A DNA stretch of 64,000 nucleotides. Origin: a virus. Lineage: Duplodnaviria; Caudoviricetes. The notes below the pieces were generated by a model, which saw only the letters and a program-made list of their open reading frames with translations, did no database searches and had not been told where the DNA came from. This document shows positions 1-64,000 of the stretch, piece by piece. Where the stretch lies: the IMG/VR virus record IMGVR_UViG_3300008107_006173. One strand, given 5' to 3'. A program made the translations under genes and the position numbers. The first letter of the stretch is position 1, and every line of letters starts with the position of its first letter.

Positions 1-1
1 C

Positions 2-844
2 GCTTGGACCACTACCATCAACTGGATCACCATTCCAACCAGTATCGCCTGGACCATACACACCACCTTCTTGGCTGATGCGTACATCAACAGGACTGCC
101 AGTTACATAACTACGCACCACCAAAGCCAGTGTACCATCGCCTGCTTGTTCGAGGAAAATACCATTACGGTCATCAAAATAACCTGTGCGTTTAGTAACA
201 TTGGATACAGCATTATAAAAATTAAATGATGCTAGTATCATCTGACTCTTACCGGGCATATAGTGATGATAGAATTTGGTTTGGTGTACTGCTCTACTTG
301 AACTATTAGAAGTAGTGGATAGTCTTGCACAAGCCTGATTGTTTTGGAATGCAATATTGCCACCATTGACCATATAGTCAATGAAGTTAGGATCTAGGCC
401 GTATAAGTGTTTATAGTCACCCAGTGTATAAGGTTCGCTAACACGCAATCTACCAAATGCATCATTGCCACCAAGTAGAGGTTGTGTTACAACATTTCCT
501 GATACCACCCACGGACTTGTTGTTTGGCTAACATTAATGTTACCACCAGTAACAGTTGCGTTTACATTACCAGTAACGCCAACATTACCGTCTACTGTAA
601 TACTATTGCCGCCATCTGTTATAATAACAGTACCGGTAACATTTGCATTAATACTACCGCTGTTAACTGTTACATTTACGGGATTGGTAGTTGGGTTATC
701 AACGGTAACATTACTAACAATAACATCGCCTTCTAAGCTGATGCCGTCAACGTGAGTGCGTATAACGGGCTCACCGCTAGCATTGTATTTCATTGAGTTG
801 TGTAAATCACGCAACTCTTTATCTAATGGATGGTTATAAGACAT
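2..844 (-). CDS. Virion structural protein, truncated at window edge
   Basis: Not in the ORF track. Read manually from ATG at 844: MSYNHPLDKELRDLHNSMKY...NDAFGRLRVSEPYTLG..., open to position 1. V/N/T/G-rich. SD GGGAGAGG and late promoter upstream. Confidence 0.75.
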   Translation of the reverse strand, partial: MSYNHPLDKELRDLHNSMKYNASGEPVIRTHVDGISLEGDVIVSNVTVDNPTTNPVNVTVNSGSINANVTGTVIITDGGNSITVDGNVGVTGNVNATVTGGNINVSQTTSPWVVSGNVVTQPLLGGNDAFGRLRVSEPYTLGDYKHLYGLDPNFIDYMVNGGNIAFQNNQACARLSTTSNSSSRAVHQTKFYHHYMPGKSQMILASFNFYNAVSNVTKRTGYFDDRNGIFLEQAGDGTLALVVRSYVTGSPVDVRISQEGGVYGPGDTGWNGDPVDGSGPS

Positions 845-880
845 AATAGTAGTACCTCTCCCTGGGTACTACTATTTATC
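845..880 (-). promoter_or_regulatory. 12-bp hairpin enclosing the SD, overlapped by late promoter GATAAATA
   Basis: AATAGTAGTACC (845-856) and GGTACTACTATT (865-876) are perfect inverted repeats; TATTTATC at 873-880. Confidence 0.75.
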
Positions 881-896
881 TAAATTTAGAACTAAT

Positions 897-1565
897 TTAA
901 GTGGCAATTTTTACGCGGTTAACCATTGTTTCCTTACCACCACTGTACTTACTAATTCCTTGGCTTTTTACATAGGCAGTAATATTAAGCTCGTCACCTA
1001 TCTCTGCAATCCTTGTAGTGTTAAAGAATTTAACAATATTCTTGTTTGATTCAGAACAGGTATACATGAAACTCATTGTGGATGGAATTTCTCGCACATG
1101 CTCAATCTTCAGATTAAACTCGCTGCGCTTGTTTAGTGTACCTACATAATCGCTGTTTTCAGACAGGGCTGCTTCTCGTTCAGTCCATTTATCTGCTTCT
1201 AGTTTACGACTATAGACATTTGGCAAACTAGCAGCAATACCTAACTTATCTTTGCCCACACGCTCAGCACCCACAAACTTTAGAACATTGGCTTCAAAGT
1301 CTGTCAACGCTCGTTCAAACGCTTTAAAGCTCAGCCCCCGCAGATAATCAATGATAGTTTCTGCAAGAACATAGTCCTTTTCATTTAGCTCAACCTTTTC
1401 ATCGTTGAGAAAGTGATTGTACAAAATAGAGCTGTTAGGCGACTTAGGCTTTTCACCTTCAGCTAAGTTTTGATAAGAATCTCGTTTGATAAAGCCCTGT
1501 GCATCAAAAATTGCACAAGCAACGGCAACTACTTCCTTAGTAGGAAAATCAATTTCTGCACTCAT
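897..1565 (-). CDS. Hypothetical protein
   Basis: 222-aa ORF with SD-like AGAGAG; no motif recognised. Confidence 0.7.
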   Translation of the reverse strand: MSAEIDFPTKEVVAVACAIFDAQGFIKRDSYQNLAEGEKPKSPNSSILYNHFLNDEKVELNEKDYVLAETIIDYLRGLSFKAFERALTDFEANVLKFVGAERVGKDKLGIAASLPNVYSRKLEADKWTEREAALSENSDYVGTLNKRSEFNLKIEHVREIPSTMSFMYTCSESNKNIVKFFNTTRIAEIGDELNITAYVKSQGISKYSGGKETMVNRVKIAT

Positions 1566-1577
1566 ATTAGTTCTCTC

Positions 1578-2171
1578 TTACTTAGTGATGATGTTATAAA
1601 TTTCTTCCCAAGTCTTTACTACAGTAGCAGGACCCTTATAATCTAAATTATGTCCATGCTCAACCAGTAAAGTCTTGAAGCCACACCGGATACCGGCATC
1701 AGCATTTTCGGGCTTGTCTTCGATCCAATAGTTACCCTTGTATACACGACCCAGCCGATCTAGTTCTTCGTCCTTGTCTGCACCTGTATCTAAACAAATC
1801 ACATCAATAAAGATGTCACCAAACAGCTTCTTGAGATTTCGTATACGCAATTCTCGTGCGTACACATCCTTGCTCAAAGAAGTAACTGCTAGGAATTTGT
1901 ATTTGTGTTTTTCTGCTAGTAGCCTTACATACTGTTGTGCATCTCGTACCGGAGGAAGGAAACCAATAGCAGCACTTTCGTTGAATAGTCGTACTAACTT
2001 ATGTCCTTCATCCTTAGTAATACCATAACGGTCACCGATGCTGTACAGCAGCTTATAACCATCAACAGGCTTATATCCGTGATGCTCCATCCACACCGAG
2101 AAGCCCTCTTCCCAGTCCAGCATAACTCCGTCAATGTCTGTAAGGATAACCTTTTTCTTAAAGAATAACAA
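1578..2171 (-). CDS. HAD-superfamily 5'(3')-nucleotidase-like phosphatase
   Basis: Motif I DIDGVMLDW; C-terminal WIEDKPEN motif. Confidence 0.8.
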   Translation of the reverse strand: MLFFKKKVILTDIDGVMLDWEEGFSVWMEHHGYKPVDGYKLLYSIGDRYGITKDEGHKLVRLFNESAAIGFLPPVRDAQQYVRLLAEKHKYKFLAVTSLSKDVYARELRIRNLKKLFGDIFIDVICLDTGADKDEELDRLGRVYKGNYWIEDKPENADAGIRCGFKTLLVEHGHNLDYKGPATVVKTWEEIYNIITK

Positions 2172-2196
2172 ACCAAACTCCCTAACTTATATTAGT

Positions 2197-2224
2197 ATTT
2201 TAGCATCATTAGCTACAATGTCAA
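2197..2224 (-). promoter_or_regulatory. sigma70-type early promoter
   Basis: TTGACA-16 nt-TAAAAT with TGn extended -10. Confidence 0.6.
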
Positions 2225-2230
2225 GTATAT

Positions 2231-2542
2231 TCAGGTATGTTCTATAATTTCAATGCCAGCAGATTCGATGGCACTCATACATACTGGACAGGGTTTGGCC
2301 AATGCAGGCCGACCTTTTTTGTCCCACCTAGATACAAAGATTTTATGCGCTCTGCTAAGATCCTTGCATTTTACAATAGCATGAATCTCAGCATGAAGAA
2401 ACTGTTTGTCAGGCATACCTGCTTTTGCAGCATGTAGTGCCTGTAACGGGTGCGTCTTAATATAACTGTTTTGTCCAACAGATATAACTTTACCACGCTT
2501 GTCATATATGACGGCAGTAAGAGCCTGTTTAGTAGTGGACAT
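2231..2542 (-). CDS. Zn-dependent cytidine/dCMP-deaminase-fold protein
   Basis: HAE and PCPVC zinc motifs. Confidence 0.8.
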   Translation of the reverse strand: MSTTKQALTAVIYDKRGKVISVGQNSYIKTHPLQALHAAKAGMPDKQFLHAEIHAIVKCKDLSRAHKIFVSRWDKKGRPALAKPCPVCMSAIESAGIEIIEHT

Positions 2543-2651
2543 CAGATATGTTCTTCCCTAACACCTACTAGTATATAATAACATCTTTAGGACGTTTGTC
2601 AACCATTCCGTGAACTTTAGAAAAGTACTAGAAAAAGGGTTAAATAACTGT

Positions 2652-3239
2652 ATGAAAATGACCTCTAGTCTTCTTAGTTATCCCGTTTTTCCTGATTGGG
2701 TATTTGAGGGGGAATTACAAATAGATGATAATGTAGCTGATGCAATATTAAAAGAAGTTCAAGCCAGCAGAACATCACAGTATTTTCACAACGCAAACTT
2801 TGGTTGGATCACTAATAAAAATATTACCTTAGGAAAAAACATCGCCAAGTTAAATTCTCTAATTGGTAATATGTTTGTGGAAAATGCTGCTTCTCATTTT
2901 AGAATTAAAAAAGAAGATTGGACAGATATTGAAATTTGCGAGACTTGGACCATGGGTATTAAACCAGGACATAATTTCCCGCAATCAGTACATAGACATC
3001 GCTGGTACCATTCTGTGCTTTTTCTAAAAGCAGAAGAAAACAGTACTAGTTTGTATCTCGATCAATACGGGCCTAAACTATATGCTTGCCCGCCCCGAAT
3101 TCAAAGCAGTGAACATTTTGTTGCAGCAAAGACAAATAAGATTGTTTATTTTCCTGCCCACATACCTTGGGGTATAACATCAAACTCATCCGACCAAGAC
3201 TGCATTATTTGTTGCAATAGTTTTGTGATAAAACAATAA
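2652..3239 (+). CDS. Putative 2OG-Fe(II) oxygenase-like protein (phage TIGR02466-like)
   Basis: HRH..HSVLFLK and YFPAHIPW resemble this family. Start moved to ATG 2652, 5 nt after TAAATA (2641-2646). Confidence 0.55.
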   Translation: MKMTSSLLSYPVFPDWVFEGELQIDDNVADAILKEVQASRTSQYFHNANFGWITNKNITLGKNIAKLNSLIGNMFVENAASHFRIKKEDWTDIEICETWTMGIKPGHNFPQSVHRHRWYHSVLFLKAEENSTSLYLDQYGPKLYACPPRIQSSEHFVAAKTNKIVYFPAHIPWGITSNSSDQDCIICCNSFVIKQ

Positions 3240-3241
3240 AA

Positions 3242-3267
3242 AGAAAGGGGCCTTTTGACCCCTTTCT
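3242..3267. terminator. Probable bidirectional intrinsic terminator
   Basis: AGAAAGGGG/CCCCTTTCT 9-bp stem between convergent genes. Confidence 0.75.
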
Positions 3268-3289
3268 AAACTCCCCATCCCGAGAAGTG

Positions 3290-6200
3290 TTATACTACGT
3301 ACTTGTAGTGTACAGTTGCTACTAAGCTACCGCCTGTTACAACAGAAGCTGTTGTACCATCGCTTTGCTTGAACTGTACTACAACACCTGCATTCTTTGT
3401 AAGTGTTGTATCACCATCTAGTTCAATAATATATGTACCTGCTGTACCTGCATCAGCATCGTCAGCTGCAACTAGTGTTGTACCGCTACCACCATTTTCC
3501 TTAACTAGGATATGGTTGAAGCTACCACCACTGAATGCTGTACCTACCTTGATTACAACCTTGTCAACATAGTATGTACGGTTGCTTACATTTGGTACTG
3601 TACCAACTGTGAAGCTGCTTGCGCTGCTGTTAGCAGTGAATGTACCACGAAGTAGTAAACCATCACCGCCGTTGTTAGTAACATAATCAACTACCGCTGC
3701 TGAAGTTGGAATTGTTGTATCATTGTCGTTGTTAGCAATGCCATCAGCTTCGTTAACAAACTTGGTAATTGAAATGCTGTTGCCAGTATCTGTTAGTGTA
3801 CCAAATGCAACATCACCTGTTACAGCAAGGTTACCGCTGATTGAACCACTGGCTGCTGTTAGATCACCTAGTGTTAAGTCTTCTGTACCCAGGCTCCATG
3901 TATTAGAAGGTGTATAAACAATCTGCTTCATGCTGCCACCAACGTTGGCTTCAAAGCCTACGTTAGCACCAGTTGTACCGTTGCTGTTTACACGGAAGAT
4001 TGCATCAGCAGTCTGAACAGTTGTTGAATCAACAATTGTTTGTGTACCTTGAACGGTTAAGTTACCAGTAATAATTGCATCACCATTAACATTAACTGTA
4101 GCGGCTGTAATATCATTTGACAGCAATGAGCCTGTGATAGCTAAGTTGTTTGTAACAGTTAGGTTGTTACCAATTGTAACGTTAGCTGGTAAGCCAACGG
4201 TTATTGTTTGACCACTTACGCTGGTTTCAACTTCATTAGCTGTACCAGCAACGGTTAATGTTTGACTGTCTAGGTCAACACTAGCTGTACCGGTGTCACC
4301 AGCAATGTCTAAGTTAGTTGCGCCTAGTTGTGCATCAACATAACTCTTAACTGCGGCTGTTGTTGCGACTGAGGTGTTGTTTGGTGTAGCAAATGCACCG
4401 TCTGTTGACCAATCTGTGATTGTCACAGCACCGTCGTTTAAGCCACCAAATGCAACGTTACCGCTGAAGTTACCATTAACTGCGCCAGTTAGCGACCCAC
4501 CTGATAATGTAGCTGTGCCATCTTTTAGCGCACCTGCTTGTACATTACCACTGAATGTGCCATGAACTGCACTTGTGATATTGCCATCAGTAATTGTTAG
4601 TACACCGTCAGTGAATGAATCAGCTGTCATTGAACCGTTGATTGAAACATTAGGTGTTAGCGCAAATGTAACGCTGTTGTTTGCAATGGTTGTTTGAATT
4701 TGGTTTGTAGTACCAGCAAAGTCTAGTACCTCGCCTACATTAACTGTATCGTTAGCACCAACGTCACCACTGATATCAAAGCTGGTTGAAATTGTTACAT
4801 TACTTGCGGCTGTTAGTCGACCTTGTGCATCAACAGTAATTTGTGGAATTTGTGTTGCACTACCAAATACACCGGCAGTTACCGTTGTGTTATCTAGATC
4901 AACTGTTACGCTGTTATTAGCAATGGTTGTTGTTAAACCAACACCACCAGCAACAGTTAGTGTTTCACCACCGTTAACGGTATCTGTACCACCAACATCG
5001 CCCGCAATATTGAAGTTTGTTGCTACAGCAATGTTACTAGCAGCAGTAATACGACCCTGTGCATCTACAGTAAACTGTGGAATATCTGTTGAACTACCAT
5101 ATACACCTGCTGTTACAGCGGTATTATCTAAGTTAACTGTTACAGTATTAGCTGTTACTGCTGATGTTAGACCAACACCACCTGCAACAGTTAGTGTTTC
5201 AGTTAGCAAGTTAATGCCATCTGTACCACTATCACCTGCAATGTTTAATGTTGTTGCAATATTAGCATTACTTGCGGCAGTTAAACGACCTTGTGCATCA
5301 ACTGTGATGATTGGAATCTGTGATGTACTACCGTAAACACCTGCTGTTACCGCAGTATTGTCTAGATCAACTGTTACTGCATTGGCTGTAATTGTTGATG
5401 TTAAACCAACACCACCTAGTACGCTTAATGTTTCACCACCATCAATTCTTGTTGCACTACCTGTATCACCTGCTAGATCAAAGAATGTTGAAATTGCAAT
5501 GTTGCTGGCTGCTGTAACACGGCCTTTTGAGTCAACTGTGAATTGTGGAATATGAGTTGCATCACCATATACACCAGCAGTTACCGCAGTATTAGCTAGT
5601 GTTAGGGATAGGTCAACGTTGGCGTTACCTTGGTAAGCTACTGCACTAGCAGTTGCATCGCCTGATGCGCTAAAATAAGTTGTTGTGCTTAGGAATGCAG
5701 CACCACCTGAGACATTACCAAAGATTGTATCTACTTCAACGTTAGCTAGAGTAAATGTAGCATTGGCTGTATCAATGTATACACATGCATCTGGTTCTGG
5801 AACATACTTGTGGAAGAACTTAAAGCGGCCGTCACTTGCATCGCGGAACAAACCAGCGTGAGCATATGTGCCATCATTATAGTTACCAACAAAGCCTAGA
5901 TCTGGGTTAGCAACATTACTGTTAGCATTCAAGTAGATCATGTTATCATCTACTTCAAGTGTTGTTACATTAAGTGTTACAACATTACCGCCAACGGTTA
6001 AGTTACCATCAATTTGTAAATCACCATCAGCAGTGATACTACCATTAGCATGTAGGTTACCGCTGATGATCGGATTGTTTACTAGGCCAACTGTAACTGT
6101 ATTATTTGTTACAGCGGTTTCAATTTCGTTTGCTGTACCGCTAACAGTTAATGTTTCACCAACATTAAATGTGTCTGTACCGGTATCACCTGCAATATCA

Positions 6201-7411
6201 AAGCTAGTTGAAATGCTTACATTGCTTGCGCTTGTAACACGACCTTGTGCATCAACAGTAATTTGTGGAATCTGTGAAGTGCTACCATATACACCTGCTG
6301 TTACAGCGGTATTATCTAAGTCAACTGTGATACTGTTGTTAGCAATGGTTGTTGTTAAACCAACACCACCGGAAACGGTAAGTGTTTCACCGCCATTAAC
6401 TGTATCGTTAGTACCAACATCACCTGCAATACCAAAACTTGTTGAAATAGTAATGTTACTTGCTGCTGTAATACGACCTTGTGCATCAACAGTAAATTGT
6501 GGAATTTCTGATGTACTGCCATATACGCCTGCTGTTACCGCAGTATTGTCTAGGTTAACAGTTACAGTATTAGCTGTTACTGCTGATGTTAAACCTACAC
6601 CACCAAGTACATTTAATGTATCAGTTAGTAGATCAATTCCATCTGTACCACTGTCACCTGCAACATTTAATGTTGTTGCAATTGAAATGTTACTTGCTGC
6701 TGTAATGCGACCCTTTGAGTCAACTGTAAACTGTGGAATATTTGTTGCGCTGCCATATGTACCTGCTGTAACTGCTGTATTAGCTAGTGTTAGCGATAGG
6801 TCAACGTTGGCATTGCCTTGATATGCAACTGCTGATGCACTAGCATCGCCTGAAGCACTGAAATAAGTTGTTGTGGTTAGGAATGCAGCACCACCGGTGA
6901 TGTTACCAATAAATCCTGAAGTTGCTTCAATCCAAGTACCTGTAACATTAGCTGCGCTAGATGCGCCAATAACTGTACCGTTAATTGCGCCGCCTGTGAT
7001 TGCAACATTGTTGGCTGCTTGAGTAGCAAGGTTACCAAGTCCTAGGTTAATTCGTGCATTAGCTGCATCGCCTGCACCAGTACCACCGTTAGTAAGTGGG
7101 AGAATACCACTAACGAAACTGGTATTAGCTAGGTCAATATTGCCAACGGATGCAACGCCACCGGTCCATTTTTGGACGCCTGTTGAGCTGCTAAAGTCCT
7201 GTCCAGTACCACCATAAGCAGCACCAATAATACTACCGTTCCAAGTACCAGAAGTAAGAGTACCAACTCTTAAATCTTCTAGTGTTGTACCGTCGGATTG
7301 TGTTAGATCAAACCTACCGTTCGCGCTGTCGTATTTTAAGCGTCCACCGCTCTTGCCCATTTGGACATCTGCTGCCAAACCCTTGATACCAAAATTCTTA
7401 ATATCAGCCAT
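3290..7411 (-). CDS. Long tail fibre/whisker-like virion protein with internal repeats
   Basis: 1373 aa, T/V/G/A/N-rich. Seven copies of TAVTAGxYG...IPQxTVDxxGRxTAASN. Late promoter at 7457-7464. Confidence 0.8.
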   Translation of the reverse strand: MADIKNFGIKGLAADVQMGKSGGRLKYDSANGRFDLTQSDGTTLEDLRVGTLTSGTWNGSIIGAAYGGTGQDFSSSTGVQKWTGGVASVGNIDLANTSFVSGILPLTNGGTGAGDAANARINLGLGNLATQAANNVAITGGAINGTVIGASSAANVTGTWIEATSGFIGNITGGAAFLTTTTYFSASGDASASAVAYQGNANVDLSLTLANTAVTAGTYGSATNIPQFTVDSKGRITAASNISIATTLNVAGDSGTDGIDLLTDTLNVLGGVGLTSAVTANTVTVNLDNTAVTAGVYGSTSEIPQFTVDAQGRITAASNITISTSFGIAGDVGTNDTVNGGETLTVSGGVGLTTTIANNSITVDLDNTAVTAGVYGSTSQIPQITVDAQGRVTSASNVSISTSFDIAGDTGTDTFNVGETLTVSGTANEIETAVTNNTVTVGLVNNPIISGNLHANGSITADGDLQIDGNLTVGGNVVTLNVTTLEVDDNMIYLNANSNVANPDLGFVGNYNDGTYAHAGLFRDASDGRFKFFHKYVPEPDACVYIDTANATFTLANVEVDTIFGNVSGGAAFLSTTTYFSASGDATASAVAYQGNANVDLSLTLANTAVTAGVYGDATHIPQFTVDSKGRVTAASNIAISTFFDLAGDTGSATRIDGGETLSVLGGVGLTSTITANAVTVDLDNTAVTAGVYGSTSQIPIITVDAQGRLTAASNANIATTLNIAGDSGTDGINLLTETLTVAGGVGLTSAVTANTVTVNLDNTAVTAGVYGSSTDIPQFTVDAQGRITAASNIAVATNFNIAGDVGGTDTVNGGETLTVAGGVGLTTTIANNSVTVDLDNTTVTAGVFGSATQIPQITVDAQGRLTAASNVTISTSFDISGDVGANDTVNVGEVLDFAGTTNQIQTTIANNSVTFALTPNVSINGSMTADSFTDGVLTITDGNITSAVHGTFSGNVQAGALKDGTATLSGGSLTGAVNGNFSGNVAFGGLNDGAVTITDWSTDGAFATPNNTSVATTAAVKSYVDAQLGATNLDIAGDTGTASVDLDSQTLTVAGTANEVETSVSGQTITVGLPANVTIGNNLTVTNNLAITGSLLSNDITAATVNVNGDAIITGNLTVQGTQTIVDSTTVQTADAIFRVNSNGTTGANVGFEANVGGSMKQIVYTPSNTWSLGTEDLTLGDLTAASGSISGNLAVTGDVAFGTLTDTGNSISITKFVNEADGIANNDNDTTIPTSAAVVDYVTNNGGDGLLLRGTFTANSSASSFTVGTVPNVSNRTYYVDKVVIKVGTAFSGGSFNHILVKENGGSGTTLVAADDADAGTAGTYIIELDGDTTLTKNAGVVVQFKQSDGTTASVVTGGSLVATVHYKYVV
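4660..6895 (-). repeat. Intragenic ~79-aa tandem repeats in two blocks (3 + 4 units)
   Basis: Both blocks start GGAAFLxTTTYFSASGDAxASAVAYQGNANVDLSLTLANTAVTAG (about 6895 and 5707). Coordinates approximate. Confidence 0.85.
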
Positions 7412-7456
7412 TTTCAGACTCTCCCAGACTTGTTATTGAATAGCTATTGCTTTGTT

Positions 7457-7464
7457 TATTTATC
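7457..7464 (-). promoter_or_regulatory. T4-type late promoter GATAAATA
   Basis: Intergenic, about 45 nt upstream of the ATG at 7411. Confidence 0.7.
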
Positions 7465-7469
7465 AATCT

Positions 7470-9500
7470 TTAGACATAGGTTAGCTTTACGGTCACGTTG
7501 CCTGCTGATGCTTGATAGTGATTGCAACGCACTCTAATTTGTAAATCTTGGCTGTTTGAAGCGGGGTAAACATATTCTGGATTTGAATAAAATTCGGTAG
7601 TTTCTGTCAAATCGTTTGCGTCTGAAGCTACAAATAGCGCAGGTTGACCTAGTACGCCAACTTCGATGTTAGGTATAATGTTGCCTGAATAACCGCTAAA
7701 TGCTGTATGAACTTCGAAACTTACGCTGGTAATTTTACGTCCTGGACTAATATTACCCAATGTATTTGTAGTACTATTACCAAAACCCACTGCTGGCATA
7801 GTAAATGTTGTGGTCATTGTTTTAGCATCAGTGGTAGCACTATCTGCGTTAGCTACCTGTACCCAAGCACTACCGTTATAAACATATAAGCCCCATTCAC
7901 CTGTGCCTGCATTTAGAACATATGCTTGATCACCTGTTTGTGGGGTCAACGCATCTCTAGCAGCAATATTTGCTACCACAGTAGTTCCGGCACTTCTTAG
8001 GCCACGCTCAATGTTCATAGCCAACGGATACATTCCGTTGTGACCACTGGCTACACCTGTGCCTACACGGAAAAATTCTGTGCCTTCGTAGATTAAAATT
8101 TCGCCGCCATCGGATCTAGCCAGCACTAATTTTCTTGCACCTGTTGCGCTAGTTGAAGCAGGTAGTCCTGAAACATTACCAGCACCAACAAAACCATAGC
8201 CGTTAGTATCTGCATTACCGTTAGTGATAGTAATCGCATTACCGTTTGCTTCAGACAATGTTAAAATTGTTGATGTTGATGTAGCGGTCAAATTTGCTAT
8301 ATTGGCTGCATTAATATCAGCGGCCATATCAACTGGAATGCCCACTGACAATCCATAAGCAGCTTGGCCTCCTGTATCAGTGGTAAAGTTAATTAGAGTA
8401 TTTCCGCTACCACTGCTTATGTACGCACTAAAGGGAACAAATCCACCAACTAGGCCATAGATTGTATTGCCCGCATCACTGGAAATAACAGTTGGTGTTG
8501 GTACACTGGAAGCAGTTACATAATGATTACTGGTGTTTGAGTTTATGGTTGATACCATTTGATTAAGATTAGCATTAGCACCGCCGGTGCCTGCAAATGT
8601 AACAATGGTTCCGTTCAATGCAATTTGATGACCATCAGGGACTGTTGGATTATTAACTGTGCCTACTATTTCTGTAGCAATAGCATCTTGTATCTTTAAG
8701 AAAACAATTTTACCTGTAGTGTCACTGGCAGTTAGATCACCATCGGTATCTAAATAAATGTAATCACCTTGCGTACCTGGAATGCTAGGCTCAAAGTCAA
8801 TGATACGATTGTTAGGCGATATCATAAAGAAGTTTGGTCCTGGACCTGTTTCAATAACAGTACCAATCATCTTATCCATAGTAATAGTATTAGCTACAGA
8901 AAAACCATTTGCTGTTACAGCAATAACATCACCTTTGCTGAACCCGTGACTGTCTTGTTCAAGTACATAGTTTAGCAGAGGATTTAAATATTGAAACCTA
9001 CTCATTACAGTAGGATAAAAGTCTGTACTTACTGTACCTGGTAATGGATCAAGTAATGGCAATCCATTTTCATTTAGACTAAAAACTACTGCTGAGCCTG
9101 TGTTAAAAATACCGTTACCAGTAGCACTCTTAAAAGTATTATAGCGCAACCAATCTTCAACAACACAAGTAACTGTGTTTGCAGTCTTTGATGTAATGCT
9201 TACAATTTTAAGACACTGGCCGCTGGTTGCGCCTGCGATCCAGTCACCTACAACAATATCTAAACCATTGTAAGTAAAATCATCTCGAGTTAAGTGGCTA
9301 CCATGTGTTTGTGCTGTTACGCTAAAAGTAACAGTCCATCGGTAATATTTTTTTGTACCTACGCCCGAATACCATAGGTCGCCTGCGCCATTTGCATAAT
9401 CCCAATAGCTTTCGCCTGCAAGACTGGATACAGAGACAGGCAGAACTTTGTTAGGAATGTTTAATCTAATCTGGCTAGATTTGTAATTAATTAACGCCAT
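7470..9500 (-). CDS. Virion structural protein (tail/baseplate-associated)
   Basis: 676 aa, G/T/N-rich, in the late operon between two fibre genes. Confidence 0.7.
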   Translation of the reverse strand: MALINYKSSQIRLNIPNKVLPVSVSSLAGESYWDYANGAGDLWYSGVGTKKYYRWTVTFSVTAQTHGSHLTRDDFTYNGLDIVVGDWIAGATSGQCLKIVSITSKTANTVTCVVEDWLRYNTFKSATGNGIFNTGSAVVFSLNENGLPLLDPLPGTVSTDFYPTVMSRFQYLNPLLNYVLEQDSHGFSKGDVIAVTANGFSVANTITMDKMIGTVIETGPGPNFFMISPNNRIIDFEPSIPGTQGDYIYLDTDGDLTASDTTGKIVFLKIQDAIATEIVGTVNNPTVPDGHQIALNGTIVTFAGTGGANANLNQMVSTINSNTSNHYVTASSVPTPTVISSDAGNTIYGLVGGFVPFSAYISSGSGNTLINFTTDTGGQAAYGLSVGIPVDMAADINAANIANLTATSTSTILTLSEANGNAITITNGNADTNGYGFVGAGNVSGLPASTSATGARKLVLARSDGGEILIYEGTEFFRVGTGVASGHNGMYPLAMNIERGLRSAGTTVVANIAARDALTPQTGDQAYVLNAGTGEWGLYVYNGSAWVQVANADSATTDAKTMTTTFTMPAVGFGNSTTNTLGNISPGRKITSVSFEVHTAFSGYSGNIIPNIEVGVLGQPALFVASDANDLTETTEFYSNPEYVYPASNSQDLQIRVRCNHYQASAGNVTVKLTYV

Positions 9501-9508
9501 GTTAATCC

Positions 9509-12500
9509 TTAATCATACATCACAAACTGGATCCATGCATGGGTAGTAGTACCAAATGCACGACTGGCTCCTGTTTCAGCTTCTCTAAGTTTTAGTTTTA
9601 CAACGGTATTGCTGGTCGCACCATCAAACGCTGTGGGAGATCCTGCCGAACCACCACCTGGAATTTCTCTTTGACCCATTGTAGTTTCTAAATGCGATAT
9701 TAGATATTTGTTATTGGTTCTGTCGTAACCATAAAGCATAATTGAACCGGGTGGGTAATAGTAGCCTGTGAAGTTAATAGTACATTCACCACCGCTGGCG
9801 CTGTCAATTGTAACGGAACTTATACCAGATGATAAGTTGTCAGTATTAGCTAGTGTACCAGTTGTGCTATAATTTAACTTAAATCGTTGGATGGTAGCAC
9901 CACCCCCGCCGCCGCCACCGCTTACCGAAACGTTGCTGACACTGGTTACACGACCATAGGTGTCAACAGTAATTTGTGGAATTAATGTTGCACTACCATA
10001 AGTCTTAGCGCCGGTGCTAACAACACCGCTGGTTAACGCTATGTTATCTGCGTTTACAGTAATACCTGCACCCGCACCAACATTGAGTGTAACTGTACCG
10101 CTAGCACCGCCATCAATTAAACCGTTGCCTGCTGTTACGCCTTCAATATCTCCGGCACCACCTGCGCTAATTGTAATATTGCTTACGCCGGTGATTCTAC
10201 CATAAGTGTCAACAGTAAACTGTGGCATTGTGGTAGCATTACCATAAGTGCCTGCTGTTACACCACTTGTACCTAAACTTAATGTGACAGCACCGCTGGC
10301 ACCACCGCCGCTCAATCCTGTGCCTGCTGTAACACCAGTAATATCACCGGTACCATCAGCACCACGAACATTACCTGCATCAATTGTTGCAGCATTGCTT
10401 AGTGTAATTATTAAATTACCGCTACCGTTAACTGTGGCAGTTGAAATATCCACACCGTTAATACCAGCATTACCCTGCGGACCTCGAATGTTACCAACGT
10501 CTTGGGTTGATGTATTACTGTAGTTAAGAACTAGGTTACTGCTTACTAGACTTACACTGGTAATGCCTACTCCGGCGTTACCTTGATCACCTTGCGGACC
10601 TTTAACATTACCAGCATTAATATATGTGCCGTTTACAAGTCCAATAATTAGATTGTTATTGCCTGCTACAGTAGCATTAGCAATACCAGCATTACCGTCA
10701 CCTGCTAGACCTTGTATACCTTGTGGACCACGAACATTACCAGCATCAATAGTTGATGTGTTACTTAGAGTAATGATTAAATTATTTGTTGAGATAGATG
10801 CATTGCTTACAAACACACCATCAGTGCCACGAACATTGCCTACATCAACTGTTGCGGCATTGCTTAGAGTTAGAATTAAATTACCGTTAGCAACTACAGA
10901 ACCTGATGATACACTTACGCCAGTATTACCTTGAATACCTTGTTGACCGATTACATTTGATAAGTTAACATTTGAACCGTCATATAACAAGTATGTATTT
11001 GAAGCCAGGCTCATTGACGGTCTATTCGCTAGACTTGAGTGGTTACCTGTAAATGCCACAGTGGCCAATGTTGAGTTGCTGTTGTTTAGAGCGTTAGCAA
11101 TTTCAGCTAATGTATCAAGTGCTGATGGTGCACCAGCAGTAAGGTTATTAATTTGTGTGGTTACATATGATTGTGTTGCATAGTTATTAACAGTTAGATA
11201 CGACGCAACATTTGAGTTACCATAGTTACCTGCTGCATTTGCTAGACCTGCATCAACATAAGCCTTCATGTTTGTGTTGGCCGTGTTGACATAGGTCTGG
11301 GTGGCGTAACTGTTTGCTGTTAGATATGCTGCAACATTTGAGTCGCTGTAATTGCCAGCAACATTACCTAATGCAGATGTTAGGTTAACTGAACTGTTAC
11401 TGCCACTAATTGTGATAATATTGCCGTTTAGACTCAATGTTTGAGCATCGGTATCTGAATCTTTTAGTACGCTTAGGTTAACTGAATTGCCGCTGCTGAT
11501 TGAAAGCACATAGGTTGAAGCATTCCAACTTAGGCTTTGTGTAACTGCTGAAATGTTAGCAGGTGTGAATGAAAACACACCAGTTGTATTGTTATATGTT
11601 AGAGCACCGTTACCACTTGGTGCAGCAGTAGACACGCTGAAGTCAGTTAAACTTAGGTTACTGTTACCTGCACCACCTCCAGCGGCCATGTTACCTGCTT
11701 CAAACTTGCTGGTACTGCTGTTCCAAATTAGTACTTGACCGTTTGTGATACCTGAGGCATCAACATCGTTTAGATCAGCTAGATTAATAGTTCCTGTGTC
11801 TGAAGAGAAAGTAATAGTATCAGCATTTGCTGTTGTAGTAATTGTAATACCAGAACCAGCAACAAGAGTCAGTGTGTCTTCGGCACGGTCAGCACTAACT
11901 GTGGTTTGGCCAGCTACAAGGATGTTTGCAAAACCTAGGGATGATCCATTGCCTCCTGCGCCTGCACCAGATACTGCCACAGTATCGACGTTTTGAATTC
12001 TACCATAAGTGTCAACTGTAATTCTTGGAATAAGTGTAGCATTACCGTATGTGCCTGATGTTACACCAGTAGCAACAAGATTTAGTGTTGCATTTGAGTT
12101 ATTGCCTGTGCCACCTGTAACACTAATTTGACCTGCTGTGCCGTTAACATTACCAACAAATGAATTGGTAATTGTTGTAGCTTGGGTTGCTGTTACTAGT
12201 GTTGGTGTTACACTTGTGATTTGGCCTTTGCTGTTTACAGTGATGACAGGAATATAACTGGTATTGCCCCATGTACCCGATACATTGGCGATATCAGTAA
12301 TGTATACACCGTTTGTGTTTGATGTTAAGCCGCCACTTGCACCAGCAACTACATTAAGTGTTAGCGCACTTTTGCTAATACCATTGCCTGCGCTGTAAAC
12401 GTCAACTGTACCCGGGCGCCATTTACCTGCTGCTGAACTATAAATTAATGCTTGTCCACCACTGGGCAAGTAAGCACCACTGGTTTGAACATCATTTAAA

Positions 12501-12622
12501 TCATCAAGTTCTGCTGAAGCAAAGGAAATTCCAGTTTCGTTAGCATTAACGCGAAGAAATGTTAACGCCTTGCCGGAATAATCAGAGGGGGTATCGTTTA
12601 ACTCAATTAATGTATTAGCCAT
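9509..12622 (-). CDS. Tail fibre protein with short collagen-like segments
   Basis: GPQGIQG and GPQGDQG triplets after five NLxxxLSNxxTxDxGNVRG-type repeats; also TYG..IP.ITVDTYGR repeats. Confidence 0.8.
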   Translation of the reverse strand: MANTLIELNDTPSDYSGKALTFLRVNANETGISFASAELDDLNDVQTSGAYLPSGGQALIYSSAAGKWRPGTVDVYSAGNGISKSALTLNVVAGASGGLTSNTNGVYITDIANVSGTWGNTSYIPVITVNSKGQITSVTPTLVTATQATTITNSFVGNVNGTAGQISVTGGTGNNSNATLNLVATGVTSGTYGNATLIPRITVDTYGRIQNVDTVAVSGAGAGGNGSSLGFANILVAGQTTVSADRAEDTLTLVAGSGITITTTANADTITFSSDTGTINLADLNDVDASGITNGQVLIWNSSTSKFEAGNMAAGGGAGNSNLSLTDFSVSTAAPSGNGALTYNNTTGVFSFTPANISAVTQSLSWNASTYVLSISSGNSVNLSVLKDSDTDAQTLSLNGNIITISGSNSSVNLTSALGNVAGNYSDSNVAAYLTANSYATQTYVNTANTNMKAYVDAGLANAAGNYGNSNVASYLTVNNYATQSYVTTQINNLTAGAPSALDTLAEIANALNNSNSTLATVAFTGNHSSLANRPSMSLASNTYLLYDGSNVNLSNVIGQQGIQGNTGVSVSSGSVVANGNLILTLSNAATVDVGNVRGTDGVFVSNASISTNNLIITLSNTSTIDAGNVRGPQGIQGLAGDGNAGIANATVAGNNNLIIGLVNGTYINAGNVKGPQGDQGNAGVGITSVSLVSSNLVLNYSNTSTQDVGNIRGPQGNAGINGVDISTATVNGSGNLIITLSNAATIDAGNVRGADGTGDITGVTAGTGLSGGGASGAVTLSLGTSGVTAGTYGNATTMPQFTVDTYGRITGVSNITISAGGAGDIEGVTAGNGLIDGGASGTVTLNVGAGAGITVNADNIALTSGVVSTGAKTYGSATLIPQITVDTYGRVTSVSNVSVSGGGGGGGATIQRFKLNYSTTGTLANTDNLSSGISSVTIDSASGGECTINFTGYYYPPGSIMLYGYDRTNNKYLISHLETTMGQREIPGGGSAGSPTAFDGATSNTVVKLKLREAETGASRAFGTTTHAWIQFVMYD

Positions 12623-12665
12623 CGTTGTTCCTACCAGCAGTGATATCTAAGCTGTTATTAACAAC

Positions 12666-12673
12666 TATTTATC
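12666..12673 (-). promoter_or_regulatory. T4-type late promoter GATAAATA
   Basis: Intergenic, upstream of 12622. Confidence 0.7.
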
Positions 12674-12676
12674 ACT

Positions 12677-13090
12677 TTAGCTTGATAGGATAACTCTGCT
12701 AATTTGTCCGTAGGAAGGATCGTATGTGGTGCCGTCACCCACATGTTCACGGTCCATATACACTCTAATAAATGTAAAGTTTCCGCTAAAACTATAGGCT
12801 TCACTGCCTGCTGCGGGATCGTTTGCGTTGAACTGAACGAATCCGGCTTCATTAAAAGAAGTGCCTAGTGTGTTCGATGGTACAACATCAAACCAATCAC
12901 TTGCTGTTGGATCTAGCGACAGGGTAGCCTGAAGTCTTAAACGGCCTACAAATTGATTGTAGATAACTTGAATAGTATGAAAACCATCGGTATAGCCGTA
13001 ATAACTATCACCTTTTACTACGGTGGAGTATTTGTTCATTTCGGTGCCTGTGGCACTCAAAATAGTTACACTTCGACGGTTGATGCTCAT
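12677..13090 (-). CDS. Hypothetical late (probably virion) protein
   Basis: 137 aa, SD GGGGA, own GATAAATA at 13115-13122. Confidence 0.7.
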   Translation of the reverse strand: MSINRRSVTILSATGTEMNKYSTVVKGDSYYGYTDGFHTIQVIYNQFVGRLRLQATLSLDPTASDWFDVVPSNTLGTSFNEAGFVQFNANDPAAGSEAYSFSGNFTFIRVYMDREHVGDGTTYDPSYGQISRVILSS

Positions 13091-13120
13091 TTAAAATCCC
13101 CTAGTCCTTTTAAGTATTTA

Positions 13121-13810
13121 TCATTTTTGATAAAGTATACATTTGGTGATACGAAAGGTCCAGTTGTTGTGCATCATTTTTAGAAATGGATAGTATTGAT
13201 TAAATTCATCCAATTTAGTATAAAACTCTACGCTGCTAGATCCTGTGGGAAATTGGTTGTAAATTTTTAATGCGTGTTCCGGGATACTATCGCCCAGTGC
13301 TGTTAATAGTTCTGTATGTAATACGATACGCTCGTCTTTTCTTAAATTTTGTGTAGCCCTATAGGGCATAAATGCATAAACTTTTGCATCGTATTTGTTA
13401 TACCAATAAGATGATCTCGGCTCAACATGGTATTCCCTAGCCCGCAACAGTTTATGGTGCTCGTCGTTTATGGGCCCAGTTACATGTTTTACAAATTGAG
13501 GAAACTTACTCAATAGTAGTTTGTAATCTTCATATGATACCAAATAACAAAGGATTTCCAGTATGTTATTCTTTGCTGATCTAAATGAACACTTTGATTC
13601 TAAATCTGTTTTGACAACACCATACAGCTCATCTAATAGCTTGAAATAAGCATCTAGATCAGATCTATTTTCTTTGTACGGACTAGCATCAAAAACAATT
13701 TTATATGTATAGGTATTATAATATATTGTTTGGCTAGGTATTATTTTGAAAGGCTTAGACTCATCGCCTAAGACTTCAATATTAGGATGTAAATTTAAAT
13801 TCCGAATCAT
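13121..13810 (-). CDS. Hypothetical protein
   Basis: ORF track 13121..13846. Likely start MIRNLN (about 13810), overlapping the clpA 3' end. Confidence 0.6.
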   Translation of the reverse strand: MIRNLNLHPNIEVLGDESKPFKIIPSQTIYYNTYTYKIVFDASPYKENRSDLDAYFKLLDELYGVVKTDLESKCSFRSAKNNILEILCYLVSYEDYKLLLSKFPQFVKHVTGPINDEHHKLLRAREYHVEPRSSYWYNKYDAKVYAFMPYRATQNLRKDERIVLHTELLTALGDSIPEHALKIYNQFPTGSSSVEFYTKLDEFNQYYPFLKMMHNNWTFRITKCILYQK

Positions 13811-15974
13811 AGTCAACTGTAACCGTGCCCTTGTCGATATTGTCAAACAACACCTTTTTACTCAGCGGCTTTTTAATCTTTTCTTCAAATACTCGCTTCA
13901 GCGGTCTTGCACCCATACTAGGCTCGTACCCTTCTTCGGCTAGCTGTTTAATTGCTGCTTCTGTTAGTTCAATTTTAATGTCGCGCTCATTGGATGCAAG
14001 TAGTTGATTGGTTTCTTTTATCAGACGCTCAACAATCTTGATCATTAGAGTCTTTTCAAGTTTATTAAACTGCACCACACCATCTAAACGATTGCGGAAT
14101 TCAGGAGTAAAGAACTTTTCAACAGCCTTACCAATTTCACCTGTTTTCTTCTGATCGCCAAAACCAATCTTTAGTGTTTCAGCAGCAGAAGCACCTAGGT
14201 TGCTAGTCATAATTAGCACAACATTAGTAAAGTCTACAGTTTTACCGGTACTGCCTGTTAGTCGACCGTCATCCATGACCTGTAGCAGAACCTGTAGTAC
14301 TTCTGGTGCAGCCTTTTCAACTTCGTCAAGTAGTAGTACACAGTTAGGGCTATCCTCAACTGCGGCTAGCAATTGTCCTTGTCCCATCTTGCCTTCAGCA
14401 TGACCAACATAGCCTGGAGGAGCACCGATTAGTTTAGCAACGCTGTGTCGTTCTTGATATTCACTCATGTCAAACTTAACCAGCTTTGCTTGTAATTCTG
14501 CTGCTAGGGCTCGTGCAGTTTCAGTCTTACCTGTACCGGTTGGGCCTACAAACAAGAAACTACCAATGGGCTTGTTTGGCTCTCGGAGTCCACTCTTGCT
14601 AACAAGGATTGATTCAACAATCTTATCAACTGCGTCGTTCTGTCCGTATACTTTATTTTTGATACGAACATCCAAATCTCTATAACCAGTTGTGCTTTCC
14701 GTGTCAACTACATCAACACCAATCTTACTAATTTTAGCAATTACGCTAACAATATCCTTCATGGTTACATCTGTATCTCCGCGTAGTTTTACGGTAGCGC
14801 CAGCAGCGTCAACAATGTCTAGTGCCTTGTCTGGGAAGAAACGAGTCTTTACATACCGATCAGTGAGTTCAACACTCTTGTCTAACAGGGTGTCGTCATA
14901 CTTCACATTGTGGAAATCTTCGTAGTATTCCTTTAGTCCTTTCACAATAAGTTTTGTATCTGCAACATTAGTTTCTTGAATGTCCAGTTTTGCAAATCGA
15001 CGCATCAATGCGCGATCTTTTTCAAAACTTTCTGCAAATTCATCTGGTGTGGTTGCACCAATGGTTAGCAAACGGCCTTTGCCTAGTACAGGCTTAATCA
15101 AGTTAGCAACGTCAACGCTGCTGCCGCCTGCGCTGCCTGCACCCATGATCATATGGATTTCGTCAATGAACAAAATAGTGTTAGGATTAGCTTCAAGCGT
15201 TTGCAATACGCCCTTAATGCGTTCTTCAAAGTCACCGCGATAGCGTGTACCCGCTAGTAGCTTACCAATATCTAGACTGTAAACAATCTTGTTCTTGAGA
15301 ATCTCCGGCACTTCGCCGTCTACGATCTTCTTAGCGAGTCCTTCTGCAATTGCAGTCTTACCTGTTCCGGGTTCGCCCACTAGTACACAGTTATTCTTTT
15401 TGCGGCGAGCAAGAACGTGTATTAGATCGTTAACTTCTTCATGGCGACCAATCAACGGATCAATTTTACTGTTTTCAGCTTCCTTGTTTAGATTTACAGT
15501 ATATTCTTTAAGCTGTTCTTCGTTCTCAACGCTGCGATTAATAGTATCAATATGCTCTAAGATTCTAACTCGTGACAGCCCGTTGATCTCGCAGAAGTAC
15601 TTAGCGTGACAACTTTCTTCTGCTAGAATGCTCAACAACAAATCTAACGGAATAACTTCGTTTCTACTGTTAAAGAGAACCTGTGCTAAACTGCGCTGTA
15701 AAACTCTATCTACGGTGTGGGTTTTCTTCGGCGGCCCTTTTTGCCCGTTGGGTGTTGCAAGTCCGTTGAGACCGGTATCGTTAAGATAATTAGTGATGTC
15801 TGATTTAATTTGGTCAATGTCAACCTCTAAATCAGTAGCTAGGTTTATAATATCTTTGTACTCCAGCAGACACAGCATAATATGTTCTAGGCAGACATAC
15901 TCGTGACCTAGATTATTAGCATTATTAGCTGCTGCAACAAAAATTTTCTCTACTGCTTGATTCTTCTTACTCAT
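13782..15974 (-). CDS. clpA: ClpA-type AAA+ unfoldase
   Basis: Clp N-domain; NBD1 [14 protein letters not shown]; NBD2 [15 protein letters not shown]; IGF ClpP-docking loop; no ClpB middle domain. Confidence 0.93.
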
Positions 15975-16791
15975 TAGTACTGTTACCTGTCTCTTCTTTA
16001 ATAATATTTAACCATTGAATGTGTTGCGGATCTGTTAGTTTGGTAATTGAAATGCTAACTAAAACATATAAGTCGCCGTACCTTTTTGTTTGCGGGTTAG
16101 GCATACCCCAGCCCTGAATTCTCAATCTAGCACCAGGTTGTACACCAGCTGGTATTTTTACTTTTATTTGTCTTTCTGAAATATGTGTGTAGTCAATTTC
16201 TGTACCCTGCATGGCATCCATGGCATCCACATTGACTCGTATAAACAAATCATCATTTTCTCTACCTAGATTGTTTGGATAAGTGATGTTGAGTCTTACA
16301 ATTAGATCACCTGGAGGAAGGTCCTTAAATCTACTGGGACCTTTACCGTGCATTCTAAATTTAGTGCCATCTCTTACACCTGCAGGTATAGATAGCGTGT
16401 CTTTTACATATCCTAAATCTAGAGTAACCTCGGCACCGGTATAAGCCTGTGCTACACTTATAGTAATATCAGTTACACCGTCGGGGTTTCGTTTAACCTG
16501 CTGCCGCCGTCCAAAAATATCCCCAAACATTTCATTGAATGGGCTACCCTGCCCAAACGGGTCATGCCCGGCCCATTCTGGCGGAGTCCAATTTTCATAC
16601 TGTGATGGATTATCGTACTGCGATTTCTTGTTGCTGTCACTGAGGGTGTCGTATGCCTGACTAATCTCTTGGAACTTTTTAATATCACCACCTCGGTCAG
16701 GGTGGTGTTCCATTGCAAGCCGTCGATAAGCCTTTTTGATTTCTTCTGGCGAAGCGTTTCTATTAACGCCTAGAACTTCATAATAATCCAT
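15967..16791 (-). CDS. dnaJ: DnaJ/CbpA-type J-domain co-chaperone (no Zn finger)
   Basis: [15 protein letters not shown]-domain plus C-terminal GMP..GDLYV domain. Confidence 0.9.
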
Positions 16792-16797
16792 ATTTTA

Positions 16798-16826
16798 AGT
16801 TTAACTTCTAACCAAGTAAAAGTCAA
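16798..16826 (-). promoter_or_regulatory. sigma70-type promoter, probably leaderless dnaJ mRNA
   Basis: TTGACT-17-TAAACT; 6 nt from -10 to ATG; no SD. Confidence 0.6.
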
Positions 16827-16827
16827 C

Positions 16828-17028
16828 TTATTTCTGTGGATCTGGGGTAGATGTAGCCTCTACTGCTGTAACAGGTTCTTCTTTCTTGATAGTATTTAAA
16901 TCTTTTGGCTTACGCATTAGGATTTCTGGGGGATCTGGCATGTATGCCTGCGGTACTAGTTTGGTCTTTGTAAACATGGCACAACCACCTAGTGCTAATA
17001 CCAAAGGAATAATCAATAACTTTTTCAC
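16828..17028 (-). CDS. Outer-membrane lipoprotein, o-spanin (Rz1-like)
   Basis: Lipobox LGGC, Pro-rich PDPPEIL, overlaps the end of the upstream TM/coiled-coil gene. Confidence 0.75.
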   Translation of the reverse strand: MKKLLIIPLVLALGGCAMFTKTKLVPQAYMPDPPEILMRKPKDLNTIKKEEPVTAVEATSTPDPQK

Positions 17029-17540
17029 TTACCTTCTCCATTTTTGGCATTAGCAGCATCAACGGCTGCTTTGTTATCTCTGATCCATTTTTGTAGGGAT
17101 TCTAGTTGTTCTGCATTTTGTTTACAGACAGCATAATTGCCCATTACCACAGCTAGTGCGCTGTTATCCATAACGCCTGATGGCGATTTATCAGATGCTA
17201 GGGCCATATCGGGATTAGCCAGCTTGGCTGCTGCATCGTGTAAATGAATCCAACCATTTGATAACTGAACGCTTGAACCAAGTGAAGCAGTTGCGTCTCT
17301 GTAGATAATTTCTTTCTCTCGGATAGTATTAGTTCTATCCACAAACTGAGTTGTTACATTATCTGAAATCTTAGAATTTTCAGTTTTTAGATCTGAAATT
17401 TGTTTTTCGGCGCTGGCTTGATAGTTAGCAAGAGCAATTTCTGCTTGGGCAGAGCCCTTCATATAGCCCCAACCCGCAGCGCCTAGTACTAGAAATATCA
17501 ATGCAAAAATTTTAACCGGTAACGGGATGAGTCCGAACAT
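17025..17540 (-). CDS. i-spanin (Rz-like)
   Basis: N-terminal TM helix, coiled-coil region, NYAVCKQNAEQLESLQKWI C-terminus. Confidence 0.7.
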   Translation of the reverse strand: MFGLIPLPVKIFALIFLVLGAAGWGYMKGSAQAEIALANYQASAEKQISDLKTENSKISDNVTTQFVDRTNTIREKEIIYRDATASLGSSVQLSNGWIHLHDAAAKLANPDMALASDKSPSGVMDNSALAVVMGNYAVCKQNAEQLESLQKWIRDNKAAVDAANAKNGEGK

Positions 17541-17551
17541 GTGTGTTCCTT

Positions 17552-18358
17552 TTATGTTATTTTTGTTAGCAGTACCTGGTCCTGATCAGTTGGATTATAA
17601 ATCACAATGTATTGGTCAATTGGTAATGCTTTCATTTCTCCCAACATACCTTTTAGTTTGTCAAATAGTGTACGATCAAAATCAGACTTGATAGCACTTT
17701 CTGCTATGCCGTGATTTTGTAGTATTTCCTTACCGATGCCAAAATCAACTATTTCTAAACTTAGAGTATTTCGAGCGTCCTGTATATGTAATTTACCATC
17801 ATTAATACCGGCACGCAAAAGATTTGTGGGTCGCAGGAATTCTAAAATTGACTGGCTGTTACTTTCACCTAATTGTGCTTCGGCTGTAATACGCTCTTCC
17901 TCAACTCGCTGTGCTTCTTCAGCAGCACGACTCGCTTCAAACTCTTCACGGGTAACATATTTGCTAGGATCAGTAATGATATATTGATATACTTCTTCTT
18001 CAGCAAGGGGTAAGTAATCATCGTTTAGATAAGTTCTTGCTTTCCAATTTAGCTTGCCTGCTACTCGCTCGGTTTCACTGATAAAAAACTTTATTGATTC
18101 GACAGCCTTTTCGTTACGGTCCATCTCAACGAACAGCATATAGTAACCATCTTCATTTGGATTGGGTGAAACTTCTAGGTCTCGAACTTCTTGAATGGAA
18201 CCGCTGAGAAACTTATAAAGGTCGTGACCAACTGAATCTTCAGTTACATAAAAGCCCATTACTAGAACGTCTTTGGCATCACCAGTTTTAGGTTCAAACT
18301 CGTCAATACTGATTTTGCTTAGTACAGTATCTTTAAGATCATTTTCATGTAAGCTCAT
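17552..18358 (-). CDS. Hypothetical protein (late operon)
   Basis: 268-aa ORF coupled to the upstream gene. Confidence 0.7.
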   Translation of the reverse strand: MSLHENDLKDTVLSKISIDEFEPKTGDAKDVLVMGFYVTEDSVGHDLYKFLSGSIQEVRDLEVSPNPNEDGYYMLFVEMDRNEKAVESIKFFISETERVAGKLNWKARTYLNDDYLPLAEEEVYQYIITDPSKYVTREEFEASRAAEEAQRVEEERITAEAQLGESNSQSILEFLRPTNLLRAGINDGKLHIQDARNTLSLEIVDFGIGKEILQNHGIAESAIKSDFDRTLFDKLKGMLGEMKALPIDQYIVIYNPTDQDQVLLTKIT

Positions 18359-18915
18359 TAGATGCCACCTCCTGCAGGTAGTGCAGGTGTCACTGGTGCC
18401 ATTGGTGCTTGCTGTGCCTGAATCTCGTTTTCGCTGTTTAGTGATTCTAAATCAACATACGCATCTTCGTCCGCTTGGACGACGTCTGTTGAAAATTCAT
18501 CAACATATTTTCTTGGTAGCTTGATTTCAACTACCCAAATAGGATGGCTATCAGTTCTTGCTTTGTAGCGGTTACGACCGTCGGGTGTTACTTCAACTGT
18601 AATGTCGTCAAATGTGCGTACTTTGCGAGGAGTAAGCAGGGTTTCTTTAACATACTTTACAAAACCACCTCGAGCAAGAATTCTTTTGGCACCATCTGGA
18701 TCGGGCATGTCCTTGCTGCGGTACATTAGTTTTACACTGACCCAGTGACGGTCTAGTGTAGGGCCTTCTAGTATTTCACCCTTAATCCAATTCTTGTAAG
18801 CATAAAGCTCTAGGTTATCTAGTACATGCTCAAACTCTAACAGCATATCAAGCAGCGTATTTGTTTCGCTGATCTTCTTAATACTGTCGTTTAGCATTTT
18901 AACTGATATAGTCAT
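18358..18915 (-). CDS. Hypothetical late protein
   Basis: SD AGGAG; GATAAATA at 18935-18942. Confidence 0.7.
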   Translation of the reverse strand: MTISVKMLNDSIKKISETNTLLDMLLEFEHVLDNLELYAYKNWIKGEILEGPTLDRHWVSVKLMYRSKDMPDPDGAKRILARGGFVKYVKETLLTPRKVRTFDDITVEVTPDGRNRYKARTDSHPIWVVEIKLPRKYVDEFSTDVVQADEDAYVDLESLNSENEIQAQQAPMAPVTPALPAGGGI

Positions 18916-18945
18916 AACTTACTCCTGTTATAACTATTTATCAGT

Positions 18946-19281
18946 TTAACGCTTGCTAGTTACGGGCCAATTGAGCTTGAAAAATGATAGAGCTGCTTCG
19001 TCAGCAAAATATAGGAAAGTTCTATAGCCGTCGTGTACATTAACATACCAGGCCCACTTATCGTTGGCTAAATGTGCTTGTTCTGTGATTTTTAGCTGTT
19101 CCCAATAGTAGGTTTCTACACTGGGTCCAAATTGGTCCCAGCACCATTGCCGTAACTGCATAAAGTTAGCAGTACGGTCAAACAGTTGACGATCGTTATG
19201 GTGACGAGCAACTTCTACACGGTGTGTAAAGTGTTGGTGCCAGGTATAGCGACCGTTTAGTTTAGTTACTTTATAATGCAT
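18946..19281 (-). CDS. Small hypothetical protein, member of an F-x-D/N-E..F-x-L-x-W family
   Basis: C-terminus FLYFADEAALSFFKLNW. Confidence 0.6.
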   Translation of the reverse strand: MHYKVTKLNGRYTWHQHFTHRVEVARHHNDRQLFDRTANFMQLRQWCWDQFGPSVETYYWEQLKITEQAHLANDKWAWYVNVHDGYRTFLYFADEAALSFFKLNWPVTSKR

Positions 19282-19724
19282 TATTTTAAATCGTATGTCC
19301 AGTCCTTATTAATGTGCGTTTTAATAGTATGGCACAAATGACATAAGGTTTGACAGTTTTCGGGTTCATTATTATCGTGGTTGCCATCAATGTGGTCAAC
19401 TGTTAGTAGTTTGTTTTGGCATCGTTTCATATCAGCTTCATTTTCAAAGTTGTTGATGTTGAACCGCTGATCATCCTCGTAGGGATTATATCCGCAATGT
19501 TCGCAACAATGCTTTTTATGATATGTATATTTTCTATCAGAAAAAGCATTACCACCATAGCCAACGCCTTGGATCTGATGTTCCCTACACTTAGTGTCGG
19601 AATCAGGACCTTTGTACAAACTTAATAGTTCAGCACAACCAGGAACGTCGCAGACTATGTTATTTTCAATAATCCTACGACGTTCATGTTTGCTCTTTGG
19701 TTCGTCGTGTAGTTGTCTTACCAC
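19281..19724 (-). CDS. HNH endonuclease
   Basis: CEHC...TVDHIDGNHDNNEPENCQTLCHLCH. Confidence 0.85.
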   Translation of the reverse strand: MVRQLHDEPKSKHERRRIIENNIVCDVPGCAELLSLYKGPDSDTKCREHQIQGVGYGGNAFSDRKYTYHKKHCCEHCGYNPYEDDQRFNINNFENEADMKRCQNKLLTVDHIDGNHDNNEPENCQTLCHLCHTIKTHINKDWTYDLK

Positions 19725-20833
19725 AAATCTTCCTCTTTGGGGACGAAGCCATTATTTGCAAAATATGTAGGCACCTTGCGCTTCAGCGTCTTTTTAATCT
19801 GAGCATTCAGGAACGGGATACCATGCGTTGGTAGCTTTTGCATACTGGGCTCGGGCTTGTCAGCGTCCTTAAAGTCCTTATACTTTTCTTCGTGCCAGTT
19901 TTCGTATGCAATTTCAGCCTTGGCCCAAAACGGCCCGCTGGGCGAAAAGTCTGCACGCCAAAATGTTGTAGCCATGTCTGCTAGATCGAGCATGTAGTCC
20001 TCATCAAGTTTTACACCTTCTGTGCGACAAATCATGATCCAAGTAAGCATCATATAGCTTTCTTTCGGTTGAACTGCTCGCTGTTGTCTAATAGCAGTCC
20101 AATATACGCCAAACAGATGTAGATCATCAGCGGTAGCCTTTTCAATCTCAGCCAAACGCGAAACAGCACCTACTTCGTGTGCATTGTCAAACTTTTCATG
20201 TGTAGCAAATAGTTTGAATCGCTCTAGTTGCTTTTGCTTTTCGTTTGCTTCGAGCCACTTTGGATTCTGCGAGCTATCTACTCGAACGCCGTAAAGCATC
20301 TGCATCCAGATGTCAATGGGATCTAGTGGCGTTACATCATCACCGTTGAGTCCAACAAAGCCTTCGCGTATTGCGGCTTTTTCAGTAGTGGGATAGATAA
20401 CAATGGGAATATCTGCTTCATCCCAGTTTTCACCAAAAACATATGTACAGATAATATACAGCATAATAACAGTATGCTGACCGTCCCATGCAGTATATAC
20501 ATCCTCTTCTGCGGGATGCGGATTAACAGAGATAGGCCTCACTTTAGTAGACCTAAATCCGTCAACTTTATTAATGCAGCTATCAATAACCAAAAATCGC
20601 TGCATAGTCTTGTCAACCTTAATTTTTGATCCTTTTGCTTTTTGTGCAATACACAGTGGAATATCACTAAATGTTTTCCATTGCGGATTCCTGCGCTTGA
20701 ATTCACGGCATGCCATCTTAATCTCAATTAGACGAGATTCGCTAACAAACTCCTGAAATCGAGTAGGCACATCAACATACTCGCTTTCAGAGTGATTGTA
20801 TCGTGCATTAAATTGATCTGCGTATGACGACAT
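19718..20833 (-). CDS. ParB/Srx-like (DGQH-motif) protein
   Basis: VDKTMQR...RPISV...WDGQHT. Own promoter TTGACT-17-TAATAT at about 20862-20893. Confidence 0.5.
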   Translation of the reverse strand: MSSYADQFNARYNHSESEYVDVPTRFQEFVSESRLIEIKMACREFKRRNPQWKTFSDIPLCIAQKAKGSKIKVDKTMQRFLVIDSCINKVDGFRSTKVRPISVNPHPAEEDVYTAWDGQHTVIMLYIICTYVFGENWDEADIPIVIYPTTEKAAIREGFVGLNGDDVTPLDPIDIWMQMLYGVRVDSSQNPKWLEANEKQKQLERFKLFATHEKFDNAHEVGAVSRLAEIEKATADDLHLFGVYWTAIRQQRAVQPKESYMMLTWIMICRTEGVKLDEDYMLDLADMATTFWRADFSPSGPFWAKAEIAYENWHEEKYKDFKDADKPEPSMQKLPTHGIPFLNAQIKKTLKRKVPTYFANNGFVPKEEDLW

Positions 20834-21064
20834 TTTAGAACTCCTAAATTTTAACTATGCCTATATATTAACAGATTTTTATCTAAAAGTCAACCACTTT
20901 AGCAATTAGAGCTTAAAATTAAAGCTAAGTTTATAATTATTTTATTCTAAACTAAATATTGTTGTGATGAAAGAAGATCCAGTTCTACACACAAATGCTG
21001 TTATTCAGGGTGCTAGCGGTTCGCTACGCACCTTTTTTAATGGCCTTAAATCACGGAGTCAAAT

Positions 21065-21832
21065 ATGTCACGACGAAAAAGAAAAGAAAATTACAATCGT
21101 TTTCATTCCGAGCAATTTGAAAAATTTAACAAAAAGGGAGAAGTGCATTTGAGATTAATACAAGGTGGCGCTGTAGAGCGAACAAGACACACTAAAGTAG
21201 ATATAACACCTAGAAATTTTCACCAAGACGATTTACTAGGTTACTTAGAAGATAGAAACATAGACATTGTTTTTGCAGTTGGCCCAGCCGGTACAGGTAA
21301 AACTATGATCTCAACACTAGCAGGAATAAAGGGTTTAAGAGAAGGAAAAATTGACAAATTTATCGTAACAAGACCAGCAGTGAGCGTAGATGAGCAACAT
21401 GGCTTTCTACCTGGTACATTACAAGAAAAAATGGCACCATGGACACGCCCAATCTTTGACATATTTGAGGAGTATTATAGATCAGATCAAATTGAATACA
21501 TGCTAAAGGAAAATAAAATTGAGATCGCACCATTAGCATATATGCGTGGTAGAACATTTAAAAATGCTTTCATTATTGCAGATGAAATGCAGAATGCTAC
21601 CGATAATCAAATGAAGATGTTGCTGACTCGTATTGGCGATGGCAGCAAACTAGTTGTAACAGGTGATCTTAATCAGCATGACCGAGGTTATGAAAGTAAC
21701 GGTCTAAAGATGTTTATTGATCGTCTGGTTGAAAAAGGCTCAGACAGAATCAAGTTAGTCGAATTCACAAGCCACGACATTGAAAGACATCCAGTTGTTG
21801 AAGAGGTGCTACGACTGTACGGCGAGGCTTAA
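21065..21832 (+). CDS. phoH: PhoH-family ATPase
   Basis: GPAGTGKT, GFLPG, IAPLAYMRGRTF, ADEMQN, TGDLNQHD; SD GGAG. Confidence 0.95.
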   Translation: MSRRKRKENYNRFHSEQFEKFNKKGEVHLRLIQGGAVERTRHTKVDITPRNFHQDDLLGYLEDRNIDIVFAVGPAGTGKTMISTLAGIKGLREGKIDKFIVTRPAVSVDEQHGFLPGTLQEKMAPWTRPIFDIFEEYYRSDQIEYMLKENKIEIAPLAYMRGRTFKNAFIIADEMQNATDNQMKMLLTRIGDGSKLVVTGDLNQHDRGYESNGLKMFIDRLVEKGSDRIKLVEFTSHDIERHPVVEEVLRLYGEA

Positions 21833-23292
21833 ACTAGATTTTGTTTTTTCTGGATGTAACTGCTGATTACCATGTCAGCAGTTACATTAGAATTTTCGTA
21901 TAGTTGTCTTATTTTATGTTCCCACGGATCAAATGAAGATAATCCTTTGTTCTTAATTGTGATTGCAAGGCGCTTGCTTAGTACCCTTGCCCCTTTGCTA
22001 TGCATTTGATCGTGCGTCCAATTTAAACTTATAGGATTTCCGTCTAACACAGTAATGCCGTATTTCTTTGGGTTTTTACTGAAATCACTGAAATTATATT
22101 CATTTCCTGGAATGTTGTATAGTCCTAGAGGGCTGGGTAAAATGGCTTTTAATAGCTTCTCATCGCACAACTGAGATATCGTTTCAATTATATGTTCTTT
22201 AGTTTCTAACGGTACACCGACAATATATCCACTACTTGTATGCCAGTGTGGATACTTGTCTCGAATAGTTCTCATAAAGTTCAGTGCTTGATCTTTATGA
22301 ATGCCTTTGCGGATAAGTTTACTTGCTTCCCTATGTAAGGTCTCGATGCCATAATAGTGTCCATGAAATCCAATCTCATCTAAAATTTCTAAATGTTCTG
22401 GTTTAGCCATTAAAAGATCAAATCGTTGGTAACCCACTATATATGGTTTATAATTTAATTCACTGGTTGCTGCTAAAAGATTATGTAATTTAGCTACATC
22501 TTCATTAAATGTATCATCAACACAACTAAAGTTTTTAATTCCATATCGTGTGTACGCAGAATCCATCATTGTAAATATTTTTTCTGCTTCACTATCATTT
22601 ACTTTTTTAGCATTGCGAAATTCATGCGAACAGAATGTACAGTTAAACTTGCACCCGAGCCTAGTTTCAAAATGAATAATGTCGTTATGATCTAAACAAA
22701 AGTCGTCATACAAAACAGGAACAATTGGATCCTCCACAACAACATTTGTTGGATTGTGATAAATTGAGCAATCAAATTTGTTTTTTACAAAGAAGTTGTT
22801 AACCGGTGCTTTGTCTAAAATATACTGCAAGAATAAATGTAAACTTCTTGCTTTAAATACACCATCAGGCTTCAAATCTATTAATGTTGAATCTGCAGGC
22901 GGTATTGCACCGCCAATTATTAGTGTTACATCAATATTTTTTTTAAGTAGCTTGATTGCCGTGTTTACTGGTCTTCCGTTGTGCAGCTGACTATCGTTAA
23001 ACATGATGCTAGCACAAATCATTACTCGTTTGATTGAATGTTTGGAACACCAATCAGCCATAAATTTGCATAAGACTTCAGCATCCCAAAAGTCAGCATA
23101 GTTGATTACGGTACTCGGTATGCTTCTAATATTGAACTGATGGTGGAGCCAAAACGGTGCTAATGGTTTAATAGTATTAGTGCGTCCTAACATTGTTGAA
23201 TTGTTAGTACAATCTAAAATTATTGCTCCATCAAACACTTTAGAATCCCTGTAACCAGGCTGACTTTTCCTTAATGTACTTTTTAACAACAA
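21829..23292 (-). CDS. B12-binding-like domain + radical SAM protein (paralog 2)
   Basis: ETRLGCKFNCTFC, VDDTFN, YGIETL, YIVGVPLET. Confidence 0.85.
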   Translation of the reverse strand: MLLKSTLRKSQPGYRDSKVFDGAIILDCTNNSTMLGRTNTIKPLAPFWLHHQFNIRSIPSTVINYADFWDAEVLCKFMADWCSKHSIKRVMICASIMFNDSQLHNGRPVNTAIKLLKKNIDVTLIIGGAIPPADSTLIDLKPDGVFKARSLHLFLQYILDKAPVNNFFVKNKFDCSIYHNPTNVVVEDPIVPVLYDDFCLDHNDIIHFETRLGCKFNCTFCSHEFRNAKKVNDSEAEKIFTMMDSAYTRYGIKNFSCVDDTFNEDVAKLHNLLAATSELNYKPYIVGYQRFDLLMAKPEHLEILDEIGFHGHYYGIETLHREASKLIRKGIHKDQALNFMRTIRDKYPHWHTSSGYIVGVPLETKEHIIETISQLCDEKLLKAILPSPLGLYNIPGNEYNFSDFSKNPKKYGITVLDGNPISLNWTHDQMHSKGARVLSKRLAITIKNKGLSSFDPWEHKIRQLYENSNVTADMVISSYIQKKQNLV

Positions 23293-24694
23293 TATCTCGT
23301 TTTCTGTTTAATAAGGGCAGCGTGTTGTTATAGTCCGGTATTGACATATTTAAGCCAAGCGCCTGCAGACCTGCAATCTCATGCGCCGTATACGCTGATG
23401 TGAGATTTTTAGCAAAGAACCTATCAACTTTAGCGGATAGTGTTGATGCAGCAGACAAATTAGTCCAGTCGTTTTTCCAAGAACTTGATGAATATCCTAG
23501 CTCTTTCCATTCTTGTGTATCGTCTAGTGGTGTGTAGCCAAACTTTTCAGGATTTAAATCAATATCGCTCATGATGTCTTTATTACTTAAATCTCTATAC
23601 AATCTTAGAGCATTGCACCCTGCACTAGTTAATAACTGCTCATCAGCAATGATATGATTGTAATGCCAAATACTTTCTTCACTATCACCAGTCAAGCCAA
23701 TAATGAAATTCGCATAGGTAAATGCTTCGGGATATTCCTGTTTTAATAATCTAAGTGTATCTAAGTTTTTCTCAGACCTACCGCCTTTGCGGATCATTTT
23801 AGTCACATTTGGATTTAAACTTTCAATACCAAAGAACATAGTATTGATGCGTGATGCCTTTAGTAATTCAATCTGATGCTGTTGTGCTGCTAATACATCT
23901 AATCTAACAAACGCCATAAATGACGGTTCAAAAGATAGATCCTTCACTACATCTGAAAGCAGTAATAATTTACTATCAACTTCGTTGATTGTATCGTCAG
24001 CAAGAATAAAATTGGTCATACCAAATTTATTATATGCTGTTTCTAAACTTTCAACAACTGCGTCCTTGGTAGCAAGCATGGGGTTTTTGTTATTGCGGAA
24101 ATCGTATCCACAGAAGCTACAATTAAACTTGCACCCTAATGCAAGTTCAATAGTAAAGAATTCACCAGACTGCCAAAAATCTGTTTCTATTGGTACAGGG
24201 CAAACTGGATTTTCTAAAATCTTAGTAGGTGGATTCTTTAGAGTTAGCGGATCTGTTGCAAATACATACTTGCTTATATCCTTACCCTGAATCCATTCTG
24301 AAAAGATATTAGTGCTTCTACCAACAAATGAAACGTCAACCCAAGAGCTATCACCAACTACTACGCGATAACCACCGAGTATAACTTTTAGATGTGGAAT
24401 GTCTTTTTTAAGCTCTAATACCAATGATTTAAAATCGTCAGTACTACTACCGTCAATGCTACCACTAAGGGCTAGCCAAATGCCATCGCTATCACCAAAC
24501 CATTTAAGGATTGATGTTTTGAGTAGTTCTAATGGCCATTCACGCCAATAGTCCATGTTAGTTGCATCTACTCCCAAACTTCTTGCAACGGCAGCAATAT
24601 GCAAACTACCTGCGGGCCTGCCGTTATTTTTTATCAGACCTACTCTAGTAGGTTTCAAACCGAGATCTGATAAAATTAGAAGTTTCTTCATCAC
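23240..24694 (-). CDS. B12-binding-like domain + radical SAM protein (paralog 1)
   Basis: N-terminal GSLHIAA...KVILGG Rossmann-type domain; LGCKFNCSFC; ADDTIN; FGIESL; FIIGLTGDS. Confidence 0.88.
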   Translation of the reverse strand: MMKKLLILSDLGLKPTRVGLIKNNGRPAGSLHIAAVARSLGVDATNMDYWREWPLELLKTSILKWFGDSDGIWLALSGSIDGSSTDDFKSLVLELKKDIPHLKVILGGYRVVVGDSSWVDVSFVGRSTNIFSEWIQGKDISKYVFATDPLTLKNPPTKILENPVCPVPIETDFWQSGEFFTIELALGCKFNCSFCGYDFRNNKNPMLATKDAVVESLETAYNKFGMTNFILADDTINEVDSKLLLLSDVVKDLSFEPSFMAFVRLDVLAAQQHQIELLKASRINTMFFGIESLNPNVTKMIRKGGRSEKNLDTLRLLKQEYPEAFTYANFIIGLTGDSEESIWHYNHIIADEQLLTSAGCNALRLYRDLSNKDIMSDIDLNPEKFGYTPLDDTQEWKELGYSSSSWKNDWTNLSAASTLSAKVDRFFAKNLTSAYTAHEIAGLQALGLNMSIPDYNNTLPLLNRKRDIVVKKYIKEKSAWLQGF

Positions 24695-25614
24695 TGGGAA
24701 TTCAATTGTAGCTCAATTAGTGTAGCACTAAGATTAATTTCTGAATCAGCACATAGGCTGCTCTTGGCCATTCCATCACGAATAATCACAACAGCTTGGT
24801 CCTGTTGTAACTGTGTCTTGCCCCAAAGATCTAGATTGCGATACATGAAGCGATACACTTCGTCATACTCTTCCGGCCGGGCTTGCCCTACAATAAGTTC
24901 ACGAGCAGTTTTATATTCGCCACTCTTAAACAGATCAATAGCATTCAGCATCCAATCACTGGAACTCTTATCACCTGCTTGCGGCTTTTGTAATGTACCA
25001 TCAACAACATTTTGCTGTACTAGGTTAATACACTTACGCAAGTCTGGATAGGTTGCTTGTACATAAGTGTCCAGCGTTTCTAGATCAATATCAACACCTT
25101 CGGTTACACAGATTTCTGCAATCCTTGCAGTAAATTCTGTAATGTCTAACTTTTCAATGTGAAAGCCCTGACAACGACTGTGTAGTGCAGGAATAATCTT
25201 ATGAGGATAGTTACAAGTTAGGATAAATCTACAGAAGTTGCTAAATGTTTCCATAACATTACGCAATGCTGCTTGAGCGTTTGGAGACAGGTAATCCGCC
25301 TCGTCAAGTAGAATATATCGCATACCACCAAAGCCCATTGTAGTTGCAAACTTTGTGATACGATCTCTTACTTCATCAACACCATTTTGAGATGAACCAT
25401 TCATCTCTAAAATATCCATACTATCGACACCAAGCTCGTTGAGCAATACTCTTGCTAGAGTAGTTTTTCCTGTACCGGGAGCACCGCTAAACAATAGATG
25501 CGGCAATGCACCATCAGTAATCCAGCCACTCACCTGTTGTTTTTGTTTCGTGTCGCGAAACACATATTCGTTAATCGCCTTGGGGCGATATTTTTCTGTC
25601 CAAAGTTCTTTCAT
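24691..25614 (-). CDS. Clamp loader AAA+ subunit (RFC-small/T4 gp44-like)
   Basis: WTEKYRP, GAPGTGKT, LLDEAD, SRC motif. Confidence 0.92.
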   Translation of the reverse strand: MKELWTEKYRPKAINEYVFRDTKQKQQVSGWITDGALPHLLFSGAPGTGKTTLARVLLNELGVDSMDILEMNGSSQNGVDEVRDRITKFATTMGFGGMRYILLDEADYLSPNAQAALRNVMETFSNFCRFILTCNYPHKIIPALHSRCQGFHIEKLDITEFTARIAEICVTEGVDIDLETLDTYVQATYPDLRKCINLVQQNVVDGTLQKPQAGDKSSSDWMLNAIDLFKSGEYKTARELIVGQARPEEYDEVYRFMYRNLDLWGKTQLQQDQAVVIIRDGMAKSSLCADSEINLSATLIELQLNSQ

Positions 25615-25623
25615 TGCGCTCTC

Positions 25624-25854
25624 TTATTGAATGGTAATATCTGGTATATCTAGCTTTTTAACTCGGTCTCGTGAATTATATATCTCCAACATAATATCGT
25701 TGAAATCACTTTCCGAAAGGATAGTTTTATAGATAGTTAATGCCTGTGCTGCTAGTACAGCAGCAATTTCTAAACCGCTATGACCGTCTGTTAATGTTTT
25801 TTCTGCAACAAATTGCATTACATCTTGGTAGAGTTGCTCAGTTAAATCTTTCAT
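25624..25854 (-). CDS. Hypothetical protein
   Basis: 76-aa ORF coupled to its neighbours. Confidence 0.6.
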   Translation of the reverse strand: MKDLTEQLYQDVMQFVAEKTLTDGHSGLEIAAVLAAQALTIYKTILSESDFNDIMLEIYNSRDRVKKLDIPDITIQ

Positions 25855-26021
25855 ACTAGTTCCTCTAGAACGCCTAGCAGCTCTGCGCCAATTAGAAGTA
25901 GGCCTGCTCCTACTAGATTGCCCTGTATCAGGAATACGCCAGCAATAATACGCAGAACGCTTTTGCTTAGGCTTACATAAAAATGACCCTTACCGGGGTC
26001 CTTGGAATTGATTTTAAACAT
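25851..26021 (-). CDS. Small membrane protein
   Basis: Start MFKINSK after SD AGGAG; promoter TTGACA-17-TATAAT at 26047-26075. Confidence 0.6.
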   Translation of the reverse strand: MFKINSKDPGKGHFYVSLSKSVLRIIAGVFLIQGNLVGAGLLLIGAELLGVLEELV

Positions 26022-26238
26022 ACATGGTCTCCTATGTCCCATGTACATTATAGCAAAAAAACAGGCTTATGTCAATTGTTTTTTGTTTTACCCATCTCGA
26101 CACCTGCGGCGCTGAGAATCAAAAGTATAGAAAGTATTAACCACCAAGCTGAAACTTGCCCCCAAATAACAGCGGCAAGTAGAATATTGCCCGAAAGGCC
26201 TAGGGAAGTTAACCCAACTTTTTCAACTGTTGATATTT

Positions 26239-26610
26239 TCATATAAATTCTTTCTTTGCTGCACTCACAGCATTAGTATTGAAAACAATAGTATCAGATG
26301 GAGGTTCATCGCTGACTAGCAAGCATGCCTTTGGGTCGACTTTCCATACCTTCTTTTTATTTTCTGGAGTATCAAAGCGTTCATCTTCTAATTCAATCGC
26401 TTCTGTCCAACGAGCATATTCAACATAAACCCATTGCCCGGGCTGTATCCAATCGATATCTGGGCCTACTTCAAATACGCGAAACCAGCGAGGCACAATG
26501 CCTTCGCCCTTGCCAATAGTACTTTGTACAATTAGTCCGCCAGCGGTAACCTTATCACCAAAGTCGCCATCGGTACACAGTATATTATCTCTAATTGCTC
26601 GCAGTTGCAT
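26239..26610 (-). CDS. groES: GroES/Cpn10-like co-chaperonin
   Basis: MQLRAIRDNIL...KVTAGGLIV...EVGP; SD GGAGG before ATG 26610. Confidence 0.75.
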   Translation of the reverse strand: MQLRAIRDNILCTDGDFGDKVTAGGLIVQSTIGKGEGIVPRWFRVFEVGPDIDWIQPGQWVYVEYARWTEAIELEDERFDTPENKKKVWKVDPKACLLVSDEPPSDTIVFNTNAVSAAKKEFI

Positions 26611-26611
26611 T

Positions 26612-26995
26612 TTAGCCTCCAAGTTTCTTAAAAGCGCGGCGCATCCGTATATCATGTTTTAGATCTCCCATTGGATGCTCGTCGGGGAGATCATTAATTA
26701 CTTCCAACAACAATTTTAAATCGTTAATGAGTGTGGCATCAATTTGAGCGTCTTCTTTGCCTGTCTTAATAGTTATAACACCTGCGGCAGCCGGTTGCGT
26801 AAATGCAAATCCGTTACCACTGATACCACTGATACTGTGAGGAACTGTAAATGTAGGAGCCGCTGTTGTTATTGTACCTGCTGCTGTCTTTAGCCCGTGA
26901 TGCGGACCAGAAAGAATACTATTGCCATTTTGATTAGCAAAGACTGTTTTACTATTACTCATCACTCTTATACACGGGAACCATTTCGATGTCAC
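26612..26995 (-). CDS. Hypothetical protein
   Basis: 127-aa ORF; start uncertain. Confidence 0.5.
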   Translation of the reverse strand: MTSKWFPCIRVMSNSKTVFANQNGNSILSGPHHGLKTAAGTITTAAPTFTVPHSISGISGNGFAFTQPAAAGVITIKTGKEDAQIDATLINDLKLLLEVINDLPDEHPMGDLKHDIRMRRAFKKLGG

Positions 26996-27371
26996 CGTTT
27001 GGGAGTGTTACTTCTCTATAACCAATTGGTTCAACGGGAGCATCAAACTCATCGGGCTCAGCGACCGGAGCAGGCTTATTAGCCTTTGCTGTTGCTGCTG
27101 TCTTTACTTCAGCAGTTTTAGGAGCATCAGGCGTTAATTTAGCTGATGGTGTTTCACCCTTAAGGCTTGCTGATGAGGTACTGCTGCGAGGATTGCTTTT
27201 ATAATATGCTCGCACACGCTCTTCGTTCTTTTGAACAATTTCACCACCTTTACCTAGCACATCACCCTGTGCGTTGACACGCATGTTTCCAACCGCAGGC
27301 GATGCCTGTTGACTGGCTATAAGCGCATCAAAATCTACTTGCATACCTCGGTTGCTTCTGCGAACAGTCAT
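26955..27371 (-). CDS. Hypothetical protein with Ala/Pro/Lys-rich linker
   Basis: 138-aa ORF, SD GAGG. Confidence 0.65.
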   Translation of the reverse strand: MTVRRSNRGMQVDFDALIASQQASPAVGNMRVNAQGDVLGKGGEIVQKNEERVRAYYKSNPRSSTSSASLKGETPSAKLTPDAPKTAEVKTAATAKANKPAPVAEPDEFDAPVEPIGYREVTLPNGDIEMVPVYKSDE

Positions 27372-27378
27372 TTTAACC

Positions 27379-27837
27379 TCACTTTAAAAATTCTCTAATA
27401 TCTAAATTATATTTAACACTATCAATCTTGTGAACCCCGATGAGGTAGAGGCAGTAACTAGCTACACTACTGCCTCTACCCACACCCCAAACAAGATTGT
27501 GTTTACGCATCGTATCAACAATATATATCAACAATTGCAGTATTGGAAATAACTTCCTGGTGCGGAATAATTCTAGTTCCATTTCTACACGGTCTTGCCC
27601 ATCGGGCGTTAAGTTACGAGATAGATTACGCACATACTGCTCAACATCAATTTGCTTGTAGTGTTGGGGTATATTGAACTCCTTGCTATAATCAATTTTA
27701 TTTACAAGTTGCTCAATATCCAATTGTTCGCACATACTGTTGAATTTATCAACATCATCGAAAGGGATATTATATAGACTTCTACCTCTATATAATAATT
27801 CAATTCCTTGATCTTCAGTGCAGAGTATTTGTTGCAT
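27379..27837 (-). CDS. Stand-alone fragment of DNA polymerase III alpha (DnaE-like)
   Basis: RVEMELE...GVGRGSSVASYCLYLIGVHKIDSVKYNLDIREFL matches the DnaE GRGSxAGSLVxYxLGIT region. Perfect promoter TTGACA-17-TATAAT (27844-27872). Confidence 0.8.
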   Translation of the reverse strand: MQQILCTEDQGIELLYRGRSLYNIPFDDVDKFNSMCEQLDIEQLVNKIDYSKEFNIPQHYKQIDVEQYVRNLSRNLTPDGQDRVEMELELFRTRKLFPILQLLIYIVDTMRKHNLVWGVGRGSSVASYCLYLIGVHKIDSVKYNLDIREFLK

Positions 27838-27874
27838 TATTATATTATAACTTAATAACTTTTGATTGTCAATA

Positions 27875-28633
27875 CTAAATTACTTTTGGGATCCACTTTT
27901 TGGGTTTCTTTTCGGCAAAATCAATTTCTATAACTTCTGCTTCTTCGGGGGCTTTCCCTTCTTTGGAATCTTTTGCCCGCTTGAACAGCGATCTAATTTC
28001 TTCCTCAAGTACTTCAAATGCTTGATTATGCATGTTAGCATCTTCATCTTCATCTTGCATACGCTTGCGTACAGCTTCTAGTTCCTCAGGAGATTCTGCA
28101 CAGTTATCAAATGTGCTAGCATCATTCCTATCCCACCATGGCTCTTCCCAAAAACTTAGTTCGCCCAACCATTCGGCCGTCGACGGTAATGCTGGCACTA
28201 CATCATCAAACTCATCTGAGAAGTAATCATAGTTTAATTGGAGGTCTAGGTCTCTTAGTTGTATTCTTTCAATGTTTGAGTGTGTTGCGATAGCATTCAT
28301 TTTAGAATGTAGTGCTAAAACAAGAATGTGTTCTTCGAGCGTTGGGAGTATCATTAAATTATTATCAAATGATGTAGCTATATATTTGTGCATTTCTGCC
28401 ATGATATCATTTTTAAAAACAAAACTTTCGTTAACTACATTTTCTAAGAAGTATAAAATTTTACTGAAGCTTACATTTTGATCTACTTGGGCTTGAAAAA
28501 TATCATCTACTTCTGACCCATCAGTTGATAATGTAAAGCCTAATTCGTAGGTTTTAACTTCTACTTTTTTGATGCTGTTATCAAACATCATTAATTTTAG
28601 TTTAATAGTTTTTTCAAGATTGAAGCTTCTCAC
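27875..28633 (-). CDS. Hypothetical acidic protein
   Basis: 252-aa ORF. Confidence 0.65.
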   Translation of the reverse strand: MRSFNLEKTIKLKLMMFDNSIKKVEVKTYELGFTLSTDGSEVDDIFQAQVDQNVSFSKILYFLENVVNESFVFKNDIMAEMHKYIATSFDNNLMILPTLEEHILVLALHSKMNAIATHSNIERIQLRDLDLQLNYDYFSDEFDDVVPALPSTAEWLGELSFWEEPWWDRNDASTFDNCAESPEELEAVRKRMQDEDEDANMHNQAFEVLEEEIRSLFKRAKDSKEGKAPEEAEVIEIDFAEKKPKKWIPKVI

Positions 28634-28932
28634 TTTTTCACCCCCTTGTGGTATTGTTGTACAACAGCGTTAAGTAGAACTTCCTTACTATAGTCTGGTG
28701 TAAAAGTTTCCTGGTCTACGGTACCAATTTCAATTATTTTATCTTCAACTTTTACACGCTTCTTGTAACACATTTCATCATAGGCATCGTTAGCAATGCC
28801 GATCATGTCAACTAATTGATTATAGATCGGGGATGTGGCATTAATTTTAAAAAGCTGTTTGTTTAATCTTTCAATTTCAGCCACAAGTTTATCCTCAGGC
28901 AACTCGTATACTTTTGCATAATAATCTTCCAT
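28630..28932 (-). CDS. Hypothetical protein
   Basis: 100-aa coupled ORF. Confidence 0.6.
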   Translation of the reverse strand: MEDYYAKVYELPEDKLVAEIERLNKQLFKINATSPIYNQLVDMIGIANDAYDEMCYKKRVKVEDKIIEIGTVDQETFTPDYSKEVLLNAVVQQYHKGVKK

Positions 28933-29246
28933 TAGTTGCCTCCGGTAATTATTTTAAAGAATGCCATGCTCTCTGCATCCTTAAATCTTATTTCATTATT
29001 TTTGAGTTGATAGTCCCATAATTCTCTGAGACCTAATTGTTTGAGTTTAGTTTTAATCTCTTCTCTATGACTGCTATTGATTCTAATGTCAAATTTAATT
29101 CTATAGCTGCGCCATTGCATCCAAAGATCAAAAAAGTATGAAGTTCGTTCAGTGACTGAAGGATTCAATTTACCAAAGGCTTGAATCATTTCGTCGTCTA
29201 TAAAGATATCCTTGTAGATACTACTGCGGGATGCACTTTTGCTCAT
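28932..29246 (-). CDS. Small hypothetical protein (same C-terminal motif family)
   Basis: EIRFKDAESMAFFKI. Confidence 0.55.
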   Translation of the reverse strand: MSKSASRSSIYKDIFIDDEMIQAFGKLNPSVTERTSYFFDLWMQWRSYRIKFDIRINSSHREEIKTKLKQLGLRELWDYQLKNNEIRFKDAESMAFFKIITGGN

Positions 29247-30084
29247 CGTAGTAAACCTTTAGTGTCTGTTCAGTTATGTGTAGAACTTGCTTACGCATTC
29301 TAAAAATTAAGTCAGTAACGCCAAAAGCATTATCTACAAAATTTTCAATAGTAAATTTTTCTTCGTTGCCTATAGCTAAACAGTTATAACCTATAATTTT
29401 ATGATTTAACCTTCCAAAGTTTAGCTGAGACTTATCTATTTCAAATTTTCTTAAAGGAACGTTAGTGACAGTGAAGCAGGCTGTTGTTTTAAACACATCA
29501 TTGGTATCTGCAATTACTGACGCAACCTTACCATCATTTTTGCTACGATCTAACACCACAGTAAATCTTCTATTCAAACTTACTAGTGATTGATATCTAT
29601 CGCTTTCTTTGGCTAATTTAAAACCAATAGTTTCAAAATATTCTATGACTTCACTGTCTGAATCATTAATAATAATTCCTGTAAAATTTTCTAAGCCTGT
29701 TGTGCTATATCGTTTTTTATCAATTAATGTGTATTCGTTGTTTAAAAACATTTCAGTCCAATCTTCAGGGACAAATAAAATTCTTAACGAATTACTCAAG
29801 GTAATTGAAAACGCATTGCTGTTTTCTAGAGATAGTGAATCAGCAATCAATTCTAATGTTGTTAGTGGCATATTAAAACCAATACCACTTATACGGGGCT
29901 CTAGGCCGTCTGCAATTTCTCTTAGTAAAATGATACTTTGATTTTGCGACCAAAATCCAACGGGTGCAGAGTTATGCTGACTTCTATGCACGAAACCCAT
30001 TTTATTTAATTTTGTATGTATAGTTTCCCTGTCGTTAACGGATGGATCAAAACTATATTCTAAGAAACTAAAATTTGACATCAC
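29221..30084 (-). CDS. Degenerate HPPD/VOC (glyoxalase-fold)-like protein
   Basis: FSFLEYS..KMGFVHRSQHNS..WSQNQ resembles the HPPD N-domain FEFVEF..MGFTKVAKHRSK..YRQG. Confidence 0.45.
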   Translation of the reverse strand: MMSNFSFLEYSFDPSVNDRETIHTKLNKMGFVHRSQHNSAPVGFWSQNQSIILLREIADGLEPRISGIGFNMPLTTLELIADSLSLENSNAFSITLSNSLRILFVPEDWTEMFLNNEYTLIDKKRYSTTGLENFTGIIINDSDSEVIEYFETIGFKLAKESDRYQSLVSLNRRFTVVLDRSKNDGKVASVIADTNDVFKTTACFTVTNVPLRKFEIDKSQLNFGRLNHKIIGYNCLAIGNEEKFTIENFVDNAFGVTDLIFRMRKQVLHITEQTLKVYYDEQKCIPQ

Positions 30085-30437
30085 ACTTTAAAATTGACAC
30101 TCTCACCGCAACCACAAGAACTTGCTGCAAGGGGAGACCATATATCAATAACTGATCCGCTGATGTCAGTTTTCTTATCTACAACACTTCCGGTTAAGTA
30201 AAGTTCTGATGTTTTGTCCAACCAAAACATCCAACCATCATAGCTATGACCATATTCAGTCATGTCTATTTCACTTGGACTTTTTACTAGTTCCCAGTGG
30301 TAACTGAAGCCAGCACAGCCGCCGCCAGAGAGACTCAATCTCACGCCTAGAGCATTTGCGCCTTTAACAACCGCAGCAAAATGTTCCTGTGCAGTTGGGG
30401 TAAAGTTAACGATTTCTTCTTGCATTTTAGTATCCAT
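30081..30437 (-). CDS. iscA: A-type Fe-S carrier (IscA/SufA/HesB family)
   Basis: GVRLSLSGGGCAGFSY and SSCGCGES; all three Cys present. Confidence 0.9.
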   Translation of the reverse strand: MDTKMQEEIVNFTPTAQEHFAAVVKGANALGVRLSLSGGGCAGFSYHWELVKSPSEIDMTEYGHSYDGWMFWLDKTSELYLTGSVVDKKTDISGSVIDIWSPLAASSCGCGESVNFKV

Positions 30438-30441
30438 ACTT

Positions 30442-30951
30442 TTATTTAACCATTTTGCATCGTAAGTTAATAACATAACGAATACCTTCCTTAACACGCT
30501 TTACTTCGTGCTCATGTTCGTATGTATAAGCTAACATATCACCCGGTTGTAAATCCATCAGTTGGTTTTCAACAATTAGCTCACCGCCTTTATAACTTGC
30601 TGGATCAGATAATTGAATAATAATGGATAAGTCGGTTGGCTGTTGTGTTTTTTCTGCGTAACTATCTACATGTTTGGCTATGAAACCATTATAGCCATAT
30701 TTTAAAATTCTACAATAAACAAGTTCAACTTCATAAGACAATGATTCTAGAATGCTGTCTTTCACTGCCCCCCAAATGTTTTTAAATTCTTCCTTAGTAT
30801 ACTTGCTTAAAAGGAAAACACCGTTAAGACCCGACGCATGACGATCGACACGATTACCGTCAATCTCAACTACATTAGTAGTGTTTCTATATAATCCCCA
30901 TACTTCATCTATGAGTTGATAGGGTAATACATTTCTTACAACGATTTTCAC
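30442..30951 (-). CDS. 2OG-Fe(II) oxygenase (PKHD-like)
   Basis: HVD..LSIIIQLSDPASYKGGEL..HEVKRVKEGIRY. Confidence 0.85.
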   Translation of the reverse strand: MKIVVRNVLPYQLIDEVWGLYRNTTNVVEIDGNRVDRHASGLNGVFLLSKYTKEEFKNIWGAVKDSILESLSYEVELVYCRILKYGYNGFIAKHVDSYAEKTQQPTDLSIIIQLSDPASYKGGELIVENQLMDLQPGDMLAYTYEHEHEVKRVKEGIRYVINLRCKMVK

Positions 30952-31439
30952 ATCATAAGCCTTAAATTAGCGATCCATCGATTTCCGGATTTAACCATTT
31001 TTACTTCATGCGGATCTGAATAGTGATATAATGTAGCATCGCCTATATTCATGTTCATCATTATATTATTGACCATAAGATGGCCGCCTTTATAGCTCTG
31101 TGGATCATTGAGTTGAATTATTAGTCCGTGATTACTTTCACCATCACTTTCCATCCAACCATCACGGTGTAAACCAATTCGTGTTTTGGGAGGATAGTGT
31201 ATTAATCGAAAACTTTTTATTTCAGCATTTGGTAGAATTGCTTCAATATACTTAAAATAGCTTGAGGCCTCATCCTTGCTTATACGATAAAAGTTATATG
31301 ACCAATCTCGATTTATTTCTTTTCTTGGTAAAACTTGTCCAGAGAAAGATTCAAACATTTCAGACATGTTTGGAACCGTTGCTATGAGTTCCTCACAAAT
31401 AGCCTTTGGTAATACATCTTTGAATTGTGTTGCTGCCAT
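30948..31439 (-). CDS. 2OG-Fe(II) oxygenase (PKHD-like), tandem paralog
   Basis: HRD..IIQLNDPQSYKGGHL..HEVKMVKSGNRW. Confidence 0.85.
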   Translation of the reverse strand: MAATQFKDVLPKAICEELIATVPNMSEMFESFSGQVLPRKEINRDWSYNFYRISKDEASSYFKYIEAILPNAEIKSFRLIHYPPKTRIGLHRDGWMESDGESNHGLIIQLNDPQSYKGGHLMVNNIMMNMNIGDATLYHYSDPHEVKMVKSGNRWIANLRLMM

Positions 31440-31441
31440 CG

Positions 31442-32029
31442 TTATCGTTTATTAATTATTTCGTCTACAAGTCCGTAAGCAAGAGCTTCTTGTGCGCTCA
31501 TGAAAAAGTCACGCTCCATATCCTTTGAAAGCTCTTCAAAAATCTTGCCTGCGCTGTTATGCTTAACATAGATTTCAGTGAGGTTCTTCTTCATTGCGAG
31601 AATCTCCTTAACTTGAATTTCCATGTCTGTGGCTTGACCTCGAGCACCGCCACTGGGCTGGTGAATCATATGTCGTGCGCTAGGTAGCATCTTGCGCTTG
31701 CCAGGTGCGCCTGCTTGTGCTAGCAGACTACCCATAGAGCAAGCCTGCCCCATAACAATAGTGCATACATCCGGCTTGATATATTGCATAGTGTCGTACA
31801 TTGCCATCCCGGCTGTTACAACGCCACCTGGGCTGTTAATATAGAAACTAATATCAGCATCGGGGTCTTCGGCTTCTAGAAAAAGCAACTGGGCACAGAT
31901 ACTGTTACTAACTGCGTCGTGTACTTCGCCGTTAAGGAAGATAATGCGCTCCTTGAGCAAACGGCTATAGATATCGTAGCTGCGCTCTCCTGCTGAGGTC
32001 TTTTCGATTACATATGGTACAAAGTTCAT
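31442..32029 (-). CDS. clpP: ClpP serine protease subunit
   Basis: [20 protein letters not shown], catalytic ACSMG / MIHQP / ERDFFM. Confidence 0.96.
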
Positions 32030-32034
32030 GTGTG

Positions 32035-32430
32035 TTATCCTACTAGTGTGTGAATTTTATTGATGATAGCTTGAAGCCCACGCTGCCGTTGAGAACTTAA
32101 TACAGCAGCAATGGGTTTAAAGTCGTGATAGGTGATTTTTTTAATTTCTTTGGCAGGAAGATTATTAAAGGTATCTAATAGTATCTTACCAACGCCGTAA
32201 ATCATATAAGTGTCTGTTTCAAATAAGAAGGTCCATGCATCACCTTGCTTTTGACCAACTATCCAAACTTGACTCTGACAGCCGCTTACATAATTTTCTT
32301 GTAGTCGTATATTATAATCTTTTTTCTTAGCAAGCGCCTTTCCATTTTCCATGAATATGTCATAGAGAAATTCTGTGTTATCAACACTTTTGACGAGCTC
32401 GATATATTCGTTTAACTTTTCTATACTCAT
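32035..32430 (-). CDS. sufE: SufE-family sulfur acceptor
   Basis: VSGCQSQVW active-site motif; promoter TTGACT-17-TACAAT 6 nt upstream of the ATG. Confidence 0.85.
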
Positions 32431-32474
32431 GAATACATTGTAACATTACTAAGCTCAAAAGTCAATACTTTTAG

Positions 32475-32822
32475 TTAGTAATACTTTCTAGCTAGAGTGT
32501 ATTCTTCGCCGCTTGTAAGTTCGGTTAATGTTGCAGGATCTGCGTTTATTGCTTTGTAGATCTTACCTTCTTTCTTAAAGTAGGTCACATATTTGGCACC
32601 ATCATTGACACCATCTGCTGGATTGTCTACTTTTAGAATTGGTGTATAACCTTCAAAATCAGCCATAGTTCCTACGCCATTAGATTCTTCTGGTCCAATG
32701 TGTACACCAACAATTAGATCCTCAACTGCAACGCCGTGTAGCTTTGCTGCAAATACTTTTTGGGCTTCTCTGTTTGATACATTCCAAGTTTTTGTACCTG
32801 CAGGATAAGAAATTGTTCCCAT
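32475..32822 (-). CDS. Hypothetical late protein
   Basis: SD AGGAG; GATAAATA at 32852-32859. Confidence 0.7.
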   Translation of the reverse strand: MGTISYPAGTKTWNVSNREAQKVFAAKLHGVAVEDLIVGVHIGPEESNGVGTMADFEGYTPILKVDNPADGVNDGAKYVTYFKKEGKIYKAINADPATLTELTSGEEYTLARKYY

Positions 32823-32854
32823 CGTTAAACTCCTAAATTAGTTTATATCACTAT

Positions 32855-33589
32855 TTATCTGATGACCGGTCCTAGGTTCTGCAAAATATCCCAAGTCTCT
32901 TCCCAATTCTCAACTTCGTAGCATCTGCTTCCGTTTTGTAGTTGATTTACAGCATCAGCAAGGGGCTTATCATTGCCGTTATCGTCCATACGATCACCAA
33001 AGAATTGTACGATATCTCCCTGCATGTATTTGATACATTGACGCTTATCGCGCCCCTTTGCAGTAATATCTATGCCAATCTCTCCAGCCACTTGGGCTAC
33101 AATATTATGTAGCTCAAACTGCTCGTTTAGCCTATGTGCTATTTCAATACGCTCATTGCTGATAGCGTCCCATTCGTGATAGCGTTTTCGCTGCTCTATA
33201 TTTGCATTTCTTCCCACAGTACTATAGTTGAACATAGCACCGCGATCTTCTATATGATTGCCGTAGCGTTCTGAATAAACGCTGGAGTTCAATTCATTGT
33301 TTAAAAATTCAACAAGTTCCGGCGGATAATCAAATTTGTAATCATAAACAATCTGACCTTTCTTGTATACTGTATTCCCCATGCAATTACAGCAGTAGTC
33401 CACAGCATCAACAATTTTTTCGCCCAATTGTTCTACAGTCTTTGGCCTATCACTGCCAGTAACTAATAAAACAGAACCACCCCAATTTTGAACACCGGCT
33501 ACCCATGAAAGGAACCAATCTTCAAATTGGGGTGATATTTTTTGTCTGCTGGGCGTCAATGTACCATCTACATCAAACGCAAAAAACAT
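32855..33589 (-). CDS. HAD-IIB phosphomannomutase-like
   Basis: FDVDGTLTPSRQKI, TGSD, IEDRGAMFNYS, FFGD..GND. Confidence 0.85.
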   Translation of the reverse strand: MFFAFDVDGTLTPSRQKISPQFEDWFLSWVAGVQNWGGSVLLVTGSDRPKTVEQLGEKIVDAVDYCCNCMGNTVYKKGQIVYDYKFDYPPELVEFLNNELNSSVYSERYGNHIEDRGAMFNYSTVGRNANIEQRKRYHEWDAISNERIEIAHRLNEQFELHNIVAQVAGEIGIDITAKGRDKRQCIKYMQGDIVQFFGDRMDDNGNDKPLADAVNQLQNGSRCYEVENWEETWDILQNLGPVIR

Positions 33590-33592
33590 AGA

Positions 33593-33877
33593 TTACTTCT
33601 TTGTCTTTTTTACAGCAGCTTTTGCTTTACCAACAGCCTTTTTTGCGCTGGTCTTGGCCTTCTTAACACCTTCAACAGCGTCACCTAGATCAACCTTGCC
33701 ATCCTTGTTGAGATCAAGATCTTTCTTGGCTTCTGTCTTTAATGTTTCAACAGCCTTTTCAACGGTTAAAGATTCTACTGTGTCCTTAACTGAAGCACCA
33801 CCAACTAGTGTTGTATATGCCCAGTAAAGGATACCAGCAGCCGCTGCCACTAATCCAATTAGTAGTAATGTGCTCAT
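33593..33877 (-). CDS. Membrane-anchored protein with EF-hand-like loop and K/A-rich tail
   Basis: N-terminal TM; DLNKDGKVDLGD; KKAKTSAKKAVGKAKAAVKKTKK. Confidence 0.6.
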   Translation of the reverse strand: MSTLLLIGLVAAAAGILYWAYTTLVGGASVKDTVESLTVEKAVETLKTEAKKDLDLNKDGKVDLGDAVEGVKKAKTSAKKAVGKAKAAVKKTKK

Positions 33878-34809
33878 TTTTCGCTCCTTAGTCTATAGTC
33901 AAGTTGTTTGAGACCTTCATATCGAGTCTGGTCTAATGGGTGATCTAAGTTAAAGGGATTAGCCCTCTTATAAGTAGATCCTTTGACCCTTTCAGCAATA
34001 GCATCTAGTATTTTTTTATCTTCTGCTTTTGCACTAACAAGACTGTTACGTCTCATAAATGCAAAAAGCCCAATATCAAAATGCAGATAACTAAAACCAA
34101 ATTGGTCTTCGTCACCATTTGCAATACCTAACCCATCTGTAGGTACAGCGGTAATTATGCTCTTTGGAACCTGCATTAAATTAGCTAGTGCAGGAACTTC
34201 CCAGCTTTTAGTTAAACTCTGAATAGGTGCAACATCACCAACATCACCATGTAGCGTCCAAAAGCCTGCTGCTAGTTCACTGAAGTTGTCAGTACTGGCA
34301 ACAAAGCCACGATGTACACCTGCAAGGTTGTATAATGTAATCATACGCAATCTTGCTCGTATGTTGCCCCGGCGCATAGCAATTGATCTATCAGAGCCGG
34401 ACAATGATGTGTCACTGGTTTCGGAAATATCTTTAACTAAAAATTCATACTGTTTAGTTAAATCAACATTAACATGTTCAATATTCAGTGCATGGCATGC
34501 TTCAACCCCGCGGGCTGTTTCTACAGGATCTTGCAAAATTGGTAATGTTACACCAACAACACGATAGCCTGCTTCGTTGAATAGTGCAGCAGTTAAAGCT
34601 GAATCTATTCCGCCACTCATACCGATAACAACAGTACTGGTATTGTATTTGGCTTTATATTCTTCTAAACCACGAATTAATCGTTCTCTTAGAAGATCTA
34701 TATCGTTATGATATACACCAAAACCTATAAGTTCAACGAGTTTATTTTTAAACCAGTCAGAAAGTACAGGTTGTCTATTGAGTTCTAAAATTTTGTTTAG
34801 TGTGTTCAT
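33874..34809 (-). CDS. nadE: NH3-dependent NAD+ synthetase
   Basis: GMSGGIDSA, GNIRARLRM, STDNFSE..GFWTLHGD, PTDGL, DEDQFG. Confidence 0.9.
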   Translation of the reverse strand: MNTLNKILELNRQPVLSDWFKNKLVELIGFGVYHNDIDLLRERLIRGLEEYKAKYNTSTVVIGMSGGIDSALTAALFNEAGYRVVGVTLPILQDPVETARGVEACHALNIEHVNVDLTKQYEFLVKDISETSDTSLSGSDRSIAMRRGNIRARLRMITLYNLAGVHRGFVASTDNFSELAAGFWTLHGDVGDVAPIQSLTKSWEVPALANLMQVPKSIITAVPTDGLGIANGDEDQFGFSYLHFDIGLFAFMRRNSLVSAKAEDKKILDAIAERVKGSTYKRANPFNLDHPLDQTRYEGLKQLDYRLRSEK

Positions 34810-34869
34810 GTATGATATATTTACCCAAAAAAATATTTTAGTTTAAATAAACAGGTTTAAACAGAGCTT

Positions 34870-35358
34870 TTAATGAATTAATTTTAGATATTCAACCACA
34901 GTATCAGCTAGCTGATTACGGTCCCAGTGTTTTTCAAAACTTTTTCCATCAGCAGAGTGCAAGTTAAAATATTCTAGTAGATGACTGGGTAAATGCCATT
35001 GGCAGACTAAAATGCTGCCTTCATCAGTTTCATCTATTCTAACTTTAGATCTACCTTTAGGTAAACCATATGGATCGTCTTTATAACCTGCGTCGTGTAG
35101 CCACATCGCCGCATCGGGTAATAAAAAGATATCTAAGTCGATGAAAGTTCGAGCTAGAAAACTTTTAGATAATAGTTGATATAGCTTATCTAATTCTTTT
35201 TTAGATATTTTTTCAGCTGTAACTTTGTTTAGTTCTCTGGTTGTAGGCAAATACCATTTTATTATACCTACTCCACTATTGCTTCTATATTCAACTTTGA
35301 ATCGATCTTCATTCACCCACTGTGTGTTGTTCGTAAGTGTTATTGTATTGCCTACCAT
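34870..35358 (-). CDS. Hypothetical protein
   Basis: 162-aa ORF; start uncertain (overlaps guaC). Confidence 0.55.
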
Positions 35359-36364
35359 TATTAACCTGTATAAATGTAGTTCTTTTACTTAGCTCTTTGA
35401 GGCTAACAGCACCAACATAAGTGCAAGTACTCCTAATGCCGCCAAGAATGTCGGCAACAATGGGTTCAACACTACCTCGATAACGAACCTGTACCACACG
35501 CCCCTCGCTTGATCTATAATCTTTGAAACCATTTCCGTTTTTCTCCTGTGCAGCCTTACTGCTCATGCCGTAGAATTTAACACGGCCATCTTCCACTGTT
35601 CCGCCTCCCTCATCACACCCGGCGAACATTCCGCCAAGCATTACGAAGTCAGCGCCTGCGCCAAAAGCCTTAGCTACGTCACCAGGACAAGTGCAACCAC
35701 CATCAGCAATAATATGCCCACCAAGCCCATGAGCAGCATCTGCACATTCGATAACCGCAGATAGTTGCGGATAACCCACTCCAGTTTTAATGCGAGTAGT
35801 ACAAACACTACCGGGACCAATGCCAACTTTAATAATATCTGCTCCACGTAAGATTAACTCCTCTGTTACATCGGGCGTTACTACGTTGCCTGCAATAATA
35901 GTAATATGTGGATATTTGTCTCTGAACTCAGCAACATAATCAATAAACTTTTCACTATAACCGTTAGCAACATCAATACAAACAAATCTGATGCCCGGGT
36001 TGAGCTCTAATACTTTATCAATGTTTTCTTGATCGGCTTTTGTGATTCCGGTACTTACAGAAATGTTTTTTAGAAGTTCTGGATTCCAATCCTTTGAATT
36101 CATCCAGTGGTTTATATCCTTAGCTGAGTAGCTTTTGTTTAGTACAGTGAATAGATCAAACTTAGACAAAGTTGTAGCCATGGAAGTCGTACCCACACCG
36201 TCCATGTTAGCTGCCATAATAGGTAATCCTGTGTATGTGTGTTTACTATTACGGAAGGTGTAGGTACGCTCCAAACTTACATCTTTGCGACTGCCCATGG
36301 TGCTTCGTTTTGGACGAAACAGCACATCGCAGTAATCTAATTTAATATCTCGCTCAATTCGCAT
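35309..36364 (-). CDS. guaC: GMP reductase
   Basis: [52 protein letters not shown]. Confidence 0.93.
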
Positions 36365-36365
36365 A

Positions 36366-36788
36366 TTAGTTTTCTACTACTTGTTCCAGACTAAGTTCAC
36401 CATGGAAATATACTTCAGTATCGTCTTGTTCCCATCCAAGATTTTCTACGCCTTCGCTAAAATCTTCTTCCCAAGCATCAATTACTTCCTGTAATTCTTC
36501 TTCTGTTACATCAGGAGAGTTAGCTAGCCATTCGCTATTATCACCATCCCAAAAACTATCCATTTCCACGTCTAGAATATTTTCACCGTCTACTAAGGAA
36601 TACACATCCAAACCGTCGTCATCAGCATTCTCTAGATCAATTTCGGGTGCTGCATCAGTAGCAGTAGTAAGAGTAACGCTGCCGCCTCGCCACCAAACAT
36701 TATACTGAATTACTTTACCATCTTTGGTCCAAAATTCAACTTCTTGGATGCTCTTCTTGTACACGGGCATCAAAGTCCAAACTGCCAT
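36366..36788 (-). CDS. Acidic hypothetical protein
   Basis: SD GAGG; promoter TTGACT-17-TATACT at about 36828-36856. Confidence 0.65.
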
Positions 36789-36912
36789 AATAAAAATCCT
36801 CTTAAAACTAATTTATAAAGTCTATATAGTATATAAGATTTAAACTACAAAGTCAAGAAAATTCTGGTTTCCTGTACCCAGTAAACCACATAATAAAATT
36901 CTTTTCATGTTA

Positions 36913-37608
36913 TTAATCCTCTGCGACGATTCGCGCAAAATATTTTCTAGATTTTATGTAATCTATTAATTCATAGTCAGCTGGCTTGTAATAATCCTTG
37001 AACCACTCTCTGTTAGCAAACGATACTTCATAACTTTGCTCAAAGTTAAACTGACTTTTACTTCTGCTTTTAAATGCAGACTGATCTTCAATTTCAATAT
37101 TGAAATACTTTTTTAGTGCTGCTGTTAAATCTTTTAGTTCAACTGCTAGCACTACATTAGTTTCAAGTACTTTGTACTTGGCAGGGCCGCCCAACCAAAA
37201 AGTTAAACTTTTTGTAACTAGGTTAAGAGGACTTGTATTCTCATCAAATTCCTTACGAAAATTTTCGTCTGTTCTTAACTTTGTGATAAAATCGTTGGGT
37301 GTAGGTGTTTGTTCAAATATGTTTTTTTCAAAATCTGTGTGAGCTATGCCTCCTACATAGTAGGGTTTATTTTCATCTAATAGGCTAAGTTCTTTTCTTA
37401 GCTCGTAATTCTTACGCCCCCAAAAGCCGCTGCAAAATCTTTCTATTGGATCTCTGATTGTAAACATTGTACCAGGACCACTGTGTGCTAGTGTGATTGC
37501 GTGATTTTTATGAACATACAAACCACATTCTGAATTATCTTTAACATAATTCTTTATTGCAGTTCCACCAGTTTTAGGAATATGTAAAATTTTAATTTTA
37601 CGCCGCAT
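36913..37608 (-). CDS. Sulfotransferase-family protein (Sulfotransfer_2-like)
   Basis: PAPS-binding motifs LHIPKTGGT and IRDPIERFCSG. Confidence 0.75.
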   Translation of the reverse strand: MRRKIKILHIPKTGGTAIKNYVKDNSECGLYVHKNHAITLAHSGPGTMFTIRDPIERFCSGFWGRKNYELRKELSLLDENKPYYVGGIAHTDFEKNIFEQTPTPNDFITKLRTDENFRKEFDENTSPLNLVTKSLTFWLGGPAKYKVLETNVVLAVELKDLTAALKKYFNIEIEDQSAFKSRSKSQFNFEQSYEVSFANREWFKDYYKPADYELIDYIKSRKYFARIVAED

Positions 37609-37969
37609 TGTATAACATTACCAAAATAACTATATATGTTACAAAATGTAAAAATTGATCTGTGCCAAATAATATCCAGTATTTGGTATCATTGACTGTA
37701 TAATTTTTTGCCTTCTGAATTTTACTCTTAACATAGTCAACATGATAATGTGCTATGCTATCAAAGCAGGCTACTAACAATACTGCCGCTGGGCTAAAGA
37801 AACCAAATAAAACTATAGCTGTACCAACTCCGTGCATACCTGCATGGACAAGGCCTCCTCCTCCACCGTAAATGTGTTTATCAGCAAACATAAAAGACCT
37901 TTGTATATAAAAGTCTACAACTGTATGCTTGAACATTAACAGCGTTAGTAAAAAAAGGATCTCATTCAT
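37598..37969 (-). CDS. DUF3307-like membrane protein
   Basis: KHTVVDFYIQ, HAGMHG, HYHVD, DQFLH pattern with TM helices. Confidence 0.7.
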   Translation of the reverse strand: MNEILFLLTLLMFKHTVVDFYIQRSFMFADKHIYGGGGGLVHAGMHGVGTAIVLFGFFSPAAVLLVACFDSIAHYHVDYVKSKIQKAKNYTVNDTKYWILFGTDQFLHFVTYIVILVMLYNAA

Positions 37970-38373
37970 AGGTCTCCCTTTTGTCTGTTCTCTGAATAGA
38001 AAGCATCAAAACTGCCACCGGGATATCGTGCTTCAAGCTTCTTAACATTTTCAGCAATAACAGCATTTGGATCTAGTCCTAGTGCGTTACATGCATTCAT
38101 CCAATACCACATGATATCACCTAGTTCACGCTTCATATGAAAGATGTTATCTTCGTCAAGTGGCTTGCCTTGAAAGAAAATCTTCTTAACAATCTCGTTA
38201 AACTCGCCGCCTTCACTGGCTAGTCCAATTCCTGATGTTAGCAATAATGGAACATTTACATTAGTACTGTTATGTAACTTCCGGACATGCTCAACAAACT
38301 CTTCAGCATCTTTGCTTTGCTTAGAACAAATTGTTAAAACAAATTCTGCATACTTATTCAAATCAATATTCAT
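37966..38373 (-). CDS. mazG: MazG-like NTP pyrophosphohydrolase
   Basis: GLASEGGEFNEIVKK..RELGDIMWY..NVKKLEARYP. Start MNIDL approximate. Confidence 0.85.
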   Translation of the reverse strand: MNIDLNKYAEFVLTICSKQSKDAEEFVEHVRKLHNSTNVNVPLLLTSGIGLASEGGEFNEIVKKIFFQGKPLDEDNIFHMKRELGDIMWYWMNACNALGLDPNAVIAENVKKLEARYPGGSFDAFYSENRQKGDL

Positions 38374-38516
38374 AAAACACCTATTAGTTAAATTAACTTG
38401 CACCCCAATTGTCTTCGTCGCTGTACGGATCTCGACAGTTATGCCAATTAGGTAATAATACTTGTAGTAGGCGACCTAACCAACCTACATGTTCGCCACA
38501 AAGTTGACAACACCAA

Positions 38517-38750
38517 CTAGGAAACTTCTCTGCTTTTTTCATTTAATTTTTCTTCTAACGCTCTGATGCGTTGGTTCATAAGTGTGAGCAAACGACTGCT
38601 GTCTGCATCAAGTGGAATGGCAAGACTAGTAATAGCTAAACCCTCCAACTCGTCAATTTTAGCATTAAGGTCGGCAATGATATTATCTTTCTTTCGAAGT
38701 GTGTCAATCAGTTCCGCTTTGGTCATTTGTGTTGTGCTTTTTGTAGTCAT
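38517..38750 (-). CDS. Coiled-coil hypothetical protein
   Basis: 77-aa ORF. Confidence 0.55.
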   Translation of the reverse strand: MTTKSTTQMTKAELIDTLRKKDNIIADLNAKIDELEGLAITSLAIPLDADSSRLLTLMNQRIRALEEKLNEKSREVS

Positions 38751-38753
38751 AAA

Positions 38754-38792
38754 AATGCGCCTTGAAATACATACATACTTACAAGGCGCATT
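38754..38792 (-). terminator. Terminator-like hairpin
   Basis: AATGCGCCTTG/CAAGGCGCATT 11-bp stem, 17-nt loop, T-run on the minus strand. Confidence 0.55.
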
Positions 38793-38815
38793 AATTAAAC
38801 TGATGTTTTTATGGT

Positions 38816-39076
38816 TTACTTGTTGCTTTTAGCTACAGGCTTGAACCAATCAGACTTTGTAATTTCTAAAAATGATTTATTTGCCTCTGAAAATAACTGT
38901 AGAGACATTGTGGTTGCTAGGCTTGAAAAATTCTTAGCTGCTTCTTTGGTATAAGCAGTCTGAGCATCGACAAACTTTAGCATTGAATTTTTGATTGCTT
39001 CGTTGGTAACAAAAGAATTAACAGCATTCTTTTTTACATTCTGTACTGAGTCGATAAATGTTTCTGTTGTCAACAT
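38816..39076 (-). CDS. Helical hypothetical protein (phasin-like appearance)
   Basis: SD AGGA; amphipathic A/K/T/S-rich sequence. Confidence 0.55.
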   Translation of the reverse strand: MLTTETFIDSVQNVKKNAVNSFVTNEAIKNSMLKFVDAQTAYTKEAAKNFSSLATTMSLQLFSEANKSFLEITKSDWFKPVAKSNK

Positions 39077-39098
39077 ATGGATTCCTTTCCTTAAAAAA

Positions 39099-39203
39099 TT
39101 AGAGTACGCTAAAAATAAAAGCGTAACCTACTAACATCAACAATGATAGTGTTGTGATGTGAGCCGCTCGGCTTACCCTTGTTATGGTTCTTCCGTGTTT
39201 CAT
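39099..39203 (-). CDS. 34-aa membrane micropeptide
   Basis: MKHGRTITRVSRAAHITTLSLLMLVGYAFIFSVL; SD AGGA; CATAAATA at 39239-39246. Confidence 0.45.
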   Translation of the reverse strand: MKHGRTITRVSRAAHITTLSLLMLVGYAFIFSVL

Positions 39204-39286
39204 TATTTTAATCCTGTCTGCTTGTGTTATTACGGATTTATTTATGCAAATTTTGCTGCGTTGCAGCATTTTTTGAGCAAAATATT

Positions 39287-40084
39287 TTACCTAATGATTT
39301 TATTTTTCTTTACTGCTTGATCAAGCACAGAAAGATCAATTGAGTTTTCTTTGGCATAGGAAAGTAGACCTGCTGTATCTTTTGGAAAGCAATGTCCGCC
39401 AAAGCCAAACTTACCATCCATTCCTGGTACACGCAAATGGCTATCACCTATGCGTGAATCACGCTGTAGCATATCTGTGAATTGTTCCCAAGATGAATCT
39501 GCACCGCTGGCTTGGTGTAGTTTATGAATTTCATTCATGAATACAACTTTAGTTGCTAGCCAACTGTTAATTGTATATTTGAGTAAGCTAGCACTTACCA
39601 TATCTGTCTTAAATGTAGGAACAATCTTTACATGACTAAATTCAACATATGCTCGTTCTACTGCTTCACAGTTATTCCAGTGACCTCCTAGAATCTGCAT
39701 AGGTGGGTTGATGAAGTCGTTGTGTGCATTAGCTTCAGTTAGAAACTCAGGATTGTATACCAATTGCACATTATATTGTTGATCAAATCTTGTTAGATGA
39801 TCAGGTGTAATAGTGCTTTTGATTACAACAATGCCCTGGTAGCCAAACTTATCCAAATCAGATAGTACGCCATCTACAATTGATACATCCACAGATCCGT
39901 CTGAGCTTTCTGGTGTAGGTACACATACAAATATTAAATGCGGATCGTTTTCTACCATTTGCTGTAGTGTGACTACAGTCTTCTTTGGGTCAACTACCCA
40001 CATATCAACATTAGGAGTGTTAAAACCATTAATAACTGCACCGCCAACAAAGCCGCTACCAACTACACCTAACTTTAGTTTCAT
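39287..40084 (-). CDS. UDP-glucose/GDP-mannose dehydrogenase-family protein (short form)
   Basis: GSGFVG, FVCVPTP, IKSTITP, YNPEFL, GFGGHCFPKD. Confidence 0.88.
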   Translation of the reverse strand: MKLKLGVVGSGFVGGAVINGFNTPNVDMWVVDPKKTVVTLQQMVENDPHLIFVCVPTPESSDGSVDVSIVDGVLSDLDKFGYQGIVVIKSTITPDHLTRFDQQYNVQLVYNPEFLTEANAHNDFINPPMQILGGHWNNCEAVERAYVEFSHVKIVPTFKTDMVSASLLKYTINSWLATKVVFMNEIHKLHQASGADSSWEQFTDMLQRDSRIGDSHLRVPGMDGKFGFGGHCFPKDTAGLLSYAKENSIDLSVLDQAVKKNKIIR

Positions 40085-40326
40085 CATTCTCTATTTCCTA
40101 ACTTCTTAAACGCCTTTGCGGTTTTTTGTTCTTCCACCCATTCTTCTTCACCGTGGTACATAGGGCACCTAGCTAATGCTTCGTCGAGGGCAAACTTTAT
40201 TTCATATAATCGTTGTTTGCAATCCCAGCCAATAAAGCCATCCATTCTAGGATCAGTGGCAACATGTTCATATTGCCAAATCTGTTCCTTTACTTTATTA
40301 ACACCTAGTTTTTCTATGAAGGGCAT
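40084..40326 (-). CDS. Hypothetical protein
   Basis: 80-aa coupled ORF. Confidence 0.6.
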   Translation of the reverse strand: MPFIEKLGVNKVKEQIWQYEHVATDPRMDGFIGWDCKQRLYEIKFALDEALARCPMYHGEEEWVEEQKTAKAFKKLGNRE

Positions 40327-40769
40327 ACTTGCTTTACATCTATGTTACACTTTTCTAAAAATTCAATACCTGCTGTGCTGCGATACCTGTGCTTATAATA
40401 GACCTGCTTGATACCTGATTGGTAAATTAGTTTAGCACAATCAATGCAGGGTGCATGAGTACAAAACATTGTGGCGCCTTCGCCAGCTTCTGTACTCTTA
40501 GCAAGTTTACTAATAGCATTTGTTTCAGCATGAAGTACTTCGGGCTTGGTTTTTAAGATAATGTCTTCTCCAACTTCAGCCTCAACAACTAGTTCGTCCT
40601 CGCAGGTATTATCCCACCCACTAGGCATACCATTGTAACCAATAGATATAATACGATCGTCTTTAACAACAATCGCACCAACTTGTAGTCTTTTAGCTGT
40701 GCTTAATTTAGAGAACCTGTCAGCTACATCCATGTAAGCCAAAATAAATTTATCTTTGATAATCGTCAT
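40314..40769 (-). CDS. dCMP deaminase
   Basis: VGAIVVKDDRIISIGYNG, HAETNAI, PCIDCAK. Start refined to MTIIKD. Confidence 0.9.
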   Translation of the reverse strand: MTIIKDKFILAYMDVADRFSKLSTAKRLQVGAIVVKDDRIISIGYNGMPSGWDNTCEDELVVEAEVGEDIILKTKPEVLHAETNAISKLAKSTEAGEGATMFCTHAPCIDCAKLIYQSGIKQVYYKHRYRSTAGIEFLEKCNIDVKQVCPS

Positions 40770-40950
40770 CCCAATATTCGTCATCGTAGTCATCGCTGCC
40801 CTTACTACTCCAATCTGTACGCATCCATTCCTTTTCAAGATCTGGCTCTCCCCAGATACGATCCATCTTCTTTTGATGGTCGGAGTCCTTGAGTCTTCCC
40901 CGTTTCAGATCCGGCTCGAAACGCAACCGGTTTTTTCTTCTATCGCTCAT
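40750..40950 (-). CDS. Small charged hypothetical protein
   Basis: 66-aa ORF; sigma70 promoter TTGACT-16-TATAAT at about 41015-41042. Confidence 0.5.
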   Translation of the reverse strand: MSDRRKNRLRFEPDLKRGRLKDSDHQKKMDRIWGEPDLEKEWMRTDWSSKGSDDYDDEYWDDDYQR

Positions 40951-41078
40951 GATAGGTTTTTTAAGTTTACCTCTTTAAGTTACAAGTTTCTGGTAGTACT
41001 TTACCATTACAACTATTATAGCACCTATGCTATAAAAGTCAACTCTGCAAAATTACTTACCTAAAATGTATCTTTTCT

Positions 41079-41432
41079 TTACTTTTTCCACTCAAATTGC
41101 CAGCCGCGAAGCTCTGTTCTAATTAGACTGGTTGAGGGTTTTAGGTTTCCTAGACTTAGGTTAATCCACGCAAGGTCATTGTCGCTGTCCATTTTAGCAT
41201 AAACTCTAGTATAGGTTTTAGTTAGTGTTGCTTGATGAACTTTTTCTACTTCTACTTCATTGACTGTTTCTAAACCTAAATCAATGCCACTTGACTCAGT
41301 CCAGTAGTTGATGTCTTGCTGTAGATTGCTTACTGCTTCTTGAAACAGGTCATGCTTTAGTTTGAAGTCAGAGTCATTCTCTACTCGACGTATGTAATCT
41401 TTGTCTAGATCAACTAACAACAGCTTAGTCAT
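41079..41432 (-). CDS. Hypothetical protein
   Basis: 117 aa, contains MDSDNDLAWINL. Confidence 0.55.
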   Translation of the reverse strand: MTKLLLVDLDKDYIRRVENDSDFKLKHDLFQEAVSNLQQDINYWTESSGIDLGLETVNEVEVEKVHQATLTKTYTRVYAKMDSDNDLAWINLSLGNLKPSTSLIRTELRGWQFEWKK

Positions 41433-41434
41433 AG

Positions 41435-41908
41435 CTAGTCCTTGTATCGTTTAGCATTTTCATCCTGCCATACACGCTCGCGTAGATTACTGCTGCTGAA
41501 ACTGTGATCTCTGCTGTTGAACACTAGTTCAATTCCACGATCAAAACAAATGTCCTTGCCTGTAAAGTCTTTGTTAGCGTACTCTACACCCAAGATGCGT
41601 ACATCAATAGGTAGTGTTAACAGAATGTCTTGTAGGTCTTTTTCTGTTTGGTATACAACAATTTCATCTACGAAACGACATGCACTGACCTGTATCTGTC
41701 GCTCTAGAATACTCTGAACTGGAGGATTCTTTGAGTCTGGCCTATCAATTGTAGGATCAGTTTGCAGTCCTACAATTAAGTAGTCGCAGTGATTCTTTGC
41801 TTCGCTGAGCATGGCAATATGCCCAGCATGGAATAGATCAAATGTGCTGAATGTAATGCCGATTTTCTTACCCTCGGCTTTGAGTTGTTTAACTTTGTTG
41901 AATATCAT
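41435..41908 (-). CDS. Cytidylyltransferase (TagD-like)
   Basis: TFDLFHAGH (HxGH), GLQTDP, HSFSSSNLR. Confidence 0.88.
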   Translation of the reverse strand: MIFNKVKQLKAEGKKIGITFSTFDLFHAGHIAMLSEAKNHCDYLIVGLQTDPTIDRPDSKNPPVQSILERQIQVSACRFVDEIVVYQTEKDLQDILLTLPIDVRILGVEYANKDFTGKDICFDRGIELVFNSRDHSFSSSNLRERVWQDENAKRYKD

Positions 41909-42240
41909 TTTAGTAATTCCTTAATATCATTTGAGATGGGCTCTTTTAAAAAGGGACTAACATCGGAGGTTCCTCTGTTTCCTGTAGGAGTCCTTCCTGA
42001 AAAATGTCCAATCGGCGCAAGTATTAATCGCAGTAATTGTCCAAATATTTCTTTAATGTTACCAATTTTGATAGCATAAACAAGCATACTCACATGTGAC
42101 TTCAGATGCCCAAAGAGATTTGATTGTGCTACTATATGAATTCTTTGAAGATGACCCCAACTTTGCTTAATATCTCCTAATTCCGATGCTATATAAAATT
42201 TTTGATACTCATCAGAAATGAATTTATTGTTGAATATCAT
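41905..42240 (-). CDS. DUF3703-like protein
   Basis: WGHLQRIHIVAQ..HLKSHVSM..GQLLRL..PTGNRGTSDVSPF. Confidence 0.65.
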   Translation of the reverse strand: MIFNNKFISDEYQKFYIASELGDIKQSWGHLQRIHIVAQSNLFGHLKSHVSMLVYAIKIGNIKEIFGQLLRLILAPIGHFSGRTPTGNRGTSDVSPFLKEPISNDIKELLK

Positions 42241-42586
42241 GATTACGCTTTCCGCTGACTAATACTTTAATTACCTCTAGATCACGCATTGCGTCCTCTA
42301 AAATAGGATACTGTTTTGCAAGTTCTTCTAGTTCTTTTTCTTCCGTCATCTTCTTACGAGCCCAATCAATTGCAGCTTCGGCAGCGGGTGTCATGCTAAC
42401 CTGAACATGGCCTTGCTGTAGTTCGCGCCACACTTGGCCGTCATATACCTCAATGCTTTGTGCGTTTGGGTTGAAACGCATGTCGCCTACATTTAAGTAG
42501 CCAGAAGAGGTGTTGAAATAGTTGGTACTAGGAGTACCGCCCTGCACATATAGGTGCTGACCGCCGCCTGTAACTGTCTTAATCAT
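42224..42586 (-). CDS. Hypothetical phage protein
   Basis: 120-aa coupled ORF. Confidence 0.65.
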   Translation of the reverse strand: MIKTVTGGGQHLYVQGGTPSTNYFNTSSGYLNVGDMRFNPNAQSIEVYDGQVWRELQQGHVQVSMTPAAEAAIDWARKKMTEEKELEELAKQYPILEDAMRDLEVIKVLVSGKRNHDIQQ

Positions 42587-42939
42587 TGATTGAGTTTCTC
42601 TTGAATGAATACAGCGGTTAGTGCTTCTTCTAGATTATCATCATCGCGAATAATATAAGTGTTATCACGGTGCCGATCAACTTTACTGTTGTACTTGCTT
42701 ACAGATATAATGTGTCCGCCGATGGCTTTATCCAATCGTAGTGTGATACGCTCATCGCTGGTGTGGTCTCTACCAATGCTACTGTTCAATGGGGTGCATT
42801 CGCTGCCTGGATCATTTTCATTTTCCCATGCTTCACGACACCACTGTGCAAACTTTCTTTTAAACCAACCCATCTTTTTAGCCTTTCTAACCTTTCTTGG
42901 TCTAATGTAGTCAACCTGACTTTTAGCTGTGCTATACAT
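42583..42939 (-). CDS. Hypothetical protein
   Basis: 118-aa ORF; promoter TTGACA-17-TACACT at 42987-43015. Confidence 0.6.
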   Translation of the reverse strand: MYSTAKSQVDYIRPRKVRKAKKMGWFKRKFAQWCREAWENENDPGSECTPLNSSIGRDHTSDERITLRLDKAIGGHIISVSKYNSKVDRHRDNTYIIRDDDNLEEALTAVFIQEKLNQ

Positions 42940-43016
42940 ATTGTGTTACCTTATTATAGAGTACGATTGCTAGTTTTATATCTGCAAGTGTAACATAATT
43001 CTAACCACTTGTCAAT

Positions 43017-43024
43017 GATAAATA
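43017..43024 (+). promoter_or_regulatory. T4-type late promoter GATAAATA, back-to-back with a minus-strand sigma70 promoter
   Basis: About 30 nt upstream of the GTG at 43056. Confidence 0.7.
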
Positions 43025-43055
43025 TTAGATATGCTTGCGATCTTCTGGAGTTAAT

Positions 43056-45125
43056 GTGGCAGAACATAAAGATTATGGTTTAATTGGCGTAGGGCGCAAC
43101 CTGCAATTTGGTAAGCAGGGACCAGTTCTTGTAGGTAACGCTGATACAGATACTTTTACAGTCACGATGCAGGATGGTGCTACGCTCACAACTATGGGCG
43201 GCGCTAACGCTACTGATACTACTCATTTTATTACTAAGGCTCAGCTTGATGTAGTTTATACTGAAGCAACCTTTAAAGCTAATGTTAATTATAACGATAG
43301 CAGCCCAATACTGCTGGGTAACATTACCAGCGGTACAAAAACAATTATCACAACCCTAACTATTGGTACAGCATTTGATGATGCTAACGCTGTAGTAACA
43401 ATTGGTACTAGCGCCAATGCAAATTTGTTAATGAGCGACAACTATTGTGAGATTGAAGTTAACGGCGTTTATCAAACTGTTAACATTGTAGAGTTCGCAA
43501 ATAATACATCATTAAACATTTATGTCACTCAAGCAGGTGCTACAGCCGGTGCAGGTAATGTATTAGTCAGCGTGGTGGATGGACCAGTAGTAGATGGTGG
43601 TACTATCAATTATGGTGGTGGTGGCGGTGGTGTTGACCTAACTGATCTTAGTGTTACATCAAACAGCCCAAGTGGTAACGGTAGTTTAGTTTACAATAAC
43701 ACAACTGGTGTGTTTACTTTTACTCCTGCTGATGCTAGTTTAAGCAACTATGGTAACAGCAATGTCGTAACACTACTAAGTAGTCTTGGTTCAAATACTG
43801 TAGTTACTACCGGCAACATCTCAGCAGGATACTTTGTTGGTAACGGTTCACTGTTAACAGGTATAACTGCTGGCACAAATTATACTAACAGTAATGTTGT
43901 AACTCTACTCAGTAGCTTTGGTTCAAATACCATTGTAACAACAGGTAATGTTAGTGCTGGCAATGTTATCACAACAGGTACAGCATTAACAGGTATCTCA
44001 GCAATCGTAGCAGGTGTCACAAATACACTATTGCCAAATACTGTTGCAAGTTTTAGTGCCAATGTAAACAACTATACTCAGGTTACGCTACAGAACAAGA
44101 GCAGTGGTGCAGACGCTACTGCTGACTTTGTTATCACTGCTAACAACGGCAGTGACACAGTTAACTTTGCAGACTTTGGTATCATCAACAGTGGCTATGA
44201 TAATACAACACCAACCAACAGCCTAGGTAACATTGTATTTGCCGCTGATACATATTTGTATGCACAAGGCAATTCAAGTAGTGTTAGCCAAAGTGGCGGT
44301 AACTTAGCTATTGGTACAACTACTGTAGGTAAGACTGTTAAGGTGTTTGCTGGTGGTGCTAACAGCAACAGCATTGTTGGTACATTCAGCAACACAGGTT
44401 TAGCTGTTACAGGAACAGTAAGTGGCACTGGCAACATATCTACATCAGGTAAATTTATAGGCGATGGTAGTTCTCTTACCAACGTGACTGTAAGTGTTGC
44501 AGGCAATATAACTGGTACAAGTCAAAACGTTTCACTGGTTGCTGGTAGCTTTACTGCTACATTTGACAACACTGGTATCTTAACCTTACCGAGAATGGGC
44601 GGTGACGAAGGTGGCGAAATTAACTTTGGTGTTCCCGCAACCAACACTACATTGTCAACTCGCGTAGTTCTCGATGTTTACCAAGATAGATTAAGAATTT
44701 TCGACGGCAACACCAAAGGTGCGTATATTGATTTAAGTCAAGCCGCCACAGGCGTTGGCACACTACTCAACAACCGCGTAAGTGGTTTGGTCAATGCTGG
44801 CACATTTGTCACCATGGATCTTATCAAAGCCACAGTTACAACAAGTGGCAATCGCGGGCTAAGTTTAGCAGCAACAACAGGATCATTTGCTATTAACATA
44901 GGCGGCACTTATGCTACAACAACGCCCAGTAACGGAGGTAGTGCCGGAACAATGACTGTAACAACAACTGCTAGTGCTTCAGTGTTTAACTGGGGCTTTA
45001 CCAACCAAGGTGATATAGCAACTTATATCTTAACTGATACTACGAATAGTAGAGCCTATCGTATTACAGTACAGATAGGTAATAGTTACAACAACAACAT
45101 GATCAGCATTGAAAGATTAATCTAA
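43056..45125 (+). CDS. Tail fibre/virion appendage protein
   Basis: Start refined to GTG 43056 (SD GGAG). N-terminus paralogous to the 3290-7411 protein; shares the SGNGxLxYNNTTGVFxFTPA module with 9509-12622. Confidence 0.75.
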   Translation: MAEHKDYGLIGVGRNLQFGKQGPVLVGNADTDTFTVTMQDGATLTTMGGANATDTTHFITKAQLDVVYTEATFKANVNYNDSSPILLGNITSGTKTIITTLTIGTAFDDANAVVTIGTSANANLLMSDNYCEIEVNGVYQTVNIVEFANNTSLNIYVTQAGATAGAGNVLVSVVDGPVVDGGTINYGGGGGGVDLTDLSVTSNSPSGNGSLVYNNTTGVFTFTPADASLSNYGNSNVVTLLSSLGSNTVVTTGNISAGYFVGNGSLLTGITAGTNYTNSNVVTLLSSFGSNTIVTTGNVSAGNVITTGTALTGISAIVAGVTNTLLPNTVASFSANVNNYTQVTLQNKSSGADATADFVITANNGSDTVNFADFGIINSGYDNTTPTNSLGNIVFAADTYLYAQGNSSSVSQSGGNLAIGTTTVGKTVKVFAGGANSNSIVGTFSNTGLAVTGTVSGTGNISTSGKFIGDGSSLTNVTVSVAGNITGTSQNVSLVAGSFTATFDNTGILTLPRMGGDEGGEINFGVPATNTTLSTRVVLDVYQDRLRIFDGNTKGAYIDLSQAATGVGTLLNNRVSGLVNAGTFVTMDLIKATVTTSGNRGLSLAATTGSFAINIGGTYATTTPSNGGSAGTMTVTTTASASVFNWGFTNQGDIATYILTDTTNSRAYRITVQIGNSYNNNMISIERLI

Positions 45126-46507
45126 TGTTTATACAAGGTGTTGCTCTCAAAGGCGTTACAGTCAAAGACATAAACGATAACTTACTGTATCTAGATCCTG
45201 GTAATAGTGCTAGTTACTCAGGTTCAGGTACTACTTGGACTGACTTGTCTGGTAACAATAATACTGCAACATTAGTAGGTAGTCCAACTTTTACCAGTGC
45301 TGGTGCTGGCAGCTATTTTACATTCAATGGTGCTGGCACACAGTATGCTTCAACAGTAGCGTCTAAATATAATCAGCCTTACACCGGTAAGACAGTTATA
45401 GCAGCCATAAGACCCAGTGCCAGTGCATGGACCAGTGGTGTTAGTCAATATAGGGGCATATTTGGAACAGGCATAGGTAGTAGAAACTTTAACACTTACA
45501 TACGTCAAGACAATTCAAACAACTTAATGATACATTATAGCGCCGGCGGCATAGGCGGATTCAGCAACAACATATCCTTACCGTCAAACGCATGGACTAT
45601 CATTGCTGTAACACATACCACCGGCGGACTAGTAACATATTATGTTAACGGTGTAGCTGCGGGCACAAATACAGGTCACACCTTTGCTCAATATACAGGT
45701 AGTTCGGCTGAAAATGTAGGTAGGACTGATAACAATTGGTATGGCGATATTGGCGTTATTGCTGTGTATGGTAACGCATTAAGCGCCAGCGAAATATTAC
45801 AAAGTTATAATACCTTAGCTGTTAAGTATAGCGGCGTTACTACCAACTTGGTTGCATACTATGATCCAAGCAATGCATCCAGTTATTCAGGATCAGGCAC
45901 AGCACTAAATGATCTAAGCGGCAATGGCTTGACCGGTACTATGAGCAATATTACCTACACTAGCCCTTACTTCAGTTATAACGGAACAAACAGTCAAGTA
46001 AGCATAGCAGACAACGCATTATTAGAACCTGGATCTGGAAGTTGGACCATGGAAGCATGGGCTTATCTATCTAACACTGGTGCAGGAACCAAAACTATTC
46101 TAGGTAAATTTGATCCGGGCGGAGGCTCACAAGATGTGTCATATTCAATGCGTATAGCTACAGCCACCGCGTTCGCTCAGATGGGTGACGGACTAGGCAG
46201 CTATGTCAACAGTACAAGTTACACATTGACTGCTAACACCTGGACTCATATCGTTTATGTTTGGAAAAATGGTGCCACTAAAACACTAGAAACTTATATT
46301 AACGGTACAAGCATAGGATCAGTTAACCATAGCCTATCTAGTCTATTGAATACACCAGCTAACCTATACCTAGGCTCATATAATAATGGCGAATATAGTC
46401 AGTATTTTACTGGCCGTATAGGTATAACAAGATTGTACAACGCCGCACTATCCAGTGCTGATGTGCTACAGAATTACAACGCCAACAAGAGTAAGTACGG
46501 ACTTTAA
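45125..46507 (+). CDS. Tandem LamG/ConA-like lectin-domain virion protein
   Basis: Two domains, each starting Y.D..N..SYSGSGT...DLSGN and ending YxxALS..E/DILQxYN. Confidence 0.85.
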   Translation: MFIQGVALKGVTVKDINDNLLYLDPGNSASYSGSGTTWTDLSGNNNTATLVGSPTFTSAGAGSYFTFNGAGTQYASTVASKYNQPYTGKTVIAAIRPSASAWTSGVSQYRGIFGTGIGSRNFNTYIRQDNSNNLMIHYSAGGIGGFSNNISLPSNAWTIIAVTHTTGGLVTYYVNGVAAGTNTGHTFAQYTGSSAENVGRTDNNWYGDIGVIAVYGNALSASEILQSYNTLAVKYSGVTTNLVAYYDPSNASSYSGSGTALNDLSGNGLTGTMSNITYTSPYFSYNGTNSQVSIADNALLEPGSGSWTMEAWAYLSNTGAGTKTILGKFDPGGGSQDVSYSMRIATATAFAQMGDGLGSYVNSTSYTLTANTWTHIVYVWKNGATKTLETYINGTSIGSVNHSLSSLLNTPANLYLGSYNNGEYSQYFTGRIGITRLYNAALSSADVLQNYNANKSKYGL

Positions 46508-46743
46508 AAGCCAGCTATTCTAGCCTGTATGCCTTTTAGTACTTCGTTGCATACTGCATTAAATTCATAATCCTGTATATCGTGTAGCTCACGCATACGA
46601 TCCACAGCACTACGAACAGCAACCATTGGATCACTGCGTCCACTTGTAATGTGTTTCCAAACCATGCCACCAGGTTTGAATTCTGCTTCACTTAAAACAT
46701 CTAATATTAGATCTGAACTAACCATTGAATAACTTTTCAACAT
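46504..46743 (-). CDS. Hypothetical protein
   Basis: 79-aa ORF. Confidence 0.5.
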   Translation of the reverse strand: MLKSYSMVSSDLILDVLSEAEFKPGGMVWKHITSGRSDPMVAVRSAVDRMRELHDIQDYEFNAVCNEVLKGIQARIAGF

Positions 46744-47269
46744 TAAAATCTACAGTAGGAGGCTCAACATCCCATACAACAGGCTGTTGATATTTTCTTC
46801 CCTCATCTTTAAAATCTTCCAAGTAAGAAACTTCAACTACATTTAATTGATCCATTAGTCTCTTAATTTCCATATAGGATCTCATTAGATACTCTTGATA
46901 GATTTTGTACAGTTCAGGATCATATTTAATTTGTCGTTCTTCCAAATCAGTTGCATGCCAAGTTTTAGTTGTCATTGACACATAAAAACTTTTGCATTGA
47001 GCATCAAAATCTTTTCGATTATGCACATATACTTTATCTGCTTGTTTAATGCATCCGTTGAGTACAATTGTGTTAATATTATTTGGAAATATTTTTAATA
47101 ACACATTGTTTTCTGCTCTATAAGAATTTACCATATTTAAAATATCGCTGGTAGACTTCTTGTATTCAAAGTTGAAAGCCTCACCTACATATTTGTAACC
47201 ACACTCTTTTGTGATTCGATTGCATATGAATGTACTGCCAGATCGAGGTGTTGTTAGGACTACTATCAT
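46718..47269 (-). CDS. Sulfotransferase-like P-loop protein
   Basis: MIVVLTTPRSGSTFI (PAPS 5'-PSB loop); GGTAAATA at 47284-47291. Confidence 0.65.
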   Translation of the reverse strand: MIVVLTTPRSGSTFICNRITKECGYKYVGEAFNFEYKKSTSDILNMVNSYRAENNVLLKIFPNNINTIVLNGCIKQADKVYVHNRKDFDAQCKSFYVSMTTKTWHATDLEERQIKYDPELYKIYQEYLMRSYMEIKRLMDQLNVVEVSYLEDFKDEGRKYQQPVVWDVEPPTVDFNVEKLFNG

Positions 47270-47308
47270 AATTTTGTATTGTTTATTTACCGATTCATAA
47301 ATACTGAT

Positions 47309-47797
47309 ATGAGCGAAAACAGATATCAAACCGGTTTATTAAGTTGGAAAACAATTTTAGGTGTTTGGCAAAAAGAATTATGGCCTAACAGAACTAGTGC
47401 TATTGAAACACACAGCGCAATGACTTGGCCCTACGAAAACAGCCAACCCAAACATGATATGAGAGTGTTTGATTACATGCCCTACTTTATGGGAGTATAC
47501 GATAAACAGACGTTGATTGGGGTCAACAGCGGCCATCGTACCAGCATCAAACATTTTCGAAGCCGCGGCCTTTGGGTGCATCCTAGTTATAGGCGGCAAG
47601 GCGTGAGTCAAATGCTATTTCAATTAACCGAAGAAGCAGCACATAGAGAAGGTGCTGAGATGATTTGGAGTGTGCCAAGAAAAACCGCCCTATCTGCTTA
47701 TCAGCACTTTGGCTTCGAAACAGTGGGCGGTTTCTTTACTACAGAAACAGCTGAGTCTAATATTTACGCTGTTAAGAAATTACTTAGAGAAGCGTAA
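47309..47797 (+). CDS. GNAT N-acetyltransferase
   Basis: RGLWVHPSYRRQGVSQML acetyl-CoA motif, YQHFGF. Start ATG 47309, 5 nt after CATAAATA. Confidence 0.85.
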   Translation: MSENRYQTGLLSWKTILGVWQKELWPNRTSAIETHSAMTWPYENSQPKHDMRVFDYMPYFMGVYDKQTLIGVNSGHRTSIKHFRSRGLWVHPSYRRQGVSQMLFQLTEEAAHREGAEMIWSVPRKTALSAYQHFGFETVGGFFTTETAESNIYAVKKLLREA

Positions 47798-48313
47798 CCA
47801 ATCAATCATTGTTTCTGCATCAGAAACATCAAACGGATCGCTGTCTGCATTGTCACGGAAGCCCTGCTCAACCCACATCATTTCAACAACGCCGTCGTTG
47901 ACAATCATGCTGTAGCGCCAACTACGCATACCAAATCCTAGGTTAGCCTTATCAACCAAGAAACCCATCTTGCGGGTAAACTCACCTGTGCCGTCTGGGA
48001 TTGCTTTTACCTTTTCTACGCTTAGGCTCTTAAACCATGCGTTCATTACGAAACTATCATTTACTGAAACACAGTAGACTTCATCTAGGCCTAGATCCTG
48101 TGTTAGTTCCTTATATGCTGCTTCGTAACCAGGAAGGTGTGTGCTCGAGCATGTTGGAGTAAAAGCACCAGGGAGAGCAAATACTGCTACTCTCTTGCCC
48201 TTGAACATATCAACAGTACTCAAGTCAGCCCACTGAAATCCTGGAGAAGTATCTGATGTGACACGAACTCTAAATGTAACAATCGGTGCTTTAACTACAA
48301 ATGTACTTGACAC
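47780..48313 (-). CDS. Peroxiredoxin (Prx5-like)
   Basis: PGAFTPTCS, SVNDSFVM, RSWRYSMIVNDG. Confidence 0.93.
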   Translation of the reverse strand: MSSTFVVKAPIVTFRVRVTSDTSPGFQWADLSTVDMFKGKRVAVFALPGAFTPTCSSTHLPGYEAAYKELTQDLGLDEVYCVSVNDSFVMNAWFKSLSVEKVKAIPDGTGEFTRKMGFLVDKANLGFGMRSWRYSMIVNDGVVEMMWVEQGFRDNADSDPFDVSDAETMIDWLRFSK

Positions 48314-48341
48314 TTTATTTCTCCTTGTGTATAGATTATAT

Positions 48342-49547
48342 TTACTGTAACTTTTTTAAAGCATGTGTTAATTCTGAACTTAGTTTTTCAAAATCGTTTT
48401 CAGTCATATATGGCGCGGTACTAATACGCAACAATCCTTTGGGCGCAAACTTATTAACCAAAGGATGAGCGCACAGTTTACCTGTGCGTACTGCTACATT
48501 GCGTTGACCTAATATAACTGACACATCGCTGGGGTTCAGCGAATTGCTTCTAAATGAAAAGATGCTGGATTTAGAAACACCAGGAAACAAAGGTTCAAAT
48601 CCCAGTGCAGACAGTTTATCTTTGATTTCATATTTTATAAAGTAACCGTCTAGATTTCTAATTGCGCTTTGGATTTCATCATATCCCACATAGTTTATAA
48701 ACTCAGCAGCAATACCTAAACCTAAAATACCTGCAATGTTTCTAGTGCCAACTTCGTGCTTAGAAACATCTGGGTAGAAAACTAAATTATCAAAACTCAC
48801 ATGTTCGACGCCACCACCGCCAAACATCAAGGGTTTTAGATCAGCGAACCCGCGTCGCGAATACAATATGCCTACTCCGGTAGGACCAAACATTTTGTGG
48901 CCGCTGAACACCATATAATCAACAGGAACACTTTTAACATCAATATACTCGTGCATGATGCTTTGACACGCATCTAAGCAGGTATAAATTCCTCTGTTAT
49001 GAGCTAAACCGATTATTGTTCGCCAATGCTGCTCTACACCTGAAGCATTATGTATGGACGCAATACTCAGTAATGAACCTGGTTCAGATCGCTCAATCTT
49101 AGCATTAGTTTCATCTAGTTCAGTGTGACCATAATGCTCTAGCAACGACAACACAGCTAGACGTTTATTTTCAGAGGATCGATTTTGTACCAACCAAGGA
49201 ACAATATTAGAGTTATGTTCACCTTCGGTTATGATAACTTGGTTAGTAGATTTGTGCCACTGTGCTACCATGTTTAGCCCTTCGGTAGCACCTGAGGTAA
49301 ACATGATTTGTTCTGGTTCAGCGTTTATTAGATCAGCAATACTACGCCGTGCTTGATCAACTTCTGCTGCTACAAAATCACTCATAGCGAAATCGCTGCG
49401 ATGTATATTGCAGCGTTCGTGTTCGTAGTAGCGATTCATCCTGTCTAGTACCCATTGATGTGTTTGGGTACTAGCAGCATTATCAAAATAAGCCAGCTCA
49501 GGATTATTTTTTAAAGTAGGAAAAAAGTCCTTGGCAAAAAGTTGCAC
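48342..49547 (-). CDS. sufS: Group II cysteine desulfurase (SufS-like)
   Basis: YFDNAASTQ, SGHKMFGPTGVG (PLP Lys), VRTGKLCAHP (catalytic Cys), LRIS. Confidence 0.9.
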   Translation of the reverse strand: MQLFAKDFFPTLKNNPELAYFDNAASTQTHQWVLDRMNRYYEHERCNIHRSDFAMSDFVAAEVDQARRSIADLINAEPEQIMFTSGATEGLNMVAQWHKSTNQVIITEGEHNSNIVPWLVQNRSSENKRLAVLSLLEHYGHTELDETNAKIERSEPGSLLSIASIHNASGVEQHWRTIIGLAHNRGIYTCLDACQSIMHEYIDVKSVPVDYMVFSGHKMFGPTGVGILYSRRGFADLKPLMFGGGGVEHVSFDNLVFYPDVSKHEVGTRNIAGILGLGIAAEFINYVGYDEIQSAIRNLDGYFIKYEIKDKLSALGFEPLFPGVSKSSIFSFRSNSLNPSDVSVILGQRNVAVRTGKLCAHPLVNKFAPKGLLRISTAPYMTENDFEKLSSELTHALKKLQ

Positions 49548-49548
49548 A

Positions 49549-49854
49549 TCACACCTTTTCCATCATGATGTTCAACGGATGACCATTGTGACGACTTAGT
49601 AGTGTGCTTTCGTGAACCTTTTGTTCAGCTATTTCAAAGTTGTAGGTTCCAGCAATGCCCTTGCCCAACTCATGAATTTGAATTGTGATGTCTTTGGCTT
49701 CTTCAATGTTTTTGTTAAACACTTCAATAAGCAAATGTATTACAAATTCCATAGGCGTAAAGTCATCATTCATTATGATTACATTGAAGCGGTCGGGATA
49801 CTTAATATCCGTACGAACCGATGATGACGTTCTAGTTTTAGTTGATGTGCCCAT
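49549..49854 (-). CDS. clpS: ClpS N-degron adaptor
   Basis: VIIMNDDFTPMEFV..IHELGKGIAGTYNFEIAEQK. Confidence 0.93.
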   Translation of the reverse strand: MGTSTKTRTSSSVRTDIKYPDRFNVIIMNDDFTPMEFVIHLLIEVFNKNIEEAKDITIQIHELGKGIAGTYNFEIAEQKVHESTLLSRHNGHPLNIMMEKV

Positions 49855-49873
49855 GATATACTCTACTAATTAG

Positions 49874-49896
49874 CGGGGGAGAGTTTCCCCTCCCCC
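49874..49896 (-). terminator. GC-rich GAAA-tetraloop hairpin after hsp20
   Basis: Minus strand GGGGGAGGG-GAAA-CTCTCCCCC. No U-tract downstream on minus, so it may be a stabilising or processing hairpin. Confidence 0.45.
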
Positions 49897-49906
49897 TGTT
49901 TTTGGA

Positions 49907-50353
49907 TTACTTCTGTTCAATCACCGTTGATGTGGTAATTTCAATACGCTTTGGTTGAAGTTCCGCTGGAACTTCTCGAACCAATTGAATATTGAGCATA
50001 CCTAACTCAAGTGTAGCAGACTTAACCTCCACATGATCAGCAAGAGTAAATTCTCTGCGGAACTGACGGGCACCAATGCCCTTGTGTAGGTACTGTACTT
50101 CTTCAGACACCTTAGGTGATGTGCCTTCTACTCGCAGAGCATTTTTGTCCTTGGTAATGTTTAAATTATCCATAGCAAAGCCGGCAACAGCGAGACTAAT
50201 TACATATTCGTCGTCGCTGATCTTAGCAATGTTATATGGGGGATAAGTATTTGCACTAGGCAAGTTGCGCTCAATTTCATTAAACAATCGATCAAAGCCA
50301 ATTGTTGAACGAGCAAATGAAGGTAGGTCTAGAGTTGTAATTCTTGTATTCAT
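49907..50353 (-). CDS. hsp20: Small heat-shock protein (Hsp20/IbpA-like)
   Basis: IGFDRLF, YPPYNI, LAVAGF, YLHKGIGARQFRREFTLADHVEV, LELGMLNIQL. Confidence 0.95.
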   Translation of the reverse strand: MNTRITTLDLPSFARSTIGFDRLFNEIERNLPSANTYPPYNIAKISDDEYVISLAVAGFAMDNLNITKDKNALRVEGTSPKVSEEVQYLHKGIGARQFRREFTLADHVEVKSATLELGMLNIQLVREVPAELQPKRIEITTSTVIEQK

Positions 50354-50357
50354 AAGT

Positions 50358-50434
50358 ATCTCCTTTATTAAGCAAGATTACGGTTAATGCAACAACTACA
50401 ACACCCATTCGGCATGTTGTAGTCTTGTGTTGCA
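50358..50434 (-). ncRNA. ROSE-like RNA thermometer (cis element in the hsp20 5'UTR)
   Basis: Minus strand AUCUUGCUU-AAUA-AAGGAGAU: U(U/C)GCU pairs with the SD, with a bulged G. Upstream hairpin at 50388-50434. Confidence 0.75.
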
Positions 50435-50438
50435 ACTT

Positions 50439-50494
50439 TATTTATACAGAAAATCTGTATAATTTTAATATAGCGAAAAAATTTTATTTGTCAA
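50439..50494 (-). promoter_or_regulatory. Tandem late (TATAAATA 50439-50446) and sigma70 (TTGACA-16-TATATT) promoters for hsp20
   Basis: Read directly from the sequence. Confidence 0.65.
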
Positions 50495-50516
50495 GTACAA
50501 ATAAAACCCTTTTTAA

Positions 50517-50729
50517 TTACTTCATGTATTCGGTCAGTGAGTGGGCAGCAATCTTGTAGTTAATCATTGAAGGTACATCACTGAACGGAAATTCTAGAAT
50601 AAAACTACAACTGTTCTGCCAACTGTCAGTTTTTAGAAAGTGTGCATATTCCTTCAAATGGTTCTTGTTTGAAACATCAAAAAATACTTTTGGTTCTACC
50701 ACAGGTTTGCGTTTAATTGTGTGTATCAT
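50517..50729 (-). CDS. Hypothetical protein
   Basis: 70-aa ORF. Confidence 0.5.
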   Translation of the reverse strand: MIHTIKRKPVVEPKVFFDVSNKNHLKEYAHFLKTDSWQNSCSFILEFPFSDVPSMINYKIAAHSLTEYMK

Positions 50730-50888
50730 AATTTGTTTTGTCTAGTTGATAACGAAATTCCCGTCGAAGCCACCACTTATATTTTGCAAAATAATCCTGC
50801 GCTGTATACTGTGGTACTTTCCCGGTCCAAAAAATTACTTCATCTATATGATCCAACCACTGGGACATTAACCATTGTCTGAACGAGT

Positions 50889-51071
50889 TCACTCAGCTAC
50901 CTCAAGTTGTAATAGCATCCTACAAGCAGTATTTTCGTCGGGCCAAAAATGCTGACACTCACCTTCCTTTTGATAGCGTAAGAATTCGGCAAGTACCTCA
51001 TCGCTAGAATGACCTCGCTCTTTAGCCATTTTGCCTACAATACGATTTGCTTCGTTGATATCCCTAACCAT
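50889..51071 (-). CDS. Hypothetical protein
   Basis: Likely start MVRDIN. Confidence 0.4.
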   Translation of the reverse strand: MVRDINEANRIVGKMAKERGHSSDEVLAEFLRYQKEGECQHFWPDENTACRMLLQLEVAE

Positions 51072-51072
51072 C

Positions 51073-51348
51073 TTACATGCTCCAATATGATTCTGAACTG
51101 GGCGAGCAGTAGTAGGGCGTGTCATAACGCTCCTGGAATTCCTTACCGCTGAGTGCGTTGCGCTTGGTTACAAAAGTTTCAACAATGTTGAACTTGTAAC
51201 CGTCTTTAGCTTTGTAAGTGGGATAGAGCTCTTTGACTTCACGCTCCATGCTAGCACGATCCTTGCGATCGTAATCATACTTGCCAATCAAACGCTGACC
51301 CTCTTTAGTGCGCTTGTCCTGCTTGTAAATCTCTAAAGTGAACATCAT
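51073..51348 (-). CDS. Early hypothetical protein
   Basis: Start MMFTLE after SD AAGGAG of the conserved leader. Confidence 0.65.
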   Translation of the reverse strand: MMFTLEIYKQDKRTKEGQRLIGKYDYDRKDRASMEREVKELYPTYKAKDGYKFNIVETFVTKRNALSGKEFQERYDTPYYCSPSSESYWSM

Positions 51349-51354
51349 ATCACG

Positions 51355-51466
51355 CTCCTTATTTCTCATCCTACATATACATTATAGCAAGATTTGAGCA
51401 GGGTGTCAACCACTTTTTGAGCACTTTTTTAGGGCTAAAAAGTTGTATAAAAACAACAACTTAGCT
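51355..51466 (-). promoter_or_regulatory. Early cassette: near-IHF site + TTGACA-17-TATAAT + conserved leader
   Basis: -35 at 51404-51409, -10 at 51381-51386, AAACAACAACTTA at 51451-51463. Confidence 0.8.
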
Positions 51467-51469
51467 AGA

Positions 51470-51718
51470 TTAATCGTAGCGTTTGCCCGGGTCGGGCTTA
51501 ATACCCTTTACATGATTGTCTGAATAGCAGTCAGGTTTGAAACTGGGGTCTTCAACAGCCTTTGCACCCTTAAACCTAAATTCATGACGGTATGCCCGTG
51601 ACCGCAATGCACTTTCGCAAGCAGCCTTTGATGGATATTGAATCTCAATCTTACCCACATAGTTTTCATCTGAGGGCAAATTGGGATTGACAAGAAAAAT
51701 AATTAACCAAAACTTCAT
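51470..51718 (-). CDS. Hypothetical protein
   Basis: Likely start MKFWLII (hydrophobic N-terminus); start approximate. Confidence 0.45.
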   Translation of the reverse strand: MKFWLIIFLVNPNLPSDENYVGKIEIQYPSKAACESALRSRAYRHEFRFKGAKAVEDPSFKPDCYSDNHVKGIKPDPGKRYD

Positions 51719-51966
51719 ACAAATATCCTTACTAGTCCATAACTGATAAACGATAAACAAACTATATTAACAACAAGCAGGGGTCGGTCCTGCATTTTAA
51801 CTGACGCCAACAACCACATAGCGGTACCGATCCAACCAAACACCAAATCAATAGCGTGAAGTTCGAATGCCCTAGAACCTGTTGCGATAATAATACAAAT
51901 CGTAGCCCACCATTTAATTAGGCTTAATGATGTGTCAGATGAATTCTGGTTCAATGTGTTTTCCAT
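51715..51966 (-). CDS. Small multi-TM membrane protein
   Basis: IKWWATICII..GWIGTAMW..DRPLLVVN. Confidence 0.6.
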   Translation of the reverse strand: MENTLNQNSSDTSLSLIKWWATICIIIATGSRAFELHAIDLVFGWIGTAMWLLASVKMQDRPLLVVNIVCLSFISYGLVRIFV

Positions 51967-52201
51967 GTGTTAGATTTGTATGCGTCTTATTTCCAAATGC
52001 CAGTTTGAATATAGCAAAGTCATCAGCCTTTTCAAACTCAGCAGTTACAACCAATTTTAGGTTGTATGTAGCAAAATCGTTATCCGTGTGTTTAACAAAC
52101 GAAATATCGATACCATGTTCAGCAGCCCAGGCCCAATAGGGCTCCAATGTATTGTGTATAGCAGCACCGTACATAATATCAATGCCGTCGCCATCGGGCA
52201 T
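51935..52201 (-). CDS. Small hypothetical protein (C-terminal motif family)
   Basis: AEFEKADDFAIFKLAFG; start refined to MPDGDG. Confidence 0.5.
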   Translation of the reverse strand: MPDGDGIDIMYGAAIHNTLEPYWAWAAEHGIDISFVKHTDNDFATYNLKLVVTAEFEKADDFAIFKLAFGNKTHTNLTHGKHIEPEFI

Positions 52202-52229
52202 TGTGGTGCGTATGAGATTGTGCTTAAAC

Positions 52230-52565
52230 TTAGTCACCCAACACCTTGTCAAGGTGCTTACAACGACCCCTAAACTGAAAGCCGCTACAGGTACAGGTCT
52301 TAGCATCAGGATCAACAAAGTAAGTATCACCCTTACTTCCCTTGACCTCAATCAAGTTAGACTCAACCTTTGCGTTGAACGGATTAGACTTGAGCTCAAC
52401 AAACTTACGACCGCGCTGATCAATAGCAACAGGCTTCTTAAAATACTGTGCAGGCTCTGTACCCCAGGGCATATATGCAACAGCCTTAGCACCGTCCATT
52501 AGGTACACATGATTAGGCTGACGATACTCAACGTCCCACTTAGTAATTTCTTGCACAGCAATCAT
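52230..52565 (-). CDS. SWIM Zn-finger protein
   Basis: [23 protein letters not shown]. Confidence 0.75.
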
Positions 52566-52566
52566 A

Positions 52567-52833
52567 TTAGAGAGACGCCGCGTAGTTCATCAGCGCAAGA
52601 ACATCTGCTGGACTTTGGTATCCCTGGACATCATCGTCCTTATACTGCACAAAGTTACCATCAGGATCCAACAGCGCAGTCTCGGCAGTAGTAGCAGTCA
52701 TAGGCTTACCCATGTTATCCAGGAAGCTCAAATCGTAATTACTACCATAGTTACCCGGGCCGAACTGTACACTTACTGTATAGCCATTGTCCAGTGTAAT
52801 GCTAAAGCCTTTGTTATCATTAATGCGAAACAT
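52567..52833 (-). CDS. Hypothetical phage protein
   Basis: [15 protein letters not shown]; SD AGGA. Confidence 0.65.
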
Positions 52834-52845
52834 AATTATATTCCT

Positions 52846-53547
52846 TTACAGCGATTTGTACGACTTAAACTGTTCAATAAGTTCTTTCTTAATTTCTTCC
52901 TTGTTAGACACAGTCAATCCAGTGACCTTCCACGTAAATCCGTTTGATTCTGCATGGAACGTAAGGTTTTTGCAATTATACTCAGCTTTCCCGAAACTAA
53001 TAAGTTTAACATTACATTTTGACATATCTGCTTTACCGTCATTGTTAACAATCGCAGTAGCAATGTTATTAGGATTAATTTCCTTTACAACCATATTAAT
53101 CATATTTGGAATAAACTTTTCCGCTAGTCCGGTTGTGAAAGCCTTTGCAAAATCTTTAAAAGGATTATCAGCTAAGTCTTTATCAAGTTCTTTGTTTAAT
53201 GAATCAATAAACACTTCGGAATATTCTGTAAGTATATCATTAGCATCCTTCCTAATGTTATCAAACTCTACATGATCTTCCAACATGTTTTTTATATCTT
53301 CTTTATTGTTTGATTCGACAGTAGATTTAGCATTATAAAGCGTAATGTACGGCGTTCCGGCATGAAAAATTGTTATACCTAAACCTACTAATACAGCCGA
53401 TGCAAGCATTTTCTTAAACTTACGCTTAGGAGCAGCAGGAGGAACAACAGGATTCTTTACAGCAGCATTCCTTTTAATCTCAATAGGTTTAGCTATTGCC
53501 TTGCCAGCGTAGCCTTGTTTGAAACCTTCTGTAAAGCTCTTAAACAT
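52846..53547 (-). CDS. Membrane-anchored DUF2939-like protein
   Basis: TM followed by TPYITLYNAK...HVEFDNIRKD. Confidence 0.5.
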   Translation of the reverse strand: MFKSFTEGFKQGYAGKAIAKPIEIKRNAAVKNPVVPPAAPKRKFKKMLASAVLVGLGITIFHAGTPYITLYNAKSTVESNNKEDIKNMLEDHVEFDNIRKDANDILTEYSEVFIDSLNKELDKDLADNPFKDFAKAFTTGLAEKFIPNMINMVVKEINPNNIATAIVNNDGKADMSKCNVKLISFGKAEYNCKNLTFHAESNGFTWKVTGLTVSNKEEIKKELIEQFKSYKSL

Positions 53548-53553
53548 TTGAAA

Positions 53554-53673
53554 CTCCTAATTCCTTACCCTACATATACAGTATAGCAGAACTAGGGCTA
53601 AAGTCAACCAAAAAGAAACGCTTGTAAATCAATGACTTACAAGCGTTCTTAGTTGTTTAAAATCAATGACTTA
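53554..53673 (-). promoter_or_regulatory. Terminator/IHF/sigma70 cassette
   Basis: 11-bp stem 53617-53647 with IHF consensus 53627-53639; second IHF site 53661-53673; TTGACT-16-TATACT. Confidence 0.85.
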
Positions 53674-53681
53674 CGTCTGTG

Positions 53682-56006
53682 TTAAAACTTAGTGGTTATT
53701 TCTACACCAAATGTTCTTGGAGCATTAAAGTTAGCATAGTCACCGAGTACAGTACCATTAGCGTTTGAGCGTCTAAAGATAAATGAGCTATTAAATAGGT
53801 TGCGTGACCATACTGCAACCGACAGCGGTTGATTAGCAATCTCAATACCTTCAAATGTTACACGACCATTAACAATGAAACTTGCTTCGCTCTTTACATT
53901 TTCATTATCAAATGCATATGCTGAAGAAGCATAGTTAGCATCAATGTGGAACTTTGCAATGGTATTAGAGTTACCAACAAAGGTTTGATAATCAATTGAC
54001 CCTGACAATGCATGTGTTGGAGTATAAACAACAAACACATCTTGATATATAGGAGTCGTGTTAGCTGGGTTCAATGATGCATTAAGTTGCTCTTGTACTG
54101 TGTTGCGAGCCTGAGGCATATCTACATCTGTATAAGCATATGACAATGTGCTTGAAAGGCCTTCTAATGGTTGAACAGTTAGATCTGCTTCAATGCCTCT
54201 GATCTTTGTTGTACCTTCAGCATTAACAGTTTCAAGTGTATTTCTAACTGTTCCGTTTGGTTGTGGAACAAAGAAGTTAAAGTCAACTTGGCTGTCACTT
54301 CTGTCCATCATATATGCAGCAAGATTAAAACGAACAGCACGATTAAATAGTTCCAACTTGGAACCAACTTCGTAGCTCTTAACTTCTTCTGGACCAAAAG
54401 AACGATAGTTCAACGAACGTGAGCTTGCACCACCTGCTCTGTATCCTGTTGTATACTTTGCATATACATTAATGTCTCTGTCAATGTCATAAGCAAGTGT
54501 TACAATTGGATCAAACCGCTTGTTGTTTTGATCAAAGGTAAAGTTAGTTGCTGCACCATTGACTTTGAATAGTGTACCATCTTTCTTGTCTTGAGTAAAG
54601 CGGCCACCTGCTGTGATATGTAAGTTATCAAAGTTATATGTACCTTGACCATAAACAGCATAGCTCTTAGCATATGCTATTGAAGCGCGGGCTACTGTTG
54701 CTAAAGGATAGGTAGCAGGATCAACAATAGTGTAACCTGTACCTGTTGCGTTCCACTTATTAGTGTTTGGTGTCTTTGCTTCGTCATTGGCACGCTCATT
54801 AAAATAATAAGCACCAAACACATAGTCTAAATTGTTAGTTGAACCAACAGCCTGTAGCTCTTGACTAAACTGACGTTGGTCCAATTTAGCGATAGAATAT
54901 CTACTAAAGGTTGCATTAGGTGTAAACACTGGTGTACGATTAGCACCACCCGAGTTATCAAACTGACGGTCGCTTACTGTACGCCATGCTGTAATTGAAC
55001 GAAGTTCCAAATCATCAGTGATACCATACTTCACAGTTGACACTACGCCAAATGTTTCGCCTACACTTGGTTCTTGTACAACGCCAACTGCTGCTACATC
55101 AGCACGTTCAGATTGAACCTTAACCATTGAAGGTAGAGGAGCAATAAAGCCAGAAGGAATTTTGTTTCCTGCTGCTGTAATTTGTGCAAGTGTTGCAACT
55201 GGACGATTGTATGGGTTATAGTTAATCAACTGACTTAAGAACGGAGTGTTGTTGTCACGACCGAGGTCTACTGCAACATCTGCTGTCAAGTTAGTAGTTG
55301 GTTCCCAACGAATAGCAGCACGACCACCATAACGGTGATAGTAGTTCCATCCATATTGACCTTCTAATGGATTCTTGGTTGTTGCTTCTTGATGCTGAAT
55401 AGAACCATCAAGCTTCACACTGAATCCTGCGAACTTAGGCAAGTTCAAACGCAAGTTACTGTTATAGGAACCGTAGTTACCAAAGCCAGTTGTTGCTGAA
55501 CCGCCCCATTCACCGGTTGGGGCTTTGCTGATAATATTAACAGCGCCACCTTCTGTGTTGCGTCCAAATAGTGTTCCCTGTGGGCCGCGCAATACTTCAA
55601 TGCGCTCAATGTCCAGGAACCCAGCATTAAGACCATGCTGACGACCTAGATATACGCCATCAATGTAAACGCCAACACCCTGTTCACGAGCGGGTTGGTT
55701 TGCATCACCAGGAACAATACCACGCATACCGACTGTAAGTGCAGACTGTCTAGATTCAAAAGTTGCTACTCTTAGACTTGGAATACCACCGTCTGATAAA
55801 TCAATCAAACTTTGTACTTGACGATTCTTGAGAGATTCGCTGTTCATTACAGCAATTGATATTGGTGTGTCTTGTAGATTGGTTTCTCTCTTTGTTGCTG
55901 TAACAACAATTTCTGCTACTTCTGCCATGTCAGCATTGTCTGCCGCATTGGCTGTTCCAAAAGAAAGCAGCGCCATTGCTGTTGCTATAATATATTTAAG
56001 TTTCAT
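53682..56006 (-). CDS. TonB-dependent outer-membrane receptor
   Basis: Signal peptide; EIVVTATKR TonB-box region; plug motif IEVLRGPQGTLFGRNTEGGAVNI; beta-barrel; C-terminal Phe (RTFGVEITTKF). Confidence 0.95.
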   Translation of the reverse strand: MKLKYIIATAMALLSFGTANAADNADMAEVAEIVVTATKRETNLQDTPISIAVMNSESLKNRQVQSLIDLSDGGIPSLRVATFESRQSALTVGMRGIVPGDANQPAREQGVGVYIDGVYLGRQHGLNAGFLDIERIEVLRGPQGTLFGRNTEGGAVNIISKAPTGEWGGSATTGFGNYGSYNSNLRLNLPKFAGFSVKLDGSIQHQEATTKNPLEGQYGWNYYHRYGGRAAIRWEPTTNLTADVAVDLGRDNNTPFLSQLINYNPYNRPVATLAQITAAGNKIPSGFIAPLPSMVKVQSERADVAAVGVVQEPSVGETFGVVSTVKYGITDDLELRSITAWRTVSDRQFDNSGGANRTPVFTPNATFSRYSIAKLDQRQFSQELQAVGSTNNLDYVFGAYYFNERANDEAKTPNTNKWNATGTGYTIVDPATYPLATVARASIAYAKSYAVYGQGTYNFDNLHITAGGRFTQDKKDGTLFKVNGAATNFTFDQNNKRFDPIVTLAYDIDRDINVYAKYTTGYRAGGASSRSLNYRSFGPEEVKSYEVGSKLELFNRAVRFNLAAYMMDRSDSQVDFNFFVPQPNGTVRNTLETVNAEGTTKIRGIEADLTVQPLEGLSSTLSYAYTDVDMPQARNTVQEQLNASLNPANTTPIYQDVFVVYTPTHALSGSIDYQTFVGNSNTIAKFHIDANYASSAYAFDNENVKSEASFIVNGRVTFEGIEIANQPLSVAVWSRNLFNSSFIFRRSNANGTVLGDYANFNAPRTFGVEITTKF

Positions 56007-56066
56007 ATGTCCTCCGTGTTTGATCGTTACAATTTGATTACAAATTTGACACCTTAAAAACGACGA

Positions 56067-56095
56067 ATCTCCAGGGACTTGCGTCCACTGGAGAT
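56067..56095 (-). terminator. GNRA hairpin in the TBDR leader (terminator or attenuator)
   Basis: ATCTCCAG(T)GGAC-GCAA-GTCCCTGGAGAT followed by TCGTCGTTTTT. Confidence 0.6.
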
Positions 56096-56171
56096 CCTGA
56101 ATTTTAAATTGTTATTTTTATTTAGTTAATGTGTTAGAATCATAATATATAGATAGGTAAAATGATCCAAA

Positions 56172-56675
56172 CTAACCAATTTGGTTTTTAGCTTGATCCA
56201 GCAAAGCAGGATCGGCTCTGGTAAGAACTTCAAGAAGAAGTCTTTTTTCTTCCAAGTATGTCCTAGCAAAGCCAGGATCAAACTCAACAATAGTTCTTGT
56301 ATTGCTGATCAAATCCGCAACCTTAATGGTCTGAGCAGCAGCAGGAGCAGCAGCACTATGCTGACGATCCAGTGCTTTACGAGTGCTACGATTACCATCT
56401 TCAGGCTTGCTAATGTCTGTTAGCCACAGCACCAAATCCGCAACCTCACTACCAAACAGTTCTTCCAGAACATCAACAGTAACTTCTGTGTCCTCTAGAA
56501 CATCGTGCAGTAGTGCAGCCGCAACCATTGCTTCAGTACCGCCCACACTGGCAACTAGTTCTGACACCTCGATAGGATGAACAACATACGGCTCACCGGT
56601 GTACTTGCGAGTTTGGCCAACTGCGGCATGAGCAGCAGTAGCAAACACTCGAGCTCTTTCAACAATGTTCGTCAT
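56172..56675 (-). CDS. Stand-alone RelA/SpoT-type HD hydrolase
   Basis: RKYTGEPYVVHP, AALLHDVLEDT, IKVAD..N; promoter TTGACA-16-TAATAT 6 nt before the ATG. Confidence 0.85.
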   Translation of the reverse strand: MTNIVERARVFATAAHAAVGQTRKYTGEPYVVHPIEVSELVASVGGTEAMVAAALLHDVLEDTEVTVDVLEELFGSEVADLVLWLTDISKPEDGNRSTRKALDRQHSAAAPAAAQTIKVADLISNTRTIVEFDPGFARTYLEEKRLLLEVLTRADPALLDQAKNQIG

Positions 56676-56712
56676 ATTTTTATATTAACACCTTTTAGAT
56701 AGATGTCAACCA

Positions 56713-57252
56713 TTAGTTCCTAACAGCTCTATACATTGCCCTAGCGCCCTGAGGGCCAGGGTGAATACCGTCTCCTCTAGAGTTTAATTCAGGAGAATAT
56801 TTTTCAAGCGGGCCTAAAAAAACCGCGCCCTCTTCTCGGGCAATAACTGCTAATCGCTCGTTAACATTTTGAGCATTAAAGTTAACACGATATGTACCAT
56901 ATCTGTTAGTAAGCCAAGGAGACTTTTGAGAACCGGTACCTACCAAATACACCCTCGCCCCTGCGGCTTTGAGTTTACGAATCTGTTCATAGGTACTATT
57001 GCTAGCACCACTACTAAGAATAACTGTAGCACCTTTGGCCTTGCCTGTGGCAATAAAGGTATTGATATAACCAATGATGGCTTTGGTGTCGCGGCCACCT
57101 TTACGCCAACGATTATTACCACCCGCATCCAAACTATTTGAGTTTGCAATACCAACTGCAATGCTGTCTCCTATTACATATGTTTCTGCTTGTGCAGGCA
57201 CACTAGCAACAGCAAACAACGCTGCCAAACTAATTACTAGATTCTTTAACAC
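56713..57252 (-). CDS. Exported SGNH/GDSL-hydrolase-like protein
   Basis: Signal peptide; VIGDSIA; DGIHP. Confidence 0.7.
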   Translation of the reverse strand: MLKNLVISLAALFAVASVPAQAETYVIGDSIAVGIANSNSLDAGGNNRWRKGGRDTKAIIGYINTFIATGKAKGATVILSSGASNSTYEQIRKLKAAGARVYLVGTGSQKSPWLTNRYGTYRVNFNAQNVNERLAVIAREEGAVFLGPLEKYSPELNSRGDGIHPGPQGARAMYRAVRN

Positions 57253-57267
57253 TATTAATTTCCTTTC

Positions 57268-57549
57268 CTAGTCTCCGCTGTCAATCTCGTAGCGGTCACC
57301 GCACTCACTACAGCGGTATTCTGTTAAACACCGACCTATTGTGCGGCTGGTGTACTTATGTGTGCAAGGATCGCCATTCTTGTTCAAACGAACTTGGCCA
57401 ATGCCATTACCATACATTTTTTGACCGCCACAGTTGTAACACTCTTTATGGGTTCGGTCTTTATTCCAACTGTATCGCTTATCATTATCTGTAAGCGGAA
57501 GTTTTCCGGTACCGTTACAAACAGGGCAAGTACCGTATTCAATATTCAT
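57268..57549 (-). CDS. Zn-finger protein
   Basis: CPVCNGTG, CYNCGG, CSECG. Confidence 0.65.
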   Translation of the reverse strand: MNIEYGTCPVCNGTGKLPLTDNDKRYSWNKDRTHKECYNCGGQKMYGNGIGQVRLNKNGDPCTHKYTSRTIGRCLTEYRCSECGDRYEIDSGD

Positions 57550-57771
57550 TTAGTGTACCGTATTAGTAAAAGGCGAAATGAGAATGTTTCTATCAGCTAG
57601 TTTAGCAGACAGCTCGTTCAACAATAGTTCTTGACTGTATGCTTCCAATAGTTCAAATGCGTATTCAATATCTTCGTCGCTCATTTGCTCATACCAGTCT
57701 TGAATGGTTTCAGGTGTAGCATTGAGCAAAAAGTTCAAATTATCTTTATCATGTTTATCCATTATGACCAC
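57550..57771 (-). CDS. Hypothetical protein
   Basis: 73-aa acidic ORF. Confidence 0.55.
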   Translation of the reverse strand: MVIMDKHDKDNLNFLLNATPETIQDWYEQMSDEDIEYAFELLEAYSQELLLNELSAKLADRNILISPFTNTVH

Positions 57772-57971
57772 CTCAATAGGAACCAGGCTAAATCCTGTTC
57801 ATTGGTAAAACGAATATAAAACAATCCATCATCTCGGAACGTCATGTTGTTTTCAATGCACCAGTCTTTGGCTCCCCACAGGGTATCCTGTACATTTTTC
57901 CAATCATCATAGCCAGCCTTATATTTCAGTTCGAGCTTATAAGGCTTACTATGTTCGCGAACCCACTGCAT
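57762..57971 (-). CDS. Small hypothetical protein (C-terminal motif family)
   Basis: YIRFTNEQDLAWFLLRWS. Confidence 0.6.
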   Translation of the reverse strand: MQWVREHSKPYKLELKYKAGYDDWKNVQDTLWGAKDWCIENNMTFRDDGLFYIRFTNEQDLAWFLLRWS

Positions 57972-58465
57972 TAAGCGTCCTCGGATTCGCGATCTTCAAG
58001 TACCTGTTCGACCATATCCAGCACCGGAGTATCTCCAAGCGATGCACCGTGGTCGTTTACAAACCAAGTACCGTTGATGAACAAGTAGTTATACTCTTCA
58101 CCAAACTCGTTTACAAATTCTGCAACATTGGGGAAGATGTTAGGAACGCAATTAGGTTCACCACGATCGCGACCGTAAAAGGTAGTCCAACCTTCAGTCT
58201 CAGACTTTGCATACTTAGCCATCAACTCATCAAAGTCAGGTGCTTCCTGCTTGAGTTCAAACTTGCTGAACGGATGATGTTCACCGATCTTAGAGCCCAG
58301 TGAACTAATGCTACCGAGCCCGATGAGCTCGCGTACCTTTTCTTCTGTGGTATAGTTCTCCATTAGAACCTTACCGTTGTGCTCCGGGTAACCATCCCAA
58401 TGACAGTATACCGCAGTAACCGAACCGTCCGTGTTGAGGACACCAATAGTTGAACGAGTAGCCAT
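57971..58465 (-). CDS. Conserved phage hypothetical protein (YCHWDGYP family)
   Basis: MATRSTIG..VYCHWDGYPEHNG; SD. Confidence 0.7.
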   Translation of the reverse strand: MATRSTIGVLNTDGSVTAVYCHWDGYPEHNGKVLMENYTTEEKVRELIGLGSISSLGSKIGEHHPFSKFELKQEAPDFDELMAKYAKSETEGWTTFYGRDRGEPNCVPNIFPNVAEFVNEFGEEYNYLFINGTWFVNDHGASLGDTPVLDMVEQVLEDRESEDA

Positions 58466-58482
58466 ATTACTTTCCTTCTTTA

Positions 58483-58968
58483 TTAAGCGGCCTGAAGGGC
58501 CTGTTCCAAATCTGCGTTGCTAAGAACACGACCATCACGCATCGTGTAAGTAGCGATATAATTCTCGCGGTCACCGCCCATGAGCATATCGTACTGCTCA
58601 GTCTTAGCAGCAATCTCCGAGCGCATGTAACCGTATTCGTCGTTCTTTACAGTTCGACGAGCGACCCAGCGACCCTGTTCCCAGTACAGCTCAAACGGGG
58701 TTTCCCATTCTTCGCAGACCACAGCATCGTCATCGAGAATGCTCCAATCCAGAATGTACTCTTCAAAACTGCCATTGCGCTCTTCGATGAGCGCGGTGAG
58801 AGTGGGGACACCAACCTCCTTGATGCGGAGCGTCTGCTCTACGCTGAGATTGGGCACCACATAAGTACTGCCACCCTTGAACTTCCAGTACTGCGGACAC
58901 TCGCCTTTGCCGTCCCAATCGTGAGCACCGTAGTTTTCTCGGATTTGGGTCTGGATAACAATCTTCAT
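58483..58968 (-). CDS. Early hypothetical protein
   Basis: Start MKIVIQ after the conserved leader; ENYGAHDW..YWKFKGG. Confidence 0.7.
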   Translation of the reverse strand: MKIVIQTQIRENYGAHDWDGKGECPQYWKFKGGSTYVVPNLSVEQTLRIKEVGVPTLTALIEERNGSFEEYILDWSILDDDAVVCEEWETPFELYWEQGRWVARRTVKNDEYGYMRSEIAAKTEQYDMLMGGDRENYIATYTMRDGRVLSNADLEQALQAA

Positions 58969-58974
58969 CGCTAA

Positions 58975-59116
58975 CTCCTTATTTCTCATCCTACATTATT
59001 AGTATAGCACCGCTAGAACAGAAGTCAACCTTTTTCTGCCATTTTTTATCAAAAAAGAACCCCTTGCAAATCAATGACTTACAAGGGGCCTTATCTCTAA
59101 CAAAATCAACAACTTG
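58975..59116 (-). promoter_or_regulatory. Terminator/IHF/sigma70 cassette
   Basis: Stem 59060-59088 (G.U pair on minus); IHF consensus at 59069-59081 and 59104-59116; TTGACT-16-TATACT. Confidence 0.85.
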
Positions 59117-59128
59117 CGTCGTTGACTG

Positions 59129-59449
59129 TTACGCTGCTACAGCATCAACCGTAGGGGCAGTAACAGGAGCCTCGTAGCTCGCAAAGTAGCGAACCGGGCA
59201 CTTCTGCGGCCATACACGACCCTGTCGAATCTCAACCGTTACGCCACGCTCCTTCTGAGCATTAACATAAACAGCCATATCCGCATCTTCCTCGAGGTAA
59301 GTAGTCTTACCCTTAACGAAAGAGAACTGGGAGATCTTGTCTGCAACGCCGAGCTCGCTGAGTTCGCGAGTCTTAACTGCGAGCCAAGCATGACCCGGGT
59401 CAGAGTGGATGAACTTCACAACATTTGTCTTAGACTTAGCCATTTTCAA
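59129..59449 (-). CDS. Conserved hypothetical protein (DPGHAWL/YLEED family)
   Basis: Motifs visible; promoter TTGACA-16-TACAAT at about 59502-59529. Confidence 0.65.
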   Translation of the reverse strand: MKMAKSKTNVVKFIHSDPGHAWLAVKTRELSELGVADKISQFSFVKGKTTYLEEDADMAVYVNAQKERGVTVEIRQGRVWPQKCPVRYFASYEAPVTAPTVDAVAA

Positions 59450-59536
59450 TTACCTCTATTAAAGTTAAACAAACACACACATCAACATCATCACAATATC
59501 TATTGTACTATCAATAGATCCCTTGTCAACCGCTTT

Positions 59537-59884
59537 TTAATCTAAACGCGAACCAGCGTAAGCGGTGAAACCATACTTCTTAAATACTGCGGCAGCAGCA
59601 ATAGCACCTGCTTCGAGCGTGTCAATGTTCTGACAGGGGAACTTGGAGGGGTTCCACATCTGTAGCCCGCCGCTGTAGCTCTTGGTAATACCCAGAGCAG
59701 CAAGAGCCTTGCCCAACTTGGTGTTACCCTTAATTCCGTAAATCTCAACCCAAGCAAAGCCACATCCGTACTGGTCCTTGCCGCCCAACTTCTCCTGGAA
59801 GAACTTGCTAGCTGCTGCGGATGCTGCGGATTGGGCTTCAGCAACAATGCTGGGAACCATTTCGGGGGAAACTGCAATCGTCAT
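59537..59884 (-). CDS. Early hypothetical protein
   Basis: Start MTIAVS after the conserved leader; CGFAWV motif. Confidence 0.7.
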   Translation of the reverse strand: MTIAVSPEMVPSIVAEAQSAASAAASKFFQEKLGGKDQYGCGFAWVEIYGIKGNTKLGKALAALGITKSYSGGLQMWNPSKFPCQNIDTLEAGAIAAAAVFKKYGFTAYAGSRLD

Positions 59885-59890
59885 TTCAAA

Positions 59891-60000
59891 CTCCTTATTT
59901 CTCAACCTACATTATAAGTATACCATCTTTTCCCTAAAGGTCAACCACTTTTTGGCATTATTTTAAGAAAAAGATGTTGTTAAAAAACAACAACTTAGCT
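59891..60000 (-). promoter_or_regulatory. Early cassette: near-IHF site + TTGACC-16-TATACT + conserved leader
   Basis: AAACAACAACTTA at 59985-59997. Confidence 0.75.
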
Positions 60001-60447
60001 GCCCGTAGTGAGCAACAGAGTGCTACCAACCTGCTTAAAACGCTCAATAAACACATGGTGCTCGTCCCCGCTGTCGCGGATGCAAGCGTCGGCAGCAACA
60101 TATAGCGCCGCATATGTGAGCCCGTTAACGGACTTTACAATGGGCTTATCGCCCCAATGATCTTTATAGGTCACCGTAGTGATACCTTCAAACGGATGCC
60201 GCTCGCTGAGGTCGCTTACCTCGTAGATGCTCCAAATAGTCCGAAGACCAAGAGCGTCGCCGACGCTTGAAAAATGCTGGTGTTTACGCTCAAAATCATT
60301 GCTTTCTTGAGCGTAAGCATCCTTGAGCGCACCACGAATTTTTTCAACTGCGGTTTCAACGTCTGTATCATCCTTATACTGTAATTCCCACAGTACATTA
60401 TGGATGGTTTTGAAATCGTCAGCTTTTAGGGTCACATCGCAGTTCAT
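59995..60447 (-). CDS. Early hypothetical protein
   Basis: 150 aa, SD AGGAG. Confidence 0.65.
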   Translation of the reverse strand: MNCDVTLKADDFKTIHNVLWELQYKDDTDVETAVEKIRGALKDAYAQESNDFERKHQHFSSVGDALGLRTIWSIYEVSDLSERHPFEGITTVTYKDHWGDKPIVKSVNGLTYAALYVAADACIRDSGDEHHVFIERFKQVGSTLLLTTGS

Positions 60448-60453
60448 TGCTTT

Positions 60454-60568
60454 CTCCTAATTCCTTACTATGTGTACAGTATAGCTTCTTTTTCAGAACT
60501 GTCAACCAATAAAAAACCCTTGCAAATCAATGACTTACAAGGGTCGCTAGGTCGCTAAGTTGTTGATT
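60454..60568 (-). promoter_or_regulatory. Terminator/IHF/sigma70 cassette
   Basis: Stem 60516-60544; IHF 60525-60537 and inverted IHF 60556-60568; TTGACA-16-TATACT. Confidence 0.85.
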
Positions 60569-60685
60569 TTTAATACCATTCTTTAACGTCCCGTGCAGCT
60601 AGATATGCAAGTATTAAGCATAATGCTGTTAACCACGGGTATGTCGGAAAGAACAGCAAAGCGAGGATGAGCAGTAAACAACCCA

Positions 60686-61039
60686 TCAGTTGCGCCTTTC
60701 AGAAACCTTTTTAGCTTCCATAAAAAGTGTAGGGATGAGTTCGGTCACCTGATGGAGCAAAAGCTCTTTGTGACCGTCAATGAAGAACCAATCACGTTTG
60801 TCAATAGCGTTCTTTCTACCCCAACGATATATGTTACGAAGCGCCTGTTCGTTATCATTGGCGCCTGGAATGACGTACCCATCGTTGATCTTTTCTTCCA
60901 CCCACCAGTCTTCATGAAGGCATGGCTTATCATTGAATGCGCGGATAGGCTGTCCTAGAAGAGTAGGAAATCGATCATACATGAATTTACAAAGGTCGTT
61001 GACCGTTGCATCTTCAGTGGGATATCGAAAGACTTCAGC
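60686..61039 (-). CDS. Hypothetical protein
   Basis: ORF track 60686..61096; likely GTG start near 61039. Confidence 0.5.
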   Translation of the reverse strand, partial: AEVFRYPTEDATVNDLCKFMYDRFPTLLGQPIRAFNDKPCLHEDWWVEEKINDGYVIPGANDNEQALRNIYRWGRKNAIDKRDWFFIDGHKELLLHQVTELIPTLFMEAKKVSERRN

Positions 61040-61469
61040 CACGACGCATCTGACTAATTTCAATAGCCTGCTTTTGATCAATAACAGGAACAGCATTGCT
61101 CTTATGCATTGTAGCGATGCCCTTAATCAGTGTGCCAGTATACTTCTGCGGTTCTTTTTTAGCCGTGCTAGACGCATTACCAAAACCATTACCACTAGGA
61201 TACAGTTCTTTGTGTTGACGAATTCGGTTCATTATTTCATCGTCTCTAGCCGCTAGCGGAACAAACTTGGGCTTGTCAGTCTTCACGCGACCATGTAGTG
61301 CATCCACATATTCTTCAAATGTTGGCTTAGCCAAACCAAGCCGTTTGTTTTGCTTGCACTTCTCACGCCAGCCGTCCATCCAACGATTCATTTGAGATTG
61401 TGTAACCTTAGTCTTACGCTTACGATAATTGGTAGTAGTTAGATAAGGTCCTACAAGATGCATACTCAT
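61035..61469 (-). CDS. Conserved T4-like phage hypothetical protein
   Basis: YTGTLIKGIATMHKSNAVPV motif. Confidence 0.7.
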   Translation of the reverse strand: MSMHLVGPYLTTTNYRKRKTKVTQSQMNRWMDGWREKCKQNKRLGLAKPTFEEYVDALHGRVKTDKPKFVPLAARDDEIMNRIRQHKELYPSGNGFGNASSTAKKEPQKYTGTLIKGIATMHKSNAVPVIDQKQAIEISQMRRG

Positions 61470-61472
61470 ATA

Positions 61473-61730
61473 TTAATCCTTAAGCCCAAGTTTACGAAAT
61501 GCAGTATCAGTCTGTGAACGCTTCATTTCGCGATATGACTCATACGCTCCGCCTACAGTCCAACACATTAGCATAATACTTATTAGGAAAAGTGTATAAG
61601 AAACAATTTCTTTATTTAGAAATTTTTGATCGATGAGAAAGTCTAAAAGAAAATAAGCAGCAATAAGTGGCGTTGTGATTGCCACGCCAATACCGAGACG
61701 CTTCAATTCGTTACGATAGTCAATGGTCAT
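61473..61730 (-). CDS. Two-TM membrane protein
   Basis: Hydrophobic segments; SD GAGG. Confidence 0.6.
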   Translation of the reverse strand: MTIDYRNELKRLGIGVAITTPLIAAYFLLDFLIDQKFLNKEIVSYTLFLISIMLMCWTVGGAYESYREMKRSQTDTAFRKLGLKD

Positions 61731-61744
61731 TGTTCAAACCTCAT

Positions 61745-61999
61745 TTAATTATGTCCCTGTCCTCTTAAAATCACTTCTAAATCTTTTGTACCAAATGGAT
61801 TCTTCTCATCACCAAAGCGACTACTACCCTCTTGCACAACCATTTCCATATCCCAGCAACTTGGATAGTGTTTAAGCAGTCGGTGAGCTCGCTGTCTTAC
61901 TTCTCGAGGCACACGCGGTGTCTTTTTTGGATCAAGTAGATCGCACAAAAAGTCATATGTACTGTTAACAGCTCGTGTTCTTTCAGATGGGATTGTCAT
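61745..61999 (-). CDS. Conserved phage hypothetical protein
   Basis: TIPSERTRAV..PKKTPRVPREVR..LKHYP. Confidence 0.65.
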   Translation of the reverse strand: MTIPSERTRAVNSTYDFLCDLLDPKKTPRVPREVRQRAHRLLKHYPSCWDMEMVVQEGSSRFGDEKNPFGTKDLEVILRGQGHN

Positions 62000-62164
62000 A
62001 TTTTTACCAGTGCCTTATAACATTCACAATGAGAAAAATGTTTGCTATCACAGCTTGAGCAATTAAAAAAGTTCTAATCCAAGCAATCCTATCAGCTTCA
62101 TTATCGGAAGAACTAGCCTTTTCCCCTAGAGCCTTTGCCCATAGTCTCCATACAGCTTTCATGT

Positions 62165-62590
62165 TTAGCCCTTATATCTTTCTGCAAGGTATCTATCGTG
62201 CCGTCTCCAGATACCATTACCGTCGATGAACCCCCATTCGCGTACAGTTGGTCCTGGGATAAACATAGTCCAAGTATCAACTTCAGGCACTAGTTCAACT
62301 CGGTGCAGAGATTTTGATCCAGCCCAATTAATTGTGCCAGCACCCCTCCAGAACTTGCCTTTGGGAGTATGCTCCCAATATCCGCCTCGGAGGATAATAG
62401 TAATAAACGGCCACGGATGATCGTGTAAATCGTCCGGGTCGCTCCTATGAAAGTTATGCAAAAAGATATTGAAAGGAAACCACTTACGGTCTTTCAAAAA
62501 TAGATAGTAGCGTGTCAGGTAAGGTTCTTGGCTTTCTCGATCGAGAATTACACGCTTTCTGCCAAGTCGCTCTAGAAGTTTTAGAAACAT
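62165..62590 (-). CDS. Cupin-like protein
   Basis: HNFHRSDPDDLHDHPW..GGYWE..HRVEL. ATG 62590 lies 6 nt after the -10 of TTGACA-17-TATACT. Confidence 0.6.
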   Translation of the reverse strand: MFLKLLERLGRKRVILDRESQEPYLTRYYLFLKDRKWFPFNIFLHNFHRSDPDDLHDHPWPFITIILRGGYWEHTPKGKFWRGAGTINWAGSKSLHRVELVPEVDTWTMFIPGPTVREWGFIDGNGIWRRHDRYLAERYKG

Positions 62591-62628
62591 GTACACAGTA
62601 TACTGTCAACGACAGGGTTTGTCAAGCA

Positions 62629-62922
62629 CTAAGAATTATATAATAATCTCGCTAATGCAAAAACATCAATGACTGTTAACATGATATAATTTGCCAACAT
62701 TCCTGTGCTGCCCCTGGTATACGCACAATAAGCAAACACCGCACAATGGGCTATAAACATCGGATATAGAATTAGAAATGGGGGATTAGGTAAAGTGAAT
62801 GCCATAATAATACTGCATCCAATACTATTTACCCAGGCTGTAATCTCGAGGACTGTGCGGATTTTATTCTCTGCCCAATCCTCTCGAATGTATTCAACAA
62901 CTGACGTTATGAGTGCTTTCAT
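62629..62922 (-). CDS. Multi-TM membrane protein
   Basis: Three hydrophobic segments. Confidence 0.6.
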   Translation of the reverse strand: MKALITSVVEYIREDWAENKIRTVLEITAWVNSIGCSIIMAFTLPNPPFLILYPMFIAHCAVFAYCAYTRGSTGMLANYIMLTVIDVFALARLLYNS

Positions 62923-63137
62923 TCGCCAATTGGAAAGTGGTTCTTAAGTGCATCCAGTTTATCTTCATATTCTGCAATCTGTGCAAGCTCAAGCTCAATA
63001 GCTGTCATGATATCTGTGTGATCATGGATAGCAATTGGGTTGCTTAGGATAACTTCGATGTTCATTTTATGCTTTTGAATATGAGATTCAAAATGAGCAG
63101 CACTTGCTCGGATTAGGTTTTTTCTAAGTAGTTCCAT
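62919..63137 (-). CDS. Conserved phage hypothetical protein
   Basis: HKMNIEVILSNPIAIHDHTDI..IAEYEDKL. Confidence 0.6.
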   Translation of the reverse strand: MELLRKNLIRASAAHFESHIQKHKMNIEVILSNPIAIHDHTDIMTAIELELAQIAEYEDKLDALKNHFPIGE

Positions 63138-63906
63138 AATATTCTAACCTTTCGATGTCTTGTTCGTTAGTTTCGCTGCCATATTGTATTTCAATAATGA
63201 CTAAATCGTCTTTGCTTTCGTTGTAAAGTTGATGCCATTCGCCTTGCTTTACAATAAAAATATCGTGCTGATAAATGTCTGTAAGCGAATAGTTATTTAA
63301 AGGTTCAGCATCTTTAGAATGTTTAACTACACCCTTACCAGAACGCACAAACCAAACTTCACTACGCTTAAAATGTCGCTGGTAACTGATGCCTTGACCA
63401 GGCTTGACAACAAGTTCCTTGACTTTGCAGCCAGTAGTAGTATAGAGATCTGCAAACTTGCCCCAAACACGCTCTTCGGTGTAGTTAGCTAGAGCATCAC
63501 GCAAGATCCAACTGCTACTGTTTGCTTTATATTCTCCACCAATACCAAACTTGAATTCTATGCCTTCAACGGACATTTCAGGAATATTTTCTTTAGTACG
63601 GTCGCCGCCGTTGCAAAAAATAATCTTATCGTAGGGAAAATGTTTTTTTATTTTTTTCAATCCACTGATTGCAGTATTATCAGTATCATCAAAATCTAAA
63701 ACATGAGCAACATTTTTAAAGTTTTCTAGGATATTCTTTCTTTCAGCATAGGGCATAAAAGGCTTACCTTTTTTACGAGTAAGCCATTCATCGCTGTTTA
63801 ACAAAACAACAACTTGACCAAAGCGAGCAGCATCGTTGATCATAGCAATATGACCACTATGGACAGGATCAAATCCTCCACTTACTACCACAATATTCTG
63901 AGACAT
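63124..63906 (-). CDS. Bifunctional cytidylyltransferase + cupin (mannose-6-P isomerase type II C-domain-like)
   Basis: SGGFDPVHSGH, NGGDR, KANSSS; then ERVWG..VKPGQGISYQRHFKRSEVW. Confidence 0.85.
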   Translation of the reverse strand: MSQNIVVVSGGFDPVHSGHIAMINDAARFGQVVVLLNSDEWLTRKKGKPFMPYAERKNILENFKNVAHVLDFDDTDNTAISGLKKIKKHFPYDKIIFCNGGDRTKENIPEMSVEGIEFKFGIGGEYKANSSSWILRDALANYTEERVWGKFADLYTTTGCKVKELVVKPGQGISYQRHFKRSEVWFVRSGKGVVKHSKDAEPLNNYSLTDIYQHDIFIVKQGEWHQLYNESKDDLVIIEIQYGSETNEQDIERLEYYGTT

Positions 63907-63907
63907 A

Positions 63908-64000
63908 TTACTGCTTATTGCGTGATCGTATCAAGTTAGTAAGCATGGTCTCGCGATCGAGAACCTTACGGCGCTTACGCTTGCTTTTCATGTATTTCAA
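63908..64000 (-). CDS. 3' end of a basic protein, truncated by the window edge
   Basis: ...KYMKSKRKRRKVLDRETMLTNLIRSRNKQ*. Confidence 0.4.
   Translation of the reverse strand: MKYMKSKRKRRKVLDRETMLTNLIRSRNKQ

What the first reader, a model, noticed from the sequence alone, without database searches (positions are those of the whole stretch)
51355..60568. Repeated terminator-promoter cassettes whose hairpin loop is an IHF consensus site
Seen: three intergenic units (53554-53673, 58975-59116, 60454-60568) share one design. Each has a 10-11 bp stem with the identical loop ATCAATGAC, a minus-strand U-tract, then a near-perfect sigma70 promoter and SD. The stem arms differ between copies but stay complementary; two carry a G.U pair valid only on the minus strand. 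The loop plus flanks reads AATCAATGACTTA, matching the IHF consensus WATCAANNNNTTR. A second perfect site lies 31-35 bp away (inverted at 60556). Two more cassettes (51451, 59985) carry 1-mismatch sites. My rough estimate is about 5-6 chance matches per window, versus six perfect sites within about 200 bp here. Known: PeSL promoter-stem-loop cassettes drive module shuffling in RB49/phi1. Inference: one sequence acts as both RNA terminator and DNA-bending site, either tuning early promoters or creating recombination hotspots.
Basis: partly seen in the sequence, partly recalled or inferred. Interest (0 to 1): 0.8.

Follow-up and report, generated by a model that had tools for sequence, protein, structure and literature searches.

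The report
Phage terminator hairpins doubling as IHF-type sites
A freshwater T4-type giant phage separates some early genes with repeated terminator-plus-promoter units, and the tip of each terminator hairpin is a conserved DNA motif, probably a site for the host bending protein IHF, that also occurs in many other phages and behind tRNA genes in bacteria.

Summary
The shared "loop" ATCAATGAC is not a 9-nt loop. On the minus-strand RNA it pairs further, giving 14-17 bp stems with an AUU triloop, a U tract, a strong sigma70 promoter and a shared leader.

The units have the PeSL layout known from T4-type phages. Three of the five larger differences from an 82-88% identical relative lie at cassette edges.

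The new part is the motif. The hairpin top occurs exactly in 20 viral contigs and in more than 120 bacterial genome contigs. In the bacteria it is usually the terminator behind a tRNA gene, often next to an integrase.

The core TAAATCAA-N-GACTTR also occurs without any hairpin and in either orientation. It lies upstream of early promoters in other phage contigs, most often centred near -60. In the bacterial family of a Rhodoferax genome it lies beside perfect DnaA boxes.

Together with the match to WATCAANNNNTTR, this makes a protein-binding DNA site very likely. Host IHF is the best candidate, but binding was not shown and its effect on promoters is unknown.

The scan had noted this same stretch in an overlapping window, not on other DNA.

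The parts
53661..53673 (+). Unit 1, distal motif copy (site B1, AATCAATGACTTA). It is not in a hairpin and is a direct repeat of the hairpin copy 34 bp away.
53616..53648 (-). Unit 1 intrinsic terminator. It has a 15-17 bp stem, an AUU triloop and a following U tract. Its apex (53627-53639) is motif copy A1.
53580..53607 (-). Unit 1 promoter TTGACT-16-TATACT. The leader and AGGAG (53558-53554) follow, then the ATG at 53547.
59104..59116 (+). Unit 2 distal motif copy (site B2, AATCAACAACTTG). The relative G010 has AATCAACGACTTA here; both changes are allowed by the consensus.
59058..59090 (-). Unit 2 intrinsic terminator: 15 pairs, AUU triloop, -21.6 kcal/mol. Its apex (59069-59081) is motif copy A2.
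59001..59028 (-). Unit 2 promoter TTGACT-16-TATACT. The leader and AGGAG (58979-58975) follow. The likely start is the ATG at 58968.
60556..60568 (-). Unit 3 distal motif copy (site B3, AATCAACAACTTA), inverted relative to the hairpin copy. It begins at the stop codon of a 38-codon upstream ORF.
60515..60545 (-). Unit 3 intrinsic terminator: 14 pairs, AUU triloop. Its apex (60525-60537) is motif copy A3.
60478..60505 (-). Unit 3 promoter TTGACA-16-TATACT. The leader and AGGAG (60458-60454) follow, then the ATG at 60447.
51381..51466 (-). Derived cassette. It has a consensus promoter (51381-51409) and a weak A/U-rich hairpin whose 5' arm is a 1-mismatch motif copy (51451-51463).
59917..59998 (-). 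Derived cassette. It has a promoter (59917-59944), a weak hairpin and a 1-mismatch motif copy (59985-59997). The copy is conserved in relative G010.
52849..53553 (.). Synteny break just downstream of unit 1. The 233-aa gene here is replaced by an unrelated 286-bp segment in relative G010.
60570..61041 (.). Synteny break ending exactly at site B3. These 470 bp (two small ORFs) are absent from relative G010.
51418..51469 (.). Synteny break inside the 51381-51466 cassette. Relative G010 has about 1.25 kb of other DNA here.

Best explanation
The three units are PeSL-type early-gene cassettes of an uncultured freshwater T4-type jumbo phage.

Layout, read on the minus strand:
1. The unit starts at or just after the stop codon of the upstream gene with one copy of a 13-15 bp motif, AAATCAA-YR-ACTTR, in either orientation.
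2. About 23-35 bp further on comes a 14-17 bp intrinsic terminator. Its apical 15 bp are a second copy of the motif, TAAATCAATGACTTA.
3. The U tract follows and also supplies the A/T-rich stretch upstream of the promoter.
4. Then come TTGAC(A/T)-16-TATACT, a shared leader and the SD.

On RNA, the hairpin stops transcription arriving from upstream. This is shown by structure and by covariation in homologues.

On DNA, the two motif copies are binding sites for a sequence-specific protein. The protein is most probably host IHF, which would bend the DNA just upstream of the promoter, centred near -60. This step is inferred.

The likely consequences are architectural. They could be support or insulation of the early promoter, help for recombination, or both.

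Because the cassettes are repeated, they also act as short homologies at which genes are swapped, inserted or lost. This is shown by comparison with a relative.

The same dual-use hairpin occurs behind tRNA genes at the junctions of integrated elements in many bacteria. There, an IHF site next to the recombination core is expected.
For: Terminators and promoters.

The hairpin is real. In 118 distinct homologues the stem below the conserved 21-mer covaries, and a U tract follows with 7.2-7.4 T in 10 nt.

Conservation beyond chance:
- The exact 23-mer occurs in 20 IMG/VR contigs.
- The 21-mer occurs in more than 120 bacterial contigs, with less than 1 expected.

DNA-level motif:
- 14 of 22 distinct cassettes carry a second copy upstream of the hairpin (start 20-32 nt before the conserved 21-mer), forward or reverse.
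- Another phage record (G008) has 4 direct copies and 3 mixed copies with no hairpin.
- In 240 distinct promoter-like sites of phage loci there are 70 motif hits within 300 nt upstream. The reversed control gives 0.
- 20 of those hits have centres 20-29 nt upstream of -35. They occur in both orientations, with or without a hairpin.

IHF-type contexts in bacteria:
- 88 of 121 hairpins lie within 40 nt of a tRNA or tmRNA 3' end.
- In 6 of 10 sampled loci the first large ORF downstream is a tyrosine integrase.
- In 301 genomes of the family of a Rhodoferax genome, 111 have the 21-mer with at most 3 mismatches. The reversed control gives 1 hit.
- In those matches the conserved positions form YAAGTC-N-TTGATTTA, while the flanks vary.
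- 8 of 20 fetched loci of that family have a perfect TTATCCACA DnaA box within about 110 nt. IHF sites accompany DnaA boxes at E. coli oriC, datA and DARS2 (PMC8488378).

Consensus: the motif fits WATCAANNNNTTR, the established IHF consensus (own knowledge).

Shuffling: three indel or replacement edges against relative G010 abut cassettes. Metagenome contigs share only the 32-nt hairpin and diverge on both sides (table 7).

The PeSL layout matches PMC4122927 and PMC2839356.
Against: - No binding or expression data exist.
- The motif is narrower than the E. coli IHF consensus: GAC or AC is fixed in the N positions, and a TA lies 5' of it. A different protein is therefore possible.
- Proximal sites keep the same position in both orientations. 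That would shift an off-centre IHF bend by about 14 bp, so no single bending geometry is conserved. Part of this constancy may simply reflect tight terminator-promoter packing.
- Spacing between the two copies varies (about 23 to 35 bp).
- Only 5 of 16 strong promoters in the window carry the motif.
- Many bacterial hairpins are in Bacteroidota. There the degenerate motif is not above background, and a classical IHF heterodimer is not established.
- Some hairpin variants in bacteria keep pairing but break the IHF consensus.
- The host is unknown.
Confidence: 0.55

Rival explanations
1. The motif is a DNA site for a protein other than IHF. It could be a phage-encoded early regulator or recombination helper, or another host factor binding as a class-I-type activator near -60.
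For: - The motif is more specific than WATCAANNNNTTR.
- The hairpin version is a near-palindrome, TAAGTCA-T-TGATTTA.
- The centre lies about 25 nt upstream of -35 regardless of orientation, as expected for a dimer bound at about -61.
- The PeSL authors themselves suspected a stem-loop-binding protein (PMC2839356).
Against: - The same motif is enriched in bacterial chromosomes that carry no such phage, so the protein must be host-encoded and widespread.
- Non-hairpin copies are clearly asymmetric (AAATCAA on one side, ACTTA on the other). Symmetric variants are a small minority.
- The contexts (tRNA/integrase junctions, DnaA-box clusters) are those of IHF.
- No HU/IHF-like or other obvious regulator was found next to the cassettes, although only 64 kb of the genome was available.
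Confidence: 0.2
2. There is no protein site. The hairpin top is conserved only because one efficient terminator module has been copied between cassettes, phages and integrative elements by recombination. The match to the IHF consensus is incidental.
For: - The cassettes are repeats that recombine.
- Metagenome contigs share the bare hairpin.
- Hairpin variants exist with compensatory changes that break the IHF consensus.
- An IHF core placed symmetrically in a hairpin fixes most of its own N positions.
Against: - The motif persists where the hairpin is absent, and in both orientations.
- Flanks diverge while the core stays.
- The reversed-pattern controls are 0 and 1.
- The motif is linked to perfect DnaA boxes.
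- The second copy varies mainly at positions that the consensus leaves free.
Confidence: 0.13
3. The conserved apex acts at the RNA level. It would be a recognition element for an RNA-binding protein or nuclease, for example in 3'-end processing or protection of tRNA and phage early transcripts.
For: - Strand bias is strong. All 22 phage hairpins, and 82 of 88 tRNA-linked hairpins, are read in the sense that gives GUAAGUCAUUGAUUUAC.
- The G.U pairs exist only in that sense.
Against: - Second copies and promoter-proximal copies occur in both orientations, often unpaired.
- Copies beside DnaA boxes lie in non-terminator settings.
- No Rfam family matches.
- The strand bias is equally explained by terminator efficiency, or by a fixed site orientation within att sites.
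Confidence: 0.1

Closest known systems
PeSL (promoter-early stem-loop) cassettes of T4-type phages RB49/phi1, PST/T4 and nt-1/KVP40 (PMC2839356, PMC4122927)
   Same: Both are composite units. A stem-loop terminator lies directly upstream of an A/T-rich stretch, a sigma70-type early promoter, the SD and the start codon. Both are repeated in a variable region among small ORFs, and indels and replacements between close relatives lie at the units.
   Different: Described PeSL stem-loops are simple G-run/C-run or AGNA/TCNT stems with no conserved apex, and no IHF-type motif has been reported for them. Here the apex is one fixed 15-21 nt sequence shared with distant phages and with bacteria. A second, unpaired copy of the motif belongs to the unit. 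Mini-circles were not tested.
IHF sites next to the recombination core of integrase att sites (lambda attP H'; tRNA-targeting integrative elements)
   Same: The identical hairpin lies between a tRNA 3' end and integrase genes, with direct repeats that look like arm sites. The motif fits the IHF consensus.
   Different: The phage here is of lytic T4 type, and the units sit between ordinary early genes, not at an att site. Fusion of the site with the tRNA terminator hairpin has not, to my knowledge, been described.
E. coli RIP/RIB elements (BIME-1): an IHF site flanked by REP palindromes at operon ends (own knowledge; reviewed in PMC3184786)
   Same: An IHF consensus is combined with extragenic palindromes at the 3' ends of transcription units, and the element is repeated in the genome.
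   Different: In RIP the IHF site lies between two hairpins, not inside one. RIP is chromosomal and not joined to a promoter, and the sequences are unrelated. The hairpin studied here is absent from E. coli chromosomes.
Neisseria Correia elements, 155-bp form (PMC2229807)
   Same: A small repeated intergenic element that combines a functional IHF site, promoter sequences and a transcribed stem-loop.
   Different: Correia elements are MITEs with 24-bp terminal inverted repeats and TA duplications. The units here have no such ends, and they spread by homologous exchange at most.
IHF-stimulated early promoters of temperate phages (lambda pL, Mu Pe) and SPO1 TF1 (own knowledge)
   Same: A bending protein of the HU/IHF family binds specific sites at or upstream of phage early promoters.
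   Different: In lambda and Mu the sites lie further upstream (about -86, from memory) and are not terminators. TF1 is phage-encoded, and no such gene was found here.

Membership tests
PeSL cassette | Stem-loop terminator immediately upstream of a sigma70-type early promoter, with SD and start codon, as one repeated unit | tested here: met
   There are three full units and two derived ones.
PeSL cassette | Host genome is a T4-type phage and the units lie in a variable region among small ORFs | tested here: inconclusive
   The window has a clamp loader (phrog_168) and tail-fibre or baseplate-like proteins. TATAAATA is depleted, 1 against 7 expected. The T4 core genes were reported by earlier unchecked notes only. 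The 51-61 kb region is variable against relative G010.
PeSL cassette | Indels and replacements between close relatives abut the units | tested here: met
   The breaks are at 51418-51469, 52849-53553 and 60570-61041.
PeSL cassette | Recombination between units yields mini-circles | not testable with these tools
   One metagenome contig joins 59913 back to 58973 with only 34 nt on the short side. This is too weak to count.
IHF binding site | Match to WATCAANNNNTTR with an A/T-rich 5' flank | tested here: met
   There are six perfect sites, with 5' flanks TAAA, AAAA or GTAA.
IHF binding site | Occurs above chance and in settings where IHF is known to act | tested here: met
   for enrichment. for tRNA/integrase junctions. 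for DnaA-box clusters (compare PMC8488378).
IHF binding site | Bound and bent by IHF, with function dependent on ihfA/ihfB | not testable with these tools
   No biochemical or genetic data exist and the host is unknown.
Intrinsic (Rho-independent) terminator | Stable G+C-containing hairpin followed by a U tract on the transcribed strand, with covariation in homologues | tested here: met
Intrinsic (Rho-independent) terminator | RNA 3' ends map to the U tract | tested here: inconclusive
   Only assembled metatranscriptome contigs were available. One contig spans unit 2, which may be read-through or DNA.
MITE / Correia-like element | Terminal inverted repeats and a target-site duplication | tested here: not met
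   The units have no terminal repeats. The breakpoints are those of homologous exchange.

The most novel reading that the evidence does not exclude
One compact 'dual-coded' module, a terminator hairpin whose apex is a high-affinity IHF site, is shared by tRNA-targeting integrative elements of several bacterial phyla and by lytic T4-type freshwater phages. In the phages, paired IHF sites at each cassette would make early-promoter activity depend on host IHF. They would also make PeSL-type gene shuffling depend on it, giving the long-suspected 'stem-loop-binding protein' of PeSL recombination a name.
Probability: 0.3. Interest if true: 0.8.

Novelty: new variant of a known kind. Interest (0 to 1): 0.62.

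Why it matters
PeSL cassettes are the proposed engine of gene shuffling in T4-type phages, but no protein partner or sequence-specific element has been tied to them. This finding supplies a defined 15-bp motif with a testable candidate, IHF.

It shows that the same motif is used with or without the hairpin in several uncultured phage lineages.

It links the motif to a previously unremarked, widely conserved terminator behind tRNA genes at the junctions of integrated elements.

It also gives a probable high-affinity IHF consensus for Comamonadaceae-type bacteria, next to DnaA boxes.

If confirmed, this would be a clear case of one sequence read as RNA structure and as a DNA protein site, and a handle on host dependence of early transcription in environmental jumbo phages.

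Tried and rejected
- Rfam, gathering thresholds, whole window: no family matched.
- Megablast and blastn of the region against cultured phages: no relative, only an 86-nt weak hit. The hairpin alone also found no cultured phage.
- tblastn of the 696-aa protein found nothing. SufS gave only distant hits.
- No whole genome is held for the window. Cassette counts for the full genome could therefore not be made, nor a full search for a phage HU/IHF gene.
- An HMM built from 10 bacterial HU/IHF proteins found none in the window or in the fetched phage loci. Pfam PF00216 found none in two phage records.
- E. coli genomes: only five plasmids carry a 24/25 match and no chromosome does. This was not informative.
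- Full-text search for the motif as a string, and for IHF plus terminator, tRNA and attP: nothing relevant.
Later analysis showed that many of those loci carry the motif in front of promoters.
- Extra IHF-consensus sites within 300 bp of the bacterial hairpins are only about twice background.
- Degenerate 15-mer in Chitinophagaceae: at background level.
- Metatranscriptome contigs cannot show RNA ends. Parts without cover mean nothing.
- An RNA antiterminator pairing between site B (forward) and the hairpin was considered and rejected. It exists only in the inverted arrangement and is simply the motif's own complement.
- TyrR, LacI-type, FNR, MotA and DnaA boxes were considered for the motif. 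They were rejected on spacing or sequence, from memory only.

Full report
**What is in the window**

The window is 40% G+C, and nearly all genes lie on the minus strand. It encodes a clamp loader, tail-fibre and baseplate-like proteins, a ClpB-like ATPase, SufS and a TonB-dependent receptor. TATAAATA occurs once against about 7 expected. Earlier unchecked notes of this scan describe the genome as a T4-type jumbo phage. No cultured phage is similar at the DNA level. The sequence occurs in freshwater, lake and 'fungus' metagenomes of 18 studies.

**The observation**

The three units are exactly as described. WATCAANNNNTTR occurs 13 times against 5.46 expected, and six of these lie in the three units. 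AATCAANNACTTR occurs 7 times, six of them in the units.

On the minus strand each unit contains, in order:
- a motif copy;
- a hairpin followed by a U tract;
- TTGAC(T/A)-16-TATACT;
- a conserved leader and AGGAG.

One correction is needed. The shared ATCAATGAC is not an open loop. GUC pairs with GAU, so the RNA hairpins have 14-17 pairs and an AUU triloop, at -18.7 to -21.6 kcal/mol. The plus strand folds much less well.

Two further cassettes (51381-51466 and 59917-59998) have the same promoter and leader. They have weak A/U hairpins built on a 1-mismatch copy of the motif. Eleven other strong promoters in the window lack the motif.

**They are PeSL-type cassettes**

The published PeSLs of T4-type phages are composite units. 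A stem-loop terminator lies just upstream of an A/T-rich stretch, an early sigma70 promoter, the SD and the start codon. They are concentrated in variable regions and lie at indels between close relatives (PMC2839356, PMC4122927).

A relative is available: IMG/VR contig 3300005758_001162 (handle G010), 75-88% identical across the aligned blocks. It carries the same three units. Three of the five larger differences in the 48-62.5 kb stretch abut cassettes:
- about 1.25 kb of other DNA replaces 51418-51469;
- a different short segment replaces the 233-aa gene at 52849-53553, directly downstream of unit 1;
- 60570-61041 is missing, with the break exactly at the distal motif copy of unit 3.

Metagenome contigs from two DNA runs match only the 32-nt hairpin of unit 3 and diverge on both sides (table 7).

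**The hairpin top is a widely conserved sequence**

The exact 23-mer of the hairpin top occurs in 20 viral contigs. In nearly all of them it is a hairpin followed by a U tract and a TTGAC promoter, although the flanks, leaders and genes differ.

The taxa include Saprospiraceae, Chitinophagaceae, Flavobacteriales, Bacteroidales, Balneolales, Comamonadaceae-type Betaproteobacteria and some Gammaproteobacteria, isolates included.

In these bacterial contigs:
- 88 of 121 hairpins lie within 40 nt downstream of a tRNA or tmRNA gene;
- 82 of those 88 are read in the same sense as in the phage;
- in 6 of 10 sampled loci the first large ORF beyond the hairpin is a tyrosine integrase, of three different N-terminal types. 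Others are island cargo;
- direct repeats that look like arm sites follow the hairpin, and some hairpins follow only a tRNA 3' fragment.

Below the 21-mer the stem covaries freely and a U tract follows. The hairpin is therefore a working terminator in both settings.

**The motif is a DNA element in its own right**

- In 14 of 22 distinct phage cassettes a second copy lies upstream of the hairpin (its start 20-32 nt before the conserved 21-mer), forward or reverse. It varies mainly at the positions the IHF consensus leaves free: CAAC, TGAC, CGAC, TAAC, TAGT.
- Another phage record (G008) has four direct copies within 200 bp upstream of one promoter and three mixed copies upstream of another, with no hairpin. 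Further records have single unpaired copies.
- Over 240 distinct promoter-like sites in the fetched phage loci, the motif occurs 70 times within 300 nt upstream. The reversed control occurs 0 times. Twenty copies have their centre 20-29 nt upstream of the -35 hexamer, near -60. They occur in both orientations, paired or unpaired.
- Many of these loci were fetched because they contain the motif. Its presence there is given, but its position relative to promoters is not.

**Evidence on which protein binds**

The motif fits WATCAANNNNTTR, the established IHF consensus (own knowledge).

In 301 genomes of the family of a Rhodoferax genome, 111 carry the 21-mer with at most 3 mismatches, against 1 hit for the reversed control. 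The matches keep YAAGTC-N-TTGATTTA (that is, TAAATCAA-N-GACTTR) while the flanks vary. The asymmetric form far outnumbers the symmetric variants.

Of 20 such loci fetched:
- about eight lie at tRNA 3' ends, some overlapping a different terminator hairpin;
- eight have a perfect TTATCCACA DnaA box within about 110 nt. Some of these are tandem units of inverted DnaA boxes plus the motif, or lie between hemE and priA.

IHF sites accompany DnaA boxes at E. coli oriC, datA and DARS2 (PMC8488378), and they flank the core of integrase att sites (own knowledge).

That bacterial genome has IHF alpha-like and beta-like genes. The window and the phage fragments encode no HU/IHF homologue.

Host IHF is thus the best candidate, but several points argue for caution:
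- The motif is narrower than the E. coli consensus.
- In Chitinophagaceae the degenerate motif is at background level.
- Some hairpin variants keep pairing but break the consensus.
- An off-centre IHF bend would move by about 14 bp when the site is flipped, yet flipped sites keep the same position.
- The two copies within a unit are 23-35 bp apart.

**Mechanism proposed**

Shown:
- the cassette layout and terminator structure;
- repetition of the cassettes, and exchange at their edges;
- conservation and positional preference of the motif.

Inferred:
- protein binding, with IHF as the protein;
- bending just upstream of the promoter;
- any effect on transcription, insulation or recombination.

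**Novelty**

The cassettes belong to a known kind, PeSL. Three things are new to my knowledge and to the literature I could search:
- the sequence-specific IHF-type motif built into the terminator apex, with a second copy beside it;
- its use across uncultured phage lineages;
- its identity with a conserved tRNA-flank terminator at the junctions of integrated elements.

The closest analogues that combine IHF sites with palindromes and promoters are E. coli RIP/BIME-1 and the Neisseria Correia elements (PMC2229807).

Noticed in passing
L300, L307, L311, L312 (bacterial loci, family of a Rhodoferax genome): Tandem units of about 125-170 bp. Each has two inverted DnaA boxes (GGTTATCC...TGTGGATAA) followed about 25 nt later by the TAAGTNNTTGATTT motif. 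They resemble DARS/datA-type DnaA-control loci with an IHF site. In L300 and L307 (two genomes) a short-chain dehydrogenase gene lies next to the units.
   Followed up: partly
L295, L296 (bacterial loci, tRNA-Val flank): A different way to fuse the motif with a tRNA terminator. TAAATCAAGGACTTA overlaps the 5' arm of another hairpin (GGACTTACGA/TCGTAAGTCC) that is followed by a U tract.
   Followed up: no
L230 and L154, L189, L196, L227 (bacterial loci): The hairpin also follows bare tRNA 3'-end fragments (14-20 nt), and L230 has two copies. The repeat at both island ends may therefore include the terminator. Whether the hairpin is native or island-borne is unresolved.
   Followed up: no
window 53682-56006 (-): An intact TonB-dependent receptor gene (Plug plus beta-barrel domains) in a phage. 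One unnamed proteobacterial genome has a 43% identical full-length homologue.
   Followed up: partly
window 60571-60687 (-): A 38-codon hydrophobic ORF (MGCLLLILALLFF...) ends in the TAA that starts the distal motif copy of unit 3. It lies in the 470-bp segment that the relative lacks.
   Followed up: no
several cassettes: window 60568, L018, L031, L055, L086, L120, L126: In the forward arrangement the motif begins with the upstream gene's stop codon (TAA-AATCAA). The cassette thus brings its own stop, terminator, promoter and SD.
   Followed up: no
window 58969-58989 (-): The shared leader contains an in-frame ATG upstream of the SD-linked ATG at 58968. ORF callers therefore over-extend this gene by 7 codons.
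   Followed up: no
window, whole: TATAAATA occurs once (50439-50446, before the hsp20-like gene) against about 7 expected. This fits avoidance of stray T4-type late promoters.
   Followed up: partly
window 59913 / 58973: One metagenome DNA contig joins 59913 back to 58973, that is, the leader of one cassette to the leader of another, in the order expected of a circle or duplication. Only 34 nt lie on the short side, so it may be a paralogue alignment.
   Followed up: no
NZ_CP043822.1 and four other E. coli plasmids of 13-40 kb: These carry a 24/25 match to the hairpin top in unannotated DNA. No E. coli chromosome does.
   Followed up: partly
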